DNA from: a virus
DNA length: 38,592 nucleotides
IMG/VR virus record: IMGVR_UViG_3300045988_043362
Span: 1 to 38,592 of that record
Strand: one strand, 5' to 3'
Shown here: positions 1-38,592 of the stretch, in pieces
Numbering within the stretch: the first letter of the stretch is position 1
Layout of the letters: each line of letters begins with the position of its first letter
Notes under the pieces: model-generated
Seen by the model: the letters and a program-made list of their open reading frames with translations, nothing else
Database searches by the model: none
What the model was told of the DNA's origin: nothing
Program-made: the position numbers and the translations under genes

Positions 1-55
1 TGATTGATTATGGTATACCAACTGACAACCAAATGGATACCAATGGTATACCAAC
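1..55. repeat. 55-bp terminal duplicate (same as 38538..38592), most simply a circular-assembly overlap
   Basis: tgattgattatggtataccaactgacaaccaaatggataccaatggtataccaac occurs at 1-55 and again at 38538-38592 with no mismatch. Confidence 0.9.
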
Positions 56-464
56 GGTATCCATAGGTAAGGATAGGTTAGGTAAGGATAGGTTAGGTAA
101 GGATAGGTTAGATATAGAGGGCGAATGTGATAAACCACATTCACCAAAGCGTAAAACTTTTACTAAACCTACTATTGATGAAATACAAGACTACTGCATT
201 GAAAGAAACAACAATGTAAACGCTGAACAATTTTATGACTACTACGAAAGCAATGGTTGGAAAGTAGGCAAAAACTCCATGAAAGATTGGAGAGCAGCTG
301 TTAGGACTTGGGAGCGTAGCGAATACAGAAATGTAAAAGTGAGTAAGAAACAACAAGCCATTGATGTTGTTAATGATTTAATGCAAGAGTTTGGGGGTGC
401 AAATGAACAATCAGCAACAGATAGTGAAAGCACTATCGATGTTACAGCTAGCGTACAGTACTGA
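1..464 (+). CDS. Replisome organizer / replication initiator, C-terminal part
   Basis: The frame is open from base 3. The C-terminal block TFTKPTIDEIQDYCIERNNNVNAEQFYDYYESNGWKVGKNSMKDWRAAVRTWE looks like the conserved C-terminus of Firmicute-phage DnaD-like replication proteins. The tandem iterons encode IGKDRLGKDRLGKDRL. Confidence 0.65.
   Translation, partial: IDYGIPTDNQMDTNGIPTVSIGKDRLGKDRLGKDRLDIEGECDKPHSPKRKTFTKPTIDEIQDYCIERNNNVNAEQFYDYYESNGWKVGKNSMKDWRAAVRTWERSEYRNVKVSKKQQAIDVVNDLMQEFGGANEQSATDSESTIDVTASVQY
10..55. repeat. Two copies of ATGGTATACCAAC (10-22 and 43-55), each containing the 10-bp palindrome TGGTATACCA; candidate origin element
   Basis: Direct reading. The copies are spaced 33 bp apart, and a degenerate copy, tggatacca, lies at 34-42. 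Confidence 0.6.
66..110. repeat. Three perfect tandem 15-bp iterons GGTAAGGATAGGTTA (candidate ori inside the initiator gene)
   Basis: 66-80, 81-95 and 96-110 are identical. Each unit has a 5-bp AGGTN sub-periodicity. Confidence 0.8.
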
Positions 465-1083
465 TATGCCAAAGGAACGCATGAAGTTATATGTTTATAA
501 GCTATCAGATATTAACCCAGTTACGTTAGAACAAGCGGTGAATAATTTAATTGATAGATGTAAATTCTTACCAACGATTGCAGAAATCAGAGAGGAATGT
601 TCCGCATTAAGTGCCTTTGTAAATGCACATGAGGAACTACCTACTGCACAAGATGCATGGGAAAGAGTGTATCAAGTAGCTAGATCATATGGCTATGAAA
701 AAGGGTTAGACAAGTTAGAGGGTTTAACGAAACAATGTGCCAGGGCAATTTGGAAATCGTTCGACCCTCAAAACGGCGATAACTTCAACGAAACGTCATG
801 TAGGGCGCAGTTTGTTAAGAACTACGAAGTGCAAGAAACAAGGGAACGTGAGCGATTGAGATTGTCTAATTCGATTAAAGACAATCACTTGTTATTACAG
901 GCAAGAGAAAAAGCAGAACGTGAACGTGCATTGATTGGTGCTGGTCAAAAGCAAATAGAAATGACCGCTACTGGAAACTTGGTAGAGGTAGCAAAAGAAC
1001 CAGTAGATACAACAGAAATAATCAACAAAAGCAAAATATCTGACAAAGGGAAAGAGTTATTGAAACAAGCAATAGGGGGATAG
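403..1083 (+). CDS. Putative helicase loader (SPP1 G39P-like) / replication accessory protein
   Basis: The first ATG of the 391..1083 ORF is at 403. The N-terminus KALSMLQLAYSTDMPKERMKLYVYKLSDINPVTLEQAVNNLIDRCKFLPTIAEIREEC resembles the G39P loader family. It sits directly after the initiator. Confidence 0.45.
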   Translation: MNNQQQIVKALSMLQLAYSTDMPKERMKLYVYKLSDINPVTLEQAVNNLIDRCKFLPTIAEIREECSALSAFVNAHEELPTAQDAWERVYQVARSYGYEKGLDKLEGLTKQCARAIWKSFDPQNGDNFNETSCRAQFVKNYEVQETRERERLRLSNSIKDNHLLLQAREKAERERALIGAGQKQIEMTATGNLVEVAKEPVDTTEIINKSKISDKGKELLKQAIGG

Positions 1084-1302
1084 ATGAAAGAAAGAGTGAA
1101 AGAGTTTGATGTAAGTGTAAATGTTAGCTTTAACGTTAGTTTTCAAGTCATGGCAACTAGCGAGGCACAGGCAAGAGTGAAGATTGAAAACTTGCTTGAA
1201 ATCATTCGGAATGAGGCAACAGTCGATTGCCACATTCATCCTAACTATGATGTGTTTGTTGATGAAGTAGATGCTGAATTAAATCAAATCAGTTATTGGT
1301 AA
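1084..1302 (+). CDS. Hypothetical protein
   Basis: 72-aa ORF packed tightly in the plus-strand early operon. I recognise no motif. Confidence 0.5.
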   Translation: MKERVKEFDVSVNVSFNVSFQVMATSEAQARVKIENLLEIIRNEATVDCHIHPNYDVFVDEVDAELNQISYW

Positions 1303-1493
1303 GGGGTGATGAGTTGTTAAGTAAAAAACGAAAGATGGTAATAACCATTGAGATACCTCTAAACGTGGAAACACAAGAAGAGGCAACTCAACAGATGCAA
1401 ATGATTATGAAAGCAGATGCACGCACCTTTGAAAGCCTAGAGGAAATTATCAAGGTATATAAAGGAACAATGTGTATCGAACAGAAGATATAG
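1296..1493 (+). CDS. Hypothetical protein (start uncertain; TTG at 1314 follows an AAGGGG RBS)
   Basis: ORF track plus the RBS-like aagggg at 1300-1305. Confidence 0.45.
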   Translation: MVRGDELLSKKRKMVITIEIPLNVETQEEATQQMQMIMKADARTFESLEEIIKVYKGTMCIEQKI

Positions 1494-1502
1494 GAGGAAT
1501 AA

Positions 1503-1889
1503 ATGAATACAGTACAAATTATGGGTAACTTGGCACGTGATCCAGAAGTGCGTTATACACAATCTGGAAAAGCAGTAGCCACATTTACAGTAGCAGCAAG
1601 CAATACATACATTGATAGCAACAACGAAACCAAAGAACAAACTGCATTTGTAAATTGCGTAGCATGGGGAAAGCTAGGCGAAAGCATTGGAAATTTGAGA
1701 AAAGGCAATAGAGCGTTTGTAGAGGGCAGACTTCAAACACGTAGCTATGAAACACAAGATGGACGAAAACGATATGTAACAGAAGTGGTAGCCAATTTTG
1801 TAGGTACATCATTAACAAATGATGAAACTGCACCTAGTAACTTTGATAGCTTTGAAAACAATGATACTAATGAAAATATTCCGTTCTAG
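1503..1889 (+). CDS. ssb: Single-stranded DNA-binding protein
   Basis: OB-fold N-terminus MNTVQIMGNLARDPEVRYTQSGKAVATFTVA...FVNCVAWGKLGE, with an acidic tail ending in NIPF. An AGGAGG RBS lies upstream. Confidence 0.9.
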   Translation: MNTVQIMGNLARDPEVRYTQSGKAVATFTVAASNTYIDSNNETKEQTAFVNCVAWGKLGESIGNLRKGNRAFVEGRLQTRSYETQDGRKRYVTEVVANFVGTSLTNDETAPSNFDSFENNDTNENIPF

Positions 1890-1898
1890 GTGGCCAAT

Positions 1899-2360
1899 AT
1901 GAAAATATTAGATGCTTGTTGTGGTTCTAAAATGTTTTGGTTCGATAAGGAACACAAAGAAACTGTATATATGGACGAACGAACATTAGATACAACACTT
2001 TGTGATGGTAGGAAATTAATCGTAAAACCTGATGTAATCGCAGATTTTCGAAAGATACCTTTTGATGATGAAAGTTTTCACCTTGTGGTATTTGACCCAC
2101 CACACTTATTAAAAGCTGGTGATACATCATTTTTAAAATTGAAATACGGAAGATTAGATGAAACGTGGAAAGAAGATATTAAACAAGGGTTGGCTGAATG
2201 TTGGCGAGTGTTAAAACAAAACGGAACACTAATCTTTAAATGGAATGAGGAACAAATCACATTGCCAATGGTAAAACCTTTGTTACCGCATGAACCACTA
2301 ATTGGCCAACGTAGAGGTAAAACAGTATGGTTAGTGTTTTTTAAGGATAAGGAGAAATAA
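1899..2360 (+). CDS. Small SAM-dependent methyltransferase (probable DNA N6-adenine/N4-cytosine type)
   Basis: LDACCGS (motif I-like) and VVFDPPHL (DPPY-like motif IV). The ATG at 1899 follows taggtgg. Confidence 0.55.
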   Translation: MKILDACCGSKMFWFDKEHKETVYMDERTLDTTLCDGRKLIVKPDVIADFRKIPFDDESFHLVVFDPPHLLKAGDTSFLKLKYGRLDETWKEDIKQGLAECWRVLKQNGTLIFKWNEEQITLPMVKPLLPHEPLIGQRRGKTVWLVFFKDKEK

Positions 2361-2362
2361 AC

Positions 2363-2755
2363 ATGAATAAGATTGTATCAGCTTTATTAGTAGTAGTTGT
2401 GATTGGTGCGGTAGTTTGGAGTTTTGCGTTTGGTGTTCCGATGTATATGGTGTGGCAACAACAAAAAGAAGGCGAGGCAGAACTTGCTAGAGCAGAACAG
2501 AATAGGCAAGTTGCAGTATTAGAGGCTAAAGCAAAACTAGATAGTGCGGAAAGCCTAGCACAAGCAGAAGTTAAACGTGCAGAGGGTACTGCAAAAGCCA
2601 ATCAAATTATCGGTCAATCATTGAAAGGTAATGAGGCTTACATCCATTGGTTATGGGTTGATACTTTGAAAGATAGTAAAGACCAAATCATCTATATTCC
2701 AACAGAGGCTGGTGTGCCTATTACGGAAAGTTTCAGATTGAAAGAAAGCAAATAA
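2363..2755 (+). CDS. SPFH/band-7 (prohibitin/stomatin)-like membrane protein
   Basis: N-terminal TM segment IVSALLVVVVIGAVVWSFAF, then the Ala/Glu-rich helix EAELARAEQNRQVAVLEAKAKLDSAESLAQAEVKRAEGTAKANQIIG typical of SPFH C-terminal regions. Confidence 0.5.
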   Translation: MNKIVSALLVVVVIGAVVWSFAFGVPMYMVWQQQKEGEAELARAEQNRQVAVLEAKAKLDSAESLAQAEVKRAEGTAKANQIIGQSLKGNEAYIHWLWVDTLKDSKDQIIYIPTEAGVPITESFRLKESK

Positions 2756-2762
2756 GACGATA

Positions 2763-3236
2763 ATGACAGAACGAGATATTCAAGATGCATTAGGACGGCA
2801 TCTATTTCTTAAAAATATATGTATACCAAATGTGATGATGAGGGATAGTGGGAAACCACCTTATGAGGCTGACTTTATCTACTTCAACTTAAACACTTTG
2901 CATTTAACAGAAGTTGAAATCAAAACTGATATAAACGATTTTAGGAATGATTTCAAAAAAGCACGTTACCATGACAATCACAATGTTATGTATTTGTATT
3001 ATGCAGTACCTAGAGAATTGTACGATGATCATTATGAAGTAATCGATAAAATGCTTGGTGATGCTGGTTTAATCTTAATCGATGAAATAAATACATTTGA
3101 TTTTCGAGGTAATCTTTATGATTTTGGCGGTTTTGTAAAGAGAGCAAAACGAATAAAAGGTTCTGTTAAATTGAACGAAAAGGAAAAGGAATACTATATG
3201 AGAATTGGGTGTATGAAATGGGTGAATAGATGGTAG
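2763..3236 (+). CDS. PD-(D/E)XK nuclease-fold protein, MmcB-like
   Basis: YEADFIYF...LTEVEIKTDINDFRNDFKKARYH...YLYYAVP fits the D...E-x-K core and the MmcB-family layout. Confidence 0.45.
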   Translation: MTERDIQDALGRHLFLKNICIPNVMMRDSGKPPYEADFIYFNLNTLHLTEVEIKTDINDFRNDFKKARYHDNHNVMYLYYAVPRELYDDHYEVIDKMLGDAGLILIDEINTFDFRGNLYDFGGFVKRAKRIKGSVKLNEKEKEYYMRIGCMKWVNRW

Positions 3237-4012
3237 TAATAAAAATAGAACTATTTAATGATAACTTTCAAAATTTTAAGCGATATGGAATACCAAAGGC
3301 ACAGTTAGTTATTGCTGATATTCCTTACAATCTAGGAAACAATGCCTATGCAAGTAATCCTATGTGGTATGTAAATGGCAATAACGAGAATGGGGAAAGT
3401 AAAAAGGCTGGTAAAGCATTCTTTAATTCTGATTACAACTTTAACATTGCAGAGTATTTTCATTTCTGTAATAGGTTGTTAAAAAAAGAACCTAAAGAAA
3501 GAGGTCAAGCGCCATGCATGATAGTGTTTTGTAGTTATCAGCAACAACCAATGGTTATCGAATATGCAAAAAAACATGGGTTTAAGAATTATATTCCTAT
3601 CACGTTTAACAAAAATTATAGTGCGCAAGTTTTAAAGGCAAATATGCGTATTGTAGGCGCTACAGAATATGCATTAATTTTGTATCGTGAAAAGTTGCCT
3701 AAATTCAATAACAACAAAAAAATGATATTTGATCACTTTGAATGGAAACGTGATAACAAGAATATCGTTCCTAATATTCACCCAACGCAAAAGCCTGTAA
3801 GTGTATTGAAACGATTGATAGAAATATTCACAGATGAGGGCGATGTGGTGATTGACCCTGTAGCTGGTAGTGGTAGCACATTAAGAGCGGCTATGGAATT
3901 AGGAAGAAGTGCTTATGGGTTTGAAATCGATAGAAGAATGTACGCTAAAGCAAAAGAAGAAATGTTAAGCGATGTAAAAGTACAAACAAATTTAATGGAG
4001 TTTGCAGAATAG
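3230..4012 (+). CDS. Site-specific DNA methyltransferase (beta-class N6A/N4C)
   Basis: Motif IV-like VIADIPYN is N-terminal. HPTQKPVSVLKRLIEIFTDEGDVVIDPVAGSGSTLRAAMELGRSAYGFEID (SAM-binding motif I) is C-terminal. Confidence 0.85.
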   Translation: MVVIKIELFNDNFQNFKRYGIPKAQLVIADIPYNLGNNAYASNPMWYVNGNNENGESKKAGKAFFNSDYNFNIAEYFHFCNRLLKKEPKERGQAPCMIVFCSYQQQPMVIEYAKKHGFKNYIPITFNKNYSAQVLKANMRIVGATEYALILYREKLPKFNNNKKMIFDHFEWKRDNKNIVPNIHPTQKPVSVLKRLIEIFTDEGDVVIDPVAGSGSTLRAAMELGRSAYGFEIDRRMYAKAKEEMLSDVKVQTNLMEFAE

Positions 4013-4023
4013 GCGGTGACTGG

Positions 4024-4371
4024 ATGTCAATAAACAGTAAAGACAAAGGAAAACGTGGCGAACGAATGTGGCGTGATGTGTGTAGGTCGCATGGGTTTGA
4101 TAAAGTCCGTAGAACTGCACAGTATTGTGGTAATACAGGTGATGCATCTGACTGTGTTGGACTACCTAACATTCATCAAGAAGTAAAGTTTGTTGAAAAC
4201 TTGAATGTACGTAAAGCATATGAGCAAGCTGAACACGATGCAAAACAAGCAAACAATGGCGATATACCTATTGTGGCTTGGAAGAAAAGCAATAAACCTT
4301 GGTTAGTGGTATTAAGTGCGGATGATTTCTTCCGTATCTATAAGGAAAGTGAGTGGAGTAATGGCGGTTAA
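4024..4371 (+). CDS. PD-(D/E)XK endonuclease, putative Holliday-junction resolvase
   Basis: KGKRGERMWRDVCRSHGF...GDASDCVGLPNIHQEVKFVENLN matches the common phage resolvase-like family (D...E-V-K). Confidence 0.45.
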   Translation: MSINSKDKGKRGERMWRDVCRSHGFDKVRRTAQYCGNTGDASDCVGLPNIHQEVKFVENLNVRKAYEQAEHDAKQANNGDIPIVAWKKSNKPWLVVLSADDFFRIYKESEWSNGG

Positions 4372-4372
4372 T

Positions 4373-4642
4373 ATGAGTGAGTTTGTGCCAGACAATAACC
4401 TTAATTGGTTAGCATTAGCAGCTTGTGTGTATGGAAATATAAGTGCTGGCAGAGCGTTATGTTGTTTGGGTTTGAAAGGTACTAAGCCACAGAAAACATA
4501 TACACGTGCAAGCGATTTAGATGGAAATTCATTATTACAAATGCATAACGCTGGAATGTCATTAAGGGCAATTAGTTATCAAGTAGGAGCAGATTATAAA
4601 ACCGTGAAAAAAGCGTTAGTTATGTTAGGGGTGAACTTTTGA
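4373..4642 (+). CDS. Small helix-turn-helix protein
   Basis: The C-terminal LQMHNAGMSLRAISYQVGADYKTVKKAL looks like a resolvase-type HTH. The start could be 4361 or 4373. Confidence 0.45.
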   Translation: MSEFVPDNNLNWLALAACVYGNISAGRALCCLGLKGTKPQKTYTRASDLDGNSLLQMHNAGMSLRAISYQVGADYKTVKKALVMLGVNF

Positions 4643-5088
4643 AAGAACAAATGAAAGTAAAGTTGGTTAGTGAATACGCACAACTACCGACAAGGGGAAA
4701 GGTAAACTCCGATTTACCACAAGTGTCCGCTGGGTTAGACCTATATTGTCCATTTAGTGTAATGATACCAGCAGATAGTAAGCGACAAATTCCATTAGGT
4801 GTAGCAGTTGAAATTCCATCTAATCACATGGGGTTATTAGTGCCAAGAAGTAGTATGAGTAAAACACCGCTACGATGTGCCAATAGTGTTGGGATAATCG
4901 ATGAAGATTATAGAGGTGAGATTAGCATTGTGTATGAAAATGTATCTTGCAAAAACTACACAATAAATAGAGGTGATCGCATCGCACAACTAATCATCGT
5001 TCCGATTAAACTGGTCGATGTGGTAGAGGTAGATGAATTAAGTGAAACAGAACGTGGAGCTGGCGGATATGGCAGTACTGGTAAATAA
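4639..5088 (+). CDS. dut: dUTP diphosphatase
   Basis: AGLDLY, LVPRSS, NSVGIIDEDYRGEI, GDRIAQLII and ERGAGGYGSTGK are the five dUTPase motifs. Confidence 0.9.
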   Translation: MKEQMKVKLVSEYAQLPTRGKVNSDLPQVSAGLDLYCPFSVMIPADSKRQIPLGVAVEIPSNHMGLLVPRSSMSKTPLRCANSVGIIDEDYRGEISIVYENVSCKNYTINRGDRIAQLIIVPIKLVDVVEVDELSETERGAGGYGSTGK

Positions 5089-5136
5089 GTTTTTAAGATT
5101 AATTAACTGCAAAGGAAAAAACAAAGAAGTTGAAGA

Positions 5137-5280
5137 ATGGAAAATGAATTAGATCGTAATTATAAAAAACTACAACGGATGCATGAAGTTGAACGTGATG
5201 GGGCATTAATGTGTGTAACGTTACTAATACTATCAATGTTAGTTATGATTGCGTTCTTGGTGTATTTGTTATTTAAGTAA
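5137..5280 (+). CDS. Small tail-anchored membrane protein (47 aa; below the ORF-track cutoff)
   Basis: MENELDRNYKKLQRMHEVERDGALMCVTLLILSMLVMIAFLVYLLFK, translated by hand. It fills an otherwise empty gap. Confidence 0.4.
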   Translation: MENELDRNYKKLQRMHEVERDGALMCVTLLILSMLVMIAFLVYLLFK

Positions 5281-5324
5281 AAGATATGGGCGGTGAAATA
5301 TCCGCCCTATCATAAGAGGTGAGT

Positions 5325-5519
5325 ATGAGTACTTTTTACAGAAAAACTAGGCAGTATATACTTTCAGCCTATAGCATTGAAAGTTTAAATGAGATTAGGC
5401 GGAAAGTGGATGATGTTTATAATGCAGGGAAACTCACGGATAAAGAGTATGACAAGCTAATAAAACTTATGGATTATATAGTTGAAAAAGGTGTTAAGTG
5501 CATAATGGTAGGGTTATAA
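5325..5519 (+). CDS. Hypothetical protein
   Basis: The ATG at 5325 follows an AAGAGG RBS. The ORF track starts at a GTG at 5319. Confidence 0.5.
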   Translation: MSTFYRKTRQYILSAYSIESLNEIRRKVDDVYNAGKLTDKEYDKLIKLMDYIVEKGVKCIMVGL

Positions 5520-5528
5520 GAGGCGTAC

Positions 5529-5753
5529 ATGACAAGCTATAGCGGTTACGTTGAACACTCCGACTTTTACATAGCACCTCAAAGCTATCAAGATGCATTT
5601 GATTTCTTATGCAGGCTTGCGGTAGAGAGTGATGAGGATGTGTTCTATATAGGCAAGGTAAGTGAAAATATAGATGATTTTGATTTATATGATGTAGTTG
5701 AATTTAGATGGAATGATGATAGAGGAGTGTGGGTGCAGTATGATCACAGATAA
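5529..5753 (+). CDS. Hypothetical protein
   Basis: 74-aa ORF in the operon. I recognise no motif. Confidence 0.5.
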   Translation: MTSYSGYVEHSDFYIAPQSYQDAFDFLCRLAVESDEDVFYIGKVSENIDDFDLYDVVEFRWNDDRGVWVQYDHR

Positions 5754-6180
5754 ACAAGGGGAAAAGTGGCTGCTTAAAAAGATATATGATGATGGCTGGC
5801 GGTATATTGTAGCTGATAAATACGATAATATGTATCTGACAAATGAAAAGCCATCCATGTTTGATGATGTGGACGAAGTAAGAATAAGCAGTTGTAAAAA
5901 GTATATTGGTATAACTGGGGTTATGGCAGCGTTGCCAAAATTAAGTGCTAATGAGGTTTTTAGTATTGAAGAGGAGTTAGGTATTGTTGATTGGTCAAAA
6001 GTGGCAGTTGATACACCTGTATTAGTTAGTAGTAATGGTATCGAATGGTATAAAAGATATTTTGCATCGTTCGATAGAGGAAATGTATTAGCTTGGGAAT
6101 ATGGAGCTACATCGTGGAGTGTTGATGATGCCGAATGCGAGGTGTATAGATGGAGTTATGCAAAACTAGCAGAGGTATAA
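5740..6180 (+). CDS. Hypothetical protein (start uncertain: 5713, 5716 or 5740)
   Basis: ORF track 5698..6180. The internal ATGs reduce the overlap with the upstream gene. Confidence 0.5.
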   Translation: MITDKQGEKWLLKKIYDDGWRYIVADKYDNMYLTNEKPSMFDDVDEVRISSCKKYIGITGVMAALPKLSANEVFSIEEELGIVDWSKVAVDTPVLVSSNGIEWYKRYFASFDRGNVLAWEYGATSWSVDDAECEVYRWSYAKLAEV

Positions 6181-6187
6181 ATAGATT

Positions 6188-6352
6188 ATGCTTAAAACAT
6201 TACTTGTGAGTGGCATTGCATCTATAGTTAGTTTCTTATTGATAAACTTTGTTGATATAAAGTTTGGAACTAAAAGTGCAGTTATATTAGGCTTGGTGGT
6301 AATTGTAATGTGTCTAGCGTTTATATTGGGGGTGAGTGTTTGGGTGAATTAG
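6188..6352 (+). CDS. Small two-TM membrane protein (54 aa; below the ORF-track cutoff)
   Basis: MLKTLLVSGIASIVSFLLINFVDIKFGTKSAVILGLVVIVMCLAFILGVSVWVN, translated by hand. Confidence 0.4.
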   Translation: MLKTLLVSGIASIVSFLLINFVDIKFGTKSAVILGLVVIVMCLAFILGVSVWVN

Positions 6353-6807
6353 ACGAAAAACAACTAATAGAAAAGGCGGTTGAGTACCTACAACCTGTTA
6401 AGTTGGTTGAAACACAAATTGAGTCTATCAAAAAAGAGATTAACTTATTGAGGCTTAACATGACAACAATAGGTGCGATCGATTATTCAAAAGATAGGGT
6501 TAGTGGTGGTGGAACTCCGCAAGGACTAGATGGTAGCGTGGCTAAATTCCTTGATGTTGTTGCGGAAAGAAATAAACGTATCGATGAATTAACTGATTTA
6601 AAGTGCGATGCTATCAGACGAATTGATGCATTAGATGAAAAACAAGGGGCAATCATATTGAGATATGAGTTTATTCTTAACAATTCGACTGACGATGCAT
6701 TAAAAATGATTGGTAATTATTCGGAAAGGCAGGCAAAACGATATAAACAAAAAGCCTTATTGGAGTTCGGGAAAAACTTGTCCTATAATGTCCGTAAATG
6801 TCCTTAA
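6310..6807 (+). CDS. Putative late-gene transcriptional activator (RinA/ArpU/sigma-70 region-4-like)
   Basis: It is the last gene before the packaging module. The central IDYSKDRVSGGG and the C-terminal ILRYEFILNNSTDDALKMIGNYSERQAKRYKQKALLEF (HTH-like) resemble phage late activators. The true start may be the TTG at 6340. Confidence 0.5.
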   Translation: MSSVYIGGECLGELDEKQLIEKAVEYLQPVKLVETQIESIKKEINLLRLNMTTIGAIDYSKDRVSGGGTPQGLDGSVAKFLDVVAERNKRIDELTDLKCDAIRRIDALDEKQGAIILRYEFILNNSTDDALKMIGNYSERQAKRYKQKALLEFGKNLSYNVRKCP

Positions 6808-6816
6808 TTGTCCATA
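6787..6816 (+). repeat. Three tandem 10-bp phased repeats A(A/T)TGTCCNTA
   Basis: aatgtccgta / aatgtcctta / attgtccata at 6787-6796, 6797-6806 and 6807-6816. They overlap the stop codon of the activator gene. Confidence 0.7.
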
Positions 6817-6837
6817 TACCTATAGTTTGCTATTAGG

Positions 6838-6843
6838 TATAAT
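6838..6843 (+). promoter_or_regulatory. Consensus -10 hexamer TATAAT with no recognisable -35 (candidate activator-dependent promoter)
   Basis: ggTATAATat lies 21 bp downstream of the TGTCC repeat array. No TTGACA-like hexamer occurs at a 16-18 bp spacing. Confidence 0.35.
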
Positions 6844-6903
6844 ATATATGTAGAAGTTGCCACTAAGCGACTACTACTCACTCTTTCCTTAGGACATCAA
6901 AAC

Positions 6904-6944
6904 ACAACAACAAGCACGCCCATATAAGAGCGTGCCTTTGTTGT
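6904..6944 (+). terminator. Intrinsic terminator-like hairpin
   Basis: GCACGC (6914-6919) pairs with GCGTGC (6930-6935) around a 10-nt loop. The stem extends through acaacaa/ttgttgt with two bulges, and the tail is CTTTGTTGT. Confidence 0.55.
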
Positions 6945-7403
6945 ATATGGGCGAAATGGAACGTATAGCGCTAACGGTCGCAGAGTAGCAGCGCAACCAT
7001 AATTGATTACTAAGGAAACAACACTATACTTTTTTCTAATTTCAATTTTGAAGTATGTGTTAAGACAAAAACTTTATATGTAAATTTACTGCTAACTGAT
7101 AGGGGTGGGTCGAATATCCTCACAATATATAGCTTATACATTATTAACCTTAAAGATATGAACCTGCCCTAATTGGTTATACACATTGAATACTGACAAC
7201 TAGCAGCCTCCAAAAGAAACTTATTCATATTCTTGTTGTTACTTAACCTAACACGATTACGATCCATCAAATTGTTAGTTGTTGGTATTGAGTGTGTAAT
7301 GATCGTTGAAAACTGGAGTTATATTTGTTTCCTAGGTACTTAACAAGCTATAGAGTTTTAGAAGGAACGCTAAAACCTATGTGTTACATTGACAAGAGTT
7401 CAA

Positions 7404-7412
7404 TGGTATAAC
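7404..7412 (+). promoter_or_regulatory. Extended -10-like element TGgTATAAC (a TTGACA at 7389-7394 is only 12 nt upstream)
   Basis: Direct reading. The spacing to TTGACA is too short for a canonical -35/-10 pair, so only the extended -10 reading is plausible. Confidence 0.3.
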
Positions 7413-7461
7413 TTCGGTTTTGAGTAATCAATACAAACAAAATGAATAAAACTATCATAAA

Positions 7462-7496
7462 ATGAGGTATATCTACGTGGATATATCTCATTTTTT
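7462..7496 (+). terminator. Strong intrinsic terminator upstream of the packaging/structural operon
   Basis: A 12-bp stem, atgaggtatatc (7462-7473) with gatatatctcat (7480-7491), includes one G.U pair. The loop is 6 nt (tacgtg) and a T5 run follows. Confidence 0.7.
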
Positions 7497-7522
7497 GTAT
7501 AAAACAAACAAAAGAGGGAAAT

Positions 7523-7717
7523 ATGACACAGGTACATTGCGATAGAAAGCATTGCTTGAACAATGATAAATATGGAATATGCACGGCTGATGCAATAGAA
7601 TATAACGGCTTGTGTCAAACGTATATAACGGCTAAACATTCTTGTAAACCACATTGCGGAATATGTCGCAAGGATAAAGGCAAGTTAAAACGGAAAGGCG
7701 GTGAGGTTCTTAAATAA
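7523..7717 (+). CDS. Cys-rich small protein, DUF1540-like
   Basis: HCDRKHCLNNDKYGICTADAIEYNGLCQTY fits the C-x2-3-C-x-N...C-x-A...C spacing of DUF1540. An AGAGGG RBS is present. Confidence 0.45.
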   Translation: MTQVHCDRKHCLNNDKYGICTADAIEYNGLCQTYITAKHSCKPHCGICRKDKGKLKRKGGEVLK

Positions 7718-8748
7718 TGGAAATTGTAACAAAAAGCTTACATGAATTAACTCCATATGATAAGAACGCACGCAAGAATGATAAAGCCGTTCCGTTAGTA
7801 GCAAAATCAATTGAATTATTTGGGTTTAAAGTGCCGATTGTAATTGATAGAAATAATGTAATTGTATGTGGACATACCAGATATAAGGCAGCACATGCAT
7901 TAGGTATTGAAGAAGTACCTTGTATTATTGCTGATGATCTAACAGACCAACAAATAAAAGCGTACAGGTTAGCAGACAATAAAGTAGCCGAGGTATCGAA
8001 ATGGGATAAAGGTATTTTGTCATTGGAAATGAATGAAATATTTGATTTCGATATGTCGGACTTTGGATTTGAAATTGCTGATCCAGTAGACACAGTTGAA
8101 ATAGAATTACCGCAAAAGGAAAACGAGCGTGAGCGTACGGCTAATGCATATAACTTGTATGATTTTGATGAAAACAGATGCACAGGGATATATGACATAC
8201 CTACACTGGATAAGGTGATACACACGCCGAAGTCGTTAATGGGGTTTAATTATTGCAAAAGTACACCGCCACAAGAAGGCGTAGGGGTTCATTTCTTCCT
8301 TGATGATTATCAATTTGAAAGAGTATGGAATAGTCCGGAAGATTACTGTACCATGCTTGCAGATTATGATTGTGTATTAACGCCTGATTTTAGCCTATAC
8401 ACGAACATGCCAATAGCGATGATGATATGGAATACATACAGAAGTCGCTTAATCGGTCAAATGATGCAAGATTATGGGTGTACGGTTATTCCTACTGTGT
8501 CATGGGCTGGTACAGATAGCTATGATTTCGCTTTTGATGGACTACCAACAGGCGGAGTGATAGCGGTATCAACTATAGGCGTTAAAAGAAGTAAAGATGC
8601 ATTTGATATATGGGTACAAGGTATGGATGAATGCATGAAAGTAGTTAAGCCGCATAGCGTAATTGTATATGGCGGTGATATTGGGTATACATTTGATTGC
8701 GATGTAACATATATCAGCAATTCAGTAACTGACAAGATGAAAGGGTAA
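7717..8748 (+). CDS. ParB-like nuclease domain / DUF4417 fusion protein
   Basis: The N-terminus LTPYDKNARKNDKAVPLVAKSIELFGFKVPIVID...CGHTRYKAAHALGIEEVPCII is a ParB/Srx fold. The C-terminal GVHFFLDDYQFERVWNSPEDY...PDFSLYTNMP...NTYRSRLIGQ is DUF4417-like. Confidence 0.75.
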   Translation: MEIVTKSLHELTPYDKNARKNDKAVPLVAKSIELFGFKVPIVIDRNNVIVCGHTRYKAAHALGIEEVPCIIADDLTDQQIKAYRLADNKVAEVSKWDKGILSLEMNEIFDFDMSDFGFEIADPVDTVEIELPQKENERERTANAYNLYDFDENRCTGIYDIPTLDKVIHTPKSLMGFNYCKSTPPQEGVGVHFFLDDYQFERVWNSPEDYCTMLADYDCVLTPDFSLYTNMPIAMMIWNTYRSRLIGQMMQDYGCTVIPTVSWAGTDSYDFAFDGLPTGGVIAVSTIGVKRSKDAFDIWVQGMDECMKVVKPHSVIVYGGDIGYTFDCDVTYISNSVTDKMKG

Positions 8749-8757
8749 GGTGAATAT

Positions 8758-8955
8758 ATGGGTGGTAGAGGTGCTGGATATTCGCTAACAGGTAGCGGAG
8801 AAGAAAGCAAAGGCACAAAGAAAAGCAAGGCAAAACTGGCAGCGTTGCAAGCTAGTTTTGATGCTAAATTCAATGATCATGTAAATAACATGAGAGCAAG
8901 GCAAGGCCAAGTGTGGCACGTTGAAAAAGGAAAAGGCCGTGCAGAAAAAAAATAG
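8758..8955 (+). CDS. Hypothetical protein, upstream half of a probable split gene (position fits a small terminase)
   Basis: It begins MGGRGAGYS and ends in an A8 run followed by TAG. See the frameshift finding. Confidence 0.45.
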   Translation: MGGRGAGYSLTGSGEESKGTKKSKAKLAALQASFDAKFNDHVNNMRARQGQVWHVEKGKGRAEKK

Positions 8956-9448
8956 AGCAGACAGAGAAAATGCTAGTCTAAACAGCCTAAAGGAAAAGAT
9001 TGAAAAACAAAAACGAGTGGTAGAACGTCAGGTAGCACGTGATAAAGCTAGAGGCAGCTTGTTTGACCATAAAGGTAATTTAAACATTACAGCTCGAAAT
9101 ATTAAACAGGTAAAAGCGTATTTAAAAGATTTAGATAGTGGCAAGGTACCTAAAACTAGAACGACAGCAACTATTAGAACGTGGAAAAAGAAAGTTGCTA
9201 ATTTAGAGGCCAGCATGAAAACAGCAAGTAAAACAAAGGTATCGACAAGTGCTAAAAGTTTAATTGATAGTGGTAAAGTTACGCAATGGGCGAAAAGACC
9301 TAACACATATTTTATTAAAGGACTAAAGAAAACGGCATTAGAATTACAGCCAGATGGAACGTTTAAACATAGTCCTCGTTATTATGGGCCAGCAACTCAT
9401 GAACATGCAGCGAGGGTGGCAAATTTCATCAAAACAGGTAATTTATAA
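8921..9448 (+). CDS. Hypothetical basic protein, downstream half of the probable split gene
   Basis: There is no ATG start and no RBS; the track start is a TTG. The frame is +1 relative to 8758..8955 and becomes continuous with it if one A of the A8 run is removed. Confidence 0.45.
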   Translation: MKKEKAVQKKNRADRENASLNSLKEKIEKQKRVVERQVARDKARGSLFDHKGNLNITARNIKQVKAYLKDLDSGKVPKTRTTATIRTWKKKVANLEASMKTASKTKVSTSAKSLIDSGKVTQWAKRPNTYFIKGLKKTALELQPDGTFKHSPRYYGPATHEHAARVANFIKTGNL

Positions 9449-9479
9449 CCATAAACCACGGATATAGCACAGAAAGGGG

Positions 9480-11069
9480 GTGAGCCAAGTGGCTATCAAT
9501 AAACAAAACCTAAGAGATATAGGCAAGTTACCGAAAGAAGAGCGTCAACGGCTTGGTTCACTCGGTGGCATTGCTAGTGGCAAGGCAAAAAGAGCCAAAA
9601 AGACATGGAGAGAAATAACCAATACATTATTGGATACTCCATTAAAAGACGGCCAAATAGATGAGAAAATAAAGAGCCTTGCAAGTGCTAAGGGGTTAAA
9701 TATAACGGCACAGACGGCTATTGTACTAAAACAGGTAGTAAATGCAATTAATGGTGATAATAAAGCAGCCGAATTCGTATTAAATGTATCTGGTGGACTT
9801 ACAGAAAATGATGAACCAACACAGGATACATTTAAGCGTGTTGATTTAACTGAGGTTATTATTCCACATTATGACGTAGTAAGTGCTGATATTAAACGGC
9901 ATAGACACACGCATTATTGGTTAACTGGTGGACGTGGTAGTACTAAATCGTCATTTGTTGGTATTGAAGTAGTTGACACCTTGATGAATAACAAAGATTG
10001 TCATGCGGTTGTATTACGTAAAGTAGGGCAGACACTTAAAAACTCCGTATACGCTCAAATAGAGTGGTGTATAGAGAAATTGGGTGTATCTGATAAGTTT
10101 ACGTTCAAGAAATCGCCATTAGAGATTATCTATAATCCAACAGGGCAACGGATATTATTCCTAGGTGTTGATGATCCACAAAAAGTAAAATCAATTAAAT
10201 TACCATTTGGGTATGTCGGTATAGTATGGTTCGAAGAATTAGACCAATTCGCCGGCATGAATGAAATACGAAATATAAACCAGTCCTTATTACGTGGAGG
10301 TGATAAGTACTGGTGTTTTTATTCGTTTAATCCACCTAAAAGCCGTGATAATTGGGTGAACGTAGAACAATTAACAGATGATGCAGATAGGATGGTAATC
10401 AAAAGTGATTACACTATGGTACCTGTGGAGTGGCTAGGGCAACAATTCGTCAATGAAGCCGAAAAGTTAAAAGAGGCACGGCCTGACCTGTACGCTCATG
10501 AATATATGGGCGAAGTAACAGGCACAGGCGGTGATGTATTCCCTAACGTTGAAGAATTAGACATCACAGATGAAATCATAGATACATTTGATAATGTATT
10601 CCATGGTATTGACTTTGGTTTTGCGACTGACCCATTCGTATACATGAAAATGAACTACGATGAAAAGCACGATACTATTTATATCTACGATGAAGTATAC
10701 GGAACTAAATTAACCAATAAGAAAGCCGTGAACCTCATCAAGGATAAAGTAGGCGATAGGCCTGTATATTGTGATAGTGCAGAACCTAAATCTATAGCAG
10801 AATTCACAGAATTAGGTATAAGAGCCTACCCAGTACGTAAAGGGCCTGATAGCCGTGATTTTAGTATTAAATGGTTATCAGATAGAGCAAAGATTTACAT
10901 TGATAAAAAGCGTTGCCCTAACGCATATCGTGAGTTTATGTCTTACGAATTCGCACAAGACAAAGATGGTAATTTTATTTCTAGCTATCCAAAACATAAT
11001 GACCATACCATTGATGCGGTACGTTATGGCTTACGTGAAATTATGGACGGTGCAAGATTTAGTTGGTAA
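9480..11069 (+). CDS. terL: Terminase large subunit (PBSX/XtmB-type) with a basic N-terminal extension
   Basis: Walker A is YWLTGGRGSTKSSF, the Walker B-like motif is GIVWFEELDQF, and nuclease-domain motifs include GIDFGFATDP and HTIDAVRYGL. Confidence 0.9.
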   Translation: MSQVAINKQNLRDIGKLPKEERQRLGSLGGIASGKAKRAKKTWREITNTLLDTPLKDGQIDEKIKSLASAKGLNITAQTAIVLKQVVNAINGDNKAAEFVLNVSGGLTENDEPTQDTFKRVDLTEVIIPHYDVVSADIKRHRHTHYWLTGGRGSTKSSFVGIEVVDTLMNNKDCHAVVLRKVGQTLKNSVYAQIEWCIEKLGVSDKFTFKKSPLEIIYNPTGQRILFLGVDDPQKVKSIKLPFGYVGIVWFEELDQFAGMNEIRNINQSLLRGGDKYWCFYSFNPPKSRDNWVNVEQLTDDADRMVIKSDYTMVPVEWLGQQFVNEAEKLKEARPDLYAHEYMGEVTGTGGDVFPNVEELDITDEIIDTFDNVFHGIDFGFATDPFVYMKMNYDEKHDTIYIYDEVYGTKLTNKKAVNLIKDKVGDRPVYCDSAEPKSIAEFTELGIRAYPVRKGPDSRDFSIKWLSDRAKIYIDKKRCPNAYREFMSYEFAQDKDGNFISSYPKHNDHTIDAVRYGLREIMDGARFSW

Positions 11070-11078
11070 GGAGGTACA

Positions 11079-12497
11079 ATGCTAACAATTAATGAAATGT
11101 GGCAAGCAATCATAGAAGGGAATAGTGGTATCTCTGAACGTGAATTCTTGCAAAATGAAATACGTAAATTTTTAAGCGGTAAAGAAAGAAAAGACATGCT
11201 GACCGGTAGACGATACTACGAGGGGAAGCATGACGTTCTAAACAAAAAGCGGACTACCATCATCGAAGATGGAAAGTTGATGGAGCTTGAAAACCTACCG
11301 AACAATAAAATCGTCGATAATAAAATTGATGATTTAGTAGACCAAAAAGTCAATTATATGCTTGGTAAGCCGCTTGAAATTAAGACGGAAGATGACCGCA
11401 TCACTGATATATTTAATCGTAAATTCCAACGTACACTATTAAATGTATGCAGCGATTCGCAGATAGCTGGTAAAGGGTATTTGTATCCGTATATTAACGC
11501 AAATGGTGATATAGCGTTTAAACGTTTAAAGCCTGAAAACATTATTCCGTTTTGGCGTGATGATGATCATACGCAGTTAGATGCATTTGTGTATATGTAC
11601 GATATGGAAGTGTATGCTCCGCTAGGTGCTAATCAGACAGTAACATTTGTAGAGTTTTACACAAAAGACAAAGTAAAGTATTACACCTATCAAAATCAAA
11701 ACTTGTACATCAATCAAGAAAAAGACGAGCAACGCTATATTAACGCTGGCAACGTGTTCTATGATTGGGGTCAAGTACCTTTAATCTGTTTCAAAGGTAA
11801 TCATATAGAACAACCTATTATTAATCGTGTTAAGTGCTTACAAGATGCATTGAATGATATGTATTCGATGTTAGCGGATAACATGATGGAAGATAGTCGG
11901 AATACAATTCTGATATTGAAGAACTATGACGGCACAGACCTGGCAGATTTTAGACAAAAGCTAGCCCAATATGGAGCGGTCAAGATTAATACTGTAAATG
12001 GTGATGGTGGTGTTGAGGCTTTACATATAGAAGTGAATACGGCTAACTATCAATTTATTATCCATGCATTGAAAACGGCAATTATAGAAAATGGCCGTGG
12101 ATTTGATGCAAAAGATGATAGAATGGCTAATAATCCTAATCAGATGAACATCATGAGCATGTATTCTGATATTGATTTGGATAGTAACCAACTTGAAGTA
12201 GAATTCCAAGCATCATTTGAAAAAATGCTTGAATTCATTGGCCAGTATTACAACATTCTAGGTAGTAACGCACTTGACGATGTGGAATTTATATTTAATA
12301 AACTCACACCAGTCAATGAAAGTGAAATCATCAACAATTGCCGTAACAGTGTAGGCATCATCTCCAACGAAACAATCGTATCTAATCACCCATGGACATT
12401 AGACACCAATGAGGAATTAGAACGTTTGAAGAAAGAACAGGCCGAATTAATGCCTGACTTTGTAATTCCTAATGGTGGTGAGGGACATGGCGAATGA
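11079..12497 (+). CDS. Portal protein (SPP1 gp6-type)
   Basis: 472 aa, directly after TerL, with the length and layout typical of SPP1-family portals. Confidence 0.8.
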   Translation: MLTINEMWQAIIEGNSGISEREFLQNEIRKFLSGKERKDMLTGRRYYEGKHDVLNKKRTTIIEDGKLMELENLPNNKIVDNKIDDLVDQKVNYMLGKPLEIKTEDDRITDIFNRKFQRTLLNVCSDSQIAGKGYLYPYINANGDIAFKRLKPENIIPFWRDDDHTQLDAFVYMYDMEVYAPLGANQTVTFVEFYTKDKVKYYTYQNQNLYINQEKDEQRYINAGNVFYDWGQVPLICFKGNHIEQPIINRVKCLQDALNDMYSMLADNMMEDSRNTILILKNYDGTDLADFRQKLAQYGAVKINTVNGDGGVEALHIEVNTANYQFIIHALKTAIIENGRGFDAKDDRMANNPNQMNIMSMYSDIDLDSNQLEVEFQASFEKMLEFIGQYYNILGSNALDDVEFIFNKLTPVNESEIINNCRNSVGIISNETIVSNHPWTLDTNEELERLKKEQAELMPDFVIPNGGEGHGE

Positions 12498-13512
12498 TTA
12501 CTGGCAAAAGCGGTATGAACGTATCCTAGATGAAGCATTTCAAAAGGCGACGTTAACCGATGAGGAAATTAAAAAGCAGTATGCACGAGCGTTACGGCGG
12601 ATAGAAAAGGCCATTAATGATTGGTATCGAAGATTTGCCAATGAAAACGGCATTACGTTACAAGAAGCACGAAAGCTACTAGATAAGTACGAAATGAAAG
12701 CCTTTAAGATGGACTTGAAAGAGTTTGAAAAAGAGGCGAAACAATTCGGAATGTCTAAGGAACACCAACAAATGCTATCTAATGCATCGATACGTGAGCG
12801 GTTAAGCCGTGAGCAAATGCTGTATATCAATATGGTGCATGAAATCGAAGTTATGGCACATAGTCAAAATATATCGGTTAAAAATATGCTTGATGATGTC
12901 TATAGATCATCAGTATATAAGAGTGCATATACGGCACAAACGCAACGAGGCACGCACTCAATGATTAATAGCATTGATGGTAAGCGTGTTGATAGTGTTA
13001 TAAATAGCCAATGGGCTAATGATGGCCAAGATTTCAGCAGTCGCATATGGAGTGATAAGGTCAAGCTAGTAGCTAACTTGCAGAATGATTTCACACAAGC
13101 GTTGATGATTGGCCAAGGTGCTGACACTATGGCTGATAACCTAAGCAAGCGAATGAAAACATCGTATAGCAACGCTAAACGGCTAGTAGAAACAGAAACA
13201 GCACGAGTACATGAACAGGGCTTTCTTGATAGTATGGCAGAACTCGATGTTGATAAGTTGGAGATACTAGCCACGCTAGACAGTCATACATCGCCTATTT
13301 GTAGGAGAATGGATAGAAAGATTGTTAGACGTGTTGATGCTAAACCTGGCGTTACTGTTCCTCCGTTCCATTGCTATTGTCGTTCTACTACTATCCCTTA
13401 TATAGAGGGGTTAGAGGGTGAAACACGAACAGGCAGAAATAAAGATGATAAAAGCATCGATGTGGATGGTGCTATATCCTATGAAGAATGGGAAAAACAA
13501 TATATTAGTTAA
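12487..13512 (+). CDS. Head morphogenesis protein (SPP1 gp7 / Mu F-like)
   Basis: ATLDSHTSPICRRMDRKIV...PPFHCYCRSTTIPY is the Mu-F/gp7 signature. The ATG at 12487 follows ggtggtgaggga. Confidence 0.8.
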   Translation: MANDYWQKRYERILDEAFQKATLTDEEIKKQYARALRRIEKAINDWYRRFANENGITLQEARKLLDKYEMKAFKMDLKEFEKEAKQFGMSKEHQQMLSNASIRERLSREQMLYINMVHEIEVMAHSQNISVKNMLDDVYRSSVYKSAYTAQTQRGTHSMINSIDGKRVDSVINSQWANDGQDFSSRIWSDKVKLVANLQNDFTQALMIGQGADTMADNLSKRMKTSYSNAKRLVETETARVHEQGFLDSMAELDVDKLEILATLDSHTSPICRRMDRKIVRRVDAKPGVTVPPFHCYCRSTTIPYIEGLEGETRTGRNKDDKSIDVDGAISYEEWEKQYIS

Positions 13513-13513
13513 T

Positions 13514-13537
13514 AAGCAGCTTAACGGCTGCTTTTTT
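13514..13537 (+). terminator. Intrinsic terminator after the head morphogenesis gene
   Basis: aagcagc / ttaacg / gctgctt followed by TTTT. Confidence 0.65.
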
Positions 13538-13640
13538 GATTGCCGTTTTAGTATTGTTAGGCGTAAAACAACAAGACCGTAGCCGTGAGGTGTGGCTCAC
13601 GAAAATAAAGCGAAATGGGTATTTGTATAAGGGGGTCAAT

Positions 13641-14246
13641 ATGACTAAAGACGAATTAATGAAGTTAGGTTTGAGTGAAGAGGTAGCGGACAAAGTGGTG
13701 GAAGATTACGGCAAAAATTACGTATCTAAAGACCAATTTAATGCGAAAAACGACAAACTCAAATCTGTGGAGGGGGAATTATCAAAAGTACGTGGTGAAA
13801 TTGATAACCTTCAAAAAGCTAATACTAGTAACGACGAACTAAAGAAACAAATCGATGCATTGAAAGCCGATTCAGACAAAAGAACCACTGAATACGAGGC
13901 GAAAATCAAAAGCATGGAAATCGATAGTATCGTGAATGCGGCATTGAGTGGTGTCAAATCTAAGAATAATAAGGCTGTGCGTGCTTTGTTAGATCTAACT
14001 GATGCAAAAATTGAAAATGGCGAAATTAAAGGGTTAAAAGACCAATTAGATGCGGTCATGAAAGAGAACCCTTTTTTATTTGGCGAAAACACAAAACCAA
14101 CAGGCACACCAGCTGGCAATGATGGCGGTAAGCATGGCACACCTACGATTACATCAAAGGAATTTGCCAAGATGAACTATGCTGAACGCTCGAAACTTTA
14201 CGATGAAAATCAAGAACTCTATAACCAATTATCAAAAGGAGAATAA
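13641..14246 (+). CDS. Scaffolding protein (phage GP20-like)
   Basis: The ATG at 13641 follows a GGGGG RBS. MTKDELMKLGLSEEVADKVVEDYGKNYVSKDQFNAKNDKLK plus a coiled-coil body. It lies immediately before the capsid gene. Confidence 0.75.
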   Translation: MTKDELMKLGLSEEVADKVVEDYGKNYVSKDQFNAKNDKLKSVEGELSKVRGEIDNLQKANTSNDELKKQIDALKADSDKRTTEYEAKIKSMEIDSIVNAALSGVKSKNNKAVRALLDLTDAKIENGEIKGLKDQLDAVMKENPFLFGENTKPTGTPAGNDGGKHGTPTITSKEFAKMNYAERSKLYDENQELYNQLSKGE

Positions 14247-14250
14247 AAAT

Positions 14251-15141
14251 ATGAGTAAACAAAAATTCACATTTGATTTGCAACGCTTTGCAACAGGCAT
14301 TACTACTTCTACTAACATGATTAAACCGCAAGTTATGGCTGACATGGTGTCCGCTGGCTTGCCTAAAGCGATTAAATTTACACAAATTGCGACATTCGAT
14401 AACACTTTGGTAGGTCAACCAGGTGAAAGCGTAACAGTACCAGTATGGGGTTATATCGGTGATGCTGTAGACCTTACAGAAGGTACAGCAATGGATACAG
14501 AACAAATGACTGCAACTCACGATGATTACAAAATCAAAGAGGCTGGCAAAGCAGTTGAATTAACTGATAAAGCTATCCTTACAGGATTGGGTGACCCAGT
14601 TGGTGCAGCTGCTCAACAGTTGTCTATGGCTATTGCATCTAAAGTCGATAACGATGTATTGACTGCGTTGAGTGGTGCTACACTTACTTCTACTTCTACA
14701 AGTGCGATTTCTTATGATGGCATTGTTGATGCGGTTGCTAAATTCGATGAAGAACAAGAAGGCGTGGTGAAATATTTATTTATTTCCCCAGCACAAGAAG
14801 CAACTTTGCGTAAAGACCCTAACTTCATCGACAAAAACAAATACGGTAACGATGTAATGGCTAGTGGCGTAATCGGTAAAATTGCTGGCTGTAACGTTGT
14901 TGTTTCTCGTAAAATCGTAGAAAACTCAGGCAACTTCAATAACTATATCGTTCAAGTTACACCAGAACCAGAAGATGGTGTTCCAGCACTTCCAGCAGTA
15001 ACAATCTTCATGAAACGTGATGCATTAGTTGAAACTGATCGTGATGTATTGAAACGTACAAACGTAATTACAGTAACTGAACATTACATTGCAGCGTTGA
15101 CTAATAAATCCAAAGTTGTAAAAGCAACATTCAAAAAATAG
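14251..15141 (+). CDS. Major capsid protein
   Basis: The ATG at 14251 follows AAAGGAGAA. The N-terminus MSKQKFTFDLQRFA is characteristic of Firmicute-phage major capsid proteins. It follows the scaffold gene. Confidence 0.8.
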   Translation: MSKQKFTFDLQRFATGITTSTNMIKPQVMADMVSAGLPKAIKFTQIATFDNTLVGQPGESVTVPVWGYIGDAVDLTEGTAMDTEQMTATHDDYKIKEAGKAVELTDKAILTGLGDPVGAAAQQLSMAIASKVDNDVLTALSGATLTSTSTSAISYDGIVDAVAKFDEEQEGVVKYLFISPAQEATLRKDPNFIDKNKYGNDVMASGVIGKIAGCNVVVSRKIVENSGNFNNYIVQVTPEPEDGVPALPAVTIFMKRDALVETDRDVLKRTNVITVTEHYIAALTNKSKVVKATFKK

Positions 15142-15152
15142 AGGGTGAAATT

Positions 15153-15314
15153 ATGGGAATGCTATTGAGACGATACCACAAGACGGAAAATCCAACAGTA
15201 GAGGAAACTACGAACACGGAAGAAAATCCAACAGTAGAGGAAACTACGGATAGCAAAGGATTGGTGAAGAATGTTAGAAAAAATTCTAGATCTAATTCTA
15301 ACAATAACGAATAA
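15153..15314 (+). CDS. Small repeat-containing protein (53 aa; below the ORF-track cutoff)
   Basis: The ATG follows a GAGGG RBS. MGMLLRRYHKTENPTVEETTNTEENPTVEETTDSKGLVKNVRKNSRSNSNNNE. It contains a perfect 27-bp direct repeat. Confidence 0.35.
   Translation: MGMLLRRYHKTENPTVEETTNTEENPTVEETTDSKGLVKNVRKNSRSNSNNNE
15185..15247 (+). repeat. Perfect 27-bp direct repeat gaaaatccaacagtagaggaaactacg (15185-15211 and 15221-15247)
   Basis: Direct reading, with a 9-bp spacer. Confidence 0.85.
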
Positions 15315-15636
15315 AAGCATTGATGTTGAAACACCTATTCTTAACTATCTGATTACTGCAGAAACCCAACGAGTACTCAATATTATTAACTGTAAAACGC
15401 TACCGGCTGAACTCGAACACGTAATAGTGCATCGGGTAGTCGGAGCGTATTTACAGACCAATATTGTTGCGTTAGTTGGTGTTGAAAACTTAGACGTGCC
15501 TACACAGATTAAAATGGGTGACACTCAAGTGAGTTTTAGCAGTAAAAGTGCAGAGGATAGATTGAAAGAAATGGCTCAAATATTCGCAAATTATGGAGAG
15601 GGTGAGTTGACATGCTTCCGACGGCTGAAATGGTAG
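15271..15636 (+). CDS. Head-tail connector (gp6-like DNA-packaging/adaptor protein)
   Basis: Called on position after the capsid gene, on size, and on the helical N-terminus typical of gp6-like connectors. Confidence 0.5.
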   Translation: MLEKILDLILTITNKSIDVETPILNYLITAETQRVLNIINCKTLPAELEHVIVHRVVGAYLQTNIVALVGVENLDVPTQIKMGDTQVSFSSKSAEDRLKEMAQIFANYGEGELTCFRRLKW

Positions 15637-15983
15637 AGAAGTACACAAAGCAAATCGAGAAACTTTACGATTGTGAATGTACGATTGAAATCGAAATCGA
15701 CCAAATGGACGAAGAAACAGGGATAATGGCAAAATCAACCAAAATTGACGGCCCATATCCTTGCAGATTGTCATATAAAACATCGAATACTGTCAATATG
15801 GCTGAAATTCCAAAATTTACGCAGTATACGAGCCTTTTCTGTTCGCCTAGTGTAATCATACCAAAAGGCTCTCGAATAGCTGTTACAGGGCGAAATACAA
15901 AGCAACTTTTTCGCAGTGCATCGATTTCTGCACGATACGACACCCATCAAGAGGTGCAACTAGAAAATTTAGAGGTGCATTGA
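15612..15983 (+). CDS. Head closure / head-tail joining protein
   Basis: Called on gene order between the connector and the gp10-like protein. I recognise no motif. Confidence 0.35.
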   Translation: MLPTAEMVEKYTKQIEKLYDCECTIEIEIDQMDEETGIMAKSTKIDGPYPCRLSYKTSNTVNMAEIPKFTQYTSLFCSPSVIIPKGSRIAVTGRNTKQLFRSASISARYDTHQEVQLENLEVH

Positions 15984-15984
15984 T

Positions 15985-16503
15985 ATGGGTGTTGAATTTA
16001 ACCTCAAAGATTTTGCTGATTTTAAAGATTGTTTAATAAAGTTAAGTCAATCAGGGAATATTCAAGCGTTTAATAAAAAAGTGGTTGAAAACATGGCGAG
16101 TGTGTATGTGCGTGAGGCAAAGTTAAATACGCCAGTTGGTAAAAGGTCAGTAAAATTCATGCAACATGGAAAGATACGGACAAAATACTTTGATAGCGAA
16201 CATACACGCCAATCATGGAGTATTGGTAAATATCAATTGAACAATCAAAGCGGTAAAGTTGAAGTGTTCAATACATCATCATATGCATCCTTCCTAAACG
16301 ATGGACATAGGCAAGAGGTTGGGAAATTTCTTCCATGGATAGGTCAATCTAAAGGCGGTGTAATGCAAGGTGGCAGATTGAAAAAACTTTGGGTTGATGG
16401 TGCATATATGCATGAGAAAGCTGAAAAGGCACTCAGTAAAAACGCTAAACGTATTATGGAAATTACATTGAAGAAATGGATTGAAAAACATGGTGGATTC
16501 TGA
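15985..16503 (+). CDS. HK97 gp10-like tail-completion/neck protein
   Basis: VYVREAKLNTPVGK...SSYASFLNDGH resembles the HK97 gp10 family. Confidence 0.55.
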   Translation: MGVEFNLKDFADFKDCLIKLSQSGNIQAFNKKVVENMASVYVREAKLNTPVGKRSVKFMQHGKIRTKYFDSEHTRQSWSIGKYQLNNQSGKVEVFNTSSYASFLNDGHRQEVGKFLPWIGQSKGGVMQGGRLKKLWVDGAYMHEKAEKALSKNAKRIMEITLKKWIEKHGGF

Positions 16504-16927
16504 TGTATTAACAGCTGTATCTAAGACTGTACATAAGGCCTTGAATGTGCCTATATACCTAGAATTCAAAGAAAACAATATGACATTCCCATGTGCTTAT
16601 ATCAAGGTGATTGAGCCTAGCATGGGCAGACATATTGGAGATCTTTATAATACTTCTTTGGATTTAGACATCATGTATTACGCCAATAATCTTGATGTGG
16701 TTACTGATACGCGAAAACTCATTGATATTCCTAGTGTGCTGTACCTGTCGCTTGAATTTGTACAAGTTGGGGAACGTACAATTATGGGCACAGGTATGAA
16801 GTACAAGATTTCAGATGGGGTGCTGCACTTCTTCGTAACGTATGAGAACATACTACGGAAAGTGGCCAAACCTATCGAACGTATGAAGCACATGGAATTA
16901 ACAGAAAGGGTAAAAGATGGCATATGA
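16481..16927 (+). CDS. Putative tail terminator / neck protein
   Basis: Called on its position just before the sheath gene only. Confidence 0.3.
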   Translation: MKNMVDSDVLTAVSKTVHKALNVPIYLEFKENNMTFPCAYIKVIEPSMGRHIGDLYNTSLDLDIMYYANNLDVVTDTRKLIDIPSVLYLSLEFVQVGERTIMGTGMKYKISDGVLHFFVTYENILRKVAKPIERMKHMELTERVKDGI

Positions 16928-17108
16928 AAAACAAGCAGTCGAGGTAACGACTGAACAACAATTTGATGCTTACACTATCATTGCATCTGACAAATACAGA
17001 CGGTATCGTGATTTACTCACTTGTCTTCTTAATGAAGATGTAATGTATACGGAAAGCGACATTGATAAGATTTTAAATCAGGCATTAAATACGCCTGTGA
17101 AAGGTTAG
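16917..17108 (+). CDS. Hypothetical protein
   Basis: 63-aa ORF between the neck and sheath genes. Confidence 0.4.
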   Translation: MAYEKQAVEVTTEQQFDAYTIIASDKYRRYRDLLTCLLNEDVMYTESDIDKILNQALNTPVKG

Positions 17109-17114
17109 TGAAAT

Positions 17115-18470
17115 ATGGCATTAGGTGGTGGCACATTCTTATTCCACAATAAAGTATTGCCAGGTACTTATATTAACTTCGTATCCAAAGACCGAGCATA
17201 TGCAGAAGTATCTGACCGTGGCTTTGGTGCGATGATGCTCTCCTTTGATTGGGGCCCAAGTGGCGAAGTGTTCCGTGTAGATAACGACACATTCCAAAAG
17301 GATTGTCAAAAATACTTCGGTTATGACTACGGTCATGACAAAATGAAGGGACTACGTGACTTGTTCCGTGGCTTGAAAACTGGTTACTTCTACCGACTAA
17401 ACTCTGACGGTGCGCAAGCTACAAGCACAATCGGTAAAGCAAAATATAAGGGTATTCGTGGTAACGATTTGGGTGTATCTGTTCAAGCTGATCCAGATAG
17501 CACAGGTAAATTTATCGTAACTACTTACCTCACTACAGGTGATGTTCGTAAAGCAGTAGATATTCAAAAGAACTTGAAAGATGCAACAGAATTACAAGAT
17601 AACGATTATATCGTATTCACTAAAACTGGTGCATTAACAGCTACAGCTTACACCGCATTATCCGGTGGTACTAACGGCTCTACAATCACTGTTAAGAACT
17701 ACCAAGACGGCATCGATATGCTCGAACCTTACTACTTCAACACATTGGGCTACGCTGGTGCGGACGACACAATTAAAAACTTGCTTATTGCATTTACTAA
17801 ACGCTGTCGTGAACAAAGTGGCGCTAAATTCCAATTAGTGATTCATGGTAAGACTAAGGTCAACTATGAAGGTGTTATCTCCATCCTTAATGACGTAACC
17901 GACGAAGGCGCTGAAAAAGGCTCTTTGGTGTACTGGACATTAGGCCAAGAAGCATCTTGCAATATCAACGCTACAGTAGGCAACATGATTTATGATGGCG
18001 AATACACTGTAAACGTTAAGTACAAACAATTCGAACTTGAACAAGCTATCAAAGATGGTATGTTTATGTTCCACAATGTTACTGACTCCGTTGGTGGTAA
18101 TATCCAAGGCGACGTTCGCGTATTGAAAGACATCAACACATTTACTGAATTCAGTAAAACTAAAAACCGCGACTTCTCTCTTAACCAAGTCATTCGTGTA
18201 TTGGATAACTGGGCAGTTGACGGCGCTAGATTGTTCAATAAAACACATCTTGATAAATCCCCTAATGACCAAGCAGGTCGTGAGTCCTTATGGGGCGACC
18301 TTGTATACCTTGCTGAGCAATATCAAAAGGTACGTGCTATCCAAAACTTTGATGATAAGGATATCCCAGTACCTACGCAAGGCGATAACAAGGAGGATGT
18401 ATTGGTTAACGTACAATTACAGCCAACTGTGGCTATGGAAAAATTGTACATGACTGTTGTAGTAGCCTAG
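17115..18470 (+). CDS. Contractile tail sheath protein (XkdK-like)
   Basis: 451 aa. The N-terminus MALGGGTFLFHNKVLPGTYINFVS is typical of the XkdK/sheath family, and the tube gene follows. Confidence 0.8.
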   Translation: MALGGGTFLFHNKVLPGTYINFVSKDRAYAEVSDRGFGAMMLSFDWGPSGEVFRVDNDTFQKDCQKYFGYDYGHDKMKGLRDLFRGLKTGYFYRLNSDGAQATSTIGKAKYKGIRGNDLGVSVQADPDSTGKFIVTTYLTTGDVRKAVDIQKNLKDATELQDNDYIVFTKTGALTATAYTALSGGTNGSTITVKNYQDGIDMLEPYYFNTLGYAGADDTIKNLLIAFTKRCREQSGAKFQLVIHGKTKVNYEGVISILNDVTDEGAEKGSLVYWTLGQEASCNINATVGNMIYDGEYTVNVKYKQFELEQAIKDGMFMFHNVTDSVGGNIQGDVRVLKDINTFTEFSKTKNRDFSLNQVIRVLDNWAVDGARLFNKTHLDKSPNDQAGRESLWGDLVYLAEQYQKVRAIQNFDDKDIPVPTQGDNKEDVLVNVQLQPTVAMEKLYMTVVVA

Positions 18471-18481
18471 GAGGATAACGC

Positions 18482-18976
18482 ATGGAAAATGAAATTTTAG
18501 ATGCATTGAAAACGATGGATGCAGCTGACGTTGTTTCTTCTAAATTAGCATCTTGCTATATCGTAGAGAACGGTAATAGATACTTACTGTTTCAAGCGAA
18601 GAAACTCAGCGCAAAAATCAAAAAGAATAAAGAAAAAGTGGCTATTTTGGGCCGCATTGGTGCGGGTAATAAGTCTACCTCCGTAGAATACAGCGGTAGC
18701 TTAACTATTTACCACAACACAGCTTTATTCGATAAGATGGTTGAAAAATACTTGAAAACAGGTGTGGATACATACTTTGATATGCAAGTAGTTAACAACG
18801 ATCCAACTTCTAAAGCAGGTCGCCGTTCTGTAATTCTAAAAGGTGTGAACCTTGACGAATTAACAGCAGCTGAATTCGACGCTGAAGGCAAATACATTGA
18901 ACAAGAACACAACTTCACGTATGAAGGTGTTAAATACGTTCAACACTTTAATGAATTAGACGGGATGCAAGCCTAG
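18482..18976 (+). CDS. Tail tube protein (XkdM-like)
   Basis: 164 aa, directly after the sheath gene, with an AGGAGG RBS. Confidence 0.75.
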   Translation: MENEILDALKTMDAADVVSSKLASCYIVENGNRYLLFQAKKLSAKIKKNKEKVAILGRIGAGNKSTSVEYSGSLTIYHNTALFDKMVEKYLKTGVDTYFDMQVVNNDPTSKAGRRSVILKGVNLDELTAAEFDAEGKYIEQEHNFTYEGVKYVQHFNELDGMQA

Positions 18977-18994
18977 TGCTTGCTCCCTTTTTTT
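18967..18994 (+). terminator. Attenuating terminator-like hairpin after the tube gene
   Basis: gcaagc / ctagt / gcttgc followed by tcccTTTTTTT. Confidence 0.5.
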
Positions 18995-19008
18995 AGGAGG
19001 TTTTTATA

Positions 19009-19437
19009 ATGGCTGAAAATTTAAGCGCATTCCTTAAACAAAATGTTGATGTAGTCAATGAAACAGAATACGTAGCATCTAAACGTATCAAAGTGAATGG
19101 CGAGCCAGTGGCGTGGAAGATTAAAACATTAGCTACTGATGAAACAGAAAAAATGCGTAAGAAATACACTAAACGCATTACTGACCGCATCACTCGTCAA
19201 TCTGAAGAACGCTTTGATGCGACTGCATACAATGAAGATGTGCTATCTAAGGCAATCACTTATCCTAATCTATATGATGCGGAACTACAAGATAGCTGGG
19301 GCGTTACTGAACCAGTTGAGCTTGTAAAAGCAATGCTCACACCAGGTGAATACGCTGACCTTTTGGCAGCAGTAACAGAAGCCCAAGGCTATGATGTGGG
19401 CATGGAAGATAAGGTAAAAGAAGTAAAAAACTCCTAG
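19009..19437 (+). CDS. Tail assembly chaperone (XkdN-like), zero-frame product
   Basis: Called on its position between the tube and tape-measure genes. It ends just after a slippery heptamer. Confidence 0.75.
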   Translation: MAENLSAFLKQNVDVVNETEYVASKRIKVNGEPVAWKIKTLATDETEKMRKKYTKRITDRITRQSEERFDATAYNEDVLSKAITYPNLYDAELQDSWGVTEPVELVKAMLTPGEYADLLAAVTEAQGYDVGMEDKVKEVKNS

Positions 19438-19607
19438 AATCCAATGAAACAGAAACGATGTTCGCATATTTGGCATTTGTTAAATACCATATGCGACCTT
19501 CTGTTTTTGCGGATATGGACATGAATGAAAAGGCTGTAGTAATTGCCTTTATTCAGCAACATGCCAAAGATGAGCAAGATGAAATGAATAAGGCAAAAAG
19601 GGGGTAA
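19009..19607 (+). CDS. Tail assembly chaperone, -1 frameshift extension product (shift at 19425-19431)
   Basis: A_AAA_AAC lies at 19425-19431 in the zero frame. The -1 frame is open from there to the TAA at 19605-19607 (KKLLESNETETMFAYLAFVKYHMRPSVFADMDMNEKAVVIAFIQQHAKDEQDEMNKAKRG), ending 3 nt before the tape-measure start. Confidence 0.75.
19425..19431 (+). promoter_or_regulatory. Programmed -1 ribosomal frameshift slippery site AAAAAAC
   Basis: An X_XXY_YYZ heptamer in the correct phase, four codons (counting the stop) before the end of the zero-frame ORF. Confidence 0.75.
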
Positions 19608-19610
19608 TGA

Positions 19611-21626
19611 ATGGCTACACTTTCTAATTATATAAGCCTCTCTACTAATATTCCTAATGCTATGAACGCAGCCGCAAACGCAACAACTAAAGCCTATCAA
19701 TCCATGAACACGCTACATAATAAGATGACTGGCGTATCAAATGCTAGTGAAACACTAAAAGCTAGCATGGGTGGAATCATGAACAGCTTTGCTGGTAACC
19801 TGTTGGCTAGTACGGTAATGAATGGTATTGGCGCTATAAAAGGTGCTATCGAATCAATTCAAGATACTGCTACTGAATGGGCACAGGTTCAAGCTCGCCT
19901 TAAATTGGTAGCCGGAAGCCAGGAAAATGCTATTTACCTAAATAAGCAGATATTTGAATCCGCACAGCGTGCAAGAGGCGGGTACTTAGAAATGGCTGAC
20001 GCTGTAATCCAGGTATCTCAATCCGCGCATGATGCGTTCCCGGACCCGAGAAAAGCTGTAGAGTTCATGGAAGGTATTCAAAAAGTATTCGCCATTGGCG
20101 GTGCATCGAAAGAAGCACAAAAGAACGCTATGCTTCAGTTAACACAAGGTTTAGCGAGTGGACAATTACAAGGTGACGAATTCCGGTCTATCGCCGAAAA
20201 TGCACCTATGATTGAAAACATCATCGCTAAATCAATGGGCGTATCCCGTGGCGAACTTAAGAAGCTAGCTTCGGAAGGCAAGATTACTGCTGAAGTCATT
20301 AAAAACGCTATTATGAATAACTTGCCTGAGATTGAAAAGCAGTTTGAGTCACTTCCTAAAACATGGGGCGATCATATGCAGTCGATTAAGAATAAAGCTA
20401 TTCGGGCGTTTGAGCCTGTGTTCCAACGAATATCCGACCTTGCTAATAGTGATGGCGTTCGTGAGTTAGTGGACAACGTAACGGGAGCTATCCAAACGGT
20501 AGCACCGGTATTCTATTGGCTTGTAGGCGTTATCGGAGAAACGATTAATACTGCAGTATGGGCATTTAACACGTTATCTAACTTTGTTAGACAACACTCG
20601 TCTATCATGTATACGGCTATGATAATACTGGGCGGAGTTATGGCTTACTACGCAGTTAAAACAGGAATAGCTGCAGTTAGAACAATTATTGCTGCAGGGG
20701 CTATGGCGATTAAAACCGTAGCAGACTGGGCTGAAACTGCTGCCCTTTTGGCAATGATTGTAGCTCAAGAAGGATTGAACGCCGCATTATATGCGTGTCC
20801 GTTAACATGGGTAATCGGCTTGATTGTTGCAGTTATAGTCATAATCTACTTAGCTGTAGAAGCTATTAACTATTTCTGTGATGCGAATATTAGCGTATTA
20901 GGAATCGTAGTTGGTGCTTTTTGGGCGTTTGGTTCCGCTATTTTCAATGTGTTCGCATTGGGATGGAACATTATCGCAGCATTTGTTAATTTCTTGGCCA
21001 ACGTATTTAAAGACCCATTACATGCAGTCGCTAACTTGTTTATCGATATATGGAATGGTATTTGGCAATTCGTAAAAGCCAGGATTAATGATATTATCGA
21101 TGCGATTAATAAAATCCCAGGTGTAAATATCGATAAAGTAGGCGGGTCTACTGGTGTACTGGAACGGTTCGAGATTGCCGGCGGTGAAACCACTGTCATG
21201 GGTAAGATGGATTATTCTAGCGTTACAGGGGCTTTCGGTGAAGGCTATAACATTGGGGCTAACCTTAGCCTAGGTGACTTAATGCCTAACATGCCTGGTG
21301 TTAAAACTCCTCAAGAGTTTGACGCTAGCAAAATTACTCCAGGTGCTGATCATGATGCGGCCGATAAGACTAAGAAAAACACGGGTAAGACTGCTAAAAA
21401 CACGGGCAAGATTGCCAAGTCTATCGACATGACAAATGAGGAAATCAAGGCACTCCGTGAAAGCGCTATCGATAAGTCCTTGAAGAGATGGCAAGATGCC
21501 AATGTAATTCACATCCAAATGAATAACGATGTGGAAATCAATAACGGCACTGACCTAGATGGCTTTACAAGTCAAATCTCGAAGGGCTTGAAAGATGCAT
21601 TTGCAATTCAAAGGGAGGGAATCTAA
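19611..21626 (+). CDS. Tape measure protein
   Basis: 671 aa, after the frameshifted chaperone pair, with a helical N-terminal half and a long hydrophobic/Gly-Ala-rich central block. Confidence 0.85.
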   Translation: MATLSNYISLSTNIPNAMNAAANATTKAYQSMNTLHNKMTGVSNASETLKASMGGIMNSFAGNLLASTVMNGIGAIKGAIESIQDTATEWAQVQARLKLVAGSQENAIYLNKQIFESAQRARGGYLEMADAVIQVSQSAHDAFPDPRKAVEFMEGIQKVFAIGGASKEAQKNAMLQLTQGLASGQLQGDEFRSIAENAPMIENIIAKSMGVSRGELKKLASEGKITAEVIKNAIMNNLPEIEKQFESLPKTWGDHMQSIKNKAIRAFEPVFQRISDLANSDGVRELVDNVTGAIQTVAPVFYWLVGVIGETINTAVWAFNTLSNFVRQHSSIMYTAMIILGGVMAYYAVKTGIAAVRTIIAAGAMAIKTVADWAETAALLAMIVAQEGLNAALYACPLTWVIGLIVAVIVIIYLAVEAINYFCDANISVLGIVVGAFWAFGSAIFNVFALGWNIIAAFVNFLANVFKDPLHAVANLFIDIWNGIWQFVKARINDIIDAINKIPGVNIDKVGGSTGVLERFEIAGGETTVMGKMDYSSVTGAFGEGYNIGANLSLGDLMPNMPGVKTPQEFDASKITPGADHDAADKTKKNTGKTAKNTGKIAKSIDMTNEEIKALRESAIDKSLKRWQDANVIHIQMNNDVEINNGTDLDGFTSQISKGLKDAFAIQREGI

Positions 21627-22310
21627 ATGTATTACTTCTATATGGGGACGATGCAGATACCGATTCCCCCTAAAGAATTAACCACTACTATCAATGGCAA
21701 GAACGAAACAATGGAGCTATTGGGGAAAGGCGAAGTTAACGTTATTAAACCCGCAGGGCTTACTGATATTGCTTTTAAATTCTTGTTGCCTAACTCTGAT
21801 TATCCATTTAATGAGTCCTTGGTCTTTAAGTCTAAGAAGGCTAAGTACTACATCGATGAACTCGAAAAGCTTAAAACTACAAAGACAATCTTCCAATTTA
21901 TCGTAGTTCGAATGAAACCAGGCGGGCAGATGCTAGCCATGACTAACATGAAGTGTACGCTTGAAAACTACGTCATAGAGGAAGATGCGGATAACGGTTT
22001 TGACTCGTATGCTAACGTAACGTTGAAACAATGGAAAGATTGGGGCGCTAAACGGATTGAAGTGAAGACCGACAAAGACGGAACTGCAAAAGGTAGCGTT
22101 AAGTCGGATAGACCAACAGATGGTAAGGCAGTAGCATCTACTGCTAAAGTATCCAAAGGACAGACTTTACAGCAAATCGTTAAGAAGCAACTAGGCAATA
22201 CGGATAACCTATTCCAAATTGCTGCCCTTAACAAAATCGCTGTTCCTGCTATCTTGGGAGTTGGCCAAGTGGTCCAGCTTAAACGTGAGGGTAATAACGA
22301 ATGGCTATAG
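21627..22310 (+). CDS. LysM-domain tail protein (XkdP-like)
   Basis: The C-terminal GQTLQQIVKKQLGNTDNLFQIAALNKIAVPAILGVGQVVQL is a LysM motif. It lies after the tape measure. Confidence 0.7.
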   Translation: MYYFYMGTMQIPIPPKELTTTINGKNETMELLGKGEVNVIKPAGLTDIAFKFLLPNSDYPFNESLVFKSKKAKYYIDELEKLKTTKTIFQFIVVRMKPGGQMLAMTNMKCTLENYVIEEDADNGFDSYANVTLKQWKDWGAKRIEVKTDKDGTAKGSVKSDRPTDGKAVASTAKVSKGQTLQQIVKKQLGNTDNLFQIAALNKIAVPAILGVGQVVQLKREGNNEWL

Positions 22311-23857
22311 ATGATAAGAAAACAGTCGAAAAATCTCAAATCAATGGCACTATCATTCCGTTACCCATGCCTACTCAACTACACTATGAGTTGACCATCA
22401 GAAATAAAAGCACTGGTGATTTGTGGCTCATAGAACCTGAAGACGGCGTACAAATTACGAGAGCAGTTGATTGCGTTCCAAGTAAGATGACTTTCAAAGT
22501 GCCTAAAGACCCTAACCTCAGTTTTGAAGAAGGTGATACCGTCAAGTTCACTTTAAACGGAGGGGCGGTATTCTTTGGGTACGTCTTTGAGAAACAACGA
22601 GACGGCAAGAATTCTATTTCGGTTACTTGCTATGATCAGATACGCTATCTTAAGAATAAAGACTGCTATGTTATCGGGGCTATGACGGCGACAGAGTTCA
22701 TCAAAATGGTAGCCGATGACTTTGGTTTGAAATGTGGTTATATGGATGATACCGTATGGAAAACTCCGGAGAAACCTCAAACCATATTCAAAGATAAGTC
22801 ATTGCAAGAAATGATATGCCAACTACTCGATAAAACGGCTATATACACGCCTAATCATGCGTTCTATCATTTGTACGATGATGCGGGCGAGTTACGGCTA
22901 GCATCGTTTGAGACTATGAAGACAGATATTTACATTGATGATGAGTGCATGGAAGATGTGCAATACACAACTTCCATAGACAAGGAAACATACAACTATG
23001 TAAAAATCGTCCGCACAGTTCCAAACGGTGCATCAAGTAAGTTGGAGAATACATTCATAGCTAAGGACGATAAGAACATCGAGAAATGGGGCAGATTACA
23101 GTATCTGCTCATTCCTAAAGAGAAGGACGTCAACGCAGTAGCGCAAGCCAAGGCAATCATGGCTCACAAAAACAAGAAAAGCCGTGAGATTAAGTTGAAA
23201 AACGTCATTGGAGATGTGCGTGTACGTGGTGGCTCGTTGGTATATATCAATCGAAACTTTGGCGATATGATTGTTAATAATTACATGATGGTAACATCTG
23301 TTACTCATACGTTTAAAACAGGATTTCATGGAATGGATTTAGATTTACGATACGTTGATAATGATGCGGCTTATGAAGTTGCAAAAGACGAAGATGCGGA
23401 AGCGGTTAAGAAGATTGAAGCTGCTAAGAAAACCAAAGGTACTGCAGTCACTACTGGGGCAGGCGGTACAGCGGGTCAAGTTGATACCGCATTCAGCGCC
23501 AATGACGGCCGGGTATCTCAATATGGCAGTCAAGGCTGTGCTGACACAGTATGCGCTACTGGGTCTTGGTACAATTCTGATTTGAAAGATGAGTACAACA
23601 AAGGCACGGCAAGAGTTGATACGCTTCGCCAAAATCTCGAGGCTAAAGGTTATACAACGGAACAATTCAACGGATACGCTAATAAAGGCGATTTGCTGAT
23701 TTATGGTGATGATGAACACGTTGTTATTGCAGATGGCGCAGGCGGATGCTTCGGTAATTCTTCTAAACGTGGCTATGCTATGAAATATGGCAACGCAAAT
23801 TACGCATGGCACAATGACGAAGCGCCGACTAAGATTATTCGAATGGGGGCTAAATGA
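22301..23857 (+). CDS. XkdQ-like baseplate hub protein with a C-terminal Cys/His peptidase-like (CHAP/NlpC-like) domain
   Basis: VTCYDQIRYLKNKD is XkdQ-like. The C-terminus contains GCADTVCATGSWY ... DEHVVIADG. Confidence 0.6.
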   Translation: MAIDDKKTVEKSQINGTIIPLPMPTQLHYELTIRNKSTGDLWLIEPEDGVQITRAVDCVPSKMTFKVPKDPNLSFEEGDTVKFTLNGGAVFFGYVFEKQRDGKNSISVTCYDQIRYLKNKDCYVIGAMTATEFIKMVADDFGLKCGYMDDTVWKTPEKPQTIFKDKSLQEMICQLLDKTAIYTPNHAFYHLYDDAGELRLASFETMKTDIYIDDECMEDVQYTTSIDKETYNYVKIVRTVPNGASSKLENTFIAKDDKNIEKWGRLQYLLIPKEKDVNAVAQAKAIMAHKNKKSREIKLKNVIGDVRVRGGSLVYINRNFGDMIVNNYMMVTSVTHTFKTGFHGMDLDLRYVDNDAAYEVAKDEDAEAVKKIEAAKKTKGTAVTTGAGGTAGQVDTAFSANDGRVSQYGSQGCADTVCATGSWYNSDLKDEYNKGTARVDTLRQNLEAKGYTTEQFNGYANKGDLLIYGDDEHVVIADGAGGCFGNSSKRGYAMKYGNANYAWHNDEAPTKIIRMGAK

Positions 23858-24270
23858 TGGATAGCGAGTACATGAAAATCGTTAACACGATTAAAGAAAT
23901 AGCGAGCACCGTTATATCGAATGGCGAGCCCATGGAAGTAATCGTTGGCGAAGTTGTTAGTATATCACCGCTTGCTATTAAGATTGACCCTAAGTTAACT
24001 GTGCCTGAAGAAAATATTATTCTTACCAAAAACACCTGTGAATGGACTATGGAGATGAGCGTTGATCATGTTACAGAAAACCGAGCGGGTGGCGGCGGTA
24101 TGGCTGAATATGCAAGCCATAACCATGAGTACAAAGGGCGTAAGAAGTATCTCGTTCATAACCAATTAGTCATGGGCGACAAAGTCATTATGCTGAAGGA
24201 AACAGGCGGACAGCGTTACATAGCATTAGACCGTTGGTATAACCCAAATAGGGGGTGCACGACTAAGTAA
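23854..24270 (+). CDS. XkdR-like baseplate protein (DUF2577-like)
   Basis: Called on size and on gene order in the Xkd-type baseplate block. Confidence 0.5.
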   Translation: MMDSEYMKIVNTIKEIASTVISNGEPMEVIVGEVVSISPLAIKIDPKLTVPEENIILTKNTCEWTMEMSVDHVTENRAGGGGMAEYASHNHEYKGRKKYLVHNQLVMGDKVIMLKETGGQRYIALDRWYNPNRGCTTK

Positions 24271-24701
24271 TGGCAGATAATTTACTATTACCAAAACAAA
24301 ATAACGATGCGCTTATTCCTGATACAGTGAATTATATTGAACCGTCGCATACGTATGACGTTGATTTTAGAACGGATAGCCAAATTAGAGGGTATGCGGA
24401 TAAGTTGCGAGCTATGGAGCAGGCGATTTACAAAATCATCAATACGGAGCGATACCAATATATTATTTACAGTTGGAATTACGGCATCGAACTACAAGAC
24501 TTATTTGGTCAGCCGATTCCGTATGTGTACGCTGAGTTACAGCGACGCATAGAAGAGGCTTTACTGAATGATGATAGAATCACTAAAGTATACAACTTTG
24601 ACTTTAGCCACGAAGGTGGTGACGTCATGGTTGAATTTGATGTAGATACCATCTATGGTACGCTACAAAAAATCAAGAAAGGGGTGAAAGGTATTGTATG
24701 A
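24270..24701 (+). CDS. Baseplate wedge protein (gp25/W-like, XkdS-like)
   Basis: Called on size and on its position before the baseplate J-like protein. Confidence 0.5.
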   Translation: MADNLLLPKQNNDALIPDTVNYIEPSHTYDVDFRTDSQIRGYADKLRAMEQAIYKIINTERYQYIIYSWNYGIELQDLFGQPIPYVYAELQRRIEEALLNDDRITKVYNFDFSHEGGDVMVEFDVDTIYGTLQKIKKGVKGIV

Positions 24702-25773
24702 GCATATGACGGCCAATCGAATTGAAAAACGAATGCTCGATAGAGTTAAAGATGAATTCGATAGGCGTGAAGGTAGTGTTATATACGATGCTACAGCTCC
24801 AGCAAGTATAGAGTTTGCAGAACTCTACATCCTAGCAGATGTTATTTTGAAACAAGCGTTTGCAACTACGGCAGACCGTGAGTTCTTAATACTTCGGGCG
24901 GCAGAGTTTAATATTTACCCGGAACCGGCCACGCAAGGCGAATTTGAAGCACAGTTTAATATGGAAGTACCGATTGGCTCCAGGTTTAATTACAACGAAT
25001 ATAACTTTGTTGTAACGGAGATAATCGACGACACGGAACATAAGTACAAGCTCAAATGCGAACAGTACGGACGCACCCCTAATGCGACTACAGGTGATAT
25101 TACGCCAATCCAAGGTATTAATGGCCTTACCTCCGCTAAGATATTGAAAAATATCACGCCGGGCGAAGATGAAGAAGACACAGAAGTATTTAGAAAACGA
25201 TACTTTGATGCTTTGAAATCAAAAGCTTATGGTGGCAATGGTGCTGATTACAAGGAAAAGGTATTAGCTATCCCTGGTGTAGGTGGTGTTAAAGTATACC
25301 GCTGTTGGAATGGTGGCGGTACAGTTAAGTTAGTCGTCTTAAATAGTGACTACAAACCGGCAGCAGATGAACTGATTAAGGAAGTAGAGAACGTTATAGA
25401 CCCTGCACCGAAAGGCAAAGGCTATGGGCTTGCTCCTATTGGTCATACTGTAACAATCGAAAAGGCTGAACCCGTAACTGTTAACTACCGAATTGAAGTA
25501 ACTATGATGAGCGGTCACACAATTAACGAAATTCAAACCCTTGCAGAAAACGCTATTAAGCAACGATTACTTATTCGTGCTAAAGAATGGTGTAATCAAG
25601 ACGAGAAGGATCATGTTATTCTTCGGTCTAGCCTGGTAACAGCTTTGATGGTTGAACTTCCTAACGTTCTTGATGTGGGTAGAATTACCGTAAACGGTGC
25701 CGCTATATCAAAACTAGAATTAAAGGATAATCAAATCCCAGTATTAGGGACGATTACTTTGGTGGCAGTATGA
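24694..25773 (+). CDS. Baseplate J-like protein (XkdT-like)
   Basis: 359 aa, with an N-terminus (REGSVIYDATAPASIEFAELY) typical of baseplate J. Confidence 0.7.
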   Translation: MYEHMTANRIEKRMLDRVKDEFDRREGSVIYDATAPASIEFAELYILADVILKQAFATTADREFLILRAAEFNIYPEPATQGEFEAQFNMEVPIGSRFNYNEYNFVVTEIIDDTEHKYKLKCEQYGRTPNATTGDITPIQGINGLTSAKILKNITPGEDEEDTEVFRKRYFDALKSKAYGGNGADYKEKVLAIPGVGGVKVYRCWNGGGTVKLVVLNSDYKPAADELIKEVENVIDPAPKGKGYGLAPIGHTVTIEKAEPVTVNYRIEVTMMSGHTINEIQTLAENAIKQRLLIRAKEWCNQDEKDHVILRSSLVTALMVELPNVLDVGRITVNGAAISKLELKDNQIPVLGTITLVAV

Positions 25774-26402
25774 TTACAGATTTCGGTATTTTTAAGCGAG
25801 ATATTGATATCTCACAATTCGCCGTTCCGTTAACTCGAGATTCTCGGGATATCCAAGAAGTGTATCGAGTGGAGTCGGCTGAATTACAACTACTATGGGA
25901 TATCATGCTAGATATCTTTAAGGAAGAATACATCTATACCGCATCAGATTACGGGCTTGAAGCATGGGAACAAATCTTAGGCATCAATCCTCCGGATTTG
26001 ACAGACACAGAAGGGCGCAGAAGCGAAATACTATCGGTATTAATCGGTCAGCGTCCTTTTACTATGCCTAAAGTGCAAGAAATGCTCAATTTTAAATTCG
26101 GTAATCACGTAGTAGAACACTCTGTTGTATCTGATAGGTATGAATACTGGCTAGACGTAGTAGATGGCTTTGAGACTCAATTAAACAATATTATTGATTA
26201 TGTCGAGCCTTTAATTCCTAAGAACTTAATCATTAAAACTAAGAGCACTACTCAACTTAATGGCGAAATATCTATCGGCGCTATCTCCGATGTATATGAA
26301 TCCTTCCATGTCGGGGCGGCATTAGATAAGTTTGATTTCAAAGTAGGCTCTGACATTAATATAGGCATGGGCTTCGACGTATTAGAAACAATTAAAGTAT
26401 AA
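25770..26402 (+). CDS. Baseplate/tail protein XkdU-like (gpI-like, DUF2313-like)
   Basis: Called on gene order and size. The motif YGLEAWEQILGI is typical of this family. Confidence 0.55.
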   Translation: MITDFGIFKRDIDISQFAVPLTRDSRDIQEVYRVESAELQLLWDIMLDIFKEEYIYTASDYGLEAWEQILGINPPDLTDTEGRRSEILSVLIGQRPFTMPKVQEMLNFKFGNHVVEHSVVSDRYEYWLDVVDGFETQLNNIIDYVEPLIPKNLIIKTKSTTQLNGEISIGAISDVYESFHVGAALDKFDFKVGSDINIGMGFDVLETIKV

Positions 26403-26411
26403 GGAGAACAC

Positions 26412-27317
26412 ATGGCTTCTATTTATCCAAATACACGATTAACCAATTATGGCCGTGAGTTAATCGCAAGATCACAAGCAACAGGTAAGAAGTTGCAGTA
26501 TATTAAATTAGTTACGGGGGACGGCCAGCTCGATAATCAAAATATCGATACTATGACTTCCGTAATAGCTCCAAAATTGGAGTGTCCGTTTACCTCTAAT
26601 GGTGAATTCGTAGGAGACGGTCAATTTAGAATTGAATTTGCAGTAGGCAATAGTACGGTAACTAATGGATTCTTTGCTAGGGAATTAGGCGTATATGCTA
26701 ATTTAGAAGGTGAATCTGATTCCGCTGCTAGATTAATTGCATATAGTAATGGCGGTAACTACGCATCCTATATCCCGTCCAAAGAGACGCCAATCAATTC
26801 TAAAGTGTTCTCTTTAGATGTTGTAATTGGCAATTCTACCAATGTAACCGTTAAGAAGATTGATGCGGCATATCTGACTAGAGGTGCATTAGAGGCCCAT
26901 AGCCGTGACACAAGTGCGCACGCTCCTATCACAGACCAAATCAAAGCAATCCTAGGCAGTGCTAACTGGAAAGACTCTCCGGCAAGTACGCTTGTTACAA
27001 TTAAAAACTTACTAGGCCAAGGCGCTATCGTGGCATCTAAACTCGATGCTAATGCCGGTTTCGTAAAATTTGCCAATGGTTTCACTATCCAGTGGGGAAC
27101 TGGTGGCCAAGATAATGTAACCAAGACAGAAGTAACATTCCCTATTCGTTTTAAGACTCTATTCATGGCAAATGCGATTGATGCGTATTGGAGTGGGTCA
27201 GAGACACCAAGATATTTTGCAAACTCTGTAAGCGAAAGCAACAATACAAAAGCTGTATTTGTGGCGAGTGATAGATATGCTGCATCATATTACTGGTTCG
27301 CACTAGGGATTATTTAA
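26412..27317 (+). CDS. Tail fibre protein (tail-collar N-terminus; currently expressed C-terminal variant A)
   Basis: The N-terminus TNYGRELIARSQATGKKLQYIKLVTGDGQL is tail-collar-like. The C-terminal tip follows FTIQWG, and crossover core CCAGTGGGG lies at 27089-27097. Confidence 0.85.
   Translation: MASIYPNTRLTNYGRELIARSQATGKKLQYIKLVTGDGQLDNQNIDTMTSVIAPKLECPFTSNGEFVGDGQFRIEFAVGNSTVTNGFFARELGVYANLEGESDSAARLIAYSNGGNYASYIPSKETPINSKVFSLDVVIGNSTNVTVKKIDAAYLTRGALEAHSRDTSAHAPITDQIKAILGSANWKDSPASTLVTIKNLLGQGAIVASKLDANAGFVKFANGFTIQWGTGGQDNVTKTEVTFPIRFKTLFMANAIDAYWSGSETPRYFANSVSESNNTKAVFVASDRYAASYYWFALGII
27089..27097 (+). repeat. Recombination core site A (CCAGTGGGG) inside the fibre gene
   Basis: It covers the Q227-W228-G229 codons. 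The identical 9-mer occurs inverted at 27540-27548 and 27828-27836. Confidence 0.75.
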
Positions 27318-27547
27318 TTACCTACTGCGATATATCTGCCCCAAGCACTAGTTTTATTTAATCCATCTTTCGCCGCCTGAGAATATACTTTAACCCCTGT
27401 TCTAGTATGCTCTCTAAACGAATGGACCTGGTTATCAACATTGTTACCATTCACGTCATTACCAACTACTACGTAACACTCTCTATCAAAGGAAACAGGA
27501 AATGAAATTGTACCCCCTATTGGTATGTTATTAAACGCTCCCCACTG
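27314..27547 (-). other. Silent tail-fibre C-terminal cassette B (no start codon; expressible only after inversion)
   Basis: Hand translation of the minus strand: QWGAFNNIPIGGTISFPVSFDRECYVVVGNDVNGNNVDNQVHSFREHTRTGVKVYSQAAKDGLNKTSAWGRYIAVGN*. The frame is closed by a TAG 9 codons upstream of Q. Confidence 0.75.
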
Positions 27548-27548
27548 G
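27540..27548 (-). repeat. Recombination core site B (inverted CCAGTGGGG)
   Basis: The plus strand reads CCCCACTGG. The minus-strand frame continues as QWG plus 74 aa. Confidence 0.75.
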
Positions 27549-27592
27549 AGATAGTTTAATAAGTGCCTATAGGACTACGGCATGGGAGTAGG

Positions 27593-27835
27593 TAATTAGC
27601 TGATTCCAACGCACAGCCATGTAAAGTTGCCGGCGTTGCCTCGATTAGTTAAAAAGCGAATAGATGTTCTGTTATTATTTGAAAATCCACTATTCCAAGA
27701 CACAAAGAACTCATCACCTCTTGTGTTTGTACTTGCGGAGTCGTCGGTACATAATGCGACTAAAACATTACACCTGATAGGCAATGTTACATCACAATAT
27801 GTATTTTGATTTAAGAACCAAGTTAGCCCCCACTG
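27593..27835 (-). other. Silent tail-fibre C-terminal cassette C (no native start; ORF track shows its distal part as 27596..27784)
   Basis: Hand translation of the minus strand: QWGLTWFLNQNTYCDVTLPIRCNVLVALCTDDSASTNTRGDEFFVSWNSGFSNNNRTSIRFLTNRGNAGNFTWLCVGIS*. Confidence 0.75.
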
Positions 27836-27836
27836 G
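27828..27836 (-). repeat. Recombination core site C (inverted CCAGTGGGG)
   Basis: The plus strand reads CCCCACTGG. The minus-strand frame continues as QWG plus 77 aa. It lies 5 nt from the recombinase stop codon. Confidence 0.75.
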
Positions 27837-27840
27837 GGAG

Positions 27841-28692
27841 TTACTTTAGTAACTCAATGGCTTTTCGTAACTCACGAATAGTCTTATGAGTGTATACTCT
27901 AGTGGTAATATCACCTTGTTTGTGGCCTAGTAATGAGCGCAAAGCGTTAGGCGGTGCGACCGAATCAAGTAAACTTGCGAATGTGTGTCTGGTATCGTGG
28001 ATAGTATGCTTACAATTTAACTGTTTCATAATATTTTGAAAATGCTTACGGAATGTTGTGTAACTTACAGTAAATAGATAATCATCAGTATATATATATA
28101 ACAGTTCTATTAGCGGTATAATGCGACGATGTAATGGGATGATACGACCCTCGCTCGCTTTTGTTTTAGCGTGCCTTACGATGAGATATGATGATCGTCT
28201 ATAGATGTCTTGTTTTCGCAAATTAAGAAGCTCACCTATGCGGAGGCCTGTGTATAGCAGTATTAAAATCATACGGGAATAAGGAGTATCTATTGCCCAT
28301 AATTTGTTGATTTGTTGGCGAGTAAATACTTTTCGCTGAATCGTCGGTATATTGGGCCCTAGATTTAAGTGTAAGGCGTAATTAGTGATAGGGTAATCTT
28401 TAATGATTGCGTAATTAAATAATTGATTAAGTAGTGTACGGACTTTCTTACAAGATGAGTAGGAAAGTCCTTTTACGTGCATGGAATTAATCACATTTTG
28501 AAGGTGCTGAAAATGAATATCCGTGATAGGCATATCCGCTATGTTGGATATGTGTTTAAAAGCAATGCGATAAGACTTAACAGCGCTATCAGAAATAGAC
28601 TGAGAGTGAATAGGCAACCACTCGTTAAATAGTTGCCTTAATGTAATGGTATTGCGTTGTCTACGTTTTAGCATAACAGCGTAACGGCGCAT
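27841..28692 (-). CDS. Tyrosine recombinase (phage-integrase fold), proposed tail-fibre shufflon invertase
   Basis: The catalytic set is readable: YTGLRIGE (R), AKTKASEGR (K), HDTRHTFAS (HxxR), LLGHKQ (H), TRVYTH (Y). It is the only minus-strand gene in the late region and abuts site C. Confidence 0.85.
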   Translation of the reverse strand: MRRYAVMLKRRQRNTITLRQLFNEWLPIHSQSISDSAVKSYRIAFKHISNIADMPITDIHFQHLQNVINSMHVKGLSYSSCKKVRTLLNQLFNYAIIKDYPITNYALHLNLGPNIPTIQRKVFTRQQINKLWAIDTPYSRMILILLYTGLRIGELLNLRKQDIYRRSSYLIVRHAKTKASEGRIIPLHRRIIPLIELLYIYTDDYLFTVSYTTFRKHFQNIMKQLNCKHTIHDTRHTFASLLDSVAPPNALRSLLGHKQGDITTRVYTHKTIRELRKAIELLK

Positions 28693-28718
28693 AATTTCAC
28701 CTCCGAAAGGATACGACT

Positions 28719-29111
28719 ATGAATCAATATGTATTTGTGTTAAACGAAATGGGCGAACGAATTACGTCCTATGTTGATAATACAGTAACGCAAGAGCAGT
28801 TATTAGCAACTGCAAAACAAGAATGGCCAGATGCAGCAGATTATATTTACTCTGCAGATGGTGATAGCATGCTAGATGAATTTATGGGCGGTAAATTCTA
28901 TATAGACGGCAAGTTTGTTGTACCGCAAGCAAAGGAACCTACTAAGGCCGAAAAAATCGCGGAAATTAGAAACTATTACAACGATCGCTTTGAAACATTA
29001 GAGCAAACGCTGTTAAGAAGACGATTGATCAACGGCGACATTACCGACTTGCAAGAACAATTCAAAAAGCTCAATCAAGAAATGGTGTTAAAAATTAAGG
29101 CGGTGAAATAA
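28719..29111 (+). CDS. XkdW-like / putative tail-fibre assembly protein
   Basis: Called on position after the fibre locus. The C-terminal helix is PTKAEKIAEIRNYYNDRFETLEQTLLRRRL. The call is weak. Confidence 0.35.
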   Translation: MNQYVFVLNEMGERITSYVDNTVTQEQLLATAKQEWPDAADYIYSADGDSMLDEFMGGKFYIDGKFVVPQAKEPTKAEKIAEIRNYYNDRFETLEQTLLRRRLINGDITDLQEQFKKLNQEMVLKIKAVK

Positions 29112-29246
29112 TGGAAGCATTCGAAATTAAAAGTGATATTCCTGTTATGAAATTTTGTGAATTTTGCTATGCGACATTAAACGAAGATGGAACATGCCCA
29201 ACAGAGGGCTGTATCCATAATGATTTAATGGACGAGGTAATCGAAG

Positions 29247-29275
<29 letters not shown>
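29111..29275 (+). CDS. Small zinc-ribbon-like protein (54 aa; below the ORF-track cutoff)
   Basis: There is a TAATG overlap with the upstream stop. MEAFEIKSDIPVMKFCEFCYATLNEDGTCPTEGCIHNDLMDEVIEDETSGTTQP has CxxC...CxxxC. Confidence 0.4.
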
Positions 29276-30730
<1,455 letters not shown>

Positions 30731-30733
30731 ATA

Positions 30734-31072
30734 ATGTGGACATGGCAATTTGAATTGAACGACATATTAACCACCCTTACAATTGTAGGGGTGGTTGCAG
30801 GTGCAGGATATAGATTGTTGATTATTCCGTTGTTACAACAATTGGACTCTCAACGAATGCAAGATAATCTTATTTTTCAAGAAAAATGGGGAGTACTAAC
30901 TGATACTCTAAAAGATTTGAAAGATGAAATTAAATTATCACGTGCAGAACGAATTAAAGCCGAAAGCAAGCAAGTGTTGTTGTCAGCAAAAGTTGAAGCC
31001 TTAGAAGTACGTGTTGATGATATTAAGGAGGAGCTACATGAACATACCGCCAAATCTCATCAATACAGTTAA
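30734..31072 (+). CDS. Membrane-anchored coiled-coil protein (XhlA-like lysis accessory)
   Basis: An N-terminal TM segment ILTTLTIVGVVAGAGYRLLIIPLL is followed by a heptad-rich helix. It lies immediately before the holin. Confidence 0.35.
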   Translation: MWTWQFELNDILTTLTIVGVVAGAGYRLLIIPLLQQLDSQRMQDNLIFQEKWGVLTDTLKDLKDEIKLSRAERIKAESKQVLLSAKVEALEVRVDDIKEELHEHTAKSHQYS

Positions 31073-31370
31073 AAGATCATATCAATCTGTAAGGGGGGCT
31101 AATATCCACCCTACAGGTGTATTAGCGACGAGGGTACTAGTATTAGTTATGCTAGTACCTATTTTATTGGTGATTACTCAATATATCATGGCTTTTATTA
31201 GTGGTTATGTATCAGACGAAGCTAATAAGTTGATTAACGTAGGAATCAATATTATTGACCACATATTCATACCTAGCGTATTAATGGCTGTTGTAGGCTT
31301 CTTAGGACTTTGGCTAGATAAGAACAATAATGGCATTCCAGATAAATTAGAAGAGGAGGATAAGAAATGA
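31038..31370 (+). CDS. Holin (two TM segments, charged C-terminus)
   Basis: The ATG at 31038 follows AAGGAGGAG. TM1 is VLVLVMLVPILLVITQYIMAFI, TM2 is IFIPSVLMAVVGFLGLWL, and the tail is DKLEEEDKK. It lies before the amidase. Confidence 0.6.
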   Translation: MNIPPNLINTVKRSYQSVRGANIHPTGVLATRVLVLVMLVPILLVITQYIMAFISGYVSDEANKLINVGINIIDHIFIPSVLMAVVGFLGLWLDKNNNGIPDKLEEEDKK

Positions 31371-31885
31371 AAGTATTCATTAACCCAGGACATGATATTA
31401 ATTTAGATAGTGGAGCAGTTAACCCGGTATATGGGACACGTGAATGTGATGTGGCTCGTGATGCGGGCAAAATGTTGGCACGGTATTTAGAGACTGCAGG
31501 ATGTGAAGTTAGAACCCTGCAAGATGATGATTTAGGCCTTGTATGTGCTGAATCTGATTCTTGGGGTGCAGATATCTTTGTATCACTTCATTGCAATGCA
31601 TTTAACACGGAAGCTAGAGGTACAGAAACTTTGTATAAGTCCTTTAACGGGCAACGATTAGCAAACGACATTCAAAGCCAAATTATTCGCAGCATTAATA
31701 CAGTTGATCGTGGTGTTAAGAAACGTGATGACCTTTGGGTGCTAAATGGTACAGATGCAACCGCTGTATTAGTTGAAATGGCATTCATTGATAACGAAGA
31801 AGATCATACTATGTTATCTAACGACCTTGATACTATCGTTCGCGCTATTGCTAGGGGGATTACTGACTACGCAGGAGGGGTATAA
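31367..31885 (+). CDS. N-acetylmuramoyl-L-alanine amidase (Amidase_3 catalytic domain only) endolysin
   Basis: MKVFINPGHD...GAV...E...SLHCNAF...VLVEMAFIDNEED is an Amidase_3 pattern. At 172 aa there is no room for a wall-binding domain. Confidence 0.85.
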   Translation: MKVFINPGHDINLDSGAVNPVYGTRECDVARDAGKMLARYLETAGCEVRTLQDDDLGLVCAESDSWGADIFVSLHCNAFNTEARGTETLYKSFNGQRLANDIQSQIIRSINTVDRGVKKRDDLWVLNGTDATAVLVEMAFIDNEEDHTMLSNDLDTIVRAIARGITDYAGGV

Positions 31886-32370
31886 TGTATGACAAAATCA
31901 AAGTTTTACTTAATAGCCTTGGTTACCGCCATGCTGTTATCGGTGGTATTGTGCTCCTCTCCGTCTTTTGCTGCTGGTACATCTTCCACGAGCCAAGTGG
32001 AAGCAACAATCACGATTCCCTTAACACAGTGGAACGAATTGAAAAGCAACAACGAGAAATCCTTAAGCTTAATCGAGACATCCAGTCTTCCATTGACCGA
32101 AGCGCAGAGCTTAGTCATGAAGCAAAGGGAAGAATTGAACGAAGCACACAATACAATATCGACATTGGAAACAGAATTGATGAAAGCCAAAATGCTATCC
32201 ATGAAGCAAGAAGTTACCTTGAACGAAATGTCGAGCTCTTTGATAGAATTGAAAGGGCAAATCGACAACGACAAGAGAACAATCAAACGACTACGGATGC
32301 AGCGCAACCTATCCCAGATGGTGGGAGCGGGAGCAGTAATCGGAGTAGTGATTCATCGGTAAAGAGGTGA
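31885..32370 (+). CDS. i-spanin-like protein (N-terminal TM plus coiled coil)
   Basis: TAATG overlap with the amidase stop. The TM segment is AVIGGIVLLSVFCCWYIF, followed by IERIEKQQREILKLNRDIQSSIDRSAELSHEAKGRIERS... and a Ser/Gly-rich tail. Confidence 0.5.
   Translation: MYDKIKVLLNSLGYRHAVIGGIVLLSVFCCWYIFHEPSGSNNHDSLNTVERIEKQQREILKLNRDIQSSIDRSAELSHEAKGRIERSTQYNIDIGNRIDESQNAIHEARSYLERNVELFDRIERANRQRQENNQTTTDAAQPIPDGGSGSSNRSSDSSVKR
31889..32362 (+). CDS. Fully overlapping +1-frame ORF: signal peptide/lipoprotein-like N-terminus, coiled coil, C-terminal TM (u-/o-spanin-like)
   Basis: MTKSKFYLIALVTAMLLSVVLCSSPSFAAG is a signal peptide with a Cys at residue 22. A heptad-rich middle follows, and the C-terminal segment is MVGAGAVIGVVIHR. 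Confidence 0.45.
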   Translation: MTKSKFYLIALVTAMLLSVVLCSSPSFAAGTSSTSQVEATITIPLTQWNELKSNNEKSLSLIETSSLPLTEAQSLVMKQREELNEAHNTISTLETELMKAKMLSMKQEVTLNEMSSSLIELKGQIDNDKRTIKRLRMQRNLSQMVGAGAVIGVVIHR

Positions 32371-32406
32371 TCCATACATCTCCATAGCGTGTAATGGTGG
32401 ATACAC

Positions 32407-32435
32407 ACAACCTGTTCCAAATAGGAACAAGTTGT
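32407..32435. promoter_or_regulatory. Candidate attP core: imperfect palindrome ACAACCTGTTCC-AAATA-GGAACAAGTTGT
   Basis: The 12-bp arms match at 11 of 12 positions. It lies in the gap between the lysis operon and the 3' end of the serine integrase. Confidence 0.4.
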
Positions 32436-32469
32436 AAAGTAATTGATTATAACTGAATAGCATAAAATC

Positions 32470-32517
32470 AAGCCTACTAGCTTAGATAAAAATCTTTGTT
32501 AGTAGGCTTTATTTTTT
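32470..32517. terminator. Bidirectional terminator between the convergent lysis operon and integrase gene
   Basis: aagcctacta (32470-32479) pairs with tagtaggctt (32500-32509) around a 20-nt loop, followed by tATTTTTTT. An A/T-rich tract also lies on the other side. Confidence 0.65.
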
Positions 32518-34064
32518 TAGAATGGTATAATTAAACGCAGCGGATAATGTGAATTTGCAATATAAAAGTGGTTCGTACAGCGTGTCATATGCACCACCAT
32601 ATCGCATGAGTGCGAACATTCAATGGCCTGTTCCTTAAATTGGGGCAGGTCATTACTATAATTGAATATAATTTCTACCCTATCATCAAATATGGTGGCT
32701 TGCTTTATGAAAGTATCGATAATGCTTGCTCTGCCTTGCTTGGTGGTAGGGTTTTCTTTTGCCATTTTGTGTAGAAAGAATTCTATATGCTCTGCAGTTA
32801 ATTGGATTTGATTGCTTGCCATTTCATGGTTCGCACGGTGTGTCATGTGGTCTTGTAATTCCGCCTCTGTTTTCTCTATTTGATTTTGTAACGTATCTGA
32901 TATGAACCCTTTGGCAATTGCTTTCATGTAATTATCTAATTCTGATTGCAATTGTTCGATACGATCATTAATCGATTGTAATTCTAATTCACTTGTACTC
33001 ATCATATCCTTATTAGCTTTGATGGCTAATTCTGCCAATTGCTCGATAGTATTCGGTTGGTTCAATATCTCAAGTGTTTGGTTGATTACGATATCCTCAA
33101 CTATTTCACGTTTTAGATTTGGCGCATCGCAAGTGTGATGTTTTCGTCTATTGTTACACACATAATAGTAATGCTTTTCTCCACTACGAGAAGTTGCCGT
33201 AGAGCCTACGTAATGAGCGTTACACTTTCCGCAATATAATTTACCGCATAGATTATAAAACTCGCTCCTAGATGCCTTTAATTTAATTCTACGGCTATTC
33301 GCTGATTGCACTTTATCAAATATTTCTTTTGAAATAATAGAAGGAATAGCATCTTCTACTATAATGTCGTTCCATTTCATGATGCCGATGTATTTCTCAT
33401 TGCTTAAAATGCGTCTAATTACCGCATATGAGAATTTTCCGCCTTTCTTGGATAAATACCCTTTGGAGTTTAGAAACGAGCATATAGAGGGGATAGAGTG
33501 TCCTTTTAGGTACATTTCAAAGATACGTTCTACTATTTTGGCCTCGTGTTTGTTAATGATGAGTGAATTGTCATTTGTCTTATCATAGCCTAGCGGTGTA
33601 GGTGTGCCGTTCATCTTGCCTTTTAATGCATTGTCAGTCATACCACGTCTAACCTTTTGAGCCAATTCTGCACTATAATATTCCGCCATGCCTTCTAATA
33701 CAGATTCAAGGATAATGCCAGCTGGGTCGCTACTGATATTTTCCTTTGCACTTATCACCTTAACACCATTACGTTTTAGAATGGACTTGTATACGGCACT
33801 ATCCTCACGGCTACGGCTAAAGCGGTCTAATTGGTATACAATAACATATTCAAAATTATGTTTCTTTGCATCGTCAATCATTTGGCGGAACTCTGGGCGG
33901 TGGTCTGTACGTGCTGATAATGCTTTATCTGTGTATATATGAGTGATAACAATACCTTCACGCTCTGCATATTCCTTGCACTCTCTTATTTGTCCTTCTA
34001 TTGATTCATCACGTTGTTTGTCTGATGAATATCTAGCGTATATTACACCTTTTGATAATTCCAT
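32517..34064 (-). CDS. int: Large serine recombinase (prophage integrase)
   Basis: The N-terminal resolvase domain is GVIYARYSSDKQRDESIEGQ...VIVYQLDRFSRS. The recombinase domain and zinc ribbon are CGKLYCGKCNAHY...YYYVCNNRRKHHTCD. The C-terminus is a coiled coil. Confidence 0.9.
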   Translation of the reverse strand: MELSKGVIYARYSSDKQRDESIEGQIRECKEYAEREGIVITHIYTDKALSARTDHRPEFRQMIDDAKKHNFEYVIVYQLDRFSRSREDSAVYKSILKRNGVKVISAKENISSDPAGIILESVLEGMAEYYSAELAQKVRRGMTDNALKGKMNGTPTPLGYDKTNDNSLIINKHEAKIVERIFEMYLKGHSIPSICSFLNSKGYLSKKGGKFSYAVIRRILSNEKYIGIMKWNDIIVEDAIPSIISKEIFDKVQSANSRRIKLKASRSEFYNLCGKLYCGKCNAHYVGSTATSRSGEKHYYYVCNNRRKHHTCDAPNLKREIVEDIVINQTLEILNQPNTIEQLAELAIKANKDMMSTSELELQSINDRIEQLQSELDNYMKAIAKGFISDTLQNQIEKTEAELQDHMTHRANHEMASNQIQLTAEHIEFFLHKMAKENPTTKQGRASIIDTFIKQATIFDDRVEIIFNYSNDLPQFKEQAIECSHSCDMVVHMTRCTNHFYIANSHYPLRLIIPF

Positions 34065-34086
34065 AGTTAATCCTCTCTACAAATAA

Positions 34087-34116
34087 AGCCACCTGTGTAG
34101 GTGGCTCTTTTTTTTA
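34087..34116. terminator. Hairpin terminator between the secreted-protein gene and the integrase
   Basis: agccacct / gtgt / aggtggct (8-bp stem), then cTTTTTTTT on the plus strand. The minus-strand tail is UUUAUUUG. Confidence 0.55.
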
Positions 34117-34117
34117 T

Positions 34118-34399
34118 TTACATCGTTCTAAAGCGTTCGTTTTCTTCCATTCTTCTTTTTAGTGCATCTTGTGTGCCTTTATCTACCTTGTGCAAATCGT
34201 CCATTTCTTCCTGTGTCATAGAGATGGTAGCATTTAGAAAATCCTGTTCGTCCATCAATTCAGATGTACCATCGTCATAATGCACTAAAACTTTTGTTCC
34301 GTCTAATGCCTTAAATTCCTCGTGAGATACGATATCTTTCGCCATTGAGGTAGTAGATAGTGCCAATAATGCCGTTAATAATACTAAAGTCTTTTTCAT
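34118..34399 (-). CDS. Secreted small protein expressed from the lysogeny operon (moron; possible superinfection-exclusion factor)
   Basis: The internal ATG follows a GGGAGA RBS. MKKTLVLLTALLALSTTSMAKD is a signal peptide. Confidence 0.55.
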   Translation of the reverse strand: MKKTLVLLTALLALSTTSMAKDIVSHEEFKALDGTKVLVHYDDGTSELMDEQDFLNATISMTQEEMDDLHKVDKGTQDALKRRMEENERFRTM

Positions 34400-34412
34400 T
34401 TTCCTGTCTCCC

Positions 34413-34682
34413 TTACTTGAAATGATGGTAGAAGTTAATATCATCTGTTAGACTTTCGTCCTTTAGATCATACCGCCTTACCATTTCTTCTACTAAATTA
34501 ACATGGCTATCTAAATAGAAATCATCATTAATGATATGCGATAGCTCATGCCGTATTTCTGCTTTCATTTTATCATGTGGCAAGTTTTTATTCACATATA
34601 TATTATGTGTATCTATATCTTCCGTTTCTTCTGATATAGCCTTAACACATGGTAAATCGCAGTAAATTATATTCACTACCAA
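34413..34682 (-). CDS. ImmA/IrrE-type metallopeptidase-like protein (short)
   Basis: The HEXXH motif sits in EIRHELSHIIND. The gene lies directly downstream of the repressor, as in immR-immA-int operons. Confidence 0.5.
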   Translation of the reverse strand: MVVNIIYCDLPCVKAISEETEDIDTHNIYVNKNLPHDKMKAEIRHELSHIINDDFYLDSHVNLVEEMVRRYDLKDESLTDDINFYHHFK

Positions 34683-34701
34683 TACAACACACTCCCTAAT
34701 A

Positions 34702-35088
34702 TTATTTGTTTTTAGATTTTAAAAACTCAATGTATTCCACGGCTTTTTGTAAATCGTCTTTTGAGATGTCTTTCGCAGCCGAGAATAGAAGTCTGGCACC
34801 TGGCCGAGTACGTAACATTTCAGCGTACTCGGCTGTTTCTTTGTCTACATAGTATCCGTTTGGTGCTTGCATTTGTTGAGTATCATCAATCTGATCGCTT
34901 TCCCCTGTTAGATATTGGATTGATACACCAAAGTATTCGGATAGTTTTTGCAACTTATCAATTTTAGGTTTAGACCTACCTTTTCGCCAATCAGCTAATG
35001 AGGCCTGTGATATTCCTGTGTCTTTTGACACTCGGTAAGCCGTTAATTCCTTTTCTTTCATTATCTCGAATATGCGGTCATATGCCAT
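34702..35088 (-). CDS. CI/ImmR-like XRE-family repressor
   Basis: The ATG at 35088 follows an AGGTGG RBS; the track starts 3 codons earlier at a GTG. The HTH is ELTAYRVSKDTGISQASLADWRKGRSKPKIDKLQKLSEYFGVSIQYL. Confidence 0.8.
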   Translation of the reverse strand: MAYDRIFEIMKEKELTAYRVSKDTGISQASLADWRKGRSKPKIDKLQKLSEYFGVSIQYLTGESDQIDDTQQMQAPNGYYVDKETAEYAEMLRTRPGARLLFSAAKDISKDDLQKAVEYIEFLKSKNK

Positions 35089-35156
35089 TTTATCCACCTG
35101 TTTATAAAAAGTTAAAAATAAAACTGTAATTCTTAATTATTTTTATGGTGAGTTAA

Positions 35157-35185
35157 TTGAATTACTAGCATATGCGTAGTACTAT
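35157..35185 (+). promoter_or_regulatory. Candidate rightward early promoter TTGAAT-17-TACTAT with an operator-like palindrome in the spacer
   Basis: TTGAAT is at 35157-35162 and TACTAT at 35180-35185. ACTAGCATATGCGTAGT (35164-35180) is an imperfect palindrome. Confidence 0.35.
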
Positions 35186-35286
35186 GTAATCACAGGGTAA
35201 CGCAAATACATAGCAATGTAAAAGCGGTGCATATACTAAATAAATACTTAGTAATTTGATTTTAGCAAAAAGCGAGGTGATAATCA

Positions 35287-35481
35287 ATGAATTTGCAAAA
35301 AATCAAGCAACTCATGAAAGACCAAGACATGACAGCTTATACACTGTCAAAGAAAACTGGTATTTCACAAGCCGCAATAGGCCAGTGGCTTAACGGCAAA
35401 AATGGTGCAAGTGTTACGAGCCTTCAAAAGTTGGCTGATTGTTTCGGTGTACCTATTGGCGAACTCATCAAAGAGGAGTGA
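35287..35481 (+). CDS. Cro-like XRE-family HTH regulator
   Basis: It is divergent from the repressor. The HTH is MTAYTLSKKTGISQAAIGQWLNGKNGASVTSLQKLADCFGVPIGEL. Confidence 0.8.
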   Translation: MNLQKIKQLMKDQDMTAYTLSKKTGISQAAIGQWLNGKNGASVTSLQKLADCFGVPIGELIKEE

Positions 35482-35485
35482 GAAA

Positions 35486-35641
35486 GTGAGGTTATTTATA
35501 GAAGAAATTTACAAGTTTTACGAAAATCCTAAAAACCAAGTTGAATTCCAAAAATGGAAAAAAGATAAAGGGTCAAAAGTAAGGAGTGATTGTAATAAAC
35601 GTACGATTGAATTTCAAAAGAGATGCGGAAAGTTGGGTTAG
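35486..35641 (+). CDS. Hypothetical small protein (GTG start after an AAGAGGAG RBS)
   Basis: The ATG of track ORF 35402..35641 would overlap cro by 80 nt. The in-frame GTG at 35486 has a well-spaced RBS. Confidence 0.4.
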   Translation: MRLFIEEIYKFYENPKNQVEFQKWKKDKGSKVRSDCNKRTIEFQKRCGKLG

Positions 35642-35774
35642 AAGAATTGAAAGCGAAGAACTAAGCGTATCTGAACAAAAAAGAGCATATGATTTCGCAT
35701 GGAATGCTTTTAAATCGGATTGCGATAGTGCATCGAAAATGGTTGTTGATGCATTAGCGAAAAGAGGGTGGTGA
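35586..35774 (+). CDS. Hypothetical small protein (start uncertain)
   Basis: ORF track only. Confidence 0.35.
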   Translation: MIVINVRLNFKRDAESWVRRIESEELSVSEQKRAYDFAWNAFKSDCDSASKMVVDALAKRGW

Positions 35775-35777
35775 GTA

Positions 35778-35969
35778 ATGATTAAACTATGTTACGCACT
35801 ACGAACAATAACAGGGTTACTTGCTATTGGTGCAGTAGGAAGTATAGAACTAGACCGAATAGGCTTATGGACTGGGTTTTTACAAATGATGTTAGGTATA
35901 ACCACATGGCTATTAACCAGCTATTGGCTAGATGAATGTAAGATTTATGAAAATAAAAAAGTCCGCTAG
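35778..35969 (+). CDS. Small two-TM membrane protein
   Basis: ITGLLAIGAVGSIEL and LQMMLGITTWLLTSYWL are the hydrophobic segments. Confidence 0.45.
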   Translation: MIKLCYALRTITGLLAIGAVGSIELDRIGLWTGFLQMMLGITTWLLTSYWLDECKIYENKKVR

Positions 35970-35996
35970 TGAAAAGTGAGAAGTTTCAGCGGACTT
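35959..35996 (+). terminator. Terminator-like hairpin
   Basis: aagtccgct (35959-35967) pairs with agcggactt (35988-35996) around a 20-nt loop. The T tail is weak (tgtgt). Confidence 0.35.
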
Positions 35997-36051
35997 TGTG
36001 TAGAGGTATTGGAAAATACTCTACTTGTATTTTAACACAAGGAGATTTTGA

Positions 36052-36540
36052 ATGCCAAGTTTATATGAACTAAATAAAGATTATAAAGAGTTGCAAGCGA
36101 TGTTAGAGGTGGCTGAAACCGAAGAGGATATGCAAGCCATCCAAGATACTTTGGATATGTTAGATTGCAGCATCGATGAAAAAATCGAAAATACTGCAAT
36201 GTTTATCCGTAACCTAAAAGGTGATATTCAAGCGTTTAAGGATGAGTCCAAACGACTAAGTGCTAAAGCTAAGATTTTGGAAAATATGACAGAACGATTG
36301 AAGAATAACATTGATCATGTCATGAAAGAAAACCAACTAACAGAAAAGAAAGTTGGACAATTCAAATGCTACTACAAAGAAAGCGAAACAGTAGAGATTG
36401 ATAACTTGGATGCACTACCTGATGAGTTTAGGAAAGTAACAATCGCAGCAGACAAAGTAGCAATCAAGAAAGCTATCAAGAATGAACAAGAAGTAGCTGG
36501 TGCAAGAATTGAAAAACACATGAATTTACAGATTGGTTAG
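36052..36540 (+). CDS. Siphovirus Gp157-like protein
   Basis: MPSLYELNKDYKELQAMLE...DTLDMLDCSIDEKIENTAMFIRNLKGDIQAFKDESKRL matches the Gp157 family pattern. Confidence 0.6.
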   Translation: MPSLYELNKDYKELQAMLEVAETEEDMQAIQDTLDMLDCSIDEKIENTAMFIRNLKGDIQAFKDESKRLSAKAKILENMTERLKNNIDHVMKENQLTEKKVGQFKCYYKESETVEIDNLDALPDEFRKVTIAADKVAIKKAIKNEQEVAGARIEKHMNLQIG

Positions 36541-36547
36541 GTGAAAC

Positions 36548-37171
36548 ATGGAAAACATAGAAAAAATAACTGATAGCCAAGTAGTTTTAAATCAAAGGGT
36601 TGGTGATATTCAACATAAGTTGAAAGCACCTAAAGGACAATACAATTCCTTTGGCAAATACAACTATCGCAGTTGTGAAGATATTTTAGAGGGTGTTAAA
36701 CCATTGTTAAAAGAACACAACTTAGCACTTCTCATTGATGATGAAATTGTACAAATTGGTGAGCGATACTATGTGAAAGCTACCGCAAAAATTACGGATG
36801 GTAGAGAGATTGTAAGTGCGACTGCATATGCAAGAGAACCTGATACAAAGAAAGGTATGGATGAAAGCCAAATTACAGGTGCTACATCATCTTACGCTAG
36901 AAAGTACGCACTCAATGCGTTGTTATGTATCGATGATACGAAAGATGCTGACACCATGGACAATAGCAAAAAACCAGTACAACAAACACAAGAAACTGTG
37001 TACAACTGGCAAACGCTAAAAGCTAGAGCCACACAAGGTGGTATTAGCGAAGATGATTTGAAACATTATCTAAAAGAAACGTTAAAAGTTAATGAGTCAA
37101 AAGACATGACACAAGAACACTATCAGCAAGCGCTTAATTGGGTTAATGCTCAAAGGTACGCTAAACGATGA
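36548..37171 (+). CDS. erf: ERF-family single-strand annealing recombinase
   Basis: KAPKGQYNSFGKYNYRSCEDILEGVKPLLKEHNL...TGATSSYARKYALNALLCIDD are ERF motifs. Confidence 0.8.
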   Translation: MENIEKITDSQVVLNQRVGDIQHKLKAPKGQYNSFGKYNYRSCEDILEGVKPLLKEHNLALLIDDEIVQIGERYYVKATAKITDGREIVSATAYAREPDTKKGMDESQITGATSSYARKYALNALLCIDDTKDADTMDNSKKPVQQTQETVYNWQTLKARATQGGISEDDLKHYLKETLKVNESKDMTQEHYQQALNWVNAQRYAKR

Positions 37172-37719
37172 AATGGAGCGTAAAAGGTATTGAATTGTTA
37201 CGTTCGCCACTAGGTGTAATGGTAGTAATACCAGCACCACATGACAATGATCTAGCGAAATTAGATAAAGATAAAGAATACGTGATTGAGATTAAAAAGA
37301 AATCAAAATCACGTAGTATGAACGCTAATGCATACTGCTGGGTTCTTTGTCAGAAGATAGCGGAAGAACTAAGTAAGACTGGGTACACATCAAAAGAGGA
37401 TGTGTACCGAAAAGCAATCAAAGATTGTAGCCACTTTAGTTATGTACCTGTGCGTGAAGATGCCATAGAGAGATATATTCAGATATGGCAAGGGCATGGA
37501 CTAGGCTGGTTAGCGGAAGATGCTGGCGAATGCCAAAGTCTAAAAGGGTATCACAACATAATGTGTTACCACGGCTCATCGGTATATACAACTTCAGAAA
37601 TGGCACGATTGATTGATTGTCTAACAGATGAATGTGAACAACTAGGTATCAAGTTAGAACCTAGTGAATACATTCAATCACTCATAGAGGGGTGGGAGAG
37701 TGAACAAGCGAAAACGTGA
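37168..37719 (+). CDS. NinB/Orf-like recombination mediator (tentative)
   Basis: KKKSKSRSMNANAYCWVLCQKIAEEL resembles the RSLDQN..LW motif of lambda NinB/Orf. It is adjacent to ERF. Confidence 0.4.
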   Translation: MKWSVKGIELLRSPLGVMVVIPAPHDNDLAKLDKDKEYVIEIKKKSKSRSMNANAYCWVLCQKIAEELSKTGYTSKEDVYRKAIKDCSHFSYVPVREDAIERYIQIWQGHGLGWLAEDAGECQSLKGYHNIMCYHGSSVYTTSEMARLIDCLTDECEQLGIKLEPSEYIQSLIEGWESEQAKT

Positions 37720-37975
37720 AGATGAAAAACTACTAAAACAAAATAGACCTAAAGTGCTTGAACGTGATAACTACTCATGTGTACTGTGTGGCGGTCATGA
37801 TGGTATATCGATACATCACATTGTATTCCGTTCACAGTTAGGTAAAAGCACAATGGATAACTTAGCTTGCTTGTGTGTGCATTGCCACATACCAATAGCA
37901 CATGGGGTGTTTGCTAAAGAAACTAGAAAGCGATTACAAGAAATCGTTAAGGAAAGGATGAAACACTATGAATAA
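37700..37975 (+). CDS. HNH endonuclease
   Basis: CVLCGGHDGISIHHIVFRSQLGKSTMDNLACLCVHCHIPIAHG. Confidence 0.8.
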   Translation: MNKRKREDEKLLKQNRPKVLERDNYSCVLCGGHDGISIHHIVFRSQLGKSTMDNLACLCVHCHIPIAHGVFAKETRKRLQEIVKERMKHYE

Positions 37976-38198
37976 AGACCGATTGGGTGAATATGAAAAA
38001 CTAGAAATGTTAAGAGCATTGATTAGTACTAGAATTATGTACTTTGAAAACAAGCAAGGGGATAAAAATTACCATCAAGACATAATCGATGAATATAAAA
38101 TGCTAGAAAATGTTGTGTGTGCTGCATTAAACCCTCTTTTACGTGAAGCGATTGATGAATTATTAGGAAAGGTTAGTGAATGGCAGAAAGAAGAATGA
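37968..38198 (+). CDS. Hypothetical protein
   Basis: 76-aa ORF. Its stop overlaps the start of the replisome organizer. Confidence 0.45.
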   Translation: MNKDRLGEYEKLEMLRALISTRIMYFENKQGDKNYHQDIIDEYKMLENVVCAALNPLLREAIDELLGKVSEWQKEE

Positions 38199-38592
38199 TG
38201 GCAAAGTCCATTATAGAAACAGATATGTTCTTAGATATGCCTACCAGTTGTCAATGTTTGTATTTCCACCTGTTACTTAGAGCGGATGATGATGGGTTTA
38301 TCAGTAACCCTAAAAGCATTGTAAGAACATTAAGTGCAAGTGCTGATGATCTAAAAATATTAATAGCTAAACAATACTTAATTGGTTTTGAAAGCGGTGT
38401 AGTTGTAATCAAAGATTGGAAGATACACAACTACATCAGAAATGATAGGTACAAAGCCAGTAGCGTTCCTGAACGTGAATTGTTGAATATCAGAAAAGAT
38501 AAAGCGTACACACTAAAGGAAGATGATGGAGTACCTATGATTGATTATGGTATACCAACTGACAACCAAATGGATACCAATGGTATACCAAC
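38195..38592 (+). CDS. Replisome organizer / DnaD-like replication initiator, N-terminal part (continues into 1..464 across the circular junction)
   Basis: ATGATGGCAAAG start overlaps the stop of the upstream gene. Translation: MMAKSIIETDMFLDMPTSCQCLYFHLLLRADDDGFISNPKSIVRTL... The frame stays open to the window end and is in phase with ORF 33..464 once the 55-bp overlap is collapsed (268 aa in total). Confidence 0.65.
   Translation, partial: MMAKSIIETDMFLDMPTSCQCLYFHLLLRADDDGFISNPKSIVRTLSASADDLKILIAKQYLIGFESGVVVIKDWKIHNYIRNDRYKASSVPERELLNIRKDKAYTLKEDDGVPMIDYGIPTDNQMDTNGIP
38538..38592. repeat. Second copy of the 55-bp terminal duplicate
   Basis: Identical to bases 1-55. Confidence 0.9.

Follow-up and report, generated by a model that had tools for sequence, protein, structure and literature searches.

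The window, by which we mean the whole stretch of 38,592 nucleotides that was analysed, belongs to a temperate Veillonella phage of human oral origin and encodes a tail-fibre gene of 301 aa (26412..27317, + strand), two silent tip cassettes in inverted orientation, three copies of a 9-bp core and a tyrosine recombinase. The fibre gene consists of a constant part (26412..27097, +; residues 1–229, ending in ...GFTIQWG), with matches to PHROG tail fibre (2e-33) and the Pfam Phage_tail_fib N-terminal region, and of tip cassette A (27098..27317, +; 72 codons and stop), which is now expressed and together with the constant strand matches Pfam Gp53-like_C. The constant part is 92–100% conserved across about 80 relatives, independent of the tip attached to it, and is predicted to provide the initial strands of the tip domain in addition to a tail-collar-like N-terminal region. 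Silent cassette B (27314..27539, − strand; 74 codons and stop) lies tail to tail with A, its stop (27314–27316) overlapping that of the fibre gene, and silent cassette C occupies 27596..27827 (−; 76 codons and stop). Both frames are intact and open from Gln-Trp-Gly (QWG), have no start codon or promoter, and are closed upstream by an in-frame stop (9 codons before QWG in B, 6 in C). Simulated A x B and A x C inversions regenerate the cores and yield in-frame proteins of 303 and 305 aa.

An earlier note on this DNA had outlined this anatomy, and its three cores, the placement of the first on Gln227-Trp228-Gly229, the QWG plus 74 aa of cassette B with a stop overlapping the fibre stop, the startless and upstream-closed cassettes and the in-frame fusions all hold. 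So does the open QWG frame of cassette C, but this encodes 76 aa rather than 77 and stops at 27596–27598 rather than 27593–27595. The note had also spoken of a PBSX-like, Firmicute-type myophage: the PBSX/skin-like tail is borne out (Pfam YQBQ, XkdT-type baseplate), while the host is corrected to Veillonella, a diderm Negativicute.

The tips are receptor-binding domains of the Gp53-like_C or R-pyocin-foot type. Fused to the constant strand, cassettes A and B and the cassette D of relatives match positions 1–84 of Gp53-like_C (PF21882; 1.2e-10, 1.3e-11 and 5.9e-7, respectively), and cassette C gives a weak match (1.3e-3) under the Pfam cutoff. The structure prediction suggested in the earlier note was carried out for the A tip, and the AlphaFold model (pLDDT 78–89 at residues 205–301) resembles the R1/R2 pyocin fibre foot and AP22 gp53 (structure matches 6ct8, 6cl6 and 4mtm); only the tip of the model was used, because residues 1–202 are poor (pLDDT below 50). 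QWG is a conserved structural motif of Gp53-like_C domains, kept in relatives without the recombinase and in PDB 9zd7. The different tips would recognise different receptors. A diversity-generating retroelement was set aside, since the tips vary as entire cassettes, not at scattered positions.

Crossover cores and site structure

The core CCAGTGGGG lies at 27089–27097 (+, site A), 27540–27548 (−, site B) and 27828–27836 (−, site C), and these are its only copies in the 38.6 kb scanned (0.10 expected; 0/100 shuffles reached three). In the fibre gene it is read as atC-CAG-TGG-GG over Ile226-Gln227-Trp228-Gly229. Site A is an N-class site with the left flank ...TTTCACTAT, site B an S-class site and site C an R-class site whose core and flanks form the near-palindrome TCCCCAGTGGGGG. 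The left triplet of site A, TAT, is constant at the fibre-gene position in 42/42 recombinase-bearing loci, whatever cassette comes next, and that of site C, TCC, is retained at the recombinase-proximal position in 39 of 40 loci. Overall, the sites are conserved from about −7 to +9; beyond the core, conservation extends into the left flank alone, the right flank being specific to each cassette. Base 9 (G or T) accompanies its cassette (15/15 cases), and bases −3 to −1 remain with the position, which would limit the exchange to CCAGTGGG. An exchange window of these 8 bp fits the 6–8-bp overlap region of tyrosine recombinases.

The left flank of site B is given by a spacer (27549..27595) that includes inverted repeat I3 and whose + strand translation ends in ...YGMGVGN and a stop; it resembles the 3' remnant of a cassette since lost. 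A hairpin with a perfect 7-bp stem, GAGTTAC-TTTA-GTAACTC (27838..27855, +), overlaps the recombinase stop codon and may separate the cassette array from the recombinase gene as a terminator or insulator, its terminator-like character being a consensus match only. A promoter and terminator scan of the window gave fewer promoter-like matches than shuffles did, and for this reason nothing is based on it. No tRNA genes or Rfam families were found in the window.

The recombinase and selection on silent cassettes

The gene at 27841..28692 (−) encodes an armless, Xer-like tyrosine recombinase of 283 aa, made up of a core-binding SAM-like N-terminal domain and a catalytic domain only (Pfam Phage_integrase, 1.8e-20). 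The catalytic set that the earlier note had read in this abutting gene is present (R151, K176/178, H232, R235, H257 and Y267), and the best PDB and NCBIfam matches are XerA, XerC and XerD, every one under the family cutoffs. A fixed distance of 4 nt separates the recombinase stop from site C, and the gene is located within the late tail operon and away from the prophage ends; database names for the protein are 'integrase' or 'tyrosine-type recombinase/integrase'. We infer that this ORF encodes the catalyst of switching, the proposed fibre-tip invertase. The sole resolvase-domain protein is a large serine recombinase of 515 aa (32517..34064, −; Pfam Resolvase, Recombinase and Zn_ribbon_recom; PHROG integrase, 8e-123), which lies 4.7 kb away, adjoins the lysis module and also yields partial PHROG 'DNA invertase' matches. 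Judged by its domains, it is the probable prophage integrase, and we treat it as context rather than as part of the switch.

At the DNA level, the region had no match among 50,697 deposited phage genomes, and the best identities in protein searches of deposited phage genomes were 34% for the recombinase and 36% for the fibre N-terminus. Fusobacterium phage phiHugo and Butyrivibrio phage Idris each have a tyrosine recombinase in mid-genome, but these were rejected as analogues, being ordinary integrases that adjoin lysis and lysogeny genes. Public homologues of the fibre (more than 3,000) and of the recombinase (more than 1,100) are annotated solely as 'hypothetical' or 'integrase'.

Recombinase, silent cassettes and core DNA occur together. 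All recombinase-bearing loci (46/46) have at least two cassettes and hence silent ones, and 20 of the 21 recombinase-less relatives have a single tip; in the latter the fibre stop is followed by the next gene, with the 1.4-kb module (27318–28718) cleanly missing. Where the recombinase is absent, QWG is retained and its DNA core drifts synonymously (atT, caA, ggT); with it, a search of relatives of the kind proposed in the earlier note found the core conserved as CCAGTGGG followed by G or T in 116 of 117 sites. A recombinase lineage about 50% identical pairs with CCAATGGGG in 22/22 sites and has up to six cassettes. Relatives carry 1–5 silent cassettes per locus, of which 138/140 are intact. 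The pN/pS of silent cassettes (0.09–0.33) is the same as that of expressed copies, indicating purifying selection equal to that on the expressed ones.

Rearranged states in related loci

Veillonella prophages and phage contigs contain the same cassettes permuted as inversions at the cores predict, with hybrid flanks at the junctions. Cassette A is present in both + and − orientation among relatives. Cassette B stands in the expressed position in L035, L022, L044, L110 and L114, and likewise in more than 120 proteins 303 aa long from databases; cassette C follows the constant part in P0081, P0091, P0095 and P0098 as well as in loci L001–L003, L032 and L036. The simulated A x B fusion protein is identical to P0241 at 302/303 residues (I234V; DNA 94% identical), and the A x C product to P0091 at 295/305. 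Both junctions of L001 are hybrid, one joining the A-left flank through the core to the C-right flank and the other the B-left flank to the A-right flank.

A state census of 47 recombinase-bearing switch regions, the window counted in, recorded A+B-C- (n = 5), B+A-C- (n = 3) and C+A+B- (n = 3) for the set {A,B,C}, A+D-C- (n = 7), D+A-C- (n = 2) and C+A+D- (n = 4) for {A,D,C}, and A+C- (n = 2) and C+A- (n = 2) for {A,C}. As read from their arrangements, all of these states are interconvertible through inversions at the cores. Directly repeated sites occur in some states, and the proposed model offers no means of avoiding deletion. A reachable fourth state (C+B+A- or C+D+A-) was found in 0 of 24 three-cassette loci, for which a simple model gives no account; this non-random occupancy may hint at a control of directionality or topology that operates in the absence of a C-terminal domain like that of Rci.

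The closest pair in different states, L020 (V. parvula UTDB1-3) and L025 (a V. parvula MAG), are two genomes, not one culture. Their flanks are 99.7% and 98.6% identical, and the 498-bp segment between the cores is exactly inverted and 100% identical as reverse complement. Among contigs truncated downstream, 15/59 end at most 3 nt from a core (P ~1e-28), and contig L005, with a recombinase 100% identical to that of the window, ends exactly at site B. Breaks at the core could also arise from strain mixtures, each strain being fixed in another state.

No inverted same-strain copy of the window was found with exact junction patterns. The A-left/B-right search retrieved one viral contig (L113, a different strain at 94%), the A-left/C-right pattern had no match, and the B-left/A-right search retrieved one metagenome contig (L114). 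The A/B segment of L114 is 99.35% identical in a background of 83–90%, so that modules appear to move by ordinary recombination too. The flanks of L110, L113 and L114 are 83–94% identical to those of the window, and the flanking DNA of every rearranged relative of the window is at least 5% different.

Proposed mechanism, rival readings and known systems

We propose, with a probability of about 0.85, that the element is a phage-borne multiple-inversion system (shufflon) that swaps the receptor-binding tip of a myophage tail fibre. The multi-site tyrosine-recombinase switch put forward in the earlier note agrees with every test made on assembled sequence. It is supported by its predicted products, which are present in public assemblies as proteins and as rearranged loci with junctions at cores, by the co-occurrence of recombinase, silent cassettes and core, and by a separate large serine recombinase able to serve as integrase. 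The fibre would comprise the constant 229-codon part and one tip cassette out of three, each about 75 codons long and opening with CCAGTGGGG over the Q-W-G codons of a conserved tip-domain strand. The recombinase would pair the core of the gene with a core of opposite orientation and exchange strands within the 8 bp CCAGTGGG, at putative cleavage positions, whereupon the intervening DNA would invert and place another cassette in frame after the constant part. One inversion would turn the window state A+ B- C- into B+ A- C-, and a second would give C+ A+ B-. Because the recombinase is transcribed opposite to the late operon, switching probably takes place during replication or in the lysogen. 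Virions released by a lysogenic population would then differ in their tips and hence in receptor or host-strain specificity.

It is improbable that the locus is a static mosaic, in which the inverted cassettes are remnants of rearrangement or horizontal exchange, arrangements are fixed in strains, and switching has been lost or acts on an evolutionary timescale. The flank divergence of at least 5% in all rearranged relatives of the window, the ordinary recombination at work in L114 and the decay in L049 (a frameshifted cassette) and L044 (a mutated third core) are in accordance with such a mosaic, but the silent cassettes are constrained like expressed ones and nearly all intact, and the synonymous positions of the core are conserved solely where the recombinase is present. 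The exact inversion of an identical segment between the near-identical L020 and L025 and the contig breaks at cores argue in the same direction, and a 9-bp repeat is below the length that RecA-type homologous inversion needs.

Under another reading, real switching would be catalysed by the serine recombinase (32517..34064) or, in trans, by a host Xer or some other invertase, with the tyrosine recombinase in a different role. Trans-acting invertases are known, e.g. Bacteroides Mpi, as cited in PMC6109161, and the serine recombinase has its partial 'DNA invertase' matches. We regard this as very unlikely, since the architecture of the serine enzyme is that of a large serine integrase, and since it is the tyrosine recombinase that accompanies silent cassettes in 46/46 loci, is gone from 20/21 single-tip relatives as one 1.4-kb indel and ends at a fixed 4 nt from the last site. 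The G to A change in the core also tracks the recombinase lineage, and an exchange window of at most 8 bp suits tyrosine chemistry, serine recombinases having a 2-bp crossover. That the tyrosine recombinase is a mere prophage integrase or Xer-type resolvase, the 9-mers recurring through the conserved QWG motif, is hardly credible: the database names point this way and QWG is truly structural, but the motif accounts for amino acids, not for identical synonymous bases, and the promoterless inverted cassettes and hybrid junctions are left unexplained. Moreover, the gene sits within the late tail operon, away from the prophage end, and a serine integrase is already present next to the lysis module.

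As a tyrosine-recombinase shufflon of a receptor-binding protein (RBP), the locus has published precedents, and the view in the earlier note that the arrangement was previously uncharacterised is abandoned. Rin is a phage-encoded tyrosine invertase whose shufflon acts on RBP C-termini in Bifidobacterium prophages Bb423phi1 and Bl157phi1 (Mavrich et al. 2018, PMC6109161); a counterpart exists in Eggerthella lenta (PMC8778435), and a tail-fibre shufflon in BV01-like Phocaeicola vulgatus phage was described in a 2026 preprint (PMC13596623). The Veillonella locus is a well-supported, previously unannotated member of this group in a Negativicutes myophage.

Rin and its Eggerthella counterpart share with it an RBP gene with a constant N-terminal part, several small variable C-terminal cassettes without promoters, each headed by a short asymmetric repeat (11 bp in Rin, 9 bp in Veillonella), rearranged versions among related genomes and, likened by description, an adjacent armless Xer-like tyrosine recombinase separate from the phage integrase. 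Rin differs in host phylum (Actinomycetota), in belonging to siphophages with a TP901-1-like RBP or H-type lectin, whereas the Veillonella phage has a contractile tail and Gp53-like_C/pyocin-foot tips, and in its core, TTCCCTAACCC as opposed to CCAGTGGGG; unlike that of Rin, the Veillonella core lies within the tip domain on the conserved QWG strand. No Bifidobacterium record was among the 33 phage-collection tblastn records at E<=1e-8 with the recombinase as query (25 listed singly, plus organism counts). The BV01-like system likewise has a recombinase-flanked region (about 1.7 kb) into which the distal end of a tail-fibre gene extends, and its three cassettes with 10-bp directional motifs are the counterpart of the Veillonella array; host, fibre and motif (TGGGAGAACT) are different, and all its configurations were detected in reads, whereas the Veillonella states are known from assemblies.

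The likeness to the R64/IncI shufflon (Rci, sfx, pilV) drawn in the earlier note stands for the logic, i.e. a tyrosine recombinase, multiple inverted short asymmetric sites and adhesin C-terminal segments swapped onto a constant N-terminus, but not for relatedness of the recombinases. The Veillonella enzyme is 23% identical to Rci (sequence from NC_005014) over 243 aa and, at 283 versus 384 aa, is without its C-terminal extension of about 100 aa (Rci residues ~275–384). The sfx sites combine a 7-bp core with a conserved 12-bp arm, both different in sequence from the Veillonella site with its core CCAGTGGGG, and the targets are pilV and a phage fibre, respectively. Mu Gin, P1 Cin, e14 Pin and p15B Min achieve the same outcome, joining alternative fibre C-termini to a constant N-terminus via inversion, and Min is multi-site as well, but they are small serine invertases of the Hin/Gin family, with another chemistry than the adjacent tyrosine recombinase; a small serine invertase, 26-bp gix/cix-type sites or co-inverted fibre-assembly (U/U') genes were not seen in the Veillonella locus. 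Type I restriction-modification hsdS shufflons with tyrosine recombinases are also known, e.g. pneumococcal ivr/CreX and Mycoplasma pulmonis hsd (survey in PMC9881135). They resemble the Veillonella locus in the adjacent tyrosine recombinase, the short inverted repeats in coding sequence and the silent partial genes swapped in, and differ in that the target is a restriction specificity subunit and the repeats are usually longer and in conserved coding regions.

Veillonella colonises the human mouth and gut early and is abundant there, and to our knowledge very few of its phages have been characterised. With this locus, fibre shufflons with a tyrosine recombinase, described before in phages of Actinomycetota and Bacteroidota, are also represented in a Negativicutes myophage, one whose fibre tips are of pyocin type, and the tip-switch module is found in hundreds of public contigs. 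If active, it would let one prophage genotype give virions with two to six receptor specificities, with bearing on host-range prediction, phage assembly (contigs break at cores) and strain-level phage-host dynamics. The compact recombinase, whose defined site is short (about 17 bp, with an exchange region of 8 bp), may serve as a multiplex inversion tool, for which CCAGTGGGG and CCAATGGGG would offer a natural orthogonal pair. More tentatively, cassettes and recombinase might form a portable module, about 1.4 kb long or longer, that is passed among unrelated fibre N-termini of Veillonella phages and, if so, would be a widespread, active host-range generator in human oral and gut Veillonella phages. 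Recombinases about 88–90% identical, together with the same cassette types, are found behind fibres only 37–53% identical.

Phage genome and architecture of the switch region

The window is a nearly complete temperate myophage genome of about 40 kb that encodes a DNA methyltransferase, a ParB-like nuclease, terminase, portal and head proteins, together with a tail sheath, tape measure, YQBQ-like protein, baseplate J, a Mu gp48-like protein, an endolysin and a tail fibre (26412..27317, + strand). The DNA methyltransferase/ParB-like nuclease genes at 3230-4012 and 7717-8748 lie in the early region and are ordinary for temperate phages. Relatives were found in genomes and MAGs of Veillonella, among them the complete chromosome of V. 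parvula UTDB1-3 (NZ_CP019721), where the prophage fibre lies near 1.097 Mb; the host is hence Veillonella, a diderm Negativicute. Many metagenome contigs from human mouth and gut carry relatives too. A 515-aa large serine recombinase at the lysis/lysogeny end (32517..34064, - strand; Resolvase, Recombinase and Zn ribbon domains, CcrB/XisF-like) has the architecture of large serine integrases and is likely the integrase of the phage, so that recombinases of both families are present in this one phage, with separate roles.

Exactly three copies of the 9-bp core CCAGTGGGG are present in the window, at 27089 (+), 27540 (-) and 27828 (-), i.e. one in the fibre gene (site A) and two inverted (sites B and C), as the earlier note had reported; 0.10 copies were expected and no shuffle reached three. 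The copy in the fibre gene, atC-CAG-TGG-GG, spans Ile226 to Gly229 at the end of the constant part of the fibre (residues 1-229, ending QWG). On the minus strand, cassette B reads as QWG plus 74 aa in an intact frame, whose stop (27314-27316) overlaps that of the fibre tail to tail, exactly as first described. The frame of cassette C is likewise open from QWG on the minus strand, but its length and stop, initially given as 77 aa and 27593-27595, are 76 aa and 27596-27598. Neither cassette has its own start, in agreement with the initial reading: both frames are closed upstream of QWG (stops 9 codons before it in B and 6 in C) with no intervening start codon. Simulated A x B and A x C inversions regenerated the cores and yielded the anticipated in-frame fusions, of 303 aa and 305 aa, respectively.

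The 283-aa tyrosine recombinase (27841..28692, - strand) ends 4 nt from site C. It consists of a SAM-like core-binding and a catalytic domain, without an arm-binding domain, and its catalytic residues (R151, K176/178, H232, R235, H257, Y267) bear out the R/K/H/R/H/Y set already recognised in the sequence. Its closest solved and curated relatives are XerA/XerC/XerD, every one below the family cutoff, and its database name is 'integrase'. A perfect hairpin (GAGTTAC TTTA GTAACTC, 27838-27855) overlaps the recombinase stop codon and adjoins site C, and relatives retain a similar inverted repeat on the flank nearest the recombinase. The hairpin might serve as a terminator, as an insulator or as an accessory site for binding. 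Between site B and the end of cassette C, the spacer (27549-27598) reads ...YGMGVGN* on the + strand, resembling the C-terminal end of B-type cassettes (…IAVGN*) and lying tail to tail with C as A does with B, and is probably the relic of a fourth cassette now lost.

Rearranged states and selection in related phages

The earlier proposal of an invertible fibre switch is supported by rearranged states, core junctions, module co-occurrence and selection on silent cassettes. The predicted inversion products exist in public data as proteins, as loci and in a census of states. Searches with the fibre protein returned matches with residues 1-229 about 99% identical to those of the window, of which four database proteins (P0081, P0091, P0095, P0098) carry cassette C after QWG and others carry other tips. 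The simulated A x B fusion as query retrieved more than 120 proteins of 303 aa with at least 94% identity, the best of which (P0241) is identical at 302/303 positions.

States are written as tip cassettes A to D in order and orientation, the first being fused to the constant part; the window is A+ B- C-. The related loci L035, L022, L044, L110 and L114 are in state B+ A- C-..., the A x B product, with breakpoints exactly at the cores, and L001-L003 are C+ A+ D-, with junctions that are hybrids of the window flanks (A-left/core/C-right and B-left/core/A-right). All arrangements among 47 switch regions with a recombinase, the window included, are interconvertible through inversion between oppositely oriented cores, and both orientations were found for each major cassette type. 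The {A,B,C} set comprised A+B-C- five times, B+A-C- three times and C+A+B- three times, the equivalent states of the {A,D,C} set occurred 7, 2 and 4 times, and the {A,C} set was split between A+C- and C+A- (two each). The state C+B+A- (or C+D+A-) was found in none of the 24 three-cassette loci (11 {A,B,C}, 13 {A,D,C}), though it is reachable by inversion and the other three of the four reachable states occurred 2-7 times each per cassette set. Its absence may come from sampling or from relatedness, or some site pairs may truly be favoured in recombination. The closest pair in different states was V. parvula UTDB1-3 (A+ C-) and an infant-gut MAG (C+ A-), with flanks 99.7% and 98.6% identical and 498 bp between the cores 100% identical as reverse complement. 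No same-strain inverted copy of the window was found in searches of public sequences.

Purifying selection is as strong on silent cassettes as on expressed copies (pN/pS of 0.16 silent vs 0.13 expressed for A, 0.19 vs 0.25 for B, 0.33 vs 0.31 for C, and 0.09 vs 0.06 for D), and 138 of 140 cassettes are intact. Fifty-nine contigs break off downstream of the constant part; in 15 of them the break is no more than 3 nt from the 3' end of the core (binomial P ~1.6e-28), and in nine others it falls within 76 nt. One contig with a 100% identical recombinase terminates exactly at site B. Samples in which this phage is present are ENA ERZ27263334 (contig k119_57718, 100% identical), ERR589709 (its contig stops at site B), ERR589421 and SRR19487532 (its contig stops at site A). 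Assemblers break contigs at the core where both junctions coexist in a sample, but a sample with several strains, each fixed in its own state, would show such breaks as well, and we regard them as supportive, not decisive.

Some switch copies are in decay: the core at the third site of L044 is mutated to CCAATGGGG in a system otherwise carrying CCAGTGGGG, which may lock that cassette, the third cassette of L049 is frameshifted (QWGLNLV*), and L095 has one 120-aa hybrid cassette with the appearance of a deletion between two cassettes. Silent or downstream cassettes have been called as separate 87-90-aa 'Gp53-like_C' genes with start codons in the spacer (L001 4928-5200, L110 6909-7172), and automated annotation thus hides the switch.

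Crossover site and candidate recombinase

Base 9 of the core (G; T in cassette D) moves with the cassette in 15 of 15 cases and bases -3 to -1 remain with the position (TAT at the gene in 42/42 loci, TCC beside the recombinase in 39/40), a pattern indicating that strand exchange is confined to CCAGTGGG. Tyrosine recombinases exchange strands across an overlap of 6-8 bp and serine enzymes across a 2-bp crossover; exchange within CCAGTGGG fits the former, not the latter. The conserved site is short and asymmetric, covering only about -7 to +9, and the recombinase-proximal copy is the near-palindrome TCCCCAGTGGGG(A/G).

At least two cassettes were present in all 46 recombinase-bearing loci, and a single tip in 20 of 21 loci without recombinase and with at least 1.5 kb of downstream sequence. 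In four aligned recombinase-less loci, the homologue of 28719..29111 directly follows the fibre stop (after 16 nt in L067). By these counts and junctions, cassettes and recombinase (27318-28718) behave as one presence/absence module. The QWG peptide, a structural motif of the tip domain that is present in PDB 9zd7 too, is kept in relatives without recombinase, where its DNA varies synonymously (atT, caA, ggT/ggA); CCAGTGGG[G/T] is found at 116 of 117 sites of recombinase-bearing loci. A second Veillonella phage lineage (L016, L094, L096, L101, L104), about 50% identical in the fibre N-terminus and 51% in the recombinase, has the core CCAATGGGG at 22/22 sites and other cassette types, up to six (L016, L104, L101); with the window's system it would form a natural orthogonal recombinase/site pair. 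From co-occurrence, selection on the core, covariation and chemistry, we infer that the adjacent tyrosine recombinase is the catalyst.

Exchanged tips, module mobility and known switches

When joined to the constant strand, tips A, B and D align with the whole of Pfam Gp53-like_C (positions 1-84), and tip C gives a weak match; tips are 28-35% identical to each other in alignments that include the shared 13-residue constant strand. The only confident part of the AlphaFold fibre model, residues 205-301, matches the C-terminal foot of R1/R2 pyocin fibres and AP22 gp53. QWG lies within modelled strand 224-231, placing the crossover inside the tip domain, whose first strands are predicted to come from the constant part and the remainder from the cassette. 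Given what the homologous domains of pyocins and phages are known to do, different tips would bind different receptors.

The module appears to move between phages. The A/B segment of L114 (OGZV01000382.1) is 99.35% identical to that of the window in a background of only 83-90%, the recombinase-side DNA of L023 and L057 is 100% identical but their fibre N-termini are unrelated, and in L017-L025 the recombinases have 87-90% identity to the window's, with only 37-44% in the fibres ahead of them.

No deposited phage genome resembling the region was found by DNA and protein searches, and our literature search found no paper on fibre inversion in Veillonella phages. The window's system is a new, well-documented representative of an already known type; what it adds is a new host lineage, virion type, tip fold, core sequence and recombinase lineage. 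The same architecture is seen in the Rin shufflon of Bifidobacterium prophages, which combines a constant receptor-binding protein part and variable C-terminal cassettes with an 11-bp repeat and with an armless tyrosine invertase presented as the first encoded by a phage (PMC6109161). It was later found in Eggerthella lenta prophages (PMC8778435) and, with read-level proof, in BV01-like Phocaeicola phages (PMC13596623). The R64 shufflon is similar in working, but the window's system falls outside that family: its recombinase is 23% identical to Rci and lacks the C-terminal extension, and sites and target differ. A Gin/Cin/Min-type switch was rejected as the identity of the system.

The window also encodes a collagen-like second fibre (29585-30730, + strand) with G-X-Y runs and three copies of the motif EPF[KR]YSDFT[AQ]EQLxAL[KR]GPKGD, the homologues of which differ in length between relatives (381, 402 and 443 aa) and share only 72-85% DNA identity.

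Follow-up and report, generated by a model that had tools for sequence, protein, structure and literature searches.

Two genes, A (31885–32370, plus strand; ATG start, frame 0, 161 aa) and B (31889–32362, plus strand; ATG start, frame +1, 157 aa), are encoded by the same nucleotides at the end of the phage lysis cassette, and their 474-nt overlap, which lies on one strand in frames 0 and +1 and spans approximately 97–100% of both genes, is very probably a true dual-coding region, judging from the sequence comparisons given below. The ORF list agrees exactly with the two overlapping frames and the 474 common nucleotides described in the initial annotation. As a whole, the pair is provisionally identified as a dual-coded, lipoprotein-independent, spanin-like module, a functional assignment that is moderately favoured. 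The window, as the term is used here, is the whole stretch of 38,592 nt that was analysed; this 38.6-kb stretch belongs to a temperate myovirus of approximately 40 kb, which is a Veillonella prophage.

The close set comprises 93 relatives, namely 80 IMG/VR loci and 13 loci from Veillonella genomes. When repeated breakage of one frame alone was sought among these homologues, as the initial annotation had proposed, full-length open A and B were found together in 79 of the 80 IMG/VR loci, the exception (L031) having B truncated at codon 118. Frame A is open in 92 of the 93 relatives (80/80 IMG/VR loci and 12/13 Veillonella genome loci) and B is likewise open in 12 of the 13 Veillonella genome loci, the sole broken locus among them (L086) having lost both frames. 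All indels among the relatives are multiples of three. Nucleotide diversity amounts to 0.201 at b3/a1 sites, 0.087 at b1/a2 sites and 0.080 at b2/a3 sites; B thus has the classic coding signature, with its third codon position the most variable, and the lowest diversity falls on the third codon position of A. In 80/80 relatives the conservation of B exceeds that of A (75–97% identity for B and 68–96% for A), and by these measures frame +1 is under the stronger constraint. That only A is a gene and B a chance open frame, as PHROGs and the gene callers on complete contigs would have it, is hardly conceivable, as neither the third position of A nor the invariably higher conservation of B fits this arrangement, 9.1 stops are expected in frame B when the amino acids of A are held fixed, and the signal peptide, QWN motif, heptad register, RQRN motif and anchor of B persist down to 22% identity. 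The view draws on phrog_18860, which corresponds to A and is the only representation of the pair in PHROGs, and on the contigs of approximately 40 kb, which are the source of most database entries for A.

The openness of frame A exceeds what the coding of B would produce. With the amino acids of B fixed and codons drawn according to phage usage, 14.1 A-frame stops are expected and none is seen (0/3000 resamplings), while a within-gene shuffle of synonymous codons gives 3.9 expected stops against none seen (P = 0.0027). Across 40 other ORFs of the window, the equivalent relative frame contains stops at 1206 of 2974 at-risk contexts (40.5%) and has a longest open run of 52 codons, whereas B has no A-frame stop at its 42 at-risk contexts (P = 3.3e-10), which bears out the earlier suggestion that an accidental open frame of this kind would be unusual. 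Third-position T makes up 11% in B versus approximately 33% in other ORFs of the window. Variation among relatives points the same way, as 0 of the 23 B-silent variants introducing a stop into A were observed, against 117 of the remaining 263 (Fisher P = 6e-6). With phylogeny ignored in both tests, the B-silent transversions present among the relatives bring conservative replacements in A (mean BLOSUM 1.04 versus -0.56, P = 7e-6), and for B-silent transitions conservativeness in A is not significant (P = 0.13). The suppressed synonymous variation recommended as a check was also found, pS being 0.28 in B versus 0.53 in the adjacent amidase for the same 52 sequences, a comparison uncontrolled for mosaic recombination. 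Together, these comparisons indicate that frame A is kept open by selection.

The same data bear on the view that only B is a gene, A being an untranslated shadow ORF that stays open owing to the periodicity of codons and heptads in a coiled-coil gene. The normal codon-position pattern is found in B alone, the naive pN/pS of A is approximately 1, and the conservation of A is in part a passive consequence of that of B; however, the depletion of B-silent changes radical in A, the halved synonymous divergence of B and the result of the within-gene shuffle are all contrary to it. Neither of the other frames tested is held open, the third sense frame containing 21 stops across the A/B region and the antisense frame 0–5 stops per sequence (mean 2.9). 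Codon usage is atypical in both genes (z = -1.6 for A and z = -2.8 for B) and is uninformative on which frame is ancestral, because A and B distort each other.

The openness of A extends to 9 of 10 deep clades, the exception (L099) having one stop in A on a contig of 0.5x coverage. In nine deep clades, B is 22–39% identical (alignment A5) and frame A is still open, with no A stop at 37–53 at-risk contexts each (P from 3e-3 to 1e-16). Within the overlap of these clades, third-position T of B is 9–16%, but past the end of A it climbs to 0.22–0.62 in 7 of the 9, and stops show up in 5 of the 9. This avoidance of T, confined to the overlap with A and relaxed past its stop in most deep clades, makes it very unlikely that A is a mere shadow of B.

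A third ORF in this region (31906–32307, minus strand; TTG start, 133 aa) is not a gene. This antisense frame, to which the initial annotation drew attention, is indeed open in the window, but it is not conserved, being stop-free in only 1 of 81 sequences; it was rejected as a gene on account of stops in the other 80, and it matched no Pfam or PHROG family. In the DNA of the window, an Rfam scan found no RNA family, and a scan for promoters and terminators gave no signal above background.

The two starts are preceded by a Shine-Dalgarno sequence (AGGAGG; 31873–31878, plus strand; read from the sequence), at a distance of 6 nt from the ATG of A and 10 nt from that of B, and a motif of the GGAGG/GGGGG type at equal spacing is present in 33/33 distinct upstream contexts of the 80 relatives, despite differing upstream genes. 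The dual start ATGTATG (31885–31891, plus strand) contains the ATG of A at 31885 and that of B at 31889 in different frames, and the endolysin stop TAA (31883–31885) overlaps the ATG of A (TAATG). The sequence ATGTATGA is invariant at the dual start in 80/80 IMG/VR loci. Elsewhere in the family, the dual start is ATGCATG (L089) or ATGNATG/ATGAGTG (L094, L096, L097, L102 and L105), while in L099, L100 and L103 the order is reversed, with the ATG or TTG of B first and the GTG of A 2 nt later, and in L104 and L098 the start of A lies upstream of that of B by 16 nt and 40 nt, respectively. The spacing is therefore 2–40 nt across the family, mostly ATGNATG with one ribosome-binding site, and the proximity of the two starts in all clades again speaks against B being the only gene. 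One Shine-Dalgarno sequence would serve both ATGs 4 nt apart in two frames, and one mRNA segment would thus give rise to two different proteins. The lambda S105/S107 holin/antiholin likewise has a close start pair and one ribosome-binding site for two lysis proteins, but these share a frame and are near-identical, whereas the frames of A and B differ and their sequences are unrelated.

The product of A is predicted to begin with a short cytoplasmic N-terminus (MY(D/E)KIK), to cross the membrane by a transmembrane (TM) helix and to continue as one long helix in the periplasm before a disordered tail. The TM segment (residues 15–36; 31927–31992, plus strand) was identified by hydropathy, has the core AVIGGIVLLSVFCCWYIF, is hydrophobic in every clade and is covered by a helix at residues 12–35 of the AF2 model. 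The long helix (residues 45–138; 32017–32298, plus strand), delimited from the AF2 model and the deep-clade alignment A4, contains the conserved motifs QR.S.ELN..IQ.SIDRS, RIER...Y and EAR..LERN.ELF.RIE.AN. The Ser/Gly-rich tail (residues 139–161; 32299–32367, plus strand; pLDDT below 50) has a conservation of 0.18–0.26 and is missing both in the 133-aa short form (L084, L088, L089 and L092) and in the deep clades, where L098 alone has a tail, of a different kind; it is probably a passenger, the -1 reading of the Gly-rich anchor codons of B. The only cysteines of A (C29 and C30) both lie inside the TM segment.

On these models the topology of A is i-spanin-like, that of a type-II inner-membrane protein with an N-terminal TM helix and a periplasmic helix, as had been proposed for frame 0. 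It resembles lambda Rz in its predicted N-terminal TM segment and alpha-helical periplasmic domain, and weak matches to the 'Rz-like spanin' family phrog_739 were obtained from 4 of 11 A-family members (best E = 4.7e-4), phrog_7584 being matched weakly by one of the 11. At the sequence level, hhalign detected no homology between the A family and lambda Rz (probability 0.2%). The i-spanin families are many and mutually unrelated. Profiles of A and B share a weak coiled-coil resemblance only (41%). A Foldseek comparison of the AF2 models of A and B with viral structures returned nothing below E = 1, as expected, since both models are single long helices.

The product of B contains a signal peptide, an N-terminal motif, a 10-heptad coiled coil, a basic RxxRQRN segment and a short C-terminal hydrophobic anchor. 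The signal peptide (residues 1–28; 31889–31972, plus strand), read directly from the sequence, has an n-region (MTKSK), an h-region and an AXA-like c-region, and ends at the predicted signal-peptidase-I site SFA↓AG (the arrow represents the cleavage position). A site of the form (S/A/V)FA↓(A/S/Q)(G/D) is kept in the close relatives, and an AXA-type site in most deep members. The N-terminal motif of the mature protein, TITIPLTQWNELK (residues 40–52; 32006–32044, plus strand), is (nearly) invariant in close relatives and takes the family-wide form T(I)xVPxxQWNxLK. The coiled coil (residues 69–138; 32093–32302, plus strand) was found in the heptad scan as one unbroken register with a/d hydrophobic occupancy of 0.75–0.88, and the AF2 model has a helix with pLDDT of 88–96 at residues 81–140. 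The C-terminal module (32273–32359, plus strand), defined by hydropathy, consists of the basic KRTIKRLRMQRN (residues 129–140), the hydrophobic, Gly-rich LSQMVGAGAVIGVVI (residues 141–155) and a final HR, and most B-family members contain RQRN(x)W followed by 12–16 hydrophobic residues and a terminal K/R. On these predictions, B is a secreted coiled-coil protein of the signal-peptidase-I type that ends in a short anchor.

The imperfect lipobox ascribed to frame +1 did not survive comparison, as none of the 72 close and none of the 23 deep members has a canonical lipobox. The only cysteine of B (C22) lies inside the signal peptide; it is present in 65 of the 72 close variants and replaced by G, S, A or F in other close relatives, and 4 of the 23 members of the deep alignment have no cysteine within the first 40 residues. 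The lipoprotein reading of B was rejected, with no lipobox in any of the 95 sequences and the cysteine not conserved. It is accordingly extremely improbable that B, like T1 gp11, is a unimolecular spanin, that is, an outer-membrane lipoprotein with a C-terminal inner-membrane anchor; the widespread C22 is the feature in its favour, but that residue is substituted in intact relatives, a conserved signal-peptidase-I site lies downstream of it, the periplasmic domain of B is predicted to be all-helical, and Negativicutes lack Lol. Periplasmic domains of the gp11 type are beta-rich. Of the proposed likeness to T1 gp11, the N-terminal signal sequence and the C-terminal hydrophobic segment stand, so that a single polypeptide might, in theory, span the envelope, but B has no lipoylation signal, the anchor is short (12–16 residues) and a second protein, A, always accompanies B. 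With no lipobox, an AXA-type site and an all-helical periplasmic part, the analogy is topological at most.

The statement that the same nucleotides encode the hydrophobic segments of both frames holds for a small part of them. The N-terminal stretches (A residues 17–34, 31933–31986; B residues 7–22, 31907–31954) have only approximately 22 nt in common, while the nucleotides of the C-terminal hydrophobic segment of B encode the non-hydrophobic Ser/Gly tail in A.

Out of 1.84 billion proteins, 46 representative clusters belong to the B family, for which neither PHROGs nor Pfam has a family. Approximately 2800 database clusters were found for A and 2560 for B, gene callers reporting either frame and never both. 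Pfam and NCBIfam searches with A and B gave generic coiled-coil and TM noise only. The JGI label 'EnvC (AmiA/AmiB activator)' on two B entries was dismissed as a coiled-coil artefact, because B contains no LytM domain. Searches of 50,697 GenBank phage records by tblastn (A and B) and blastn (cassette) gave no match, and no relative from a cultured phage thus entered the comparison.

In the window, the pair follows a putative two-TM holin (phrog_27828; 31038–31370, plus strand, with ATG 31038 as a likelier start than the listed GTG 31011) and an Amidase_3 endolysin without signal peptide (31367–31885, plus strand; Pfam E = 8e-35, phrog_435), in keeping with the cassette-end position given in the initial annotation. 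Upstream of the holin lies a gene for a 112-aa TM and coiled-coil protein (30734–31072, plus strand; phrog_8369, 'hol-like'); both the holin homologues and this protein are found in L081 and L088. The pair closes the holin-endolysin cassette as its final gene unit, next to the integrase, and is always directly behind the endolysin, apart from one small TM gene in between in L105. The preceding endolysins belong to four types (Amidase_3, Amidase_2, GH25 and Peptidase_M15). A role of the pair in the lysis cassette is thus considered likely, with good confidence.

Negativicutes are Firmicutes with an LPS outer membrane. Every identified host is a Negativicute (Veillonella parvula, V. dispar, V. 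denticariosi, V. caviae, Veillonella sp. and a relative of Anaeroglobus geminatus), hosts being identified for only part of the deep clades. LolA and LolB are found in no Negativicute (PMC5007114), and V. parvula has given no sign of lipoproteins in its outer membrane (PMC5491611), so that neither o-spanins nor u-spanins of the canonical kind would be expected to work in these hosts. The limited body of literature consulted contained nothing relevant on spanins of phages infecting Veillonella or other Negativicutes.

Against this background, whether A and B disrupt the outer membrane is an evenly poised question. B would be exported by Sec, cleaved by signal peptidase I and folded into a coiled coil of approximately 70 residues, followed by the RQRN motif and the Gly-rich anchor, which may act as a short membrane-inserting element. 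A would be a type-II inner-membrane protein whose TM helix leads into a single periplasmic helix of approximately 95 residues, taking the role of the i-spanin, with B standing in for an outer-membrane lipoprotein that the host cannot sort. The two would act after the endolysin by joining the inner and outer membranes, presumably through an interaction of A with B, and the outer membrane would be destroyed once the peptidoglycan is removed. It is proposed more tentatively still that the pair represents a new class of outer-membrane disruption specific to diderm Firmicutes, in which B replaces the Lol-dependent o-spanin and pairs with the i-spanin-like A, the shared nucleotides lock co-inheritance and stoichiometry, and one ribosome-binding site supplies two starts.

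Several observations count against a spanin-like assignment. Neither protein has a recognised outer-membrane targeting feature. The C-terminal segment of B could be a mere stop-transfer anchor, in which case A and B would both reside in the inner membrane. The TM and coiled-coil gene at 30734–31072 is a possible alternative envelope factor, and accessory 'moron' genes are also common on the integrase side. On such grounds, together with the absence from A and B of a lipobox, a periplasmic cysteine and homology to known spanins, the two real genes might instead encode a lysis-timing or holin/endolysin accessory (antiholin-like or membrane-tethering) or a prophage accessory, for example for superinfection exclusion. 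This alternative is rather unlikely, though of some weight, as the pair is found invariably behind four unrelated endolysin types across deep divergence, the stop/start overlap couples A to the endolysin in the window, the identified hosts are all diderm, and an informal look at the cassette and its surroundings revealed no further spanin-like gene, whether a small lipoprotein or an embedded ORF.

As a spanin-like module, the pair shares with lambda Rz/Rz1 its place at the end of the lysis cassette, in a phage that infects a diderm host, and the use of common DNA by two genes, the second in the +1 frame. This frame relationship, noted from the outset, is carried here to an extreme, but the accompanying hierarchy of host and embedded gene is inverted with respect to constraint, which is stronger on B. 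Embedded o-spanins are short lipoproteins that usually start at 0.4–0.5 of the i-spanin length, and approximately 96% of two-component spanins have periplasmic cysteines, which serve intermolecular disulfides (PMC6139136). B differs in that it starts 4 nt after A, equals it in length and has a long coiled coil and a C-terminal anchor with no lipobox, and no periplasmic cysteine is present in either protein. One strand also encodes two proteins in two frames in phiX174 (B in A, E in D, and K) and MS2 (L), and in such small phages, as here, constraint is stronger in one of the frames and synonymous changes are suppressed. Unlike them, the present phage is a temperate myovirus with no obvious pressure to compress its genome, the overlap takes in nearly the whole of both genes, the starts lie 4 nt apart behind one ribosome-binding site, and both products are predicted to be structured membrane proteins.

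At approximately 470 nt, the A/B overlap is among the longest and best-supported complete same-strand overlaps in tailed dsDNA phages. It offers a clean natural model of two structured proteins co-evolving on one sequence, and of one ribosome-binding site splitting initiation between two frames. It also exposes an annotation blind spot, as callers give one frame only and B has been left without a PHROGs or Pfam family. The pair is a concrete candidate answer to how phages of Negativicutes breach the LPS outer membrane; the arrangement recurs, conserved, in phages of Firmicutes that have an outer membrane, and these phages may use it to break that membrane, a step that is so far unexplained.

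Two plus-strand ORFs, A (frame 0, 31885..32370, ATG start, 161 aa) and B (frame +1, 31889..32362, ATG start, 157 aa), very probably form a real dual-coding unit. Both of them, and a 133-aa antisense ORF (31906..32307, minus strand), appear in the ORF list exactly where the initial annotation had placed them. The lysis cassette comprises a 112-aa TM plus coiled-coil protein (30734..31072, phrog_8369 'hol-like'), a two-TM holin (about 31038..31370) and an Amidase_3 endolysin (31367..31885) directly before the A/B unit, beyond which lies a serine integrase (32517..34064, minus strand). The endolysin stop TAA (31883-85) overlaps the ATG of A, and 4 nt beyond that codon lies the ATG of B (ATGTATG); a single AGGAGG at 31873-78, 6 nt from the A start and 10 nt from the B start, probably serves both start codons. 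As listed, ORFs 30734..31072 and 31011..31370 overlap by 62 nt; a likelier start for the holin is ATG 31038, judging by position 3087 of the related locus L081. The 112-aa protein is kept in relatives; in relative L105, a similar gene of 103 aa lies between endolysin and A/B.

The window covers most of a temperate myovirus, with terminase, SPP1-type portal, capsid, tail sheath, tape measure and tail fibres. Within the tail-fibre block, a tyrosine recombinase on the opposite strand (27841..28692, minus; Phage_integrase, E=2e-20), extra to the serine integrase, is flanked by a gp53-like fibre (26412-27317) and a collagen-like fibre (29585-30730), and could underlie an inversion-based switch of tail fibre or host range. 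The collagen-like fibre contains long GPP/GPK repeats and repeated 'FRYSDFT.EQL.AL.GPKGD' units, and its C-terminal receptor-binding part varies among relatives (L081, L088). Parts of diversity-generating retroelements (reverse transcriptase RVT_1, bAvd) adjoin tail genes in distantly related A/B-bearing phages (L100 977-2766, L101 892-1812 and L103 3256-4566).

Frame A acquires a stop wherever a T-ending codon of B is followed by one beginning with AA, AG or GA. With the B protein fixed and phage codon usage, 14.1 frame-A stops are expected and 0 are seen (3000 resamplings), while shuffling B's own synonymous codons still predicts 3.9 (P=0.0027). In the same relative frame, 40 other ORFs of the window have stops at 1206 of 2974 at-risk contexts (40.5%) and a longest open run of 52 codons; B has none at 42 such contexts (P=3.3e-10 against these ORFs), and third-position T amounts to 11% in B versus about 33%. 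Resampling and context counts thus agree with the earlier view that an accidental open frame of this length is unusual. The third sense frame of the region contains 21 stops. The antisense ORF was ruled out as a gene, because its frame, with 0-5 stops in relatives, lacks stops in just one of 81 sequences.

Across 80 IMG/VR loci of close relatives, both frames are open end to end in 79, rather than one being repeatedly broken, the outcome named by the initial annotation as evidence against the pair, and all indels are multiples of three. Rare broken copies, namely L031 (~3349), where B is cut off after 117 residues and A is intact, and L086 (4001-4474), a MAG sequence with both frames interrupted, are either decaying prophages or sequencing errors. 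Identity is 75-97% for B and 68-96% for A, with B higher in 80/80 loci. Nucleotide diversity is highest at the third position of B, which is the first of A (0.201, compared with 0.087 at the first and 0.080 at the second position of B, the latter being the third of A); B therefore carries a textbook coding signature which A alone cannot explain, and the possibility that only A is coding is contradicted. In frame A, B-silent variants creating a stop were seen in 0 of 23 cases, compared with 117 of 263 other B-silent variants (Fisher P=6e-6). B-silent transversions that occur are conservative in A, with a mean BLOSUM score of 1.04 versus -0.56 among the unobserved ones (P=7e-6); no significant difference was found in the same comparison for transitions. 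The suppressed synonymous variation proposed earlier as a check was observed for B, as synonymous divergence in the same 52 sequences is 0.28 for B, about half the 0.53 of the adjacent amidase. A is thus under selection of its own besides that on B.

When B was searched exhaustively with phmmer against 1.84 billion representative proteins, a small family of 46 clusters emerged, whose full-length members (144-177 aa) are 22-39% identical to B in the deep-clade alignment A5 and 23-45% over matched stretches. Their common plan consists, in order, of a signal peptide, a T(I)xVPxxQWNxLK motif, a coiled coil, RxxRQRN(x)W and a hydrophobic C-terminus of 12-16 residues ending in K/R. DNA was available for ten deep clades (L094/95, L096, L097, L098, L099, L100/101, L102, L103, L104 and L105), nine of which have an A-like ORF of 127-168 codons in the same relative frame, each with an N-terminal TM and the A motifs (D/E)KIK, SIDRS and RIE.AN; the tenth, L099, on a contig at 0.5x coverage, has a single internal stop in the A frame. 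Each of the 11 A-family members matches phrog_18860, a family without an assigned function. The starts are linked as ATGNATG in most deep clades; in L099, L100 and L103 the B start (ATG/TTG) comes first and an A start GTG follows 2 nt later, and A starts upstream of B by 16 nt in L104 and 40 nt in L098.

Inside the overlap, third-position T in B is 9-16% in the nine clades, and frame A has 0 stops at the 37-53 contexts at risk (P between 3e-3 and 1e-16). Past the A stop, third-position T returns to 0.22-0.62 in 7/9 clades, and frame-A stops appear at once in 5/9 (e.g. 4/5, 2/2 and 3/7 contexts). This internal control is the strongest evidence for dual coding and, together with the B-silent variant test, contradicts the reading in which only B is a gene. 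In the deep clades, conservation over residues 1-130 is roughly the same for A and B (mean pairwise identity 0.26 and 0.32, respectively), and beyond residue 130 it is found in B only.

Protein A has a short N-terminus, MY(D/E)KIK, a TM helix (residues 15-36), a linker, one long predicted helix (residues 45-138) and a predicted disordered Ser/Gly tail. This tail is the -1 reading of the codons for B's Gly-rich anchor. The 133-aa short-form A of L084, L088, L089 and L092 lacks it, as do all deep clades but L098, whose tail differs; the Ser/Gly tail is probably a passenger. Protein B begins with a predicted signal peptide, whose AXA-type site (SFA|AG) is conserved; next come a disordered segment, the conserved TITIPLTQWNELK motif, a predicted coiled coil of 10 unbroken heptads (residues 69-138), a basic cluster and, at the C-terminus, LSQMVGAGAVIGVVI-HR. 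The lipobox that had been proposed for B is not sustained, its canonical form occurring in 0/72 close and 0/23 deep members; position 22 carries G, S, A or F in 7/72 close variants, several of the copies from Veillonella genomes have G or A there, and 4/23 deep members lack any Cys in the signal region. Three database ORFs are chimeric: P0264 joins an A-like N-terminus to a B-like remainder, and P0282 and P0272 join a B-like N-terminus to an A-like 'RIERAN' C-terminus. They reflect either natural variants with a frameshift or errors of assembly.

The unit is always 3' of the endolysin, whichever of four types this is: Amidase_3 in the window, Amidase_2 in L081, L100 and L103, GH25 in L088, L097, L098 and L104, and Peptidase_M15 in L095, L096 and L105. 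Hosts, where identifiable, are all Negativicutes, namely Veillonella parvula, V. dispar, V. denticariosi, Veillonella sp., V. caviae (beside L105, exact IF-3 and L20 matches) and a relative of Anaeroglobus geminatus (beside L104). In Negativicutes, OmpM tethers the LPS outer membrane. Canonical spanins require an outer-membrane lipoprotein. LolA and LolB homologues were not found in Negativicutes (PMC5007114), and V. parvula showed no sign of outer-membrane-targeted lipoproteins (PMC5491611).

Because of cassette position, host range and topology, A/B would most likely represent the envelope-disruption step of lysis, with A i-spanin-like and B a non-lipoprotein replacement of the o-spanin in a Lol-less host, a proposal we hold at about even odds. 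In one geometry, the A helix, extending from the inner-membrane TM, would join the B helix in an end-to-end bridge whose far end, the short Gly-rich segment at the C-terminus of B, would insert into the outer membrane; in another, A and B would both be anchored in the inner membrane, and B's conserved N-terminal motif would contact the outer membrane. The i-spanin likeness suggested earlier for frame 0 holds for topology (N-terminal TM, long helix) and fails for lambda Rz homology, of which none was found in A; also counting against a spanin-like reading are the lack of structural neighbours and of periplasmic cysteines in A and B, and the second TM plus coiled-coil gene in the cassette.

Among known arrangements, the embedded Rz/Rz1 architecture comes closest. 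The lambda frame relationship noted earlier is of the same kind, but A and B overlap over practically their whole length, the '+1' gene is under the stronger constraint, B is not a lipoprotein, and the starts are 4 nt apart, whereas the o-spanin of embedded pairs typically starts at 0.4-0.5 of the i-spanin length (PMC6139136). A/B works like the overprinted gene pairs of small phages, but in a 40-kb myovirus. No relatives were found among 50,697 GenBank phage records, no PHROG or Pfam family was found for B, and the literature searched contained no paper dealing with spanins, or with disruption of the outer membrane, in phages of Veillonella or other Negativicutes. Gene callers report frame A or frame B at 31885..32370, never both; protein databases hold about 2791 clusters for A, mostly from ~40-kb contigs, and about 2564 for B, mostly from short contigs, and PHROGs contain A only, as phrog_18860. 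This one-frame calling is a systematic annotation blind spot, and A/B would constitute a new class if the mechanism of B is confirmed.
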